Shown: positions 1 through 39,628 of the stretch, piece by piece
Numbering within the stretch: position 1 is the first letter of the stretch
How the letters are laid out: each line of letters opens with the position of its first letter
Origin: a virus
Taxonomy: Duplodnaviria; Heunggongvirae; Uroviricota; Caudoviricetes
IMG/VR virus record: IMGVR_UViG_2565956762_000004
DNA length: 39,628 nt
Strand: one strand, 5' to 3'
Program-made: the position numbers and the translations under genes
The notes under the pieces: model-generated
Told to the model about the DNA's origin: nothing
The model's database searches: none
Seen by the model: the letters and a program-made list of their open reading frames with translations, nothing else

Positions 1-405
1 ATGGATCAGGTTGTTGTTTTTCAAAAGATGTTTGAGCAAGTGAGAAAAGAGCAAAACTTCTCCTGGTTTTATTCAGAATTAAAACATCACCGTATTGCAC
101 ATTACATTTATTATCTGGCTACGGATAACATCAGAATTATTACTCACGATGACACGGTTTTGTTATTAAGAGGAACCAGGAACCTGTTAAAAGTTAGTAC
201 GACCAAGAACCCTGCTAAAATAAAAGAGGCCGCATTGCTTCATATTTGCGGAAAATCAACATTTCGGGAATACTGTTCAACACTGGCAGACGCGGGCGTT
301 TTCCGGTGGGTTACTGATGTTAATCATAACAAACGCAGTTACTACGCCATTGATAATACGCTTTTATATATTGAAGATGTAGAAAATAATAAACCATTAA
401 TCTAG
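1..405 (+). CDS. hypothetical host-side protein, 134 aa (size and position fit YcgX of E. coli K-12, from memory)
   Basis: Complete ORF starting with ATG at position 1; low GC; lies upstream of an IraM-like gene as ycgX does in K-12. Confidence 0.45.
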   Translation: MDQVVVFQKMFEQVRKEQNFSWFYSELKHHRIAHYIYYLATDNIRIITHDDTVLLLRGTRNLLKVSTTKNPAKIKEAALLHICGKSTFREYCSTLADAGVFRWVTDVNHNKRSYYAIDNTLLYIEDVENNKPLI

Positions 406-610
406 CTAAAGTTGGATGCTTAAAAAATACTTCATAATTCAGTAAGGCATTAGCATAATGGAAATAAAAGTGCAGAGACTATTCATATGGATGAGTAATA
501 CTATCTTTTTATTGCCACCCATAAATAATCACCAGATCAATACTATCAAATTGATATTTGAAATGTGATTACTTGACTTTCTATACGTTATTTTATAACG
601 GTTAACATAT

Positions 611-643
611 TTATAAAAACAACGGGCGTGCCATACGTCCGTT
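611..643 (-). terminator. hairpin terminator-like element (AACGGGCG-N7-CGTCCGTT) with T-run on the minus strand
   Basis: Near-perfect 8-bp stem; minus-strand reading gives hairpin followed by GTTTTTATA. About 45 bp resemble the hairpin at 1482-1504. Confidence 0.35.
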
Positions 644-1101
644 TCAATACTTAACGCACATGTGTTTTGGTTTAGTCATCATCCGGTTATATGTATTTTA
701 GCCAGGAACAGGTTAAATCATTCCTATATAACTCAAAAATTGAAACCTTATTCTCATGTCATGCTTATATTCATCATTATCGTTATATAAAAAGGCCAAT
801 CATAATGTTTAGCAAATTAGCGCAAAGTAGCATAAAGGCTATGTTTTAATTACAGGATGTTCAGTCATTTGAATGTATAACATTTTAACTAAACAAATCT
901 AAAACGAAGTGAATGATTTAATGTTTTCACTAAATCTCATTTTGTTTAATCTCTATTGAGATTACTTGCTTTAAATTTTGTTTTATATAAGCAATCGTTT
1001 TAATTAATTTATTTTTTTGAAGGGTAATATACTCATATGCAAAATAAAGAAATGAACATCCAAATGAACTATATTAAATACCGTGGGATAAGACATAACA
1101 A

Positions 1102-1425
1102 ATGAAGTGGGTAGTAATTGACACGGTAATTCAACCTACATGCGGCATATCTTTTTCAGCCATATGGGGTGATATGAAAATGATCATCTGGTATCAATCT
1201 ACTATATTTCTTCCTCCTGGAAGTATATTTACACCGGTTAAGCCTGGTATTATCCTTGAGGATAAAGAATATCCTATTACTATTTATAACATTGCACCAT
1301 TCAACAAGAATTTATGGAGTTTACTCAAAAGCAGTCAAGAGTGTCCTCCAGGAGAAAGCGAAATAACAAATAAATGTTTACATAATAGTTGTATTATAAA
1401 AATATGCCCATATGGACTCAAGTAA
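1102..1425 (+). CDS. iraM: anti-adaptor protein IraM-like (107 aa)
   Basis: Length and N-terminus [22 protein letters not shown] match IraM as I recall it; sits beside the icd 3' remnant as in K-12. Confidence 0.6.
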
Positions 1426-1469
1426 TGGCCTTCATATAAATATTCTCGACATGATATTAATAATATCCA

Positions 1470-1504
1470 CATAAATAAAACAACGGGCGTGTTATACGCC
1501 CGTT
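1470..1504 (-). terminator. intrinsic terminator downstream of the icd 3' fragment (also 55 bp past the iraM stop, so probably bidirectional)
   Basis: Perfect 9-bp stem AACGGGCGT/ACGCCCGTT with 5-nt loop at 1482-1504; minus strand continues GTTTTATTTAT. Confidence 0.5.
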
Positions 1505-1530
1505 ACAATATTTAACACATGTAGTAATTA

Positions 1531-1695
1531 CATGTTCTTGATGATCGCATCACCAAACTCGCTGCATTTCAGCAGTTTAGCACCTTCCATCAGACGTTCG
1601 AAATCATAGGTTACGGTCTTCGCATTGATTGCGCCTTCCATACCTTTAACAATCAAGTCTGCGGCTTCAGTCCAGCCCATATGGCGTAACATTAG
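1531..1695 (-). pseudogene. icd: displaced 3'-terminal fragment of isocitrate dehydrogenase gene (about 54 codons, no 5' part)
   Basis: Minus-strand translation [54 protein letters not shown] matches the Icd C-terminus. Upper boundary is approximate. Confidence 0.75.
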
Positions 1696-2502
1696 ATTTA
1701 GAAAATTATTATATCCAATTGAATTAAAACAATTTTATGCTTAACGAACATCTAAACTTGTTTTTTTACCTTCACCATAACTCGCTGATTTTGTATAGTT
1801 TACGTAGCGTTTTGATAACCACTTTATGGCCAAATGGAGGTTCGCTTGAAAACTTCTGTTCTTATCCAGAAATTAATGGAAATTGACAAAACTGTACTAT
1901 TCGATGCGGACGTAGTGACCGGTGAGGAATGGTGGCCAACCCCGATTTCTCGTGTTTATCACAATCCGCCACATACTTATGTAGAATTTTAAATAGGTGA
2001 ACAATCTCAAAATGAATCTGACGAGCTAAGTGTTTATAGCGAATTATAAATTTGTGCACATCGAATGATGCAAATTAGAGATTTTGTGCAATCTAACGAG
2101 GGACTGAAACCTGAAAAAATTGTTTCGGAAATAAACATTCAAATTGAACGTATTAAAAAGTGATGGCTGAAGCAATTCTGAAACACTAATTCATATTCTA
2201 TGTTATTCATACCAATGTGGATTTAACTCCCACCAACCCACCAACCATGATTGGGCGGCGCAATAAACTAATATCAATAAAAACAGCAAGTTATCATTCT
2301 AAACAGAACACCAACGGGATGGAGGAGAGACAAAAAATATCCAATGAAACCGTAGCGCGTCAGCATTCAAAAGCGGGGTTTCTTATTTTTACTTCACCAG
2401 TAACAAATACACTGTATCATAACTACATAAAAATGATTGTTCTGACTCAGATGAATTTCTTACTCTTGTGGAATGTCACTTAATGTTATTTATAGGTAAA
2501 CA

Positions 2503-4392
2503 ATGAAATCCGAAACGCTAACCATCCAGCAAATTTTCCAAAATCAACGACAATATCGTGTTCCATTCTATCAACGTGCCTACGTATGGACGCAACGAAA
2601 CCAATGGTCAGCTTTGCTGGAGGATATCTTCGAAAAAGCACAGAGCCGACTTTCGGGAACAAAACCAACCCCTCATTTCCTCGGCGCGGTGGTGCTGGAA
2701 CCTCAACTCAAAAACAGCTTGTTAGGTGTAGATACCATACATATTATTGACGGCCAGCAACGTTTAACCACTCTTCAATATATTCTGGCATCCATTCGAT
2801 TATCATTGCGTGCTACAGGCCTTTCTGAACTGGAAGGGTTAGTATTGACTTGCTTGAAAAATACAAACGAAGCAACGATGAGAAATAAAAAGGTAGAATG
2901 CTTCAAACTGTGGCCAACTTTTCGAGATCAAACTCATTTTATTCAAAGTCTTAATGTTGATAATATTGACGATCTCCGTAATGTATTTTCTGATAGCTTC
3001 ACGCAACATGGTACGTTACGTAAACATTTCAACCACCCGCCGTCACTAGAGGCATTATGGTTTTTTACTGAAGCCTTTATAAAATGGATTAAAATAGAAA
3101 ACCACTCACCACAAGAAAATGCTGTAGCACTAATTGAGGCTGTCTTGACGGATCTGAAACTGGTAAGCATATTTCTCGAAGCTGAAGATGATGCCCAAAT
3201 AATTTTTGAAACATTAAATGGGCGAGGAGCGGAACTTCATGCAACGGATCTTATTCGCAACTATATCTTTATGTGCGCTGAGCATGAAAATATTAATGCT
3301 ATTGAATTATATGAAAATGAGTGGAAGATCTTTGAAGATAAATACTGGTCGGAAAAGCAACGCCGTGGACGTATTAATAAACCACGCATGGAGTGGCTTG
3401 TACATGCGACATTGCAATCAGAAAGGCAGCGTGAAATTGATCTGTCTCGCCTTTACAATGAGTATCGTGATTATGTAAGTAAGGACTTGCCTTCACAACG
3501 AGCAGATCTGCAAGTAAAGCGCCTCAAACAATATGCATCACAATATAAAGAATTGGTTGGTGGTTTTGGCACAACCCCCATCTCACACTTTGGACATCGC
3601 ATCGCAGCCTATGATGTGACGACACTCTATCCGCTTGCTTTGTTCATTTCGATAGCTAACATCGCCGATGATGAGAAAGCAGCCATGTATAATGATCTTG
3701 TCTCCTACGTAGTACGAAGATCCGTATGTGGCCTGACGCCAAAGAATTACAACAATGTATTTATGAATGTATTGCGACACTTGTCTAAAACGGAAATTTC
3801 CAGTGTTGAGTTACGTAATATCCTCAATAGCTTAAATGGCGAAGCCTCACGTTGGCCTGGGGACTCAGAATTTCTCAACGCTTGCATCAATGCTCCACTT
3901 TATCCTGGCAGGCTCGACGCACCGAAAATGCGCTCAATGTTAACGGAACTTGAAAGAGAACTTTGTCGCCAAGTGAAGACAGAAAAGCCTGATGTTCCAA
4001 ATCTTTCTAATCTCGATATCGATCATCTTATGCCTCAAAGTTGGTATTCCTGTTGGCCTCTCGAAAATGGTCATATGGTGACAAATTCAGATGCTACGGT
4101 AATGAACCAAATTGTTCTGTCTGGAACCGATCTTACCCCTGAACAGCTACTGGTAAGGAAACGGCAACAAGCGATAGCTACGTTGGGAAATCTAACTTTG
4201 CTTAACCTTAGCGTAAACCGTTCCGTTCAGAATGCTGTATTTCTGAAAAAACGTGATGCTCTCATCGTCCACACCAATCTACGACTGAACATACCACTTA
4301 TACTTAAGGATAAATGGGATGAGAGTGAAATACTGGAGCGAGGTAAAAAGTTGGGGGAAATTGCATTGAAAGTATGGCCAAAATACGATTAA
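2503..4392 (+). CDS. DUF262/DUF1524 (GmrSD-family) putative type IV modification-dependent restriction endonuclease, 629 aa
   Basis: N-terminal DGQQR motif (IIDGQQRLTTL) typical of DUF262; C-terminal DIDHLMP His-Me finger motif typical of DUF1524. GC below phage average. Confidence 0.7.
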   Translation: MKSETLTIQQIFQNQRQYRVPFYQRAYVWTQRNQWSALLEDIFEKAQSRLSGTKPTPHFLGAVVLEPQLKNSLLGVDTIHIIDGQQRLTTLQYILASIRLSLRATGLSELEGLVLTCLKNTNEATMRNKKVECFKLWPTFRDQTHFIQSLNVDNIDDLRNVFSDSFTQHGTLRKHFNHPPSLEALWFFTEAFIKWIKIENHSPQENAVALIEAVLTDLKLVSIFLEAEDDAQIIFETLNGRGAELHATDLIRNYIFMCAEHENINAIELYENEWKIFEDKYWSEKQRRGRINKPRMEWLVHATLQSERQREIDLSRLYNEYRDYVSKDLPSQRADLQVKRLKQYASQYKELVGGFGTTPISHFGHRIAAYDVTTLYPLALFISIANIADDEKAAMYNDLVSYVVRRSVCGLTPKNYNNVFMNVLRHLSKTEISSVELRNILNSLNGEASRWPGDSEFLNACINAPLYPGRLDAPKMRSMLTELERELCRQVKTEKPDVPNLSNLDIDHLMPQSWYSCWPLENGHMVTNSDATVMNQIVLSGTDLTPEQLLVRKRQQAIATLGNLTLLNLSVNRSVQNAVFLKKRDALIVHTNLRLNIPLILKDKWDESEILERGKKLGEIALKVWPKYD

Positions 4393-4414
4393 TGCAATTA
4401 ATAAAATGATTATA

Positions 4415-4438
4415 GCGGCCTTACATTAGTAAGGCCGC
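4415..4438 (+). terminator. perfect 10-bp hairpin GCGGCCTTAC-ATTA-GTAAGGCCGC, 23 bp after the restriction gene stop
   Basis: Perfect inverted repeat seen in sequence; no clean T-run, so termination role is uncertain. Confidence 0.4.
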
Positions 4439-4617
4439 AACTCACTATTAAATCCTTTAATTTGCATCAAGAACAGCACTGTCAGCCCTAGGCTCTCGGA
4501 CTTTGTACCGCTTATCTTGTCTTCAAAAATCAGCTCGCATCCTGCACAGTTCAACGCATTACGTTGTAGATCTGTGTTCTGGTCATTTATTGATACGCGT
4601 ACATAGCTAATAAGCAT
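4426..4617 (-). pseudogene. pin: truncated Pin/Gin/Hin-family serine DNA invertase (first ~40 codons only)
   Basis: MLISYVRVSINDQNTDLQRNALNCAGCELIFEDKISG matches the invertase N-terminus with the catalytic Ser; similarity is lost after ~40 residues and the ORF stops at 63 codons. Confidence 0.7.
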
Positions 4618-4672
4618 GTTAAATCCCCCCAAGTAAAAGCAGGAATGATGCCATTTGCTCGTTATTTCTGCA

Positions 4673-4698
4673 TTTTCATAAACGTTGGTTTGGGAGAA
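4673..4698. repeat. invertase crossover site, left (TTTTCATAAACGTTGGTTTGGGAGAA)
   Basis: Reverse complement TTCTCCCAAACCAACGTTTATGAAAA nearly equals the site at 6518-6543; palindromic AAACC/GGTTT centre as in gix/cix-type sites. Confidence 0.65.
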
Positions 4699-5145
4699 GG
4701 TTCTGCATTACCTGTTGGGGTGCCTGTTCCGTGGCCTTCAGCCACTCCGCCAACAGGCTGGCTGAAATGCAACGGTGCGCCTTTTTCTGCCGAAGAGTAT
4801 CCGGAACTGGCAAAAGTTTACCTGACAAATAAATTGCCTGATTTACGCGGTGAGTTTATTCGTGGCTGGGATGACAGAAGAGGAATAGATACTAGCCGTA
4901 GCTTGCTTTCATCACAGGGCGATGCCATTCGAAATATAATTGGTGCATTAGTGGATGTCAGGTTCAATACCTATCCTTCTGATTCTGGCGTTTTTACAAC
5001 CAGCGTCATCGGAGATGCTTCATCGGATTCAATTAAAGGTGGTTATGCAAAGCGAGTAACATTCGATGCTTCCAGAGTTGTTCCAACTGCAAACGAAAAC
5101 CGACCTCGTAACATTGCCTTTAATTATATCGTGAGGGCTGCCTGA
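4699..5145 (+). other. silent alternative tail-fibre C-terminal cassette inside the invertible segment
   Basis: Encodes GLGEGS at the crossover site, the same peptide the fibre gene encodes at 6518-6543 on the other strand; no plausible own start. Confidence 0.6.
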
Positions 5146-5753
5146 TGAATAAAGTTGTCTTAAATAACGAACTCATTGCCATAAAAGCTGGAGACATAAC
5201 CGTTTATAATTATAATGGTGAAACGCGGGAATATATTTCCACATCAACAGAATATCTTGCCATTGGTGTAGGCATTCCGGCATGTTCCTGTTTAGATGCT
5301 CCAGACTCATACAAAACTGGTTATGCAATTTGCCGTTCTGAAGATTTTAACTCATGGGTATATGTGCCAGACCATCGTGGTGAAATTGTCTATAGCACTG
5401 AAACAGGAGAATCAAAAGAAATCACAGCTCCGGGTGATTACCCTGATAATACAACCACTATCGCCCCGTTAACGCCATACGATAAATGGGATGGTGAGAA
5501 ATGGGTGACGGATACCGTGGCACAGCATAGCGCCGCAGTAGATGCAGCAGAAGCACAGCGCCAGTCGCTGATTGATACTGCAATGGCCTCCATCAGTCTG
5601 ATTCAACTGAAATTACAGGCCGGACGTAATCTGACGCAGTCAGAAACCAGCCGACTTAACACGGTGCTGGATTACATTGACGCGGTAACGGCAACAGATA
5701 CCAGCACCGCGCCGGATGTCATCTGGCCTGAACTGCCGGAGACTGCGCAATAA
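5145..5753 (+). CDS. tfa: tail fibre assembly protein (alternative-orientation set)
   Basis: 202 aa ending [13 protein letters not shown], the conserved Tfa C-terminal motif; start overlaps the upstream cassette stop (ATGA). Confidence 0.65.
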   Translation: MNKVVLNNELIAIKAGDITVYNYNGETREYISTSTEYLAIGVGIPACSCLDAPDSYKTGYAICRSEDFNSWVYVPDHRGEIVYSTETGESKEITAPGDYPDNTTTIAPLTPYDKWDGEKWVTDTVAQHSAAVDAAEAQRQSLIDTAMASISLIQLKLQAGRNLTQSETSRLNTVLDYIDAVTATDTSTAPDVIWPELPETAQ

Positions 5754-5922
5754 ACTCACCATCAATATATAAATCCCCCTGCTGTGTGTCAGCAGGGCAT
5801 TCTTTCCATATTAATGATGGATGGAATCTTCCTTCAGGATTAATTTCCGTTATCTCTTCTACTTTATTTTCTTCAATTCTTGCCCACATATGAACCTCAC
5901 CAGTAAATATAAACTGCGCCAT
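5719..5922 (-). CDS. short tail fibre assembly-like protein (currently expressed set)
   Basis: Start chosen at MAQFIF (ATG 5922-5920); converges on and overlaps the 3' end of the plus-strand tfa by 35 bp. Confidence 0.35.
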
Positions 5923-6820
5923 CTGCTCCGGCACCCGACTGACCCGTTGATGAATTAGGACATAATCCAGCACCGCCACCTCCAGGCCCAACTGCTGATA
6001 CCGCTTTTCCGTTAGCTGTATCTCTGAATGAACCTGCTCCTCCGGGGCCACCACCAGAACCACCATTACCAGCTCCCGATGCGGCAGACGCAATGGAACC
6101 TGGAGAACCTGGCCCAAGCGATGTATTAATTGTTCCCCCAACACCAACTGCGCCTAACCCTCCGGAAGGCTGGCCTCCGCTATAGCCTCCGGAAGCTGAC
6201 ATGTAAGTCCCGAAACTGCTCGAGCCACCATTTTTACCGTTTACAGAAATACCAGACACAGGCGCACCACCGGCACCAACCGTAATCGAAACACTGTTAA
6301 TACCAGTTAAATCTACCAGTCCCTCAGCAACTCCGCCCCCACCACCTCCTCCGCCACATGTAACGGCTGAAGCGGTTATTGAACCTATCCCTCCTGACGC
6401 ACCGCCACCAATAACTTTGACGTAACATTTTCTTCCTTTGCGCAACTCTTCAGGAACAGTCCAGCTTGTTACTCCAGCCGTTGTGAAGGCAACTAGATTT
6501 CTGAACCCAAATGAGCCTTCTCCCAAACCAAGGTTTTCGAGAGCCGTTTTCACCGTGCCATCCGATTTGATATCGCCAAACGGATTCTTGCGGCTTAACA
6601 GCAGCGCACGAAGCGCGGTAAGCAACTGGTCGTGCCGCCCCTTCTCCAGGCTGGCACCGGATGCCTCCACCACGCTGCAAAGCTCCTCCTGCAACATGTC
6701 AAAGTAGTCATCATCCAGATCGGTGGCAGGTGTGCCGGTCTGGGGGTTACCACGGGTAAAACCGTTCTTACCCGCGCCGAACTTATCCTTCTGCGCGGTT
6801 TTCGTGTCTATACGATGCAT
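5897..6820 (-). CDS. tail fibre protein (constant N-terminus fused to the currently selected variable C-terminus)
   Basis: 307 aa, glycine-rich repeats; N-terminus [46 protein letters not shown] typical of side tail fibres; crossover site inside the gene. Confidence 0.75.
6518..6543. repeat. invertase crossover site, right (TTCTCCCAAACCAAGGTTTTCGAGAG)
   Basis: Inverted copy of the 4673-4698 site; conserved half TTCTCCCAAACC identical. Confidence 0.65.
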
Positions 6821-6823
6821 GGA

Positions 6824-7408
6824 TTACTCCGGATATTTAAAAATTACGTAGGTATGCGACGGGCAGAGTTTGTTAAGCACACACTCCACAACGGTGTCGC
6901 CCCAGATACGCAGTGCGGAAGCACAGGGATCGCCACATGTCATCCAAGTGGTGTTGGTGGCAGCTGGCATGTTGACCTGCCAGTAATACCGCCATTCCGG
7001 CGCATTCACCGCGTCAGTACAGGCCGATGAGCAGGTGAACGTGCTTTTGTCGTATCGCGTGATGTTGGCATCTGGTCTGCCCAGGGCAGCAAGCTGTGCA
7101 AGATAAAAATCCTCGTTGATGCCGCCCACCAGGTTAACCTTCGCATCCAGCCGTTGCTGACGCTGGCGAAGGGTCTGCGTTCCCGCCGGAATACATTCAT
7201 CCGGCAGACCGCACAGACGCTCCCAGCGGTTTATCAGTTCAGTGGTGGTGCGCGGATCCAGCTCCCGCATCAGGGCATCCGCACGCTGATGAACACGGGT
7301 TAATGAAGGTGCCGCACCGGCAATCGCCGGATCGCTGGCTGACCACGCCGGACCGGGCGGCAACAGTGCCGATAACAGGCGGATGTAATCATCGTTTGTC
7401 ACGTCCAT
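6824..7408 (-). CDS. DUF2313 / Mu gp48-like tail protein (YmfQ-like, 194 aa)
   Basis: Size and position after a baseplate J-like gene; N-terminus [20 protein letters not shown] as I recall for YmfQ. Confidence 0.6.
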
Positions 7409-8457
7409 GAAATCGTCCCCAGTACCGCCAGTTCGTTTTTCGCAATGGAGATATTGTCCACCGGTGCAAGCAACTGATGGCTGTATTCCCCGTTCGCACC
7501 GGAAATCGCCTCACTGATACGCGATACCTTCAGTTCTCCCTGCGGATAACCATCACGCAGCAGGAACGAACGCAACTCCGCGGTAATGGCAGCCCGTATT
7601 TCTGGTGTGTCCGGCGTCACGCGGATATGAAAATCCACCGTATGTGCCACCGGCCTGAATACATACAAATCAGAGCCTGCCACCGGGGCCAGTGGCCCGA
7701 TATGTTGTCTTGCCGCCGTTTCCGTTGATTCTTCCGGAATGGGGTTAATCAGGTCACTGCTGGCTATCATCACACCGACAGTCCCCGTTCCCATCCAGTG
7801 TCGGTATGTCCATGCGCGGGTAATGCCGGGCACTTCTTTAGCCCAGACGACATAGTCCCCGTCAGCCCCGCCCTGAGGCGTCCAGTAATACCGCTCAATG
7901 ACGCGGGCGCGCCACGTTTCCAGCTCTTCAATATCAAATCCACCTGTCAGGGTATCTGCCTCGCCGGAAGACGGCAGACCATTAACCGGCGTGACCAGGA
8001 TTAATGACGTACCGTCGTCAGCGTTACCGACCGCGCCTGCACTTGAGCAGGCGATCGGCACGCGCAGGACACCACCGGTGCTGGTTGCATCGGCAGTTGC
8101 CGTGTACTGAACCAGGTCATCGCGCTGAATAACACTTCCGGCGGTCACCTTCAGGCCATCGCTGACACCTTCCCAGCGCATATACCCGCTGGCAGCCGTG
8201 GCCCCCTTGCGCGGACACCGTTTCATCGCAGCATGTCGCGCCAGCCAGGACTCATCGCACAGGTCAGGCAGCATGTTCATTGCCAGATAATCGATGTACC
8301 CGTAAACCGTATGCAGCGCCGCCGCATACACCTTTGCCCGCACGTCTTCATCCATGCGCCGGAGCGTGTCGCTGACGTCCAGCCTGGCGAATAAATCGTT
8401 ACGGAGCATACTGATATTTTCTGCCAGCGTCGGGCGCTGAAATTCACTGTCCGCCAT
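7399..8457 (-). CDS. baseplate J-like protein (Mu gp47-like)
   Basis: 352 aa in conserved baseplate order between gp46-like and gp48-like genes. Confidence 0.65.
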
Positions 8458-8872
8458 GCGTTATCGCACTCCACAGATCATCAAAAGAAATCATTACCGG
8501 TCCGTCACGACGCCAGAGAGTGATACTGTTACCCAGTTCATTAATCCCGGTGCGGCGGATATCCAGATCAATACGGGACACCACGCCGTCATCAATCATC
8601 CATTGCAGGCATTCGCGGATATACCCCCTTACCGTCTGCACCAGCTGATTGGTCAGTTTGCTGCGCTGAAGCAGCCACAGTCGGGAGCCGTAACGGTCAT
8701 TCTGTACCGCAGGCCAGGTATCCCCCCACCATCCCATCGGGACGTCGGCATTGTCATCAGGCTCCGCCCGCCGCCAGGTAAACAGGGAAATCACCACGGC
8801 GCGGGTCAGCGGATCCAGCGGTGCGCTGGCGCAGGTGCGTTTACCGTTCACCGTCAGCCACAGTTCCATCAT
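8444..8872 (-). CDS. baseplate protein, Mu gp46-like
   Basis: 142 aa, overlaps neighbours, conserved position. Confidence 0.5.
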   Translation of the reverse strand: MMELWLTVNGKRTCASAPLDPLTRAVVISLFTWRRAEPDDNADVPMGWWGDTWPAVQNDRYGSRLWLLQRSKLTNQLVQTVRGYIRECLQWMIDDGVVSRIDLDIRRTGINELGNSITLWRRDGPVMISFDDLWSAITHGGQ

Positions 8873-9417
8873 GCCTCCATCGCTTTATCAGGTTTGTCGG
8901 TGTTACTGCCCTGACCGTTCTCTCTGTGACGATGCCCGTTATAGGCAAGCCGCATCGCTGACATGGTGGTGCCGCCGGAGTCGCACAGGTCTTTCACCTG
9001 TCCGGTCACTTCAAGGTCCATTTCAAAACGTGCTTTAGGTGAATTGCGAAACGTGATCGTTTTACCTGCACCGTCCACCACGATCCCCTCCCGGGTCAGC
9101 GTCACGGACTGCCCCTGATCGTCATAGACAGCCACCTCACCCGTCTGCAGCCCTTTCAGGCGGTAGCGCCGGTCCGACACCGTAACAACCACCGCATGAG
9201 AACGGTCGCCATCCGGAAACAACACCACCGCTTCCGCACCGCTGTTTGCCCTTGCGGTAAAACCGTAGGGTTCAAGATGTTCAACCCCGGCTTTGGGTTC
9301 ACCGGCAATCAGGGACACATCCACGGTCTGACATTTCGTGGCGGCACTGATGCTTTTCACCACCGCCCGCCCAATCAGGCCGAGGAGTTGTCGCTGTATG
9401 GTTTCAATCGCCTTCAT
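8869..9417 (-). CDS. baseplate assembly protein V-like (spike, Mu gp45-like)
   Basis: 182 aa with N-terminus MKAIETIQRQLLGLIGRAVV typical of this family. Confidence 0.6.
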   Translation of the reverse strand: MKAIETIQRQLLGLIGRAVVKSISAATKCQTVDVSLIAGEPKAGVEHLEPYGFTARANSGAEAVVLFPDGDRSHAVVVTVSDRRYRLKGLQTGEVAVYDDQGQSVTLTREGIVVDGAGKTITFRNSPKARFEMDLEVTGQVKDLCDSGGTTMSAMRLAYNGHRHRENGQGSNTDKPDKAMEA

Positions 9418-10496
9418 CAGAACGGGTCCTCCTGTACTCTGGCTTTTTTCTTTTTCCGCGCGCCGGGGGCTTCGGGTTCAGGCAGATAAGCATCAGGTGG
9501 GCCGACACGGATTTCCGTCAGGGTGCCATTCTGGTCCTGAGTAAACGTGACTTCCGAGACAAGCAGTTCGGTATTGTCGAAACCACAGACCGGATCGAAG
9601 ACAATCACCCGCTGGTTGGGCTGCCACAGCGTACCGTTACCCTGTCGCCAGCCCTGCACCACATAGGTGGTTTCATCCGTCCGCGCCGCCCGTTGCCGGG
9701 CTTCAAAGTCAGCACGGGCAATACAGCCTGCCCCCGTGGCCTGCCCTGTCTGCCTGATATACATCGGACGGTAACGGGCAATAAATGCGTCCTCTGTGCG
9801 GGCCCGCAGCGCGGTGGTGGTGGCCTCACCGAAATCATCGTCGTTTCCGGCACGCTGCCCCGCCACCTGGTAAACTGAAAACCGCTCCCGGATACTCTTC
9901 TCCGTATCACAGGAAAGGATGTTTTCCCCAAGTACCAGCGCGGTATGTGCCCGCGTTGAGCCAATACCGCCAATCACCAGCCTGCCGTGCGGGTCGTCAT
10001 AAGCCAGCGCCTGCTGCTGACCGAGTATTTTGTTGATTACCTCAATCACCGTTTCACCGTGATCAGGCTGGACATCAGGAATAACACCCGACGGCGCACC
10101 GCTGTTCACCACCTCAATGCCGAAAGGCGCAGCAAGCGCCTGCGCAATCTGTACCAGCGATCGTCCGTTAAACTGTGTCGGTTCGGCTGCACAGTCAATC
10201 AGGTCAGCGGTCAGACTGCGTCCGGCAATACCGGTGCTGACCGAACGGGCATCGTAACGAACGGGCGTCGCCTCCACCCAGCCGGTGATCACCAGCTCAT
10301 CACCAATCAGCACCTCCACTTTTGAACCGTTTTTAATGCGCGGCTGAAGCGTGGTGATACCCTCATCTCCCGGCCACTGGCGGGTGATCTCCACACTGAA
10401 ATCCCGCGCCAGTCGTTCAACACCGGCACCGATGCGCACCGATGTCCAGCCATTCCACTCCCGGCCATTTACCCGTAGCGTGACGTTATCGTTCAT
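9417..10496 (-). CDS. tail protein, phage late control D / Mu gp44-like
   Basis: 359 aa, N-terminus MNDNVTLRVNGREW, position between DNA circulation protein and spike. Confidence 0.6.
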   Translation of the reverse strand: MNDNVTLRVNGREWNGWTSVRIGAGVERLARDFSVEITRQWPGDEGITTLQPRIKNGSKVEVLIGDELVITGWVEATPVRYDARSVSTGIAGRSLTADLIDCAAEPTQFNGRSLVQIAQALAAPFGIEVVNSGAPSGVIPDVQPDHGETVIEVINKILGQQQALAYDDPHGRLVIGGIGSTRAHTALVLGENILSCDTEKSIRERFSVYQVAGQRAGNDDDFGEATTTALRARTEDAFIARYRPMYIRQTGQATGAGCIARADFEARQRAARTDETTYVVQGWRQGNGTLWQPNQRVIVFDPVCGFDNTELLVSEVTFTQDQNGTLTEIRVGPPDAYLPEPEAPGARKKKKARVQEDPF

Positions 10497-11827
10497 TGTA
10501 CTGGCACCTTCAGAGGGATCACCGGCACAAAGCCGGGATGCGTAATGGCATTACGCCGGATAATGTCCGCGTCACGCGCCGCGTTATCAAACCAGGTCGC
10601 CGCCAGCACCAGCGCGGGTAAAACCTCATCCGGCGTGCGCTGAATGATCCGTGCAGACTGTTCAAGGCGCGTGTTGATATCCGCATTCAGATCTGCTTTC
10701 ACCCGGCGCAGCGCCAGAAACAGCGCATCACTGGTTGTACGGGACAACTCCTTATCAATTGCCGTATTCAGTGTGTCGCGAATGTCAGTCAGTTCTTCCC
10801 ACGTCGGCAGATCAACCGTGTTTTTCACCGCCGGTGCATTGTTCAGTGCCGGATGCGTGACGGAAGGCCAGCCGGTGCTCTGCGCAGCTGTTGTTGCCTG
10901 CCCCACTGCGGCATTCTGCATCACCGCGGAAGTTGTTGGCGCAGGCAATCGGGTGACGGCATACGCCGCTTCGCTGATTGCGGTCGTACGAAGGGTGCTG
11001 GCAACCACGTTACGCTGCTGCGTCGCCGTGGCGGTGGTTTTACTGTCCGTTTTCCAGACGCCGCGCGGTTGCAGATCGCTGCCGAGGCTGACACCGGAAA
11101 GCGTTTTGATCATGGTGACCAGGTCGCTGGCGTTACCATAAAGGCGTTTCCCGGTACGCCACATTTTCTGCACCTGCTCAACGAAATTTTTGCCTGACGA
11201 TGGCGGCGGCAGAAGTACCGAGATATCCCCCTGCAACAGCCTGGCGGCATCCGATACGGCAGAATCCACCACTTTCATCGCATCAGAAATATACCCAAGC
11301 ATTGTGCCGGCATTACCGACGACGTCGTTCTGCACAAAATCTGCCACGCCATCGATACTGAAACCACTGAAACTGTCACTGATGCAGTCATCCAGTGCAG
11401 AACAGGATGACATCAGCGTCTGCGCCGTCGCCGCACCTGATGTGGGGTAAGAGAGTTCTCCCGCTTCGACAAACTTCAGGTCAAAGCGGACAATACGCCC
11501 TTCACTTTTCGATGTGCTGACCCGAACTTCCCCGTCAACACAGACTTTCAGCTCACCATATGTCGGGTGGACAAGCGTGCCGGGACCGGGTTTATTCAGC
11601 GCTTCAATCAGGCGATCGCGCTGGTCAAAGCAGTCATCTCCCACCACATAAGCTGTGATGGACGGGCGGAAAGTGACTTTTCCCAGATCTTCGGTATAGG
11701 GTTTGTCGCGGTTCGGATATTCGTGTGTTTCCACACGACGGCCGGTTCCCGCACTTTCTTCTTCAACCTTAAACGGCACACCTCGAAATGACGCATCCTG
11801 AAGCCTGTCTTTCCACGTCATATACAC
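10493..11827 (-). CDS. DNA circulation protein (Mu N / gp43-like)
   Basis: 444 aa, N-terminus MTWKDRLQDASFRGVPFKVEEESAGTGRRVETHEYPNRDKPYTEDLG. Confidence 0.65.
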   Translation of the reverse strand: MYMTWKDRLQDASFRGVPFKVEEESAGTGRRVETHEYPNRDKPYTEDLGKVTFRPSITAYVVGDDCFDQRDRLIEALNKPGPGTLVHPTYGELKVCVDGEVRVSTSKSEGRIVRFDLKFVEAGELSYPTSGAATAQTLMSSCSALDDCISDSFSGFSIDGVADFVQNDVVGNAGTMLGYISDAMKVVDSAVSDAARLLQGDISVLLPPPSSGKNFVEQVQKMWRTGKRLYGNASDLVTMIKTLSGVSLGSDLQPRGVWKTDSKTTATATQQRNVVASTLRTTAISEAAYAVTRLPAPTTSAVMQNAAVGQATTAAQSTGWPSVTHPALNNAPAVKNTVDLPTWEELTDIRDTLNTAIDKELSRTTSDALFLALRRVKADLNADINTRLEQSARIIQRTPDEVLPALVLAATWFDNAARDADIIRRNAITHPGFVPVIPLKVPVQ

Positions 11828-11830
11828 TCC

Positions 11831-11860
11831 GAAAAAAAAGCCACCTATTAGAAGGTGGCC
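11831..11860 (-). terminator. intrinsic terminator following the tail-module moron
   Basis: 7-bp stem GCCACCT/AGGTGGC with a run of 8 T on the minus strand, 20 bp after the moron stop. Confidence 0.55.
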
Positions 11861-11879
11861 TTGTAATGAATTTTATTAA

Positions 11880-12410
11880 TTAGCGAGTCAGAAACAACGA
11901 ATCTTTATACTTTTGCTGTTGTTCATTTAAATACTTAGCTGTTTCATCGCTGGCAAATGGAAATATTACCGTATTTTTAGGCATGGTAATTTCTTTTTTG
12001 TCCAGCGTCAGAGTAAACATAGGAACATACTGAGCAGAGTAACGCACCGCAGAAATGAGCTCTAGTTTAGACTCTTCAACAACACTTAAATTATCCAGGC
12101 TAACTTTCTCTTCATCTTTTTTCTTTGACGCATTTAAAGTTTTTATTACTTTATTTAATTTCTCCTGAAAATCCTCCTTAAAGTTTTCAGGATTGCCGTC
12201 GACAACAAGAATCTGTTCACCCTGATTATCTGGAAAAATAATCTTTGCACTTATCAATTTATTTTCTTTATAAACATCACCAAGTTTTATGGCTCCTCCA
12301 GATAACTGAATAATATGTTCATCTTTAAAGGAGATGTTGCCAGAGATTATGAGAGATGAAAAAATAGCCGCTGCTCCAAGAATTACACTTGCTGTGATAT
12401 AGCCTTTCAT
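11880..12410 (-). CDS. low-GC moron: signal-anchored hypothetical protein, 176 aa
   Basis: N-terminal hydrophobic segment ITASVILGAAAIFSSLIISG without lipobox Cys; K/E-rich remainder; own terminator; placed between tape measure and DNA circulation genes. Confidence 0.6.
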   Translation of the reverse strand: MKGYITASVILGAAAIFSSLIISGNISFKDEHIIQLSGGAIKLGDVYKENKLISAKIIFPDNQGEQILVVDGNPENFKEDFQEKLNKVIKTLNASKKKDEEKVSLDNLSVVEESKLELISAVRYSAQYVPMFTLTLDKKEITMPKNTVIFPFASDETAKYLNEQQQKYKDSLFLTR

Positions 12411-12501
12411 TTTTCGCCTATTAACATTTTTCTAAATGTGCATTAATTCTATCACTCTATTTATGACTTACAACCAGCAATACCTGTGAGGGGAATCCTG
12501 G

Positions 12502-14334
12502 CTACCAAAATCGGGTATAGCCAACATCGTGATTTATATCAATGCCACTGGAGCGTGTTTCCGTAACCCGCATACCTGATGGCATATTTATAAATGATAC
12601 CTTGATCTCACCATCAACTTTTGGCGCGGTAGCTTTATTAATCATGAAGGGATTCGGGCCTGTGGCACCGGAGGCGTTGTTTGCCTGAGCCGGATCCACC
12701 TCCGGATAAGGAGTGTATCCCCGTGGCGGTATTCCCGTCCCATAAGCATCATAAGCACCCGCGCCCCACTGCGCCGAGTTAATGGCATCGACCGTGTCAC
12801 CGGAACTGTCGGTAAACCACTCAATAATTGGCTTCAGCTTGTCCCACATATCCTGAAACCACTTAACAACCGGTCCCCAGTTATTGATCACCATTCCCAG
12901 CGGCGACCAGGCAAAAACTTTCTTCAGAAGTTCCCAGCCAGCCTCAAAATAAGGACCAATGGTTTCCCAGAGCTTCTTAAAATAAGGTCCGACAACATCC
13001 CAGTTAGTGATAATTAATCCCGCAGCCAGAGCAATCGCCGTCGCAATCATGCCAATCGGCGTCATCGACATAATCCTGCTGACAATACTGATGGCACTGC
13101 CCACGCCCATCAATCCCAGTTTCAGAATCGCAAGACCGGCAGCAAGCCCGACGACGCTGCGAATAACCCGGGGATTTTCATCCGCAAACTTCGTGAATTT
13201 TTCCCCTAACTCCCCCAGCCATTGCGTGATATTTTTGGCGTCACCAGAAAATGCGCCGCCAATAGCCGCAAGGCCGTTAGTTGCGGTCCCCGTCATTGCC
13301 TCCCACAGGTTGGACAGCGTACCAAGCTGGGCCTGAACACGTTTATTCAGGCTAGCCTGTTTATTCATCTTCTGCTGGATCTGATCGTAACCATCCTTTC
13401 CTTTATCGATCAGAGCATTGACCACCTGAAGGGTTTCGGCATCATCACCAAATATTGCCTTAAGTACACCTGTTCGCTTAACGTCGGTCAGTTTTCGCAG
13501 CTTTGCCAGTTGCTTAAACATGTTATCAAGACCGCCAAAACTCCCTTTGCCGTCAGTAAAATCGAGCTGCACTCCGAGTTTCTGGCGGGCCATGACTTTA
13601 TTGACGTCCCTGATTTTCTTAACGCTTAATCCGGACTGGATAACTTTTCGCAGGGCATTACCTGCCGACTCCCCGTTCATCCCCATCTGATCCATCATGA
13701 CGCTGATAGGGGCAAGGCTCTGTGCAGCCTGAAGACCGTCCTTATTCACCATTTTCAGAACAGAACTGGTTTTAGTGAAGAAGGACAACATGTTGGTATC
13801 ATCAACGCCCAGATAAAACGCCTTCTGGATAGTGTCGAACAGCCCCATCATGTCTTCTGACGCCGTTCCGGTAGCATCCTGCATCTTTGCAGCAAACTCA
13901 GCAGCCGCTTCCGGTGTTTTTTTCAGTTGTACCGCAAGATAAGCTGTCGCTTTACCCACACCACCAAGAATGTTTTCTGCCGGGATCCCCTGACGCACCA
14001 GCATCTGCATCATGTTCTGGAAATCAGCCGTTGTACCGGGTAGCTGGTTACCCAGACCAATAGCCAGTTTATTGATGTCCTGAAAGCGCTTTCCGACCTC
14101 ACCGTTCGCATCCATCATGGCAACTTTCAGCCCGGTGGCGGCGTTTTCCTGATCGGCATAAGATTTCAGGGAAAGCGTCAGACCCGCAGCCAGTCCGCCA
14201 CCAAGCGCCAGCCCACCCTGTGACGCTTCTTCCGCCTGGCGTTTAAATCCCCGGATTTTCTTTTGCATTTTCGACAGCGCGGGAGAAAGCCTGTCGACAC
14301 CGGTGATCAACGCCTTAAGCTCAAATTCCGCCAT
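12502..14334 (-). CDS. tail tape measure protein
   Basis: 610 aa, Ala/Gly-rich helical protein with hydrophobic central segments, downstream of chaperone genes. Confidence 0.75.
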   Translation of the reverse strand: MAEFELKALITGVDRLSPALSKMQKKIRGFKRQAEEASQGGLALGGGLAAGLTLSLKSYADQENAATGLKVAMMDANGEVGKRFQDINKLAIGLGNQLPGTTADFQNMMQMLVRQGIPAENILGGVGKATAYLAVQLKKTPEAAAEFAAKMQDATGTASEDMMGLFDTIQKAFYLGVDDTNMLSFFTKTSSVLKMVNKDGLQAAQSLAPISVMMDQMGMNGESAGNALRKVIQSGLSVKKIRDVNKVMARQKLGVQLDFTDGKGSFGGLDNMFKQLAKLRKLTDVKRTGVLKAIFGDDAETLQVVNALIDKGKDGYDQIQQKMNKQASLNKRVQAQLGTLSNLWEAMTGTATNGLAAIGGAFSGDAKNITQWLGELGEKFTKFADENPRVIRSVVGLAAGLAILKLGLMGVGSAISIVSRIMSMTPIGMIATAIALAAGLIITNWDVVGPYFKKLWETIGPYFEAGWELLKKVFAWSPLGMVINNWGPVVKWFQDMWDKLKPIIEWFTDSSGDTVDAINSAQWGAGAYDAYGTGIPPRGYTPYPEVDPAQANNASGATGPNPFMINKATAPKVDGEIKVSFINMPSGMRVTETRSSGIDINHDVGYTRFW

Positions 14335-14509
14335 GTGTGCGTTTCTCCTGCTCTATCCTGTTTGCCTGACTGACCAGCAAGGGAATTTCACTGATCGGCA
14401 TATTCAGCAATTCGAAAGGATTAATGCGCCAGTAGCTGGCGCAGTCAAAGAAGCGATCAGTGAGGTATTCAGCCGTCAAGCCTGGAGGAAAAAACCAGCC
14501 ACAAGCCAC
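14321..14509 (-). other. -1 frame extension ORF of the tail assembly chaperone (GT-like frameshift product)
   Basis: ORF in the -1 frame overlaps the last 34 nt of the chaperone gene and runs to the tape measure start. Confidence 0.45.
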
Positions 14510-14745
14510 GCCGCTGCATTCAGGTCTGCCGGAGACATCTGGTCGACAGAGCTTTGCGGCACTTTCGCCAGCCGCACAATGTATTTCGACACCACATGCG
14601 CCAGAAGTCTGACTGACTCATCCTGATTCATCTGGTAGGGATACCCCAGCTCGCGGACATCCTTCCCGGTGGGTTCATCAAACTCCAGTACGGAGAGTGT
14701 CTCGCCATGAGCAGTAATCGGTTTCTTTAACTCAAGCTCTTTCAT
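14476..14745 (-). CDS. tail assembly chaperone
   Basis: 89 aa between tube and tape measure genes; slippery heptamer T TTT TTC (14488-14494, minus strand) near its 3' end. Confidence 0.55.
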   Translation of the reverse strand: MKELELKKPITAHGETLSVLEFDEPTGKDVRELGYPYQMNQDESVRLLAHVVSKYIVRLAKVPQSSVDQMSPADLNAAAWLVAGFFLQA

Positions 14746-15101
14746 TACTGGTAATCCCCTTCTTCACCGTGGAACTCAAGATCAACCGTGCCTTCTTCGG
14801 CATTATGGTTCGCTTCGCCGTGCAGCCAGGCAGACGACAGTACATAGACCTGACCGTTCGCCAGCTCGGCAGTGATGGTCATCTCATCAGACGAGGTGAT
14901 TTTGCTTACCGGAAAATTCTTCGGCACCTTGAAGGTCCCTTTGACATAAGGCGCACGGTGAGTTTCCTTGCGGTCCACTGAACCGTCCAGGCCGATGATG
15001 TCATCGTTAACCGTTTTGTTCATGGGCACCTCAATGCCGCCGGTCAGCGATAGCTGCTGACCGTCAATTTTGAAATAACAGGTTCCCCCGATACGGGCCA
15101 T
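14745..15101 (-). CDS. tail tube protein (Mu gpM-like)
   Basis: 118 aa immediately downstream of the sheath gene. Confidence 0.7.
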   Translation of the reverse strand: MARIGGTCYFKIDGQQLSLTGGIEVPMNKTVNDDIIGLDGSVDRKETHRAPYVKGTFKVPKNFPVSKITSSDEMTITAELANGQVYVLSSAWLHGEANHNAEEGTVDLEFHGEEGDYQ

Positions 15102-16597
15102 TATGCAGACTCCTCTGAATACTGAAGACGGAACTGATTAACCACGGCAAAGACACGCAGCTGGTTAACATAGTCAGGCGGGAACAGCGTGTTCAGGCGG
15201 TTCGGATCGCTGGCATCACGCTCCACAACCAGGTACTGCTTAAACAGTTCGTAGTTTTCCACGATCCCCGCACGCTCAAGCTGACGGTAGGTTGCCAACA
15301 GTTCCCCTTTGATCACCGCCGGGGTGACAATCGCCTGACCGGGACCAAAGCGGGTACCGTCGCTGGCAAGCTTGTGACGCCCGTACTTACTGGTAATGAC
15401 GGATTTCAGTTTGCGCAGTACATACGCACTGGTATGCAGCGTCTCGCTGTCGAGGTAGCTGTTATCCGCAACCCCGTAAGCGTTTTTCCTGTACGTGGTG
15501 ACATCACGCTGAATGCGCAGTACCCCGCTTTCGACATACGCCGTTGCCACGCCATGAGACAGCAGGGTCTGTTGTTCGGTCATCGTGAACCGTTTCCCCT
15601 TCGGCGCAGGCAGCATACCCACCAGCTCACCGGTCTGCGTGGGACGTGCCGGATCGTTGCGGATAAACACCGCTGCGCGGGCGGTACGGCTTGCCGCCAG
15701 CTCGTCGGCAGGCGTCTGGGTGTCTTTTTCGTACCCCGCCAGGGTAATGTGCTGCTGGTTAAACTGGTCACCTGCGGTCACCAGTTCTGACAGCGTGCCG
15801 ATCTTTGCCGTATACACATGACCATACAGCTGACGCGCATAGCTCCAGCGACCGCTGGTATCGTTCATCTCGGTCACCAGCGTGTTAACGGAGGCCGTGT
15901 CGTTGAACGGCAGGCCGATATAATCAAACGGCTCATCCGCCATTGCAGCCACCGCGCCGGTGAGAACCGGAGCACCCGTTCCGGCGGTACCCGTCGCCAC
16001 GGCAATCTGTACGCCCGCTGGCAGCACTTCGCTCCCACCAAAGCCGTAGTAATTGAGGCTGACAGGAATTTCATTCCCGCAAAGCCCCTTATGACGCGCG
16101 GTCAGTGTGACCACGCCTGCCGAAGATGAAGCCGTAAACGGCAGGGTCGGAACGGCATTGATGGCATCCTGGATACTGCTGGCAATCATCGTGACGTTAT
16201 CGCCGTTAGTCACCGGTGCCTGCACGCGGGTACGTCCCACATACACATTCACCGTGCCGGTTTCGGTTGCCGCCCCGGTCACCGTCAGCGTAACCGTTGC
16301 CGCCGCGCCTGTGGATTCAGGAACGGCAATCACATACAGCTCGCCAAACGGGTCAGTCTGGCGATAAGCCTCGACCATACGCGCCAGCTGACTTCCCGCA
16401 CCACAAATCTGGCGTGCATAGTCTGCCGACGGCATCAGTACCAGACTGTTGGCAACAATCTCTGCACCGTTATTGGCATGACCAATCAGCAGCGATGCTC
16501 CGCTGTCCTGTGCAGTATTCGCCGCCTGGTTATCCATTTCCGCATAAAACAACGGAACCAGCGTATTCGACGGAATGGTGTTAAAGCTTATCGTCAT
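15101..16597 (-). CDS. tail sheath protein (Mu gpL-like)
   Basis: 498 aa, N-terminus MTISFNTIPSNTLVPLFYAEMDN typical of contractile sheath proteins. Confidence 0.8.
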   Translation of the reverse strand: MTISFNTIPSNTLVPLFYAEMDNQAANTAQDSGASLLIGHANNGAEIVANSLVLMPSADYARQICGAGSQLARMVEAYRQTDPFGELYVIAVPESTGAAATVTLTVTGAATETGTVNVYVGRTRVQAPVTNGDNVTMIASSIQDAINAVPTLPFTASSSAGVVTLTARHKGLCGNEIPVSLNYYGFGGSEVLPAGVQIAVATGTAGTGAPVLTGAVAAMADEPFDYIGLPFNDTASVNTLVTEMNDTSGRWSYARQLYGHVYTAKIGTLSELVTAGDQFNQQHITLAGYEKDTQTPADELAASRTARAAVFIRNDPARPTQTGELVGMLPAPKGKRFTMTEQQTLLSHGVATAYVESGVLRIQRDVTTYRKNAYGVADNSYLDSETLHTSAYVLRKLKSVITSKYGRHKLASDGTRFGPGQAIVTPAVIKGELLATYRQLERAGIVENYELFKQYLVVERDASDPNRLNTLFPPDYVNQLRVFAVVNQFRLQYSEESA

Positions 16598-16751
16598 CGG
16601 TATTCACCTTTTTATTCACGCGCCGGATATCACCCGCTGCTTCACGGCGCAGCCAGTAGTTGTTCTCGTCAACATTTCGCCCTTCGGCGGGCAAAAGGTC
16701 GCCGCGGGCAGGATCAGGAACTGACCGCCCTTTAACAGGTTTGACAAACAT
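16581..16751 (-). CDS. small protein (56 aa), DUF2635-like
   Basis: Hand-translated: MFVKPVKGRSVPDPARGDLLPAEGRNVDENNYWLRREAAGDIRRVNKKVNTDDKL; overlaps the sheath start. Below the ORF-track length cutoff. Confidence 0.35.
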   Translation of the reverse strand: MFVKPVKGRSVPDPARGDLLPAEGRNVDENNYWLRREAAGDIRRVNKKVNTDDDKL

Positions 16752-16759
16752 GAGGATCC

Positions 16760-17320
16760 TCAGGAAGGAAGGGTTATTTCGGTGTGATGTTCGATATCGC
16801 CGTCAGGCCCGTTACCGGGCTCGAGATAATCAACATCAATCGCCAGCGTTTGCAGTTCATCCAGACTGTTCAGATCATCCTGCTGGCGGGTATCGTCTTC
16901 AGTCAGCTCGCTGATGACCGAAAAATCGAACTGATAAATCAGCTCATGACGATTCAGATCCAGCAGCGTGCCACCGTCATAGGTAATCGGGTTACCGCAC
17001 GCCTCCGGGTTCCAGCCCAGCAGAGCCTTAAAGAGCATCTGCCGGACATCGTCCACCACATCATACGAGGCAAACTGACCGCGCTCATCACGCCCGTTAC
17101 TCAGTATGACAACCACGGAGAAACCCTCTTTCAGCTCCTGCCAGTAGTCGGTCTGGCTTTTGTTTTCTCCCGGAGAATCATCACCCGGTACAACATATGC
17201 CGCCGGGAGTTTCAGCTTTCCGACCTCCGGCAGATTTTTGAACTGGGCCGCGCCTGCAACCCGGTTTTCAAAATACGGACAGCGGGCACGCAGTGCAGCA
17301 ATAACAGGCGTCAGTTTCAT
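16760..17320 (-). CDS. Mu gp36/gp37-like virion protein
   Basis: 186 aa, acidic, in conserved position upstream of the sheath gene. Confidence 0.45.
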   Translation of the reverse strand: MKLTPVIAALRARCPYFENRVAGAAQFKNLPEVGKLKLPAAYVVPGDDSPGENKSQTDYWQELKEGFSVVVILSNGRDERGQFASYDVVDDVRQMLFKALLGWNPEACGNPITYDGGTLLDLNRHELIYQFDFSVISELTEDDTRQQDDLNSLDELQTLAIDVDYLEPGNGPDGDIEHHTEITLPS

Positions 17321-17823
17321 CTGTGTCGTCGCTCCGGCTTCAGTGATTTACGCAATTCCCGCGCCAGAAAATAGCGTGTCCAACTGCGGTTCTTTTCAAG
17401 CGTTTCCACCATGAAGTTATTACGTGGAGCCAGTCGCCAGCCGCTGCCACCGGATGCACCACGATGATGGCTGCGACGACGCTTTGCCCCTCGCCTCACG
17501 CCATAGAACAAAAAAGCTGGATAAAAATCACCGGTGATACGGCGGTTTCCCTCTCCATTACGCTGGTTAGGGGCTATACGTGCCATAAAACCAGGGCGAT
17601 GTTTACTGGCTCTGGGTACCATGTAACCAATCGAACGAGCCAGGCGTCCGGTCTGATAACCGGGGTTTTCACCCGGTGCCGACCGCGCACGGCGCATCAC
17701 CAGCCGACGGGCATCACGCATATGACGCTGACCAATCGTGACAAAAGCCCGCCGGACACGGGCGCGGTTAAAGCGCATCTCCGCGGGCTGCTGAAAATCA
17801 ACGTGCAAAAAGGAAGTCGCCAT
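17317..17823 (-). CDS. HK97 gp10-like virion morphogenesis protein (start moved to MATSFLHV)
   Basis: Arg-rich basic protein between head-tail joining and tail genes; the N-terminal extension in the ORF track overlaps the upstream gene. Confidence 0.45.
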   Translation of the reverse strand: MATSFLHVDFQQPAEMRFNRARVRRAFVTIGQRHMRDARRLVMRRARSAPGENPGYQTGRLARSIGYMVPRASKHRPGFMARIAPNQRNGEGNRRITGDFYPAFLFYGVRRGAKRRRSHHRGASGGSGWRLAPRNNFMVETLEKNRSWTRYFLARELRKSLKPERRHR

Positions 17824-18208
17824 TGTTGCCTCCGTGACTCTGCCTACATTCGCCCAGCTCCGTACACTCCAGCAGCAGAAAACGCCGCGCCCCATTCAGA
17901 TCGCGCTGACGTTTCACCCGGTACACACTGTCACCGCAGACCACCTCATAATCAGCGGTGATCCCCCGGCGGTAACGAATGGTGATGTAATGAGTGATGG
18001 CATCTCCGGTCTGCGCGGTTTCCTGCCAGGTGGTGGCACTGGTCTGGACAACCTTCGCCCATGTCCGGAACGTAACCGGGTATTGAGGCTCCACGCCAAA
18101 GTTATCCGCGGGCATATCCACCCGCTGGCGGATCAGGACGCGTTTATTCAGTTCACCGGGGTCCGGCAGAATGTAGGTTGCGCTGGTCTGCGCCTGACGA
18201 ATTTTCAT
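17798..18208 (-). CDS. head-tail adaptor / head closure protein
   Basis: 136 aa in conserved head-tail joining position. Confidence 0.6.
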   Translation of the reverse strand: MKIRQAQTSATYILPDPGELNKRVLIRQRVDMPADNFGVEPQYPVTFRTWAKVVQTSATTWQETAQTGDAITHYITIRYRRGITADYEVVCGDSVYRVKRQRDLNGARRFLLLECTELGECRQSHGGNNGDFLFAR

Positions 18209-18528
18209 TGCGGAAAGTACCTGTACGGGCCGACAAGCCAGCCAAAACTCTGCGGCATGTCGAGTTTCTCCACTTCCGTAACCGACGAGCGGTTTTCGTA
18301 AAAATGGCTGATAAGCATCAGCATCCCCAGACGAATATCATCCGGCAGGTGCAGCCCGTCCGGATCGCTGTCCGGAATGGTTTCATCCGGTGCATAGAGC
18401 TTCCGGTTCAGATACGTTTCCGTCCGCTTTTGCGCCGCACAGGCCAGCAGTTGCAGATGGCGGTCATCAGCATCGAAATCCTCATCCAGCCGGAGTTGGG
18501 CTTTAATCTCTTCCATTGTCAGAAGCAT
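18205..18528 (-). CDS. gp6-like head-tail connector protein
   Basis: 107 aa, N-terminus MLLTMEEIKAQLRLDEDFDADD typical of the family. Confidence 0.6.
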   Translation of the reverse strand: MLLTMEEIKAQLRLDEDFDADDRHLQLLACAAQKRTETYLNRKLYAPDETIPDSDPDGLHLPDDIRLGMLMLISHFYENRSSVTEVEKLDMPQSFGWLVGPYRYFPQ

Positions 18529-18530
18529 AC

Positions 18531-18731
18531 TCAGCCCTCTTTACTGGTCGTGGCTTTTTTCTCTTTTGTCGCTTTACTGCTTTTTGCACTGGTTCCGCGC
18601 TCTGCTAACCCGGCCTGAAGTGCAATCTCCTGCACCTGGGCAGGAAGCGCCCCGTCGTCATACTCACCGGCCCGAATGACCTCAACACGCATACCGTCCG
18701 GTGACCATTTCAGATCTTGTTTCAGGATCAT
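18531..18731 (-). CDS. small head-associated hypothetical protein
   Basis: 66 aa with Lys/Thr-rich tail, directly after the capsid gene. Confidence 0.35.
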   Translation of the reverse strand: MILKQDLKWSPDGMRVEVIRAGEYDDGALPAQVQEIALQAGLAERGTSAKSSKATKEKKATTSKEG

Positions 18732-18779
18732 GATTCTTCACCCGTCAGAACAGGGGCGCGGTTCCGCGCCCCTGAGTGA

Positions 18780-19985
18780 TTACGCCACTGCAATCTTCAG
18801 CAGTTTGATGGCCTGCGAATCGACCAGCATGCCGCCGGTGCGTTTGGTGGTATAAAAACCGACAAACGGTTTATTGGTGTACGGGTCACGCAGAATGCGG
18901 GTGCCGATACGGTCAACGATGGTGTAACCCCGTTTGAAGTTACCAAATGCAATGGCTTTCGCATCAGCGGCGATATCCGGCATCTGTTCGTTTTCAGCGA
19001 TACCGTAACCCGCCAGAGAGGACGGCTGCCCCAGCTCCAGCCCCGGACGCCACAGATAGTTACCCTCGCTGTCTTTCAGCAGACGGATGGCAAACAGGCT
19101 GTTGTTGTTCATCATGAACTTCGCACCGGTGCGGTGTGCCTTACGCAGTGTGTAAATAAGTTTGATAATGGCGTCTGCGGTCACCGCAGTCGCTTCGCCG
19201 GATACAATATGCTGAAGTTTGCCGAACGCCCGGACCTTATCGGTTTCATCAGTGGATTCATACGCCAGGAACCCTTTCGGCTTCTTGGTGCCATCGCCTG
19301 AGGTAAAGGCAATTTCTTCCTGTTCGGCAAATTCGGTTGCCAGCTCGCTGTTGATCCAGGCCTCCACGTTGAAGAAGGCATCGTCCAGCATTTTCTGGGT
19401 GGCCTGCGGGTTGCCGTAGATTTCCCCCATGAGAGGTTCAATCAGCTCCAGTTTGGAGGTGGCAGTCTGGGATCGCGTATCCGTTTCCCCCACCCATCCG
19501 GAAGCCGTGCCGCCCAGATTCACCAGTTTTTTGTAGTCGGAACCGCCAACGGTGATCACCGTGGCTTCCTAGCGCATCACCACTTCATCTTTCAGCAGGG
19601 TGAGAATGTTGCGATCCAGCGCTTCCGGCACGGCATAGCCACCGTCTTCATCGGTGCCCACCTGCAATGCCTTACGCTCCAGATCGCGCAGACCATCTTC
19701 ACGGCCTTTACGCAGGAAGCCCACAAACGCTTCTTTATGCTCGGTGGCCAGTTTATTTTGCGCACCACCTGCCGGACGTTTCAGCTCAAGCAGCTCTTTT
19801 TCAAGATCGCTTTTGAGGTTTTCCAGCTCGCTGAGTTTCCCGTTCAGGGTTTCCACCTGCCCGGCAAGTTTGCCTTTTTCCTGCTCAATCGCATCCACGC
19901 GCTTGTCGTTCTTTGCTTTGAAGTCGTCAAACTTCTGCTGCAGCTCCTGCGCGACCTGTTCGACATCTTTAATATCTACCGCCAT
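18780..19985 (-). pseudogene. HK97-family major capsid protein gene interrupted by an in-frame TAG (19569-19571)
   Basis: Upstream ORF (coiled-coil delta domain) and downstream ORF (capsid body) share one frame; read-through gives ...DEVVMR*EATVITVGG... Confidence 0.7.
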
Positions 19986-19999
19986 CGTATTTCTCCTGA

Positions 20000-20686
20000 T
20001 TAGAAGTTCAGATTTTTCAGTGCATTCAGTGCAGAGCTCACATCCTCAGCGTCGCGCAGGGACAGTGCGCTATAGCCCCCGGCCATGAATGCTTTGGCCT
20101 GGGTACGGGAGAGTCCGACATCACGCAGGACTCTTTCGATTTTTTTCTGTTCGGGGATTTCCCCGCGGGCCAGCGCGTTCTTGACGTCGCTGATCCGTGC
20201 CTCGTCGTTAGACGGGAACGTCACCAGACTGACTTCCCAGAGGTCGATTTCTTTCAGCAGAAAGGCTTCTTTCGTCCGGTCGTATTCCCAGTCCTTCAGG
20301 ACGTACCCAATAGAAAGGCCGGTTAACGAACCGGCCTTCATGTGTGCATGTGCGCGTTTTGCCAGGGGATCATCATCAATGAGCAACCGCCCCCTGACGT
20401 AAAGCCCGACATCGTCTTCCTTCATTTCGGTGTAAACACCGATGGGCTCATCCATGCGGTGCTGCCAGAGCAGCGCAGGTAACGCTTTTCTGTCACTCCA
20501 CGCCCGCAGGGAAGCAGCAAATGCCCCGGACATCACCACATCATCGTGGCTGTCCTTTACACCAAAGACGGAGCCATACCCTTCAAACTCCCCGGAGTCA
20601 CTGACAGATTTCAGACTCAGCGGTACATCAAGACGTTGTTTCGTCTGCATTGGCGTTATCCTTCTGCTTACCGGCTTTACTGCCAT
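20000..20686 (-). CDS. prohead maturation protease (HK97 family)
   Basis: 228 aa between portal and capsid genes. Confidence 0.7.
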   Translation of the reverse strand: MAVKPVSRRITPMQTKQRLDVPLSLKSVSDSGEFEGYGSVFGVKDSHDDVVMSGAFAASLRAWSDRKALPALLWQHRMDEPIGVYTEMKEDDVGLYVRGRLLIDDDPLAKRAHAHMKAGSLTGLSIGYVLKDWEYDRTKEAFLLKEIDLWEVSLVTFPSNDEARISDVKNALARGEIPEQKKIERVLRDVGLSRTQAKAFMAGGYSALSLRDAEDVSSALNALKNLNF

Positions 20687-21869
20687 CGGAGGGTTTCGTG
20701 GTCATGTTCATCGGTGTGAGATAGACATCACCACCGGGACGCGGATTCATATCTTCCAGGTCGCGGCAGTCATTGGGAGAGTAAATTCCCCAGTTGATCC
20801 CGGTGGCGTAGGCTTCAAAACGGGACTTCATATCCCCGCGCAGTAACGCCCCGGCGTTAAATTTGGCGTAATAAACGCCCTGCTTACTTTTTCGTACCAG
20901 TCCGGTGTTGATCCGCTGTTCGATGCGGGTCAGATACGGCACCAGTGAATAGTTGATAAATCCCAGCCCCAGCTCTTCGATATTGTTGAAGGTGGCGCGA
21001 TCGGTGTTCTGCACCATGTGCAACGGCACCCGGAACAGACGACAGATTTCTTCAAGCTGAAACTTGCGGGTTTCCAGGAACTGGCTGTCCTCGGCGTTCA
21101 GCGCCATCGACTTCCAGTCCAGCCCCATCTCAAGGATCATCGGGCGGTGAGCATTGCCAAGCCCGGTGTGACGCTCCTCAAAATCTTTCTTCAGGCGCTC
21201 ATAAGCCTGATCTGACAACGTCTGCTCTGTACGCAACACACCCGACGTCACCGCGCCATTGCTGAACAGTCTGGCCCCGTGCTCTTCGGTCGCTGCCGCC
21301 AGCGATATTGCCTCGCGGGCATAGGCGATGGGATTCAGCCCCACCAGTCCGTCCAGCGTCAGCGTGCGCACATGCCAGATATCCTCCTGGCTCAGTACAT
21401 CCGTGGAGCCATCCGGGAATGTGACCTGATAGACCGGCTCCCAGCTACTGTTAAGCTTCGGTACCACACAGCCGGGATCGACGGGCAGCAGTTCAGCCAC
21501 TTCGCCAAATGCTTTCACTTTGTAGGCGTAAAAGTTTCCCCGCAGGCACAGACAGGTGACCACCAGCTCCCAGAACTCCTGCGGCGTCATATAGCCATTG
21601 GGATGCGTGGAGATCAGCTTATGCAGACGTTCGCCGGTGGCTCTCTGCTTCAGGCTGCCGTTCAGGTGATACAGGTTGCAGGGCAACATCCCGACCGACT
21701 CCGCCAGCACCCTGACACAGGAAAAAACCGCCGTCAGTCGCATGGCCCTCTGGCTGCTGATCTGCTTTCCGGTATAGGTGTCGTAGGACAACCCGATAGC
21801 ATCCGCCAGCTCTGCTGGCGTGGTCACCGGTGCGTCACTTTTTCGTTGAAATAATCCCGAAAAGAACAC
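20628..21869 (-). CDS. portal protein
   Basis: 413 aa downstream of terminase large subunit. Confidence 0.8.
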   Translation of the reverse strand: MFFSGLFQRKSDAPVTTPAELADAIGLSYDTYTGKQISSQRAMRLTAVFSCVRVLAESVGMLPCNLYHLNGSLKQRATGERLHKLISTHPNGYMTPQEFWELVVTCLCLRGNFYAYKVKAFGEVAELLPVDPGCVVPKLNSSWEPVYQVTFPDGSTDVLSQEDIWHVRTLTLDGLVGLNPIAYAREAISLAAATEEHGARLFSNGAVTSGVLRTEQTLSDQAYERLKKDFEERHTGLGNAHRPMILEMGLDWKSMALNAEDSQFLETRKFQLEEICRLFRVPLHMVQNTDRATFNNIEELGLGFINYSLVPYLTRIEQRINTGLVRKSKQGVYYAKFNAGALLRGDMKSRFEAYATGINWGIYSPNDCRDLEDMNPRPGGDVYLTPMNMTTKPSDGSKAGKQKDNANADETTS

Positions 21870-22051
21870 TATTTACCTCCGCCGACAGACGACTGTGTAC
21901 GGTCGAGATATCGCGCCACCAGCCACGACCAGAACAGGCACAACGCCCCGGCAACAACAAACCCCGCCGGGGGATAAATCAGCCAGGCACCATAAGCCAG
22001 CAAAAGCGCCCCCAGCACGCCCACCAGAGGCGCGAGAATCAGCATGATCAT
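21869..22051 (-). CDS. small 2-TM membrane protein
   Basis: 60 aa, two hydrophobic helices, fills the terminase-portal gap. Confidence 0.35.
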
Positions 22052-22062
22052 AATTACCTCAG

Positions 22063-23796
22063 TTAAAGCGAGCGGATCCCATAGGACTCAATGTGGTCAG
22101 ACAGCGTGTCTTCTTTCTCGTACAGCATGGCTCTGCCAACCGCCATAATCAGCGCAACTGCACCATCGATTTTGTTTTCCGCCTGCTCTTTGACGGGCTT
22201 CACCACATCATCGTTACCCGGAATGGTTTTGCCGACCACGTTGCCGATACACCAGGTCATGATGGGATTGCCATCATGATGAAAGCGCCCCGATTCAATT
22301 GCCGCTTCCAGCTCTTTCATCGGGTCGGACATGTTGGTGTAGTTCTGAATGATGGTGACGGGGTTCAGGTCTTCATCAGCAAGGTCATGTGACAACCCGG
22401 TCGCCCCGAAGGGGTCGATGGGTGACTCGCTGACCGGGCTGATTTTGTTCGCCGCTTTGGCCTCTTCGAGGATGTAGCGATAATCCACCTCTGCACCATC
22501 GGTAACGGTCAGGACGCCCATTTCCACCCATTTCTGAAAGCGTTCGGCTGTCCGGCGATCTTCATTTTTCTCGACGCTATACACCGTGTCATACGGTACC
22601 CAGAAACGCGGGGCCACACTGTAGTAATGCGTTTTACCGTCAATCTCGCGGGTATAAAGTCGCGCCATGCTGTTCATATCCAGCTTACGCGCCAGGTCAA
22701 AGGCCAGAATGCACGGCTGCCCCTCGAACTGCTCAAGAGTCAGTGATTTATCCTCGCAGCTCTGCCAGCTCACCAGGTTGAAATACGCCGAACGCGCCGA
22801 CACCCAGATATTGAGGTGTTTTGTTTTAAAGACGTTTGCCAGACGGGCGTTATTTTTCGCACGTTGCTGCTGGCTTAACAAAAAATCGCGATAAACCGAC
22901 ACACCGATATTCGGGTTAGCTTTTTCAAGTACCTGCGGGTCGGTCCAGTCGTCGCCTTCGTCAACGGTATAGATGATCCCGAACAGTTCATCGTTGGGCA
23001 CCGAGCCGTTGAGCATCTCGATGACTTCCCGCCGTTTGTCGTAGCACGGCCCCTCAATGTTGTACCCGGCGGTGGTAATGGCCCACATCAGTGGCTGGCG
23101 TCGCGCCCCCATCCCGGTAAGCATCGTGGTGTAAAGCGCATCTGTGGCGTGCTCGTGATATTCATCCACCACGGCACAGTGGGGTGATGAACCATCACCG
23201 GGGTTACCGATCAACGGTTCAAACCGCGCACCATCCTCCGGACGGTTCATGTTTGAGGCGTTAACCTCAATCCCGAACGCTTCCGTCAGCATGGGTGTGC
23301 GTTTACACATCAGTCGTGCCGGACGAAAGACTTCCCATGCCTGTTTCTCCGTCGTGGCACCGGAATACACTTCCGCGCCGAACTCGTTATCACAGGCAAA
23401 ACAATACAGGGCAACACCGGCAGAGATTGCCGATTTGCCGTTCTTACGGGGAATTTCGGTATACACCTCCCGGAAGCGGCGCAACCGGGTGCCTTTATTG
23501 ACCCAGCCAAACGCACAGCAGATCACAAATAGCTGCCACGGCTCCAGCGTGATGGGCATCCGTTTAAATGCCCACTCACCCTTGGTGTGCGGCAACAGCT
23601 GAATAAATTTGGCGGCCCGTTCAGCCAGGTCCTTGTCGAAGCGGTAACGAAACGACTTACTTTTTTCCGCCATCAGGTCATCAAGATGGCGCTGGCAGGC
23701 CTGAATCACAAACTGGCAGGCAACAATCTTTCCGCGCACGACATCCCGGGCATACTGATTTGCAGCATTTACGTTGGGGTAAGATTTCCGGCTCAT
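22063..23796 (-). CDS. terminase large subunit
   Basis: 577 aa, size and position between small terminase and portal. Confidence 0.85.
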
Positions 23797-24296
23797 GATT
23801 CGATAATTTTCAGAAACGGGTTAGTGGCTTTCTTCTGCCCCGCCAGGCCAATCAGACGCTGGCGGCTGCTGGGGTCGAGTCCGAGCATTGCCCCCGTACT
23901 GCTCATCTCGGACTCCTGTTCTTTTTTGGCGGTCAGCTCCGGATTTTTGACCATGCCGCCCATTGCACCGGTGATGGTGTTGCCCTGTCTGGCAATATTT
24001 TTCACAGCACGTCGCCAGAACTCATAGGCTACGCACCACCGCTCAAGCACTGCGAGGTCAGTCACGCACAGCAGGCCCTGACCGCAGAGTTCTTTGGTTG
24101 TCAGTTGCCACATGATCGTGGCGAGAGGGAGCTCTTCTTCAGCGAACCACTCCGGTGGCTCAACACCTTTGATGGGCGTAAAAACGGGTTCATCTTTGTT
24201 CAGGGCTCGCTTGCCGGGGTTTCCGGCCAGCGCCTTGCGCGCCGTTGGCTTGGGGCGACGCCCGGAACGCCCCGCCGTTCCAGCCATATGCGGCAC
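23793..24296 (-). CDS. terminase small subunit
   Basis: 167 aa, basic N-terminus, overlaps the large subunit start. Confidence 0.65.
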
Positions 24297-24412
24297 TCCT
24301 GGTTAAATTTCATTTTTCGCGGGTATAAAAAAACGATGGGGCGGGCAGTCCGGAAGACGTCAGGTCACAGGGATTTGACCCGCCCCTCCCCTCTGGCAGT
24401 GGGAGCTGGTTC

Positions 24413-24763
24413 TTACTTCAGCCATTCACGGGCCGTCTTCGCCTTATGACACGGCCAACACAGGCTCTGTAGATTACTGTCGGCATCAGTGCCGCCACGC
24501 GCTTTAGGGATGATGTGGTCAACGGTCTTCGCCTCACGTACCACACCAGCACGCAGACATAACTGACACAGACCTTTGTCACGCTTCAGGACACGCGCGC
24601 GGATAACATCCCACTTAGAACCATAACCGCGCTGATGACGGGATTGTCCTGACTTGTATTGCTTCCAGCCTTCGCTTTTGTGGCTTTCGCAGTAGCCTGA
24701 CGGGTCTGTCGTGGTATTACGGCAGCCGCGAACGCGGCAGGCTTTTGGAGTTCGGGGGGGCAT
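24413..24763 (-). CDS. HNH endonuclease (packaging-associated)
   Basis: 116 aa with Cys pairs and VDHIIPKARGG...N...CWPCH motif, upstream of terminase. Confidence 0.75.
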   Translation of the reverse strand: MPPRTPKACRVRGCRNTTTDPSGYCESHKSEGWKQYKSGQSRHQRGYGSKWDVIRARVLKRDKGLCQLCLRAGVVREAKTVDHIIPKARGGTDADSNLQSLCWPCHKAKTAREWLK

Positions 24764-24789
24764 AAATATATTCCTGTTCTTTGTCCGGA

Positions 24790-25062
24790 CTATTTGCCTG
24801 CTGCCAGCAAAGCGTTACGGCGCATCTCGATATTTCGAATCCCCGCTTTGTCAATATTGCATTGTCCCAACGCCGAAAGCAGGCTCACATTCAGATCCAG
24901 ACTGGCCCCATAGGTCAGCGGCTCGGGAATGACTGGCTGGGGAGTTTCAGTAGTCAGGCTTGCTGGCAACGGTACCGCCGGAATCGGTACGTAAACTGTT
25001 CGCGTACTTCCGCAACCGGTCAGCAGCGGCAGCAGGCACATGACGTGAAGCACAATCATCAT
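24790..25062 (-). CDS. o-spanin (Rz1-like lipoprotein)
   Basis: Lipobox LLTGC after a short signal peptide; Pro-rich; overlaps the 3' end of the i-spanin gene in another frame. Confidence 0.5.
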   Translation of the reverse strand: MMIVLHVMCLLPLLTGCGSTRTVYVPIPAVPLPASLTTETPQPVIPEPLTYGASLDLNVSLLSALGQCNIDKAGIRNIEMRRNALLAAGK

Positions 25063-25339
25063 CCGCAACAGCCACTTTGATATCTTCCTGGGTTCTCTGT
25101 GACTCCAGTACGATCTGCTGTTTTGCATGCTGGTTAGCCTCTATAACTGTATTGATGATTTGCAGTGATTGCAGAACGTTACGGGTAATGGCAGTTGCTG
25201 ATTCAGCATTTCGTACAGCCTCATCAGCACGCTCCTTTTCGTGCTGATATTTGCTGTAGTAATGCCCGGTAGACCAGATGAAGGAATCAATGACGGTAAC
25301 AAAGAAGGCAACAATAACCAGCTTATATCTCAGCTTCAT
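24947..25339 (-). CDS. i-spanin (Rz-like)
   Basis: 130 aa, N-terminal TM helix then coiled-coil, directly after endolysin. Confidence 0.55.
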   Translation of the reverse strand: MKLRYKLVIVAFFVTVIDSFIWSTGHYYSKYQHEKERADEAVRNAESATAITRNVLQSLQIINTVIEANQHAKQQIVLESQRTQEDIKVAVADDDCASRHVPAAAADRLRKYANSLRTDSGGTVASKPDY

Positions 25340-25799
25340 TTACTTCCCCACCAGCCTCTTTAAATCGGGCAATCAGGTCGCCTATTTTATGTTCATACTG
25401 ACCATAACCTGCACCAGGTAACGACGCCCAGATATTGCTGCAACGGTCGATTGCCTGACGAATATCACCGCGATCAATCATCGGTAAAGCGCCACGCTCC
25501 TTAATCTGCTGCAGCGCAACAGCATCCTGGCTTTTCGGAGAGAAGTCTTTCAGTCCAAGTTGCTTACGGTAAGCATCCCACCAACGGGAAAGAAGCTGGT
25601 AACGTCCGGCTGCTGTTGATTTGAGTTTGGGGTTTAGCGTGACAAGTTTGCGAGGGTGATCGGAGTAATCAGTAAACAGTTCGCCGCCAACAATAACGTC
25701 ATAACCGTGGTTACGTGTCGGTTGTCGCCCGTTATCCGTTCCTTCTGACCAGGCCACCATATCAAGGAAAGCTTTACGCTGAGGATTTAGTTCCTGCAT
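25323..25799 (-). CDS. endolysin, lambda R-like lytic transglycosylase
   Basis: NPQRKAFLDMVAWSEGTDNGRQPTRNHGYDVIVGGELFTDYSDHPRKLV is nearly identical to lambda R as I recall it. Confidence 0.85.
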   Translation of the reverse strand: MQELNPQRKAFLDMVAWSEGTDNGRQPTRNHGYDVIVGGELFTDYSDHPRKLVTLNPKLKSTAAGRYQLLSRWWDAYRKQLGLKDFSPKSQDAVALQQIKERGALPMIDRGDIRQAIDRCSNIWASLPGAGYGQYEHKIGDLIARFKEAGGEVNEAEI

Positions 25800-25802
25800 A
25801 AA

Positions 25803-26129
25803 TTACTCCTTCGAGCTACCAAACTTGTTACCGATTACTCTCATTGCCGCACCACGAATAGCATCGACCCCGATCAGCCCAACGCCGCCACCAATGGCAA
25901 CAGAAAGAGATTTAGGCCATCCGACATACTCAAGAGCGGATGCAAAAGTCAGTGTCAGAGCGCCACAGAGAAAAATCTCGAGCGTTTTTCGCTTCCAGCC
26001 ACCACCACCGCCAAAATAGGCAATGCGCAAGCCAGCCATAACGATCGACATAATTACTGCGCCCAGTGGTGTGTCTCCACGCCACCAGCTCTGGAACAAC
26101 TCCAGCCAGGTATTTGGGTTATGAGGCAT
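25803..26129 (-). CDS. holin
   Basis: 108 aa with hydrophobic helices and charged C-terminus, immediately upstream of the endolysin. Confidence 0.5.
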   Translation of the reverse strand: MPHNPNTWLELFQSWWRGDTPLGAVIMSIVMAGLRIAYFGGGGGWKRKTLEIFLCGALTLTFASALEYVGWPKSLSVAIGGGVGLIGVDAIRGAAMRVIGNKFGSSKE

Positions 26130-26274
26130 TTGTAGTTATCTCTCACCTCGCCGATAAAGGAGGTGCAAATTGAGGGTGTACCACGAACCGCAAATCAGAA
26201 GCGGAAACGTAAAAGAAGCCGAGCCAATGGATAACTGCGGGATAGGGCAGAAGCAATTAATCCCTAGGCCCAGA

Positions 26275-26303
26275 AACGACAAAACCCGCTCGACGGCGGG
26301 TTT
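26275..26303 (-). terminator. tR'-like hairpin in the late leader
   Basis: Minus strand AAACCCGC-N6-GCGGGTTT followed by TGTCGTTTC, upstream of the holin. Confidence 0.3.
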
Positions 26304-26426
26304 AAGTTGTGTGGCGAAGTAACCACTCATAACAGATTACAATGGTTTCTGCGGACCGCGTGAGTGATTTTATTTAATTTTTAATGTAAATTTCAGTTCC
26401 TTTTGAGTGATTACATGGAGTACATA

Positions 26427-27242
26427 ATGAAAGTGTTCATAAGTTGGTCTGGGCAAAGAAGTCAAGCTGTTGCAGAACTTATTAGCGACTGGCTGAAGTG
26501 TGTTATCCAAGCTTCGCAGCCATGGATTTCAACCAGAGATATTGATCGTGGCGCTATATGGTTCTCTGAAATTAATGATAAATTAAAAGATGTATCTGTC
26601 GGCATTGTATGTTTGACACAAGAAAATAAAAATAAACCATGGATTTTGTTTGAAACAGGAGCACTAGCAAAAGGACTTTCAACAAATAAAGTTTGTACAT
26701 TCTTGATTGACTTAAAACCAGAAGATTTAAAAGATCCACTTGCTCAATTCAATCACACAACGCCAAATAAAGAGAGTGTTTGGGAATTAGTAAGGACAAT
26801 AAACAATTGTCTTGTCGATAAATCTTTAGATGACCGTATTCTAAAGCAAGTTTTTAATACATACTGGGAGCAATTTGAAAACAATTTTAAACGAGCTTTA
26901 GATCAATACCCTCCAACTGAAGAAGTAAAACCACGTACTGAACAAGATCTTTTATCTGAAATATTACAAAACACTCGTTCATTAAATCAAAGGATTAGAG
27001 TTCTTGAACGTGATGCTACTATCAACTCCATAAATAGCCATATGAATTTAACTCCTGTAGAACAGAAGGATGTTTGGTATCTACAAAAACAGATAGATGA
27101 AATTATAAAGAATGGATTGCTTGACGAGGATGAAATAATATCATTCTTAGACAAATATGACATTCCTGAAAAAATGATTAGGAACCAAATAAAATACACA
27201 TTAAACCAACGATTATCTGAAAGTAATAAAAAAAAGAAATAA
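26427..27242 (+). CDS. TIR-like domain protein with helical C-terminal extension (start chosen at MKVFISWSG)
   Basis: KVFISWSG...W.S...I..G..W......L......GIVCLT.EN...PWILFETGA fits the bacterial TIR pattern; GGAG 6 nt before the ATG; low GC; opposite strand to neighbours. Confidence 0.6.
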   Translation: MKVFISWSGQRSQAVAELISDWLKCVIQASQPWISTRDIDRGAIWFSEINDKLKDVSVGIVCLTQENKNKPWILFETGALAKGLSTNKVCTFLIDLKPEDLKDPLAQFNHTTPNKESVWELVRTINNCLVDKSLDDRILKQVFNTYWEQFENNFKRALDQYPPTEEVKPRTEQDLLSEILQNTRSLNQRIRVLERDATINSINSHMNLTPVEQKDVWYLQKQIDEIIKNGLLDEDEIISFLDKYDIPEKMIRNQIKYTLNQRLSESNKKKK

Positions 27243-27245
27243 CCT

Positions 27246-27281
27246 TCCCCCGTAAACATAAAGTTTACGGGGTTATTTTTT
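27246..27281 (+). terminator. strong intrinsic terminator between the TIR-like gene and Q (convergent, probably bidirectional)
   Basis: Perfect 10-bp stem CCCCGTAAAC/GTTTACGGGG followed by TTATTTTTT. Confidence 0.65.
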
Positions 27282-27282
27282 A

Positions 27283-27648
27283 TTATAACTCCATATCTAA
27301 ATGAATATCGAGAGTAGAAAGGCAACCATCAATGAATCCCTCTGCTAACAATATTTCTATACGGATTAATTTCTCATCCTTTCCTTGTATTTTGGCAATC
27401 TTCCGCTTTGAAAACCCGTACAAATAATGCGCAACCAGTAAAGAATGCTCATAAGGTTTTCTTTTTTTTAGTTGCTCCAAGCAACTTTCAATAATTAGCG
27501 CATCATTATCTGAACAAGCTTGGCGTGCCTTACTGGTATAGGGAAGAAGTCCCTTAAACCCAGCAGCTATAGGCGAATAGTCCACTCCTGAGCTATCACT
27601 AGCTGCCCATGCCCCCCAACGTTCAAGGATGATCTGAATATCACGCAT
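27283..27648 (-). CDS. late antiterminator Q (QuuD-like)
   Basis: MRDIQIILERWGAWAA...IAAGFKGLL resembles the short Q family; position upstream of the lysis cassette. Confidence 0.7.
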   Translation of the reverse strand: MRDIQIILERWGAWAASDSSGVDYSPIAAGFKGLLPYTSKARQACSDNDALIIESCLEQLKKRKPYEHSLLVAHYLYGFSKRKIAKIQGKDEKLIRIEILLAEGFIDGCLSTLDIHLDMEL

Positions 27649-27665
27649 CAAATTTCTCCACAAAA

Positions 27666-28661
27666 TCAGGCCAGCACGCCTATTTCCAGCGCACGATCGA
27701 TAAAACGAAATATCAGCTCCAGCTGGGAGCCATACTTCTCTTCAAATGCCACGGTATCCGCATGCAGCTCGTCGTGATGCTTTCTGCACAAAGGCAACAC
27801 AAAGAGGTCATGCGCTTTTGTACCCATTCCCCCCTGACCGTGGCCTATCAGGTGGTGGGGATCATCAGCAGGTTTTCCACAACATGCGCACGGCTGCGTC
27901 TTAACCCAGCGCGTGTACTTTTCATTAACCCAGCGGCGACGTTTTGGGCGTAACATAAAAGACTCCGGCGACTCCGGATCCACTTTCAGCGCCAGCATCT
28001 TTTTCGCCTTATCCTGGATGATGCTGGTGGCAGGAACCGAAGGCACAAGGTCACTTTCCCGGGTGACAGACGGCACAACAGGCTTCGGTAATCTCAGTGC
28101 CTTACGGGCTGCACTTTCCGGTAAGGCATCCGCCAGGTCATTACGAATCAGCCACCAGCACAGTTCCGGCATTGTCACAACGTGACTATAATCAAAACCG
28201 AGATCCCGACGCACAACAGACAACACCCAGCGGGCACAGTTATCCGTTGCCATTGATTCCAGCCGTTCCGTGAACTGATCGCGCAGCTGGTTATCACAGT
28301 GCCAGCACAGACGGATTGCGCCCGGAGCGTGTCGCATTGTGGTAATGTTCTCGCTGTGCCAGTCGGAATGAGGCCACTGACAGCCCTTTTCACGAAGTAA
28401 CCAGCTTTCAAGACATTCCACGCCACCAGCACGACGGATCACTGCCTCATTGCGGAACACGGCCCGAACGGCAGGATCATCCACCAGCGGTTGTGATGCC
28501 GCCGGAACGGCACCACTGGCGAAAGATGAATAACATTCCGGCTCAGGCTCCAGCAGGACACGCCCCTGCATAAACAGGGGCATCAGCTCTGAACCTGGCC
28601 TGAACAATACGATCCCCATACGCGGGGCAATTTCAGGAGTCAGTAGTGCTCTCACGGTCAC
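27666..28661 (-). CDS. DUF968-like phage protein with C-terminal HNH-like zinc finger
   Basis: C-terminus CACCGKPADDPHHLIGHGQGG...PLCRKHHDELH. Confidence 0.5.
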   Translation of the reverse strand: MTVRALLTPEIAPRMGIVLFRPGSELMPLFMQGRVLLEPEPECYSSFASGAVPAASQPLVDDPAVRAVFRNEAVIRRAGGVECLESWLLREKGCQWPHSDWHSENITTMRHAPGAIRLCWHCDNQLRDQFTERLESMATDNCARWVLSVVRRDLGFDYSHVVTMPELCWWLIRNDLADALPESAARKALRLPKPVVPSVTRESDLVPSVPATSIIQDKAKKMLALKVDPESPESFMLRPKRRRWVNEKYTRWVKTQPCACCGKPADDPHHLIGHGQGGMGTKAHDLFVLPLCRKHHDELHADTVAFEEKYGSQLELIFRFIDRALEIGVLA

Positions 28662-28662
28662 C

Positions 28663-29460
28663 TCAATGAACGGTATCGAGCAGCTTTAACAGCTCAGGGA
28701 ATCGGGATTCGAAGAAATGCGGCTGCGTCTCGCGCGGATTTGCGGGACTGGTGATATTCTTGCCGAACATGCAGCCTTTCGCTGTCAGCGACCAGAATTT
28801 TTTGATGTTGTTAATCGCGGTACGGCTGTATCGTTCGCGCTGCTCGACGATCCCCAGCGTCACCATCTGGTGATATGCCTGATTAGCTGTCAGGCGGATA
28901 CCATACTGCTTCAGCAGTGCACTCAGTGACAGCGTGGGGCGGCTTGAGCCATCAGGCGCGTCAGCAGGAGCATCAATGGCATAGCGCGGTGCCAGATTCG
29001 GTAAGCCAACAGCCTCCTGGAGTTTCTGACAGGCACCAAGCACTGAAGAGTTAGACAGGTTTAATTCCCGGCGCATAAAGTCCAGCAGAATCACACCAGC
29101 CTGCATCTTGTCAGCAGCCTGTCCGGATAATTTTTCCGGTGCGCTGGTTACCATATCGAAAGTACGGATCACCTTCAGATGGAATGACGGGCTGATCCAC
29201 ATTGCATAGGCATACACCAGTTCTTTGCAGACATACGTCCCCTGGTTATTTCCGCCACGAATAACGTTAACTGGCTCTATATTGACTGAGTTGCAAATCT
29301 GTAACTCGCTTATTAAACGTTCAGTTTGCTCATTGCGGAGCCAGAATGCAGGCTTATGCTTATCCAGAGAACCGGCAGCCCTGTGCAGATCGTTCAGGCT
29401 GTAACGCCCATAAGCATCACGACGAACTTCAATACCATCAATTACCATCAGATTATTCAT
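28663..29460 (-). CDS. KilA-N domain protein
   Basis: N-terminal IDGIEVRRDAYGRYSLNDLHRAAG...KPAFWLRNEQTERLISEL. Confidence 0.5.
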   Translation of the reverse strand: MNNLMVIDGIEVRRDAYGRYSLNDLHRAAGSLDKHKPAFWLRNEQTERLISELQICNSVNIEPVNVIRGGNNQGTYVCKELVYAYAMWISPSFHLKVIRTFDMVTSAPEKLSGQAADKMQAGVILLDFMRRELNLSNSSVLGACQKLQEAVGLPNLAPRYAIDAPADAPDGSSRPTLSLSALLKQYGIRLTANQAYHQMVTLGIVEQRERYSRTAINNIKKFWSLTAKGCMFGKNITSPANPRETQPHFFESRFPELLKLLDTVH

Positions 29461-29479
29461 ACTTCCTTTCTCCTCTTAA

Positions 29480-29869
29480 TCAGGCGGCTGCACCCGCCGG
29501 TTTCTCGTACTTACTGATAGTGATCTCGACCTTCCCTTCCGGGATAACCGGTCCCCACTCCACCAACATTCTTTTCACTTGGCTGTCGTCTTCCCACACA
29601 CCCGCGTGGGTCAGGGCGTCAAACAGCGCCTTGTTATAGTTGTCCAGATCGCGGATCCGGTTATCCGGAGGAAACAACACGATCTCCACTGAAGCAGGTG
29701 CCGACGTTGGTTTCGGCAGACGACGTAACTGCTCAACTATTGCTGCGCACGCTGCGCTCTGGAATTTTCGCCCCGCCGCGCTTATCAGGCTCTTACCAGC
29801 AAACGCCCCTTTGTTGGGGTGTCGCCAGTACGTGTTCACGCTGGGCGGAAAAGGCAGGATCAGCTTCAT
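29480..29869 (-). CDS. rusA: Holliday junction resolvase RusA
   Basis: N-terminus LPFPPSVNTYWR and ~129 aa size. Confidence 0.7.
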   Translation of the reverse strand: MKLILPFPPSVNTYWRHPNKGAFAGKSLISAAGRKFQSAACAAIVEQLRRLPKPTSAPASVEIVLFPPDNRIRDLDNYNKALFDALTHAGVWEDDSQVKRMLVEWGPVIPEGKVEITISKYEKPAGAAA

Positions 29870-30192
29870 ACTTTCAGGCCCCTCTCATGTAACCAGTGGG
29901 TTGCACGCAGCCTTGCGTTTTCCTCACCGGCAAGCAGTGCGCGGATAATCCCGACCGCCTCGCTGTCGTCGTCCTTCACCGCGGTATGAAGCGTTATCCC
30001 CCGGGCCACGCCACGCTTTATCGTGATGACGCCTTTTTTCTCCAGTGCGCGAAGATGCTCTACCGCTGCATTCACTGAACGGTATCCCAGCATGGTTGCC
30101 ACCTCCTGATTGGTTGGCGGAAAGCCACGCTCTTTCTGATAAGAAATCAGCATATCCAGCACCTGCTGCTGGCATTGAGTTAACGTCGTCAT
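29866..30192 (-). CDS. LexA N-terminal-domain-like winged-helix DNA-binding protein (no peptidase domain)
   Basis: LTQCQQQVLDMLISYQKERGFPPTNQEVATMLGYRSVNAAVEHLRALEKKGVI parallels the LexA DNA-binding domain; start ATG overlaps the upstream stop (ATGA). Confidence 0.5.
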   Translation of the reverse strand: MTTLTQCQQQVLDMLISYQKERGFPPTNQEVATMLGYRSVNAAVEHLRALEKKGVITIKRGVARGITLHTAVKDDDSEAVGIIRALLAGEENARLRATHWLHERGLKV

Positions 30193-30686
30193 TACGCCCC
30201 CACGTAATTCCCTGACAGATACCACTCATCACTCGATACAGCGCGCTTGCTGCTTTTCCGTAAACACAGCTCACGACGCGCCAGAAAATTGTTTCGTTCT
30301 GGCTGGGAGTGGCTTTCACGGAATGCCGCCATCCACACGGTTGCAGCACGACGGTATAAGCCCCTGGACTCCAGTTCTTCAGCCTGGCGGGTCAGGCACA
30401 AAATCACCCGTGGATCGTTAGTGCCGACATAGAAATTGCGCACAGGTCTGGTTTCTCGAACTGGTTGTGGTTCCGGTTCCTGCGCTCTCTCAGTCAGGCG
30501 CGGGAAATGTCTGCGTGTATCTCCTTCACAACGGTGAGCCACACGCCCACTCTGACGTAACTTGCTTGCAGACTGCAGAACGCGCTGCCGTGAGTAACCT
30601 GCAAAAGCATCCGCAATGTCTCCGGAAGTACACCCCGGATGGGCTTCAATGAATTTCTGAACGTCATTTAACAGACTCATGATCAC
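30192..30686 (-). CDS. PerC-family-like putative regulator
   Basis: 164 aa; weak motif match only (LYRRAATVW). Confidence 0.3.
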   Translation of the reverse strand: MIMSLLNDVQKFIEAHPGCTSGDIADAFAGYSRQRVLQSASKLRQSGRVAHRCEGDTRRHFPRLTERAQEPEPQPVRETRPVRNFYVGTNDPRVILCLTRQAEELESRGLYRRAATVWMAAFRESHSQPERNNFLARRELCLRKSSKRAVSSDEWYLSGNYVGA

Positions 30687-31624
30687 CCTCTGAATCCTGT
30701 CGGGATCTGGCTGTAGTCCACGTTGTCGTAACTGGCTTTGAAGTACGGGTCCTCGCGTTTTTCGGTGTACGTGCTGACGGACGGCGATAAGCGCAGGGAA
30801 AGCTCATCCCATTTTTCCCGCAGCTTCGACGGGCTGAGCACGTTACGGCACCAGAACGGATCGCGGCTGACGCGGCTGTACATCTCGCAGATTTGTTTGT
30901 GAGTACGCCCATCCTGTACACACATCAGGCGAATTTCGTTTGCCCAGGCTGTCCAGTTCGGTTCTTTGGGACGAACCACCTCGCCGTCACATTCGGCAGC
31001 CTGCTCGTACAGGGCGATGATTTTTTTCCAGAGCCACTGTGCGCAGGTCAAATCATCCTTCGTCCCCCACTGGCGCTTTTTAGGGCTGAATACAACCGCA
31101 TCAGGATGGCGAGTTAAAAAATCCTGTTCATCCGTCTGCGTGTCCGGTTGCGAAGCGTCCGGACGAGAAGGTTTTTTATCTGACGGATCATGTTTTGATT
31201 TTACTGACGGATCCCCGCCAGATTCTGACGGGTGAAAACCCGCTTTTTTGCCAGATTTCGACGCATCAAATTTTGACGGGTCAGATTTTGATGCGTCAGA
31301 TTTTGACGGGTCAGAATCTGACAGTTGAGAAAATGCCGCTGCCTGAAGCTTCGCAACGTTAAGCTGATAAACATTCGACGCATTGCGGTTACCCTGGCGA
31401 CGCGCCTTACGCGTTAACCAGCCTTCTGCTTCCAGCCGTGCGATAGCCGTTCTGACGGTACTCATCCCCGCGCCAATTTGACGGGCAATGGTTTCAATTG
31501 ATGGCCAGCACACACCTTCGTCATTACTGAAATCAGCCAGGCGGGCCATAATTGCCACGCTGGATAACTTCATGCCTGATGCAGCGCAACCATCCCATAC
31601 ATAACCGGTTAATTTAGTGCTCAT
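30683..31624 (-). CDS. replication initiator (lambda O-like, N-terminal HTH) with repeat-encoded linker
   Basis: 313 aa; winged-helix N-terminus; central DPSKSDASKSDPSKFDASKS repeats encoded by the DNA iterons. Confidence 0.6.
   Translation of the reverse strand: MSTKLTGYVWDGCAASGMKLSSVAIMARLADFSNDEGVCWPSIETIARQIGAGMSTVRTAIARLEAEGWLTRKARRQGNRNASNVYQLNVAKLQAAAFSQLSDSDPSKSDASKSDPSKFDASKSGKKAGFHPSESGGDPSVKSKHDPSDKKPSRPDASQPDTQTDEQDFLTRHPDAVVFSPKKRQWGTKDDLTCAQWLWKKIIALYEQAAECDGEVVRPKEPNWTAWANEIRLMCVQDGRTHKQICEMYSRVSRDPFWCRNVLSPSKLREKWDELSLRLSPSVSTYTEKREDPYFKASYDNVDYSQIPTGFRG
31172..31325. repeat. iteron-like direct repeats (about 8 copies, consensus near ATTTTGACGGGTCAG) inside the initiator gene
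   Basis: Repeats at roughly 15-24 bp spacing followed by an A/T-rich stretch at 31161-31171. Confidence 0.5.
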
Positions 31625-31633
31625 AACCGACCT

Positions 31634-31972
31634 CTATTTCCCTGAATTTACGACGAAACTGTTCGAGCGGACTGAAGCATTCATGCTCATAACCTTCGCG
31701 GAGGTAGATAACCCGTTGTGTTTCCGGCTCCCAACGAATGACTCTGACGGGCACTCCGTAGTGATCTTTGAACCAGCGGTTAACTTGTCGCAAAGGACTG
31801 TCTCCTTCTGCCGGTTGAAATCACCCACAGCCCACTCTGCAAAGCTGTGGGTTACAATTTCCCTGTCACCTGGTACATTCACTGCATAGCAATATTCCAC
31901 CTTCGCTTTTCCACCCGGTACAGGAAGCGCAATCAGTTGCGAGCGACGGTAGTGTGTTGTTAAACTGTTCAT
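31634..31972 (-). CDS. hypothetical early protein (112 aa; size and position match e14 YmfM from memory)
   Basis: ORF between ymfL-like and initiator genes, same strand. Confidence 0.4.
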
Positions 31973-32538
31973 GCGTTAGTTTCTCCACAACCAGAAGCAA
32001 TCGACGCCACGACGCCCGGAGCTGCACACTCGCGGGCGTCATTACTTTCTGAAATGCAAAAAATTTTGTAGACAAGTGCTGCATGCTCCTGCAGCTTCGA
32101 AATTGAGAGATACAGCTCGTCGTTAATTGCTGTCTTCTCATGCGGTTCCACTACACCGTCTTCGATTGCTGAACGAATCTGTTTTGAATAACTGCCGATC
32201 TGTTCAATGACTTCCAGCAGACGCTGGTTAATATCGGCGTTGTCCACATCCTCGACGTCAGGAAGAGACACAAAGACGCCATTTGCAGACTGCGCCACAG
32301 CATCAGCAATGAAGTGAGTGCCACCAGCACGCTGTAAAACCATTGCCCATCCCAGCGGGAAAATCTGATCGCCATCTGCACGAAGGCGGTTGAATAAAGC
32401 GTTTTCTGTTACATCGAGCCAGTCAGCCGCTTCAGCGTAACCACCCGGCAACGCCGCGATAGTTTTTCTGACAGCTTTCACGTACCACTCAGGCTGTTTT
32501 TCTACTTTCCAGTGATGCTTACCCACGATTAGCCTCAT
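31969..32538 (-). CDS. hypothetical early protein (189 aa; size and position match e14 YmfL from memory)
   Basis: First large gene after cro on the rightward-equivalent operon. Confidence 0.45.
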
Positions 32539-32569
32539 CGTTCTGTGGTTAAAAATTGAAAGTGTTCTG

Positions 32570-32770
32570 CTAATCTTTCGGATAGATATCCGGTCTTAAG
32601 TCAGATTTCGTAATTGCACCTGACGTGCATTGCTCAAGTTTTTTAGCCAGCACAAAACTGGCTTTTTTATAGCCATTGAAAACCAGCCGTAAGTAGCCAG
32701 GTGTTGAGCCAACTTTTCCGGCCAACTCGCCCTGCTGTTCTTTGGTTAAAGAGTCCCAATACGCTTTCAT
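32570..32770 (-). CDS. Cro-like repressor (66 aa, start at MKAYWDSL)
   Basis: Small HTH protein divergent from cI; GGAGGT Shine-Dalgarno ahead of the ATG. Confidence 0.55.
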   Translation of the reverse strand: MKAYWDSLTKEQQGELAGKVGSTPGYLRLVFNGYKKASFVLAKKLEQCTSGAITKSDLRPDIYPKD

Positions 32771-32775
32771 ACAAT

Positions 32776-32845
32776 ATGTACCTCCGGTGTACATATTACA
32801 TGATTGAAATGAACCTTCAAGATACTTGTACCTTAACGGTACAAG
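32776..32845. promoter_or_regulatory. OR-like operator/promoter region with two palindromes
   Basis: ATGTAC-N7-GTACAT at 32776-32794 and CTTGTACC-N5-GGTACAAG at 32825-32845; candidate minus-strand promoter TTGAAG-N16-TAATAT (32820-32793). Confidence 0.45.
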
Positions 32846-32860
32846 GGTTTTAATTTCGTT

Positions 32861-33535
32861 ATGAAAACAATCCATGACATCCGGCGGTCTAACGCCAGAA
32901 AACTGAGAGATGGTGTTGGCGGGAATTCTTCCTTTGCCACTATGATTGATCGCGAGCCAACCCAGACCAGCAGGTTTATGGGAGATGGTGCTACTAAAAA
33001 TATCGGTGACAACATGGCACGACACATCGAAAAATGTTTCGACCTGCCTGTCGGATGGCTCGATCAAGAACACCAGACAACGAACATCACAAAAAAACCT
33101 GATGTTTCAATCACTAATAAACAAATCACATTAGTCCCTGTCATATCATGGGTACAGGCCGGAGCATGGAAAGAAGTTGGATATTCTGAGGTTGATTTGA
33201 GCACAGCAGAAACGTATCCCTGCCCTGTACCCTGTGGGGAAATGACTTATATCTTGCGGGTGATAGGTGATTCAATGATTGATGAGTACCGCCCGGGAGA
33301 CATGATTTTTGTCGATCCTGAAGTACCTGCCTGCCACGGTGACGACGTTATTGCATTGATGCACGATACAGGTGAAACCACCTTCAAAAGGTTGATAGAA
33401 GATGGGACACAGCGTTATCTCAAAGCGTTAAACCCAAACTGGCCTGAGCCTTACATTAAGATCAACGGTAATTGCTCTATAATTGGAACTGTGATTTTCT
33501 CAGGAAAACCAAGAAGATACAAAATCAAAGCCTAA
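32861..33535 (+). CDS. cI-like repressor (HTH plus S24 LexA-like peptidase domain)
   Basis: N-terminal HTH, C-terminal VIGDSM serine motif and downstream Lys; divergent from cro. Confidence 0.8.
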   Translation: MKTIHDIRRSNARKLRDGVGGNSSFATMIDREPTQTSRFMGDGATKNIGDNMARHIEKCFDLPVGWLDQEHQTTNITKKPDVSITNKQITLVPVISWVQAGAWKEVGYSEVDLSTAETYPCPVPCGEMTYILRVIGDSMIDEYRPGDMIFVDPEVPACHGDDVIALMHDTGETTFKRLIEDGTQRYLKALNPNWPEPYIKINGNCSIIGTVIFSGKPRRYKIKA

Positions 33536-33547
33536 TCAATGTTTATG

Positions 33548-33571
33548 AACCTGCTTCGGCAGGTTTTTTTA
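33548..33571 (+). terminator. intrinsic terminator after cI
   Basis: AACCTGC-TTCG-GCAGGTT stem followed by TTTTTTT. Confidence 0.6.
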
Positions 33572-33574
33572 TAC

Positions 33575-33603
33575 TTGACAATGTACCCTTGAGATACATA
33601 ATG
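33575..33603 (+). promoter_or_regulatory. pL-like early promoter (TTGACA-N17-ATAATG) flanked by ATGTACC operator half-sites
   Basis: Consensus -35, 17-bp spacer, 5/6 -10; ATGTACC occurs at 33581 and 33601. Confidence 0.5.
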
Positions 33604-33691
33604 TACCTAAGAGAAACAACAAACAGGCAGGACGCCCACGAAGTAGCCGCCTGGGGCATATGAAGTCCAGGATGATTCGTTAGCAACAAAA

Positions 33692-33724
33692 AAGCGCCCT
33701 ACAGGACGCTTAGCTCTTTAACAA
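33692..33724 (+). promoter_or_regulatory. nut-like antitermination element: hairpin plus rrn-type boxA GCTCTTTAACAA
   Basis: 12/12 match to the rrn boxA core as I recall it, preceded by AAGCG-N10-CGCTT hairpin, about 110 nt downstream of the pL-like promoter. Confidence 0.4.
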
Positions 33725-33769
33725 TCTGGTCCCCATCAACAAGTAACTGATAACTTGAGGAGGTGTGAA

Positions 33770-33976
33770 ATGCACAAAACAGAACCCAAAATCGTCGCGC
33801 CCGGATACACAAATGAGGAAATTTACGAGTGGATGGCAAAGAAGCTGGCAGCTATAAACCAGCTTCGTGAAGTGCTGTCTTATCGACAGGAAACAATAGA
33901 CTCCTTAAAAAAACTGGATCAGGAAATCACGGTTTTATCACAGGATGTTACTTTAGATATTGTGCAGACAAATTAG
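33770..33976 (+). CDS. small early protein (68 aa) in the N-gene position, not Arg-rich
   Basis: Strong GAGGAGG Shine-Dalgarno before the ATG; no arginine-rich motif. Confidence 0.4.
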   Translation: MHKTEPKIVAPGYTNEEIYEWMAKKLAAINQLREVLSYRQETIDSLKKLDQEITVLSQDVTLDIVQTN

Positions 33977-34382
33977 GATCCCATTCATTTTCGTCAAAAT
34001 CATCAAAGTGATGAATTTGTGATCTCCAGTCTCGATAATCTAAAAATTTCTGGGCGGTTACGCTTATTTTATCAAGTGTGAGTTCATCCTGAATTGAAAG
34101 AAGAAGTTCATCAAATTTCATCTCATTAATCTGTTTTGGCATCCAGTGATGCTTCATCAGAATAAGGTGAACCAGAGCCTTTTTCCCATTCAACTGATTA
34201 TAGGGAGTGCCGAATTTCTTCCGGTGCTCATGTAAGACAAGATCCAGAAGAGTAAGTAATGTTGCCCTTGATTCCACTTTGCTTATTTCGACTGATGACA
34301 CTACCCCACTGATTTCAATGCCCCGATACTTTCCAACATTTTCACAGTGGGATTTGTACAACGTGTAGATATTACCGGACAT
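33948..34382 (-). CDS. reverse-oriented low-GC moron, hypothetical 144-aa protein
   Basis: Complete ORF antisense to the early operon; no motif recognised. Confidence 0.5.
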   Translation of the reverse strand: MSGNIYTLYKSHCENVGKYRGIEISGVVSSVEISKVESRATLLTLLDLVLHEHRKKFGTPYNQLNGKKALVHLILMKHHWMPKQINEMKFDELLLSIQDELTLDKISVTAQKFLDYRDWRSQIHHFDDFDENEWDPNLSAQYLK

Positions 34383-34397
34383 TTCTTTTCCTTTTGC

Positions 34398-34449
34398 GTT
34401 GTTGGGGATAACCAGATTAACCGAATCCTTGTTGTTGGGGAATAACCAG
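34398..34449. repeat. two direct repeats GTTGTTGGGG(A)ATAACCAG, 33 bp apart, upstream of the minus-strand moron
   Basis: Seen directly at 34398-34415 and 34431-34449. Confidence 0.35.
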
Positions 34450-34713
34450 GTCCACCTCGCCTGATGTGGCTAAAAGCAGGCACATAACAGCTAAGTATTT
34501 TCAACCAGAGAGAATCCTTAGCGTTGTGGTGAATGCTGCTCAGCGCACGCGGGTTAAGGTTGAGGCTGACAGTCGACCTTCTGTGGATACCCACCCGCCT
34601 GGTGTGCAACCTTCGCCAGGCACCGGGAGGCACCCGGCACCACAACTTTATGCTGTGTGTAGTCTTGGCGGTACCAGCTTGTACCCTTGCTTCCGGCTGG
34701 TACCGTCCTTTTT

Positions 34714-34802
34714 ACAAAACAGAGAAGAGCATCACCGGACGACGGGCTCATAACTCAATCCATCCGGGCGGCTGCCACCGCAGGTGTTCTTCTCTGTTTT
34801 GT
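34714..34802 (+). other. long imperfect hairpin (17-bp arms ACAAAACAGAGAAGAGCA / TGTTCTTCTCTGTTTTGT, ~53-nt GC-rich loop) within a GC-rich non-coding island
   Basis: Arms are reverse complements with one mismatch; a second 9-bp-stem hairpin lies at 34670-34704. Confidence 0.4.
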
Positions 34803-34850
34803 GGAGAAACTAATCGGCCTTGCAGGGTCGATATGATGAGGAGCAGCAAA

Positions 34851-35213
34851 ATGGCTAGCGAACGCAGTACTGATGTGCAGGCATTTATCGGGGAGCTGGA
34901 CGGCGGCGTATTTGAAACCAAAATCGGCGCAGTTCTCAGTGAAGTCGCTTCCGGTGTGATGAACACGAAAACCAAAGGTAAGGTCTCACTCAACCTGGAA
35001 ATCGAACCATTTGATGAGAACCGAGTGAAAATCAAACACAAACTCTCATATGTTCGCCCGACTAACCGCGGGAAAATTTCTGAAGAAGACACCACCGAAA
35101 CGCCGATGTATGTCAATCGCGGTGGTCGCCTGACTATTCTGCAGGAAGACCAGGGACAATTACTGACTCTTGCCGGTGAACCTGACGGAAAACTCCGCGC
35201 AGCAGGTCATTAA
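34851..35213 (+). CDS. hypothetical early protein, 120 aa (YfdP-like by size and neighbours)
   Basis: GAGGAG 7 nt before ATG 34851; the longer ORF-track N-terminus is Arg/Cys-rich and non-protein-like. Confidence 0.5.
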   Translation: MASERSTDVQAFIGELDGGVFETKIGAVLSEVASGVMNTKTKGKVSLNLEIEPFDENRVKIKHKLSYVRPTNRGKISEEDTTETPMYVNRGGRLTILQEDQGQLLTLAGEPDGKLRAAGH

Positions 35214-35278
35214 TATCGTTCTTAATTAACTGATTATTTATCTCATCACTGAATATCTTTATATAGTGAGGACTTATT

Positions 35279-36103
35279 ATGTCTCAGAACTTAGACGCAA
35301 CCGCAATTAATCAAATCCATGCTATTATTTCTGCTCAGGGTGTTAATGAAATTATCAGTAAGATTGGTGCCGATGCTGTAGCATTGCCTGAGAATTTCCG
35401 CATTCATGATCTGGAAAAATTTAATTTAAATCGCTTCCGTTTCCGTGGTGCGCTTTCCACTGCCAGCATCGATGACTTTACCCGTTATTCTAAAGATCTT
35501 GCAGATGAAGGCACCCGCTGCTTTATCGATGCTGATAATATGCGTGCCGTCAGTGTGCTTAACCTGGGTACTATTGATGAACCAGGTCACGCAGATAACA
35601 CCGCCACTCTCAAACTGAAAAAGACAGCACCGTTCTCTGCACTGTTGTCTGTTAACAGCGAGCGTAACTCCCAGAAGTCACTGGCAGAATGGATTGAAGA
35701 CTGGGCCGACTACCTTGTGGGTTTTGATGCTAATGGTGACGCTATCCAGGCAACAAAAGCGGCTGCGGCTGTCCGTAAAATCACGATTGAAGCAAACCAG
35801 ACCGCTGATTTTGAAGATAATGACTTCAGCGGCAAACGCTCCCTGATGGAGTCTGTCGAAGCGAAGACCAAAGACATTATGCCAGTGGCATTTGAATTTA
35901 AATGCGTTCCGTTTGAAGGTCTGAAAGAACGTTCTTTTAAATTACGCCTCAGCATTATCACTGGCGATCGTCCTGTACTTGTTCTGCGCATTATTCAGCT
36001 GGAGGCGGTGCAGGAAGAAATGGCTAACGAATTTCGCGATCTGCTTGTTGAGAAATTCAAAGACAGCAAAGTAGAAACCTTTATTGGTACTTTCACCGCC
36101 TGA
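35279..36103 (+). CDS. DUF2303-like early protein, 274 aa (YfdQ-like)
   Basis: Size and gene order with the following HD-domain gene match the yfdQ-yfdR pair I recall from a K-12 cryptic prophage. Confidence 0.5.
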
Positions 36104-36231
36104 TTTGATTACTGCAAATGCCCCTGCGGGGGCATTTATGGAAACGTAATTAACTCAATAATCTCCGGATGGTGAGGGCTTCCTTTTACCAGAATTCAGT
36201 GCGGTGCAGCGCAAATAACGTGGAGAACAAA

Positions 36232-36780
36232 ATGTCATTTATTAAAACTTTTTCTGGGAAGCATTTTTATTATGACAGGATAAATAAAGACGACATCGTT
36301 ATTAACGATATCGCGGTTTCCCTTTCAAATATCTGTCGCTTTGCAGGACATCTTTCACACTTCTACAGCGTCGCCCAACATGCGGTTCTTTGCAGCCAAC
36401 TGGTACCGCAGGAATTTGCTTTTGAAGCGTTAATGCATGATGCAACAGAAGCGTATTGCCAGGACATCCCCGCTCCACTGAAACGCCTTCTTCCTGACTA
36501 TAAACAGATGGAAGAAAAAATAGACGCCGTAATCCGTGAGAAATACGGGTTACCCCCGGTTATGAGTACGCCCGTGAAATATGCCGATCTCATCATGCTG
36601 GCAACCGAACGCCGCGATCTCGGGCTTGATGATGGCTCTTTCTGGCCTGTACTGGAAGGCATCCCGGCAACAGAGATGTTCAACGTGATTCCACTGGCAC
36701 CGGGCCATGCCTACGGGATGTTTATGGAACGCTTTAAAGAGCTGCATAAGATGCATAAACAATCCAGACAGCGAAATTAA
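36232..36780 (+). CDS. HD-domain phosphohydrolase (YfdR-like 5'-deoxynucleotidase), start at MSFIKTF
   Basis: H...HD metal-binding motif (AQHAV ... ALMHDATEAY). Confidence 0.6.
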   Translation: MSFIKTFSGKHFYYDRINKDDIVINDIAVSLSNICRFAGHLSHFYSVAQHAVLCSQLVPQEFAFEALMHDATEAYCQDIPAPLKRLLPDYKQMEEKIDAVIREKYGLPPVMSTPVKYADLIMLATERRDLGLDDGSFWPVLEGIPATEMFNVIPLAPGHAYGMFMERFKELHKMHKQSRQRN

Positions 36781-36808
36781 CTAGTGAAATAGTTTTGTAG
36801 CAAAAGAA

Positions 36809-37069
36809 ATGAGGTTATCAAAAATGCTTCAAATGCTGACACTTGAGGAATGGGCTGCGGAAAAATACAGAAGTAATCCTCCAAGCGTGTCCACATTGCG
36901 TCGTTATGCTAAGCAGAATTTATTTTGTCCACCGGCAATGAAACAAGGTCGACTATGGCGAGTGCGTGAGGACGCAGAGTTAGTTGGGGAATTAGTTACT
37001 CCTGTCATCAAGAAAAATGATTCTATTATTCTACAAAGGATTTTAAGTAATGGCAGCCAGACCACGTAA
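36809..37069 (+). CDS. excisionase
   Basis: Small basic protein immediately upstream of and overlapping int. Confidence 0.55.
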   Translation: MRLSKMLQMLTLEEWAAEKYRSNPPSVSTLRRYAKQNLFCPPAMKQGRLWRVREDAELVGELVTPVIKKNDSIILQRILSNGSQTT

Positions 37070-38177
37070 AAATAATGTTTCAGTCCCGAACTTGTATCCG
37101 CTTTATAGTAGAAAAGTAAATAAAGTCTATTGGCGATATAAACATCCTGTGACCGGGAAGTTTCATTCTTTAGGCACAAACGAAGCTGAAGCCATTGCTA
37201 TTGCCACTGAGGCAAATTCACGCCTGGCTGAGCAAAGAACCCGGCAGATTCTGGCTATCAGTGACAGGATCGCAACCAGCAAAGGAAAAGCAATCACAAC
37301 GTCAACCTGGTTAGATCGCTATCAAGCAATCCAGGATGACAGACTGGAAAGTGGCGATATAAAGCTAAACACCTATAAACAGAAAGCCAAACCAGTATCC
37401 TTGCTCAGGGAACGAGCAGGAATGAAATTAATTTCATCAGTTGATGTAAGGGATATAGCACAATTACTTGACGAGTATATCACTGCCGGGCAACCGAGGA
37501 TGGCGCAAGTAGTCCGCTCCGTTCTAATTGATGTATTCAAGGAGGCACAACACTATGGGGAAGTCCCTCCGGGCTATAATCCAGCACTGGCAACCAAACA
37601 ACCCAGAAGAAAAATTACCCGACAACGGTTAAGTCTTGAAGAATGGCAAAAAATCTTTGATATCGCAGATGCACGCCATCGTTATATGGGGAATGCCATG
37701 CTGTTAGCACTGGTTACCGGCCAACGGTTAGGTGATATCTCACGTATGAAATTTAGCGATATTTGGGATGATCATCTTCACGTCATCCAAGAAAAAACCG
37801 GGAGCAAAATCGCCATCCCGCTTTCCCTTCGCCTCAATGCAATTAACTGGAGTTTACGCGATGTAGTAGCCCGCTGCCGTGACTATGCAGTCAGCCCATA
37901 CCTTGTACATTTTTTTCGTACTACTTCACAGGCTGAACGTGGCGCGCAAGTAAAAGCCAATACATTGACGATGAATTTCAGTAAAGCGAGGGATTTAGCA
38001 GGCATTGACTGGGGTGAAGGTTCGCCCGCCACATTCCATGAACAAAGATCTTTATCTGAGCGACTTTACGAAGCTCAGGGCGTCGACACCCAAAAACTTC
38101 TGGGACATAAATCGCCTAACCAGACAGCTAAATACCATGATGATCGTGGTAAGGAATGGGCAAAAATCAAGGTTTGA
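37050..38177 (+). CDS. tyrosine integrase (lambda Int family)
   Basis: 375 aa; C-terminal catalytic region LLGHKSPNQTAKYHDD with H/R/Y residues. Confidence 0.85.
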   Translation: MAARPRKNNVSVPNLYPLYSRKVNKVYWRYKHPVTGKFHSLGTNEAEAIAIATEANSRLAEQRTRQILAISDRIATSKGKAITTSTWLDRYQAIQDDRLESGDIKLNTYKQKAKPVSLLRERAGMKLISSVDVRDIAQLLDEYITAGQPRMAQVVRSVLIDVFKEAQHYGEVPPGYNPALATKQPRRKITRQRLSLEEWQKIFDIADARHRYMGNAMLLALVTGQRLGDISRMKFSDIWDDHLHVIQEKTGSKIAIPLSLRLNAINWSLRDVVARCRDYAVSPYLVHFFRTTSQAERGAQVKANTLTMNFSKARDLAGIDWGEGSPATFHEQRSLSERLYEAQGVDTQKLLGHKSPNQTAKYHDDRGKEWAKIKV

Positions 38178-38196
38178 ATTTTACAAAATTGAATGA

Positions 38197-38216
38197 TACT
38201 GTATATGCATACAGAA
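38197..38216. promoter_or_regulatory. LexA (SOS) box TACTGTATATGCATACAGAA
   Basis: CTGT-N8-ACAG with A/T-rich spacer, close to consensus; between int stop and the next gene; candidate promoter TTGAAA-N17-ATAATG at 38236-38264. Confidence 0.55.
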
Positions 38217-38292
38217 TTTAAAGAAAATTAAGCTCTTGAAAGTGCTTGGTTTTATGGAATAATGAAACCAAATAGTTTACAGGAGTTTTCTT

Positions 38293-39189
38293 ATGCAGTT
38301 GTATGCCTTACGTGTGTTAATGAGACCGCGCGATCCAGACCTCTTTTCGAAAGGAGCTGTTCAGAAAGATATCTCTCATTTTGAAAATGCTATGGTTGTC
38401 GCTGCAAAAAATTTACACATGACGTCATCAACACCTTCCGTTCATAAGAAAACTAGTTACACCCTGAAATTGAGCATAAAACCTACTGATGGTGTTATGG
38501 CTGGAGTCATATCAAAGCTGCAAAAGATTAAAGGACATGATAAAGACTTTCGAGAGTACGATGTAGACAACTATCCACCTATCGTATGGATTTGGGACAA
38601 AGTAGAGCAGGTGTTACTGGTTGAGAGGAAAACCGCTGTTTTCAAGGATGCGCAACAAGTTGCTAAAGCATTCGAAGATCTAGCCAATAACGACTATTTG
38701 GCTCAGTTAGGACTTAGAATATTTATAGAGCCTTGTCTTGAAATGGAAGATTTTTGGTCAGAATACCATAGGCTTCAATTTATCGACAAAGTCAGCTTTA
38801 CGCTGATTACTCCGAATATCTTCGGAAGCAGTAAGCAAGCGTTAACCAATGATTTACGGAAGCTTGAAAAAGATACCAATGCAAATACTGTGACCACTAT
38901 TTTTGAAAACAAAGATGGCAATTTGAAACTCAAAGGTTCTCATTGGGCTGAGACTCTTGTTGACTGGGTCAAAGATGGTGGCGGGTCATGGTTGATTAAA
39001 GGACGTAAGACACTCAAGTCAAAATCTACTACGGTATCCAGTAATCAGACAGCCAAAATCGTGCTGATCGAAGGTGAGATATCAGAAATTGAACTTGATG
39101 GCTACTCAGCAAATGATATTAAAGAGATCATAGCATTACATCAAAACAGGTATACGTTCAAAAATGCAAAATCTAACTGTCTGGATTAA
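38293..39189 (+). CDS. hypothetical soluble protein, 298 aa, first gene of int-proximal cargo cassette
   Basis: AGGAG Shine-Dalgarno 7 nt before ATG; low GC; no motif recognised (no HExxH). Confidence 0.6.
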   Translation: MQLYALRVLMRPRDPDLFSKGAVQKDISHFENAMVVAAKNLHMTSSTPSVHKKTSYTLKLSIKPTDGVMAGVISKLQKIKGHDKDFREYDVDNYPPIVWIWDKVEQVLLVERKTAVFKDAQQVAKAFEDLANNDYLAQLGLRIFIEPCLEMEDFWSEYHRLQFIDKVSFTLITPNIFGSSKQALTNDLRKLEKDTNANTVTTIFENKDGNLKLKGSHWAETLVDWVKDGGGSWLIKGRKTLKSKSTTVSSNQTAKIVLIEGEISEIELDGYSANDIKEIIALHQNRYTFKNAKSNCLD

Positions 39190-39628
39190 AGCTATAGCTA
39201 CCTTCTTTTTGTGCTTAGCATTAGCATCGACTGATAAAACCATTTATACCTTACTTGAGCAGGCTTCTGCTGGAGTAATAGGTTCAATACTTGGAGGTAT
39301 TGCCGCAGGTATCTCCGTTATCTTCGGAATTTTGGCTGTCATTAATAAGGGCGAGAAAAGCACAGACTTTACGGACTATTTAGATAGTTTAGAATTAGAT
39401 TTGAAATTACTGGTCATGTGTCTGGCAGTAACAATCTTCCTTCCCTATTTACGTAATTATGACATACCACTAGTAAATTATCCTCAGCACGAATTTATCC
39501 CTTCTAAAGGCAAGCTATTTACTGCTTTAGAACTTTTTGCTATCGTGCTATCTCTTAACCTCATTGCAGAAGTGATTAGCTGCATGATTTTAGTGGTTAA
39601 AAAAAGTTTCAAAATTGAATCAAAGTGA
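39164..39628 (+). CDS. small membrane protein with about four TM helices, 154 aa
   Basis: Four hydrophobic segments; start overlaps the upstream gene by 26 nt; stop is the last codon of the window. Confidence 0.55.
   Translation: MQNLTVWIKAIATFFLCLALASTDKTIYTLLEQASAGVIGSILGGIAAGISVIFGILAVINKGEKSTDFTDYLDSLELDLKLLVMCLAVTIFLPYLRNYDIPLVNYPQHEFIPSKGKLFTALELFAIVLSLNLIAEVISCMILVVKKSFKIESK

What the first reader, a model, noticed from the sequence alone, without database searches (positions are those of the whole stretch)
33948..34455. Reverse-oriented moron with tandem direct repeats in its upstream region
A 144-aa low-GC gene runs antisense to the early operon and overlaps the 3' end of the upstream small gene by 29 bp. 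Just upstream of its start are two copies of GTTGTTGGGG(A)ATAACCAG 33 bp apart, which may be a binding site for a dimeric or tandem-binding regulator. The protein has no motif I recognise. Counter-oriented morons in early regions are often lysogeny-expressed exclusion or abortive-infection genes.
Basis: partly seen in the sequence, partly recalled or inferred. Interest (0 to 1): 0.5.

Follow-up and report, generated by a model that had tools for sequence, protein, structure and literature searches.

The report
Backward prophage gene pair in swappable slot
A real 144-residue gene of unknown function sits backwards just after a prophage's early-left promoter, always paired with a small convergent partner gene and bracketed by repeats that also frame unrelated genes in sister phages; relatives are transcribed in lysogens, so it is most likely a lysogen-expressed accessory module whose activity is still untested.

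Summary
The 144-aa ORF (33948-34382, minus), its 29-bp overlap with a 68-aa gene, its low GC and the two repeats are all present.

The window is an SfIV/SfV-like lambdoid prophage, and the gene lies just downstream of PL. The protein belongs to the uncharacterised ECs1072 family (NF033230, phrog_5286). It has no Pfam, PADLOC or PDB relative, and a confident AlphaFold model has no fold match.

New points:
1. The gene forms a conserved convergent pair with the small gene. The pair recurs after PL and between Q and holin; the ECs1072 gene itself lies between cII and O. The family gene is always counter-oriented.
2. Published data show two relatives transcribed in lysogens: ST64B STMMW_20121, from its own TSS, and ECs1072.
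3. The repeats are not specific to this gene. With a third, inverted copy beside an rrn-type boxA, they bracket a slot that holds at least five unrelated, mostly reverse-oriented cargo types.
4. The arms are predicted to close a long-range stem in the PL transcript.

Verdict: a lysogen-expressed moron pair in a cargo-swapping socket. A defence or exclusion role is plausible but untested. No clear promoter was found for this copy.

The parts
33575..33602 (+). PL-type early-left promoter (TTGACA-16-CATAAT) with two AATGTACC.. operator-like repeats at 33580-33618
   Evidence: D3. It lies after cI (32861-33535, Peptidase_S24) and a terminator at 33547-33566.
33692..33711 (.). GC-rich hairpin. On the minus strand it is followed by a T-run and looks like an intrinsic terminator that would end the reverse gene's transcript. 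On the plus strand it sits directly before boxA, the position boxB holds in rrn leaders.
   Evidence: minus-strand terminator 33711-33692, AAGCGTCCTGTAGGGCGCTT TTTTGTTGCT. It is conserved in all slot variants. The boxB label is inference.
33713..33724 (+). rrn-type boxA, GCTCTTTAACAA, in the PL leader
   Evidence: Single exact match in the window. Conserved as [AC]GCTCTTTAACAA in 12 cargo-length variants. Identity with the rrn boxA consensus comes from my own knowledge.
33723..33743 (+). Left arm: an inverted copy of the repeat motif (AATCTGGTCCCCATCAACAAG), abutting boxA
   Evidence: I3, I5
33770..33976 (+). 68-aa partner gene (phrog_1744), first gene of the PL operon, acidic (pI 5.0)
   Evidence: A partner-HMM hit lies beside the family gene in 167 of 169 loci. 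hhalign against the Q-holin-type partners (phrog_3501) gives probability 86%, E 4.8e-6.
33974..33983 (.). Near-palindrome TAGGATCCCA at the centre of the overlap. In relatives it is TGGGATCCCA and encodes W-D-P on both strands. Here the partner reads TAG (stop) where others read TGG, and the change is synonymous (CCC to CCT) in the 144-aa gene.
33948..34382 (-). 144-aa ECs1072-family gene (the finding)
   Evidence: NF033230 157.8 bits against a cut-off of 70. phrog_5286 E 1.5e-90. 76 cluster representatives among 1.84e9 proteins. AF2 pLDDT 94.
34398..34415 (+). Proximal repeat (right arm 1). It lies 16 nt upstream of the reverse gene's ATG, so probably in its 5' UTR.
34431..34449 (+). Distal repeat (right arm 2). 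It is the predicted partner of the left arm in this window's PL transcript.
   Evidence: (I5). The MFE fold pairs 33724-33743 with 34428-34451.
33730..34397 (.). Inner cargo: the segment replaced in PhiR29_1 by a different reverse gene
   Evidence: homology 33401-33729 and 34398-35000
33682..34451 (.). Outer cassette: the segment absent from SfV, SfII and mEp460_4F5

Best explanation
The 144-aa ORF is a genuine accessory gene of the ECs1072 family. With the 68-aa gene it forms a conserved two-gene module. The two genes converge and their 3' ends overlap across a palindrome. The module always sits backwards inside a strongly transcribed lytic operon of lambdoid phages. Here that is the first position after PL.

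Shown:
- The pair is conserved at about 25-30% protein identity across Escherichia, Salmonella, Klebsiella and Serratia prophages.
- It occupies at least two operon positions.
- Two relatives are transcribed in lysogens during growth.

Inferred:
- The protein acts in the lysogen, most plausibly against incoming phages or on host physiology.
- When PL (or PR') fires, convergent transcription and the resulting antisense RNA turn it down. The small partner, made from the lytic transcript, modulates or neutralises it. This is the logic of lambda/P22 sieB with esc and sas.

The tandem repeats are not an operator private to this gene. They are the right-hand arms of an inverted repeat whose left arm abuts an rrn-type boxA. 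Together with a hairpin that is terminator-like on the minus strand, they frame a socket in the PL leader. Different reverse-oriented genes are plugged into that socket in different phages.

Most likely the arms pair in the PL transcript and loop out the antisense cargo. That would create a processing or insulation stem, as in rRNA precursors. The same arms also make up the 5' leader of the reverse mRNA.
For: Gene reality:
- The family is small but coherent: 76 representatives, nearly all 140-160 aa.
- AF2 with 45 sequences gives pLDDT 94 and pTM 0.88.

The pair:
- 167 of 169 loci, covering 29 distinct family proteins, have a convergent partner hit. One exception is a contig end and the other is L010.
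- Partner families phrog_1744 and phrog_3501 align at 86% probability.
- The overlap is centred on TGGGATCCCA.

Positions:
- After PL: this window, L009 and L011.
- Between Q and holin: ST64B, Klebsiella KPP5665-2 and Serratia.
- Between the cII-like gene and O: Sakai ECs1072.
- All are counter-oriented to their neighbours.

Expression:
- STMMW_20121 matches the ST64B homologue exactly in length, spacing and the 71-bp overlap.
- It is reported as transcribed from its own promoter in almost all conditions.
- Its TPM is 60-270, against under 40 for holin. It is 269 in InSPI2 and 113 and 105 after peroxide and NO induction.
- ECs1072 is down at least 4-fold at the stationary transition.

The socket:
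- PhiR29_1 keeps 33401-33729 and 34398-35000 but carries another reverse gene.
- There are 12 cargo lengths and at least 5 unrelated cargo types. The main ORF is reverse-oriented in 10 of 12.

The arms:
- Cognate left/right pairs average -24.9 kcal/mol and non-cognate pairs -21.5. Only 11 of 20000 permutations do as well.
- Pairing is stronger in the PL direction than in the reverse direction.
- In whole-cassette MFE folds, 17-22 of the 23 left-arm bases pair with a right arm in all 8 cargo types tested.

Lambda's N and sieB show the same convergent topology.
Against: - No function is demonstrated for any family member.
- There is no similarity to SieB, to N, to PADLOC models or to any solved or viral predicted fold.
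- No sigma-70-like promoter of 9/12 or better lies on the minus strand within 33400-35000. The best weak candidate is 7/12. Lysogenic transcription of this copy is therefore extrapolated from relatives at 22-30% identity in other loci.
- In ST64B the partner region is also transcribed in lysogens, at 22-257 TPM. It lies between a PR'-like promoter and a downstream terminator. The partner is therefore not strictly lytic-only.
- L010 has the family gene without a partner.
- PhiR29_1-type cargo has no forward partner either.
- Formal covariation in the arms is weak: the RNAalifold covariation term is about 0, and most pairs are invariant.
- The arm similarity could instead reflect a protein site or a recombination joint.
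- The flanking inverted repeat is absent from the Q-holin lineages.
Confidence: 0.45

Rival explanations
1. One reading: the repeats are DNA operators for a dimeric or tandem-binding regulator. The regulator could be the 144-aa or the 68-aa protein. It would control the reverse promoter, and through the third site the region downstream of PL.
For: - Three copies of one motif lie in the same orientation relative to each of the two convergent genes.
- The 33-bp spacing is about three helical turns.
- No consensus promoter is present, which would fit an activator-dependent promoter.
- Co-variation of the copies is equally expected for sites read by one protein.
Against: - The same motif frames unrelated cargo, so the regulator cannot be the cargo protein.
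- The arm sequences differ between cargo types. One example is TCTGGATGACT on both sides in L194. A fixed host or phage regulator would have to tolerate that.
- Substitutions in the left arm preserve G.U pairing in the PL-direction RNA but give mismatches in the other direction.
Confidence: 0.2
2. The pair is a regulatory device of the phage itself, not a host-benefit gene. For example, it might tune leakage or antitermination of PL, PR or PR' transcription, or the timing of induction. The reverse gene's transcription and product would damp the operon it sits in.
For: - It always lies immediately after a major lytic promoter or antitermination point. Here it follows PL and boxA. In ST64B it lies between a PR'-like promoter and a terminator. 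In Sakai it follows the cII-like gene.
- Owen et al. leave 'accessory or regulatory' open for STMMW_20121.
- Convergent transcription is a known interference device (my own knowledge).
Against: - Many close relatives (SfV, SfII, mEp460) lack the pair and carry unrelated inserts. It is therefore dispensable for the phage cycle.
- It shows the low GC and mosaic boundaries typical of morons.
Confidence: 0.2
3. The inverted arms are mainly recombination joints: conserved flanks, or relics of a TIR-bounded insertion, through which cargo is exchanged. They would have no RNA or regulatory role, and the tandem duplication would be a scar.
For: - Mosaic breakpoints fall exactly at the arms. Against PhiR29_1 they are at 33729/33730 and 34397/34398. 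Against SfV they are at 33681/34452, just outside the arms.
- The proximal arm travels with the cargo, while the distal arm was constant in the loci sampled.
- One 558-bp insert (L194) has arms but no ORF of 45 aa or more.
Against: - All 80 loci carrying the identical protein are collinear with the window, so there is no sign of inversion.
- No recombinase is associated with the slot.
- The complementarity persists through diverged sequences and shows a strand asymmetry.
- The arm lies 0-1 nt from boxA in every variant.
- The distal copy was constant by design of the search, so its constancy carries no weight.
Confidence: 0.25
4. The ORF is a chance or decaying reading frame with no product.
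For: It is unannotated in ST64B and in the Klebsiella phage records. No promoter was found here.
Against: - The full-length family is conserved down to about 22% identity.
- The AF2 model is very confident.
- The protein is 100% identical in all 80 IMG/VR loci returned.
- 407 complete E. coli genomes hold at least 80% of the 1.4-kb region 33500-34900 that contains the gene.
- A homologue's transcript is documented.
Confidence: 0.03

Closest known systems
Lambda / P22 sieB (superinfection exclusion B) with esc and the sas antisense RNA
   Same: In both, a counter-oriented gene lies directly after, and convergent with, the first gene of the PL operon. In lambda N is 35037-35438 on the minus strand and sieB is 34482-35036 on the plus strand. 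From the literature, sieB is expressed in the lysogen. The P22 sas antisense RNA switches which sieB-encoded peptide is translated (as summarised in PMC7067206). That sas is cut from the PL transcript is my own recollection.
   Different: There is no sequence similarity (hhalign probability 0.2%). The 144-aa protein is hydrophilic (GRAVY -0.47). That SieB is membrane-associated is my own recollection. The antagonist candidate here is a separate convergent gene, not an internal start. No exclusion phenotype is known.
BstA of prophage BTP1 and similar repressor-adjacent, lysogen-expressed defence genes with self-immunity
   Same: Both are prophage accessory genes next to the immunity region and transcribed in lysogens. 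STMMW_20121 was flagged in the same transcriptomic screen as bstA. Both involve the idea of a built-in way to spare the phage's own lytic cycle.
   Different: There is no homology, and no PADLOC hit. bstA is co-directional with cI. Its self-immunity element is a DNA site, not a partner protein (literature; my own knowledge).
Morons as defined for HK97/HK022 (a gene with its own promoter and terminator inserted between phage genes)
   Same: The insert varies in presence between close relatives. Its GC is atypical. It has a predicted terminator of its own. A homologue has its own TSS.
   Different: The insert is a two-gene convergent pair. The promoter of this copy was not found. The flanks form a reusable socket shared by unrelated cargo.
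rrn operon leader (boxB-boxA-boxC antiterminator followed by the long-range 16S processing stem cut by RNase III)
   Same: The order is hairpin, then a boxA identical over 12 nt to the rrn consensus. A 5' arm follows immediately and is predicted to pair with a 3' arm 650-700 nt downstream, looping out the intervening RNA.
   Different: The element is in a phage PL leader. The looped-out RNA is antisense to a protein gene. Neither Nus-factor binding nor RNase III cleavage has been tested. The analogy rests on my own knowledge of rrn leaders.
STnc100 / PasD prophage sRNA family (Rfam RF02076)
   Same: The element directly downstream of the module (34493-34716) aligns end to end with the STnc100 model. 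A bona fide STnc100 (108 bits) holds the same relative position in Klebsiella phage KPP5665-2.
   Different: The window copy scores 41.9 bits, below the gathering score of 47. It is a neighbour of the finding, not part of it.

Membership tests
ECs1072 family phage-associated protein (NCBIfam NF033230) | Whole-protein score at or above the curated cut-off (70 bits), full-length match | tested here: met
   157.8 bits, residues 4-144 on profile positions 2-142 of 142. ECs1072 itself aligns to the family profile at 97% probability.
PHROG phrog_5286 | Significant full-length HMM match | tested here: met
   E 1.5e-90, 1-144 of 144. The ST64B and Klebsiella homologues also hit it.
Moron (autonomous accessory transcription unit in a phage operon) | Present or absent between otherwise near-identical phages | tested here: met
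   SfV, SfII, mEp460_4F5, Ayreon and PhiR29_1 have other inserts between the same flanks.
Moron (autonomous accessory transcription unit in a phage operon) | Own terminator | tested here: met
   A predicted minus-strand intrinsic terminator at 33711-33692. It is a prediction only.
Moron (autonomous accessory transcription unit in a phage operon) | Own promoter, active in the lysogen | tested here: inconclusive
   No sigma-70-like site of 9/12 or better on the minus strand; the best is 7/12. The ST64B homologue has a mapped TSS and 60-270 TPM in lysogens.
SieB superinfection-exclusion proteins | Sequence homology to lambda/P22 SieB | tested here: not met
   hhalign probability 0.2%.
SieB superinfection-exclusion proteins | Counter-oriented gene convergent with the first PL gene | tested here: met
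   Window; lambda.
SieB superinfection-exclusion proteins | Aborts lytic growth of superinfecting phages | not testable with these tools
   Needs phage challenge assays.
Known anti-phage defence systems (PADLOC-DB v2) | HMM match to any component | tested here: not met
   0 families at E up to 1 for both proteins.
Toxin-antitoxin / abortive-infection pair | One product toxic, the other neutralising; physical or genetic interaction | not testable with these tools
   Only co-occurrence is shown (167 of 169 loci).
rrn-type (boxB-boxA) processive antiterminator | boxA consensus preceded by a hairpin in a promoter-proximal leader | tested here: met
   GCTCTTTAACAA at 33713-33724 is unique in the window. 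The hairpin is at 33692-33711. It lies about 110 nt after the PL promoter hexamers.
rrn-type (boxB-boxA) processive antiterminator | NusB/NusE binding and terminator read-through | not testable with these tools
   Biochemical.
STnc100 sRNA (RF02076), neighbouring element | Score at or above the gathering threshold (47 bits) | tested here: not met
   41.9 bits, E 4.8e-7. Nothing in the window reaches a gathering score.

The most novel reading that the evidence does not exclude
Two linked novelties remain possible.

(a) The ECs1072 protein and its convergent partner may form a new, widely mobile two-component prophage system. Its fold has no known relative. It would be active in the lysogen, for example as a new abortive-infection or exclusion effector. 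It would be disarmed on induction by the partner and by antisense transcription across a palindrome that encodes W-D-P on both strands.

(b) The PL leader of SfV/SfIV-like phages may contain a generic 'moron socket'. This is an rrn-like boxA directly joined to a long-range RNA stem. The stem brackets interchangeable antisense cargo and is processed like an rRNA precursor. That would let the phage carry backward genes in its main early operon without disrupting it.
Probability: 0.15. Interest if true: 0.75.

Novelty: new variant of a known kind. Interest (0 to 1): 0.55.

Why it matters
Counter-oriented morons beside prophage immunity regions have repeatedly turned out to be defence or virulence genes, such as rex, sieB, bstA and HK97 gp15.

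This family has several features that make it worth testing:
- The region containing the gene is found in 407 of 5,426 complete E. coli genomes.
- It also occurs in Salmonella ST64B, Klebsiella and Serratia prophages.
- Relatives are transcribed in lysogens at repressor-like levels.
- It has no functional annotation and no recognisable fold.

It is therefore a well-defined candidate for a new prophage-encoded function. The obligate small partner gives an immediate experimental handle.

Separately, the framed slot behind PL holds at least five unrelated cargo types. This suggests a reusable architecture for carrying backward genes inside an antiterminated operon. If the stem is real, it extends rrn-style leader logic to phage accessory-gene insulation.

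Tried and rejected
Invertible segment (arms acting as inversion sites): rejected. All 80 IMG/VR loci are collinear with the window over at least 33619-34795. The E. coli hits are single-piece.

Gene-specific operator: rejected, because the repeats frame unrelated cargo.

DnaA boxes: TTATCCCCA and ATATCCACA match TTATCCACA at 8 of 9 positions. I noted this by eye but it is not conserved in L011, so I dropped it.

Sigma-32, sigma-54 and extended -10 readings of the repeats: none fits by inspection.

Sequence and fold searches that found nothing:
- Pfam on 45 family members.
- A PDB profile search at E up to 10, with 0 hits.
- BFVD Foldseek, with nothing at E of 0.001 or better.

The afdb50 library was unavailable.

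The genome-contig scan gave only 3 loci. Broad alignments were too diverse to use for locus searches.

Similarity of the downstream RNA to HK022 put: HK022 was not among the phage records listed for a blastn search with 34452-34850 (60 of 65 records shown). I did not test structural similarity.

The alternative cargo proteins have no meaningful Pfam or PADLOC matches.

The forward ORF beside Sakai ECs1072 resembles the partner motif but is not significant (probability 3%).
Full report
WHAT THE WINDOW IS. The region is the immunity and early-left region of an SfIV/SfV-like lambdoid prophage. Window 33500-34900 is 100% identical to many E. coli chromosomes and 98.8% identical to Shigella phage SfIV. 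The local order on the plus strand is:
- cI/YmfK, 32861-33535, Peptidase_S24
- an intrinsic terminator, 33547-33566
- a TTGACA-16-CATAAT promoter, 33575-33602, with operator-like repeats
- a leader
- a 68-aa gene, 33770-33976
- the reverse 144-aa gene, 33948-34382
- a GC-rich structured region
- yfdP, yfdQ and yfdR

The 'early operon' of the finding is therefore the PL operon.

THE OBSERVATION. The repeats are at 34398-34415 and 34431-34449, start 33 bp apart and differ by one A.

By shuffling alone the repeat is only mildly unusual. Its conservation makes it real. The two-repeat arrangement is kept upstream of homologues at 72% and 52% protein identity and is degenerate at 56%.

THE PROTEIN. 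It has no Pfam or PADLOC match. It does belong to NCBIfam NF033230, the 'ECs1072 family phage-associated protein' (157.8 bits against a cut-off of 70), and to phrog_5286. Both are uncharacterised.

An exhaustive HMMER search of 1.84 billion representatives found only 76 clusters, nearly all 140-160 aa. Conserved positions are W134 (invariant) and L50, R54, L64, G66, A69 and H72.

A CONSERVED CONVERGENT PAIR. Distant homologues in Salmonella ST64B, Klebsiella KPP5665-2 and a Serratia prophage are unannotated. They sit between the Q antiterminator and the holin, again opposite to all neighbours. Each again has a small ORF converging on and overlapping its 3' end.

Across 169 loci carrying 29 distinct family proteins, 167 have such a partner. 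The exceptions are one contig end and L010. The PL-type partners (phrog_1744) and the Q-holin-type partners (phrog_3501) align profile-to-profile at 86% probability, E 4.8e-6.

The overlap is centred on the palindrome TGGGATCCCA, which encodes W-D-P in both genes. In this window it reads TGGGATCCTA. That change is synonymous in the 144-aa gene and turns the partner's TGG into a TAG stop.

The family's name-giver, Sakai ECs1072 (now ECs_5703), lies at a third site, between the cII-like gene and the replication gene. It too is counter-oriented. Its neighbouring forward ORF resembles the partner, but not significantly.

EXPRESSION EVIDENCE FROM THE LITERATURE. Owen et al. [quoted passage not shown] Its coordinates are 435 bp long, 162 bp after the holin, with a 71-bp overlap with sb50. 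These match the ST64B homologue exactly.

Its TPM is 60-270 in 16 of 17 conditions and 4.9 in late stationary phase. That is comparable to the BTP1 cI level in the same table. It falls from 269 (InSPI2) to 113 and 105 under the peroxide and NO shocks that induce ST64B, while the partner region rises. ECs1072 is listed among O157 Sakai genes that change at least 4-fold (-2.13) at the stationary transition.

For the window copy this is an extrapolation. I found no sigma-70-like promoter on the minus strand; the best candidate is 7/12.

In ST64B the partner region is also transcribed in lysogens. It lies between a PR'-like promoter and a terminator. A strict split into a lysogen gene and a lytic antidote is therefore too simple.

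THE REPEATS BELONG TO A FRAME, NOT TO THE GENE. A third copy of the motif lies inverted at 33723-33743, just upstream of the 68-aa gene. It directly follows GCTCTTTAACAA (33713-33724), a sequence identical to the rrn boxA core and unique in the window. BoxA is preceded by a hairpin (33692-33711) that is an intrinsic terminator on the minus strand.

Comparison with relatives shows nested mosaic boundaries. SfV, SfII and mEp460_4F5 differ over 33682-34451. PhiR29_1 differs only over 33730-34397, exactly between the arms, and carries a different reverse gene there.

I scanned IMG/VR with the constant right-hand sequence and anchored on boxA. This gave 12 cargo lengths and at least five unrelated cargo types:
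- three diverged ECs1072+partner pairs
- a coiled-coil/zinc-ribbon family
- a protein with hydrophobic, probably membrane-spanning segments
- a 167-aa protein with a 97-aa forward ORF
- an ORF-less insert

The main ORF is reverse-oriented in 10 of the 12. None of the cargo proteins has a known function.

The left arm resembles the reverse complement of the cargo-proximal right arm in each type. Cognate pairs are more stable than non-cognate ones: -24.9 against -21.5 kcal/mol, with 11 of 20000 permutations doing as well. Pairing is better in the PL-direction RNA than in the reverse RNA.

In MFE folds of whole cassettes (600-790 nt), the left arm pairs with a right arm in all eight types tested. 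In this window it pairs with the distal repeat, 33724-33743 with 34428-34451.

Formal covariation is weak. RNAalifold finds a 14-bp consensus stem and five pairs with double changes, but a covariation term of about 0. The search design fixed the distal arm. The RNA-stem reading is therefore favoured but not proven. A shared protein site or recombination joints remain possible. The flanking inverted repeat is absent from the Q-holin lineages.

MECHANISM PROPOSED. Shown: this is a real protein gene, in an obligate convergent pair, carried backwards in lytic operons, with relatives transcribed in lysogens. It sits in a framed, cargo-swapping slot behind PL.

Inferred: the product works in the lysogen. 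A defence or exclusion role is the best guess, by analogy with lambda/P22 sieB. sieB has the same convergent topology with N but no homology. On induction, PL transcription, made processive by boxA, would run antisense through the gene. That would lower its expression and produce the partner. The bracket stem would then loop out or process the antisense segment, so that the downstream early RNA continues. That RNA comprises the STnc100-like element and yfdP onward.

I put about 0.85 on 'real, pair-forming, moron-type accessory gene'. I put about 0.5 on the RNA-stem role of the repeats and about 0.25-0.3 on an anti-phage function.

NOVELTY AND VERDICT. The family and its lysogenic expression in ST64B are on record, though only as 'unknown'. 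In the literature I could search, nothing describes the conserved partner, the W-D-P palindrome overlap, the multiple operon positions, the lack of any fold relative, or the boxA-linked socket.

This is a new variant of a known kind: a counter-oriented prophage moron. It is moderately interesting and immediately testable.

Noticed in passing
window 34493-34716 (+); L008 2528-2723 (-); L002 3256-3471 (+): A GC-rich structured region lies between the module and yfdP. It aligns end to end with Rfam STnc100 but below the gathering score (41.9 against 47 bits). A bona fide STnc100 (108 bits) holds the same position relative to the module in Klebsiella phage KPP5665-2. The element is a conserved leader upstream of yfdP in SfV, SfII and ST64B. 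ST64B's induction-responsive 'STnc1310' downstream of cI may be the same RNA.
   Followed up: partly
window 33692-33724 (+): A hairpin plus GCTCTTTAACAA looks like an rrn-type boxB-boxA antiterminator in the PL leader. No N-like protein is evident: the 68-aa first gene shows no similarity to lambda N. This suggests N-independent, Nus-factor-based antitermination in SfV/SfIV-like phages.
   Followed up: partly
window 33974-33983; loci L006-L008, L095-L171: The palindrome TGGGATCCCA contains GATC and GGATCC. It encodes W-D-P in both convergent genes. In the window a change that is synonymous in one gene creates the other gene's stop codon.
   Followed up: yes
L296 9117-9852 (E. coli O157 Sakai prophage Sp4): ECs1072 itself (re-tagged ECs_5703) lies counter-oriented between the cII-like gene and the replication gene. 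This is a third insertion site for the family. A long forward ORF runs antisense through it, and its N-terminus carries the partner-like LSDVELAEWL motif.
   Followed up: partly
L172, L204, L233, L249, L194 (socket variants): The same PL socket holds other cargo:
- a 156-175-aa coiled-coil/zinc-ribbon family
- a 150-aa protein with hydrophobic segments and a weak PADLOC '4TM effector' hit, E 0.008
- a 167-aa protein with a 97-aa forward ORF
- a 558-bp insert with no ORF of 45 aa or more
All are uncharacterised.
   Followed up: partly
L007 3602-3575 (-), 3324-3344 (+), 2760-2741 (-): In ST64B the module sits between a PR'-like promoter just after Q and a terminator before the holin. The reverse gene has its own terminator 45 nt after its stop, inside the partner gene.
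   Followed up: no
L002 431-518 and 543-619 (SfV): Rfam C4 antisense RNA (82 bits) and isrK (64 bits) lie on the minus strand within orf37 (annotated 'immunity region') of SfV. No Rfam family, including C4 and isrK, reached its gathering score anywhere in the window.
   Followed up: no
window 34714-34738 / 34778-34802: A 25-nt inverted repeat, 84% complementary with a 39-nt loop, lies between the STnc100-like element and the yfdP start (I1). Its role is unknown.
   Followed up: no
L010 3001-3456: One family member (56% identity) sits in an early-left operon next to an Exonuc_VIII gene (PF06630). It has no detectable partner and only degenerate repeats. It is the one clear exception to the pair rule.
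   Followed up: partly

Follow-up and report, generated by a model that had tools for sequence, protein, structure and literature searches.

What does a GC-rich, heavily structured stretch without an evident gene encode in the early operon of a prophage? This question is posed by positions 34383-34850 of the window, by which we mean the whole stretch of 39,628 nucleotides that was analyzed. A preliminary description had suggested a structured regulatory RNA, a processing site or a cis-acting antitermination RNA for this island; it had overlooked its modularity, the terminator nature of a "9-bp hairpin", the pseudoknotted core and the annotation as ymfH. According to our analysis the island is likely the leader of the early-left (PL) operon, which carries an sRNA of the STnc100/PasD kind and a separate long hairpin (hairpin 2), both on the + strand.

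Organization of the island

The markedly higher GC content which had drawn attention to the island holds in comparison with both flanks (0.526 for 34383-34850 and 0.552 for 34493-34807 vs. 0.381 on the left and 0.447 on the right), but is only modest compared with the mean of the 39.6-kb window (0.492). Folding of 34383-34860 gave a z-score of -5.13, with none of 100 shuffled sequences folding equally well, and 34493-34716 reached -2.87 on the + strand. The island is not a single element but consists of several modules on the + strand (Table 1).

Table 1. Features of the early-left leader and their positions in the window.
Feature	Position	Strand	Description
PL-like early-left promoter	33575-33602	+	TTGACA-16-CATAAT; overlapping operator TGTACCCTTGAGATACA at 33582-33598
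Two direct repeats	34393-34456	.	TTGTTGGGGA(A)TAACCAG, spaced by 34 bp; lying between the leader hairpin and the start of the divergent gene of the ECs1072 family
Leader module B	34452-34493	+	Hairpin GCCUG-N13-CAGGC and tail; mosaic joint at 34452
sRNA of the STnc100/PasD kind	34493-34713	+	Structured 5' domain, single-stranded stretch, terminator; RF02076 match
Core fold	34520-34651	+	R1 model, covariation on 83 members
Closing stem P0	34523-34531 with 34638-34646	+	
P1	34535-34539 with 34545-34550	+	
Variable hairpins	34556-34580 and 34583-34594	+	
Pseudoknot	34556-34562 with 34607-34613	+	AAGGUUG with CAACCUU
P3	34597-34604 with 34614-34621	+	
P4	34623-34637	+	CCGGG-AGGCA-CCCGG
Single-stranded stretch	34651-34666	+	UGCUGUGUGUAGUCUU; between core and terminator
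Intrinsic terminator t1	34667-34713	+	Stem, loop, U5 tract at 34709-34713
Hairpin 2	34714-34802	+	Stem of about 23 bp, A.A/C.C internal loop, three-way-junction cap
Region before yfdP	34813-34853	+	Small hairpin 34813-34820 with 34825-34832, Shine-Dalgarno GAGGAG at 34838-34843, yfdP start at 34851

The PL-like promoter is the nearest recognizable + strand promoter upstream of the island. No hexamer pair with at least 7 of 12 matches was found on the + strand of 34383-34530, nor was a sigma-70-like promoter within about 130 nt upstream, and the promoter candidate of e14 and SfII (AAGACA-17-TATTTT, 8/12) is degraded in the window. Since only 16 of 82 family members possess a promoter with at least 9/12 matches, an own promoter is typical for the family, but not defining. 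In canonical family members a promoter often abuts the closing stem.

The direct repeats occupy the same place in phage F1055 and in contig L324, and a homolog of module B is located about 15 nt after the PL -10 element in phage LLS. The end of this module, 34493, is probably a processing site creating the 5' end of the sRNA at 34494, because it is equivalent to the strongest Term-seq 3' end in the orthologous copy of prophage e14; the Rfam match described below begins at 34493 as well. At the opposite border, mosaic joints at 34813-34827 show that the last piece travels with yfdP and not with hairpin 2. As described before, this gene begins about 50 nt after hairpin 2.

A divergent member of the STnc100/PasD family

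A covariance-model search of Rfam matched the STnc100 family (RF02076) to the window with 41.9 bits (E-value 1.3e-7), model positions 1-206 covering 34493-34716. This score lies below the gathering cut-off of 47 bits, so that the match was seen at the E-value threshold only, and at the gathering threshold nothing was listed for the whole window. Relatives from other early-left regions also remain under the cut-off (39.5, 37.5, 35.1, and 29.2 bits). The remaining Rfam matches, accepted up to an E-value of 10, were noise: DicF with 19 bits over t1, MIR1094 and the hairpin ribozyme. Our own family model, R1, scored 90.1 bits for the island copy, whose sequence is part of the R1 seed, and detected relatives outside its seed with 34 bits (LLS), 25 bits (contig L228) and 22 bits (contig L237). 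Across the window R1 found a single copy, the next best score being 12 bits, and none in the rightward operon. The relatives were surveyed in phage collections; a contig scan with the 15-mer CGTTGTGGTGAATGC yielded, among the matches listed, mostly chance hits in unrelated phyla, the useful ones being L156, L228 and L237. The invariant blocks of the family are present as UGGUGAAU at 34527-34534 and CACCGGGAGGCACCCGGCACCA at 34621-34642. The segment 34493-34713 belongs to the prophage sRNA family STnc100/PasD as a divergent copy, and the island sRNA is an ordinary but mis-annotated representative of a known kind. Among the three candidates proposed earlier, the structured regulatory RNA is the one supported for this segment.

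Comparison of the pairing across homologous phages revealed covariation for the sRNA core as well as for hairpin 2. Within the 83 family members 96.5% of the cells were paired, compared with 80% in shuffles and 39-50% with the partners slid, and in 18 of 25 pairs both sides had changed. Closing stem, P1, P3 and P4 follow each other in this order and covary; P4 of LLS, for instance, reads GGUGG-AGGCA-CCACC, which is a compensatory change. A pseudoknot of at least 6 bp could be formed by 87% of the members vs. 26% of the mismatched-partner controls, and at least 18 different complementary sequence pairs occur at this position. In the resulting model the 5' domain is composed of five helices and is pseudoknotted. 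Such a deeply conserved pseudoknotted domain exceeds the needs of a base-pairing sRNA, an observation which counts against the sRNA reading.

An RNA which acts through its fold and not by pairing, as a binder of a protein or small molecule, e.g., a decoy or trigger of a defense system or a sponge, would make use of these properties. Besides the pseudoknot, invariant loop and junction nucleotides in at least 61 clusters (90% identity) with hardly any BLAST similarity outside the core motif, the existence of tandem arrays of the element and the activation of the retron-Sen2 toxin by a ymfH clone in a published screen speak in favor of it. We consider it improbable, as none of the Rfam riboswitch or ribozyme classes matched in the window, the inner domain is freely exchanged among the phages at this locus, with retention of the closing stem and, in many relatives, of the terminator, and family members act as Hfq sRNAs in published work.

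For an sRNA of the STnc100/PasD kind, the single-stranded stretch between core and terminator is a candidate seed. Its sequence is kept in e14, ST64B, sal3, SfII, LLS, and L237 even where the adjoining terminator stems differ, and 43 of 109 unique relatives possess it; in other core types this place is taken by different sequences. A search for targets of the seed within the window found only its own complement.

The terminator and the TGTACC motif

The hairpin which had been described with a 9-bp stem exists, but its stem comprises 12-13 bp (34667/8-34679 with 34695-34706/7) around a loop of 15 nt. Because CC-UUUUU follows the stem, it has the shape of an intrinsic terminator. Six pairs of the stem are changed on both sides in ST64B, sal3, and F1055, and LLS possesses a wholly different t1 stem which is still followed by a U-tract. 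Terminator-like hairpins downstream of the core were detected in 60 of 82 family members (73%) vs. 68 of 415 controls (16%). In the window the T-run of t1 is situated 57 nt past the end of the core model, within the range of 20-80 nt used for this comparison.

The loop of t1 contains TGTACC (34680-34685), which also forms one half of the OR operators (TGTACC-N5-GGTACA; 32777-32793 and 32827-32843), and the preliminary description had regarded it as operator-like. A site acting at the DNA level, either as repressor operator or as a protein-bound inverted repeat, could draw on this identity with the OR/OL half-site, on GGTACC occurring twice in the stem and on the arms of hairpin 2, whose sequence conservation exceeds what pairing alone demands. 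Nevertheless, this explanation is hardly credible. A full operator dyad (TGTAC-N7-GTACA) is absent from 34383-34850, the sites of the window being those at 32777, 32827, and 33582, and thus the motif lacks an operator-spaced partner in the region. Moreover, phage mEp460 shares the identical t1 sequence although its repressor is of another, ST64B-like type, so the half-site is coincidental. Finally, the U-tract follows the stem on the + strand only, and the G.U pairs of hairpin 2 are valid only on this strand.

Hairpin 2 is an independent element

The 89-nt hairpin with 17-bp arms of the preliminary description was confirmed: the first 17 positions pair, with one G.U among them. The complete arms (34714-34738 and 34778-34802) comprise 25 nt with 84% complementarity and form a duplex of 20 consecutive pairs, a conserved A.A/C.C internal loop and three more pairs, capped by a three-way junction with the stems CCGGA...UCCGG and GCGG...CCGC. 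Among 33 distinct arm pairs, compensatory changes were found at stem positions 4, 9, and 15. A T-G combination is present in 30 of the 33 variants at stem position 19 and G-T occurs at position 16; since such G.U pairs would become A-C mismatches on the opposite strand or at the DNA level, selection acts on the + strand RNA.

In about 125 related phages, hairpin 2 comes immediately after a terminator U-tract where the early-left operon begins, and in 112 of 125 loci it lies downstream of a repressor gene. At least 17 core types are found together with it, and it also occurs without a core, as in six unique sequences including those of contigs L266, L308, L314, L321, L324, and L325. Hairpin 2 is therefore a conserved component of the early-left leader in its own right. 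Its duplex has the at least 20 nearly continuous base pairs of an RNase III site, and one 3' end of the e14 prophage of Escherichia coli K-12 falls inside its 5' arm, at 34723, which indirectly hints at processing. A processing role, as envisaged before for the long hairpin, is possible, and our tentative best guess is a site for double-strand-specific processing of the RNase III type, or an insulator, between the sRNA and leader on one side and the downstream mRNA on the other. This proposal builds on the shape of hairpin 2 and on that one 3' end. A small ORF across hairpin 2 (LFTKQRR...LLCFVEK, 34687-34836) was rejected: it starts with TTG inside t1 without a Shine-Dalgarno sequence, and although it is open in four phages its amino acid "conservation" mirrors the two stem arms.

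The e14 ortholog and the status of ymfH

The direct ortholog of the island is "ymfH" (b1142) of prophage e14 in E. coli K-12, which is 89% identical over 34452-34840. Repressor, antisense moron, sRNA and xis-int are arranged as in the window, with the difference that the e14 copy is followed by xisE and the window copy by yfdP. In e14 the stretch is annotated as a protein of 103 amino acids and P4 is damaged; the expression data thus describe this 89% identical copy with its damaged P4 and not the prophage of the window. Published K-12 Term-seq 3' ends correspond to window positions 34493 (genome position 1201423, the strongest), 34660, and 34723, the last one lying 10 nt past the U-tract of t1 and not inside it. 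In K-12 Hfq RIL-seq the e14 RNA was recovered in 81 and 117 chimeric fragments with 3-4 partners. Its sRNA scores of 0.113 and 0.09 are marginal at a threshold of 0.1 and imply that it invariably takes the second position in a chimera, as is usual for sRNAs. Furthermore, ymfH is part of the YmfT iModulon together with xisE, intE, and ymfJ, which fits PL-driven expression. Supplementary SMRT-Cappable-seq data on K-12 transcription starts contained nothing at the e14 locus, and we infer the 5' end of the sRNA.

Is the island then the remnant of a protein gene? PGAP annotates a "frameshifted hypothetical protein" at 34526-34836, i.e., a degraded ymfH, e14 of K-12 has an intact ORF of 103 codons, and a ymfH clone triggered the retron toxin in the screen mentioned above. 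We regard this as extremely unlikely. Without a 1-nt deletion in the P4 loop the K-12 ORF would not be open, its GTG start is placed inside the closing stem without a Shine-Dalgarno sequence, and in ST64B stops occur in all three frames. Substitutions by codon position amount to 8/13/13 and 22/24/26, without excess at third positions, indels measure 1, 1, 1, and 21 nt, and the observed variation preserves RNA pairs. Thus the frame lacks both conservation and codon-position bias. The ORFs of the region (95 and 49 amino acids, an in-frame upstream extension of yfdP and 114 amino acids on the - strand) are likewise not credible: neither YmfH nor the ORFs of the window had a match in Pfam or NCBIfam, and no conserved frame was found, in line with the earlier judgment.

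Control in cis or action in trans

In every relative examined the stack of modules is inserted between PL and the first early-left gene. This position would suit a cis-acting leader control, in which the core and/or hairpin 2 serve as put-like antiterminator or attenuator of the early-left operon and polymerase from PL passes t0 and t1 toward yfdP-xis-int in phages seemingly devoid of an N-like protein. Intrinsic terminators between PL and the first gene (two in LLS and ST64B, one in some contigs) mean that read-through needs explaining, no N-like protein was found among the neighboring genes, YmfL being CII-like, both the pseudoknot and the invariant nucleotides point to binding of a partner, and hairpin 2 is tied to the terminator U-tract. 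Still, we judge such a control to be unlikely. The core is dispensable at this locus, as the six unique hairpin 2 sequences without it demonstrate, and phages of the F1055 type have a different inner domain. The core cannot act on t0 because it lies downstream of it, and hairpin 2, being transcribed after the abutted terminator, cannot prevent this terminator from forming. In other parts of prophages the fold of the core is found in autonomous units with promoter and terminator, which even form tandem arrays. A put-like antiterminator, which the preliminary description had listed in the form of a cis-acting antitermination RNA, was rejected in particular: blastn against the nun-cI interval of HK022 returned chance 7-11-mers only, R1 had no match in HK022, the put elements are built differently, and a single copy exists in the window, with none in the rightward operon.

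A broader view to which we assign some, although rather low, probability is that "terminator U-tract plus hairpin 2" represents an undescribed cis-regulatory unit gating the early-left operon (yfdPQR, recombination genes, xis-int) of a large group of N-less lambdoids, among them SfV, SfII, ST64B, e14, mEp460, cdtI, and Stx2c phages. Cassettes with an STnc100-fold sRNA would have been inserted into it repeatedly, and the pseudoknotted STnc100 domain may, through its fold, bind a protein or RNA polymerase and not only stabilize a base-pairing RNA.

Under our preferred reading, the trans-acting sRNA in a PL leader, an RNA of about 220 nt (34493/4-34713) would be transcribed within the PL transcript or from a weak, unrecognized promoter. 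Cleavage near 34493/34494 would release its 5' end, and t1 would generate its 3' end. A Rho-independent terminator with its U-tail is the usual Hfq-binding module. The sRNA may then act in trans by Hfq-dependent base pairing through the single-stranded segment 34651-34666, protected by its structured 5' domain, while t1 would concurrently limit read-through into yfdP-yfdQ-yfdR-xis-int.

Distribution and significance

At least part of the stretch is present in 2,781 of 5,426 complete E. coli genomes (about half), and at least 80% of it in 1,626. In annotation pipelines it receives the labels "hypothetical protein", "frameshifted" or "YmfH"; it is mislabeled as protein because the RNA scores just below the Rfam threshold. 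Recognition as STnc100/PasD-type removes a phantom gene from the uncharacterized set of K-12, and ymfH being an sRNA explains the sRNA-like behavior of the "ymfH CDS" in Hfq RIL-seq. The range of the family is widened from late-region morons to the early-left leader by the immunity region, where expression would follow prophage induction. The family-wide pseudoknot and the terminator-linked hairpin of at least 125 phage loci offer testable handles on the control of xis/int and the early-left operon in N-less lambdoids.

Comparison with known systems

Like putL and putR of HK022, the island is a structured leader RNA just after an early promoter and before terminators, in a lambdoid phage without obvious N. 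The put elements, however, comprise about 70 nt with two stem-loops and are found in both early operons, whereas the core of the window is a multi-helix pseudoknot of about 125 nt that occurs once and, unlike put, is dispensable in relatives. Hairpin 2 resembles the RNase III sites of the lambda PL transcript (N-leader and sib) in its nearly perfect stem of more than 20 bp adjoining a terminator and, as in sib, is completed only on read-through. In contrast to sib it is situated upstream and not downstream of xis and int, and cleavage by RNase III is a prediction here. We know of no counterpart of its three-way-junction cap and conserved A.A/C.C loop.

STnc100, an sRNA associated with Hfq, is encoded by prophages of Salmonella and E. 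coli, and in strain EDL933 11 transcribed copies of the family were reported, one of them confirmed by Northern blot. The island copy differs from STnc100 in P1 (GCUGC...GCACGC vs. CCCCC...GGGG), in its site in the early-left leader by the immunity region instead of the late/Q-stx-lysis region, in lacking an abutting sigma-70 promoter and in being followed by hairpin 2. PasD was found to be an Hfq sRNA by RIL-seq and reported as a structural homolog of STnc100. PasD1 and PasD2 of the EPEC strain E2348/69 are prophage-encoded, Hfq-dependent and by their published description of the same fold family, but are located near Q and lpxR in the late region; related copies carry different seeds and presumably have different targets. 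With STnc100 the island copy shares the closing stem UGGUG/CACCA, P1, P3, P4 with its CCGGG-AGGCA-CCCGG sequence, the spacer, the intrinsic terminator, the invariant motifs, the match over the full length of the model and the location in a prophage.

Setting of the island in the early-left operon

The prophage is an E. coli lambdoid element of the e14/SfV/ST64B type, and many E. coli chromosomes carry an identical copy of the region. The preliminary description had placed a GC-rich, structured, non-coding island in the early operon. Its GC content of 0.526 indeed exceeds that of the flanks (0.381 and 0.447) and of the window (0.492), and both hairpins named at that time are present as inverted repeats, a long one with arms at 34714-34738 and 34778-34802 and a shorter one (34669-34678/34696-34705) which extends to 12-13 bp. 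Folding of the + strand over 34383-34860 gave z = -5.13. CC-UUUUU directly follows the shorter hairpin and gives it the shape of a Rho-independent terminator (t1); a simple terminator scan missed it due to its 15-nt loop.

The near-consensus promoter behind the repressor gene (see table) is overlapped by the operator TGTACCCTTGAGATACA of the dyad type TGTAC-N7-GTACA, which is shared by two OR operators in the cro-repressor interval. Promoter and operator are likely the prophage's PL/OL (early-left promoter and operator), which puts the island into the leader of the early-left operon, in agreement with its proposed placement. TGTACC within t1, formerly regarded as an operator-like half-site, had to be discarded as such: the dyad is absent from the region, and mEp460 has an identical t1 sequence although its repressor is of another type.

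The first ~60-145 nt past the promoter are kept in ST64B (88%) and e14 (93%; window 33622-33679, L004:2170-2227, L003) and form a further leader module, to which no role is assigned. Two terminator-like hairpins on the - strand within this stretch, downstream of the convergent ECs1072-family gene, could be the terminators of that gene, whose position is occupied by ymfI in e14. Between its divergent start and the leader hairpin two direct repeats of 17-19 nt, 34 bp apart (TTGTTGGGGA(A)TAACCAG), are found, which are kept in Salmonella phage F1055 (L248:190-245) and the IMG/VR contig L324 and may mark a place where a regulator binds or a divergent promoter lies. In ST64B, an IsrK sRNA match of 64 bits, above the Rfam cut-off, was found in the rightward early region (L004:21-97, - strand) and has no counterpart in the window.

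Features of the early-left region and tandem arrays of related RNAs
Feature	Position	Strand	Remark
ymfL (CII-like), ymfT (cro-like)		-	start of the gene order described
OR operators	32777-32793, 32827-32843		cro-repressor interval
Repressor ymfK/cohE	32861-33535	+	
Promoter TTGACA-16-CATAAT	33575-33602		directly past the repressor gene's terminator
Terminator-like hairpins	33639-33623, 33711-33692	-	
Small ORF	33770-33976	+	after repressor; 3' end overlapped by antisense ECs1072-family gene
ECs1072-family gene (phrog_5286, function not assigned)	33948-34382	-	antisense in early-left operon, between PL and island
Gap under study			468 bp, ECs1072-family gene to yfdP
Direct repeats	34393-34456		n = 2
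Folded core of sRNA	34520-34651		single match of model R1
Terminator t1	34667-34713		
Hairpin 2	34714-34802	+	
yfdP	34851-35213	+	followed by yfdQ, yfdR, xis, int (all +)
STnc100-type tandem arrays	L065:4376-5465, L024:369-994, L033:1722-2347, L015:2320-3354		other viral contigs

A divergent member of the STnc100/PasD family

The covariance-model search proposed initially gave no match in Rfam at the gathering threshold; at an E-value threshold, a full-length match to STnc100 (RF02076; gathering cut-off 47 bits) was obtained at 34493-34716 with 41.9 bits (E 1.3e-7). More than 120 IMG/VR contigs contain a 21-nt block, CACCGGGAGGCACCCGGCACC; these copies form 61 clusters at 90% identity and according to BLAST share little with the window outside the core motif. 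Alignment of 62 cores gave a consensus in which a closing stem (UGGUG/CACCA with covarying outer pairs) is followed by P1, by a short stem around a variable insert and by P3 and P4. R1, a covariance model derived from this alignment, detects one copy in the window with 90 bits (next best 12 bits) and non-seed relatives with 34 (LLS), 25 (L228) and 22 bits (L237). The pairing is also conserved in the homologs: in an alignment of 83 members the paired cells amount to 96.5%, compared to 80% in shuffles and 39-50% with slid partners, and both sides have changed in 18 of 25 pairs, figures which are somewhat flattered because the alignment was fitted to R1. LLS carries GGUGG/CCACC in place of CCGGG/CCCGG in P4 and keeps the AGGCA loop.

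In 87% of the sequences, versus 26% for mismatched partners, six or more base pairs can form between the segment just 3' of P1 and the P3 loop, and no fewer than 18 different sequence pairs show this pseudoknot complementarity. The window has AAGGUUG (34556-34562) opposite CAACCUU (34607-34613), a pairing with which a local hairpin competes. That the pseudoknot occurs across the family is part of the value of the finding.

The larger part of the island, which has its own terminator, thus belongs to the known STnc100/PasD sRNA family as a divergent member that has been mis-annotated. Its subfamily is marked by P1 = GCGGC..GCACGC, and every member scores under the Rfam cut-off and is thus missed by routine annotation. 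Copies of STnc100 are prophage-borne; strain EDL933 has 11, all with transcriptome reads and one confirmed by Northern blot. A 2026 preprint describes the EPEC Hfq sRNAs PasD1 and PasD2, defined by RIL-seq, as structural homologs of STnc100 and finds most of the family close to Q, stx and lysis genes. Terminator-like hairpins lie 23-126 nt past 73% of the sampled cores (controls: 16%). Of the same cores, 20% (n = 16) have a sigma-70 promoter with 9/12 or more matches, and in 12 of these 16 the -10 hexamer ends 0-3 nt ahead of the model start (controls: 1.7%). Several viral contigs contain tandem arrays of 3-4 copies, mostly with a period of ~250 nt.

ymfH does not encode a protein

In the PGAP annotation 34526-34836 is a hypothetical protein with a frameshift, and the corresponding stretch of K-12 e14, 89% identical to the window, is named ymfH. 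Several findings speak against a protein-coding ymfH: an open frame that exists in K-12 only through a 1-nt deletion in the P4 loop, the flat spread of substitutions over the codon positions (8/13/13 for window versus e14, 22/24/26 for ST64B versus e14), indels of 1, 1, 1 and 21 nt and stops in all frames of ST64B. YmfH and all ORFs of the window had no match in Pfam and NCBIfam. Without such a match or a conserved frame the island is non-coding as claimed, and the even substitutions and frameshifting indels also speak against a degraded coding remnant. The yfdP frame is open for 106 codons upstream of the real start, yielding a spurious ORF of 226 aa (34533-35213) across the structured RNA, with an upstream translation rich in R, C and H.

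Matches are present in 2,781 of 5,426 complete E. coli genomes, so that a widespread mis-annotation is corrected. The prophage-derived triggers of the retron-Sen2 RcaT toxin that were obtained in a genome-wide screen include a clone of ymfH (bioRxiv 10.1101/2020.06.22.160242); should ymfH not be a protein, the RNA may have been this trigger.

Transcript data for the e14 ortholog

K-12 Term-seq data (Adams et al., 2021, supplementary files 1 and 3) include 3' ends on the ymfH strand at 1201423, 1201257 and 1201195, equivalent to window positions 34493, 34660 and 34723. The first is the exact start of the Rfam match, the second falls within a conserved single-stranded stretch and the third lies 10 nt beyond the t1 U-tract in the 5' arm of hairpin 2. 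Chimeric fragments of 'ymfH CDS' number 81 and 117 in a re-analysis of Hfq RIL-seq data (Bar et al., 2021) and involve 3 and 4 partners; from its SIC scores of 0.667 and 0.75 it follows that 'ymfH CDS' always took the second place in a chimera, as is typical of an sRNA. Its sRNA scores are 0.113 and 0.094 (candidate threshold 0.1; dicF 0.10-0.12). The YmfT iModulon lists ymfH with ymfJ, xisE and intE, and no recognisable promoter was found in the window within 130 nt upstream of the sRNA. The ortholog's ends, the Hfq chimeras, the iModulon and the absence of a promoter suggest that the sRNA would be made from the PL transcript, freed by a cut at 34493/34494 beside an AU-rich single-stranded stretch, and would receive its 3' end at t1.

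Hairpin 2 and the modular leader

Hairpin 2, traced by its loop motif GACGGGCTCATAACCCAATCCA, is a separate conserved element of the early-left leader, to which no function is assigned. Its outer stem is formed by 33 distinct arm pairs with compensatory changes at positions 4 (A-U 11, C-G 16), 9 (G-C 24, C-G 8) and 15 (A-U 24, G-C 6), and an A.A/C.C internal loop is conserved. Its G.U pairs are valid only on the + strand, and selection therefore acts on the RNA of this strand. Of 125 loci, 112 have hairpin 2 downstream of a cI-type repressor gene in the same orientation (median distance 863 nt), and it is followed by yfdP in 93, yfdQ in 82 and yfdR in 91 loci; e14, SfII and F1055 differ in having xisE, a phosphatase gene or a recombination gene next to it.

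BLAST joints at 34452, 34665 and 34813-34827 divide the leader. Among the 40 commonest variants, hairpin 2 starts directly or a few nt past a terminator U-tract, with one exception. The closing-stem core GTTGTGG...CCACAA precedes it in 89 of 109 unique sequences and encloses at least 17 different inner domains, of which that of F1055 is devoid of P4 and not recognised by R1. Six unique sequences, including those of L266, L308, L314, L321, L324 and L325, have no core; here PL is followed by a short leader, an earlier terminator (t0) and directly by hairpin 2. Both t0 and t1 occur in LLS and ST64B. Core, candidate seed and t1 thus behave like a cassette that was placed between a terminator and hairpin 2.

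The P4-less inner domain of F1055 (UAAUCCGCGAAAUGGCGCGG..., L248:395-530) recurs in 20 further unique hairpin-2-locus sequences, with the same closing stem GUUGUGG...CCACAAC and the same seed, terminator and hairpin 2 beyond. The inner arm of hairpin 2 (CACCGGAC...CAUCCGGGC, 34735-34767) resembles P4 of the core, CACCGGG-AGGCA-CCCGGC (34621-34641), plus an insertion, which may reflect an old duplication or chance.

Our best guess is that hairpin 2 would act as an RNase III-type processing or insulator site, in view of the continuous duplex of at least 20 bp and the K-12 3' end within the 5' arm. The terminator-linked hairpin offers a starting point for studying how these phages control the early-left operon.

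A broader cis-acting role for the leader RNA would accord with the one to three terminators ahead of the first gene and with the lack of an N-like protein among the neighbor genes, but it is improbable: loci at this position can do without the core, which moreover is located downstream of t0. Among the candidates first listed, the structured regulatory RNA is upheld by the STnc100/PasD homology of the larger part. A put-like antiterminator finds no support, HK022 being without similarity in blastn and R1 searches. Compared with put, the antiterminator RNA of HK022, the window core has a different architecture and is present in one copy only.
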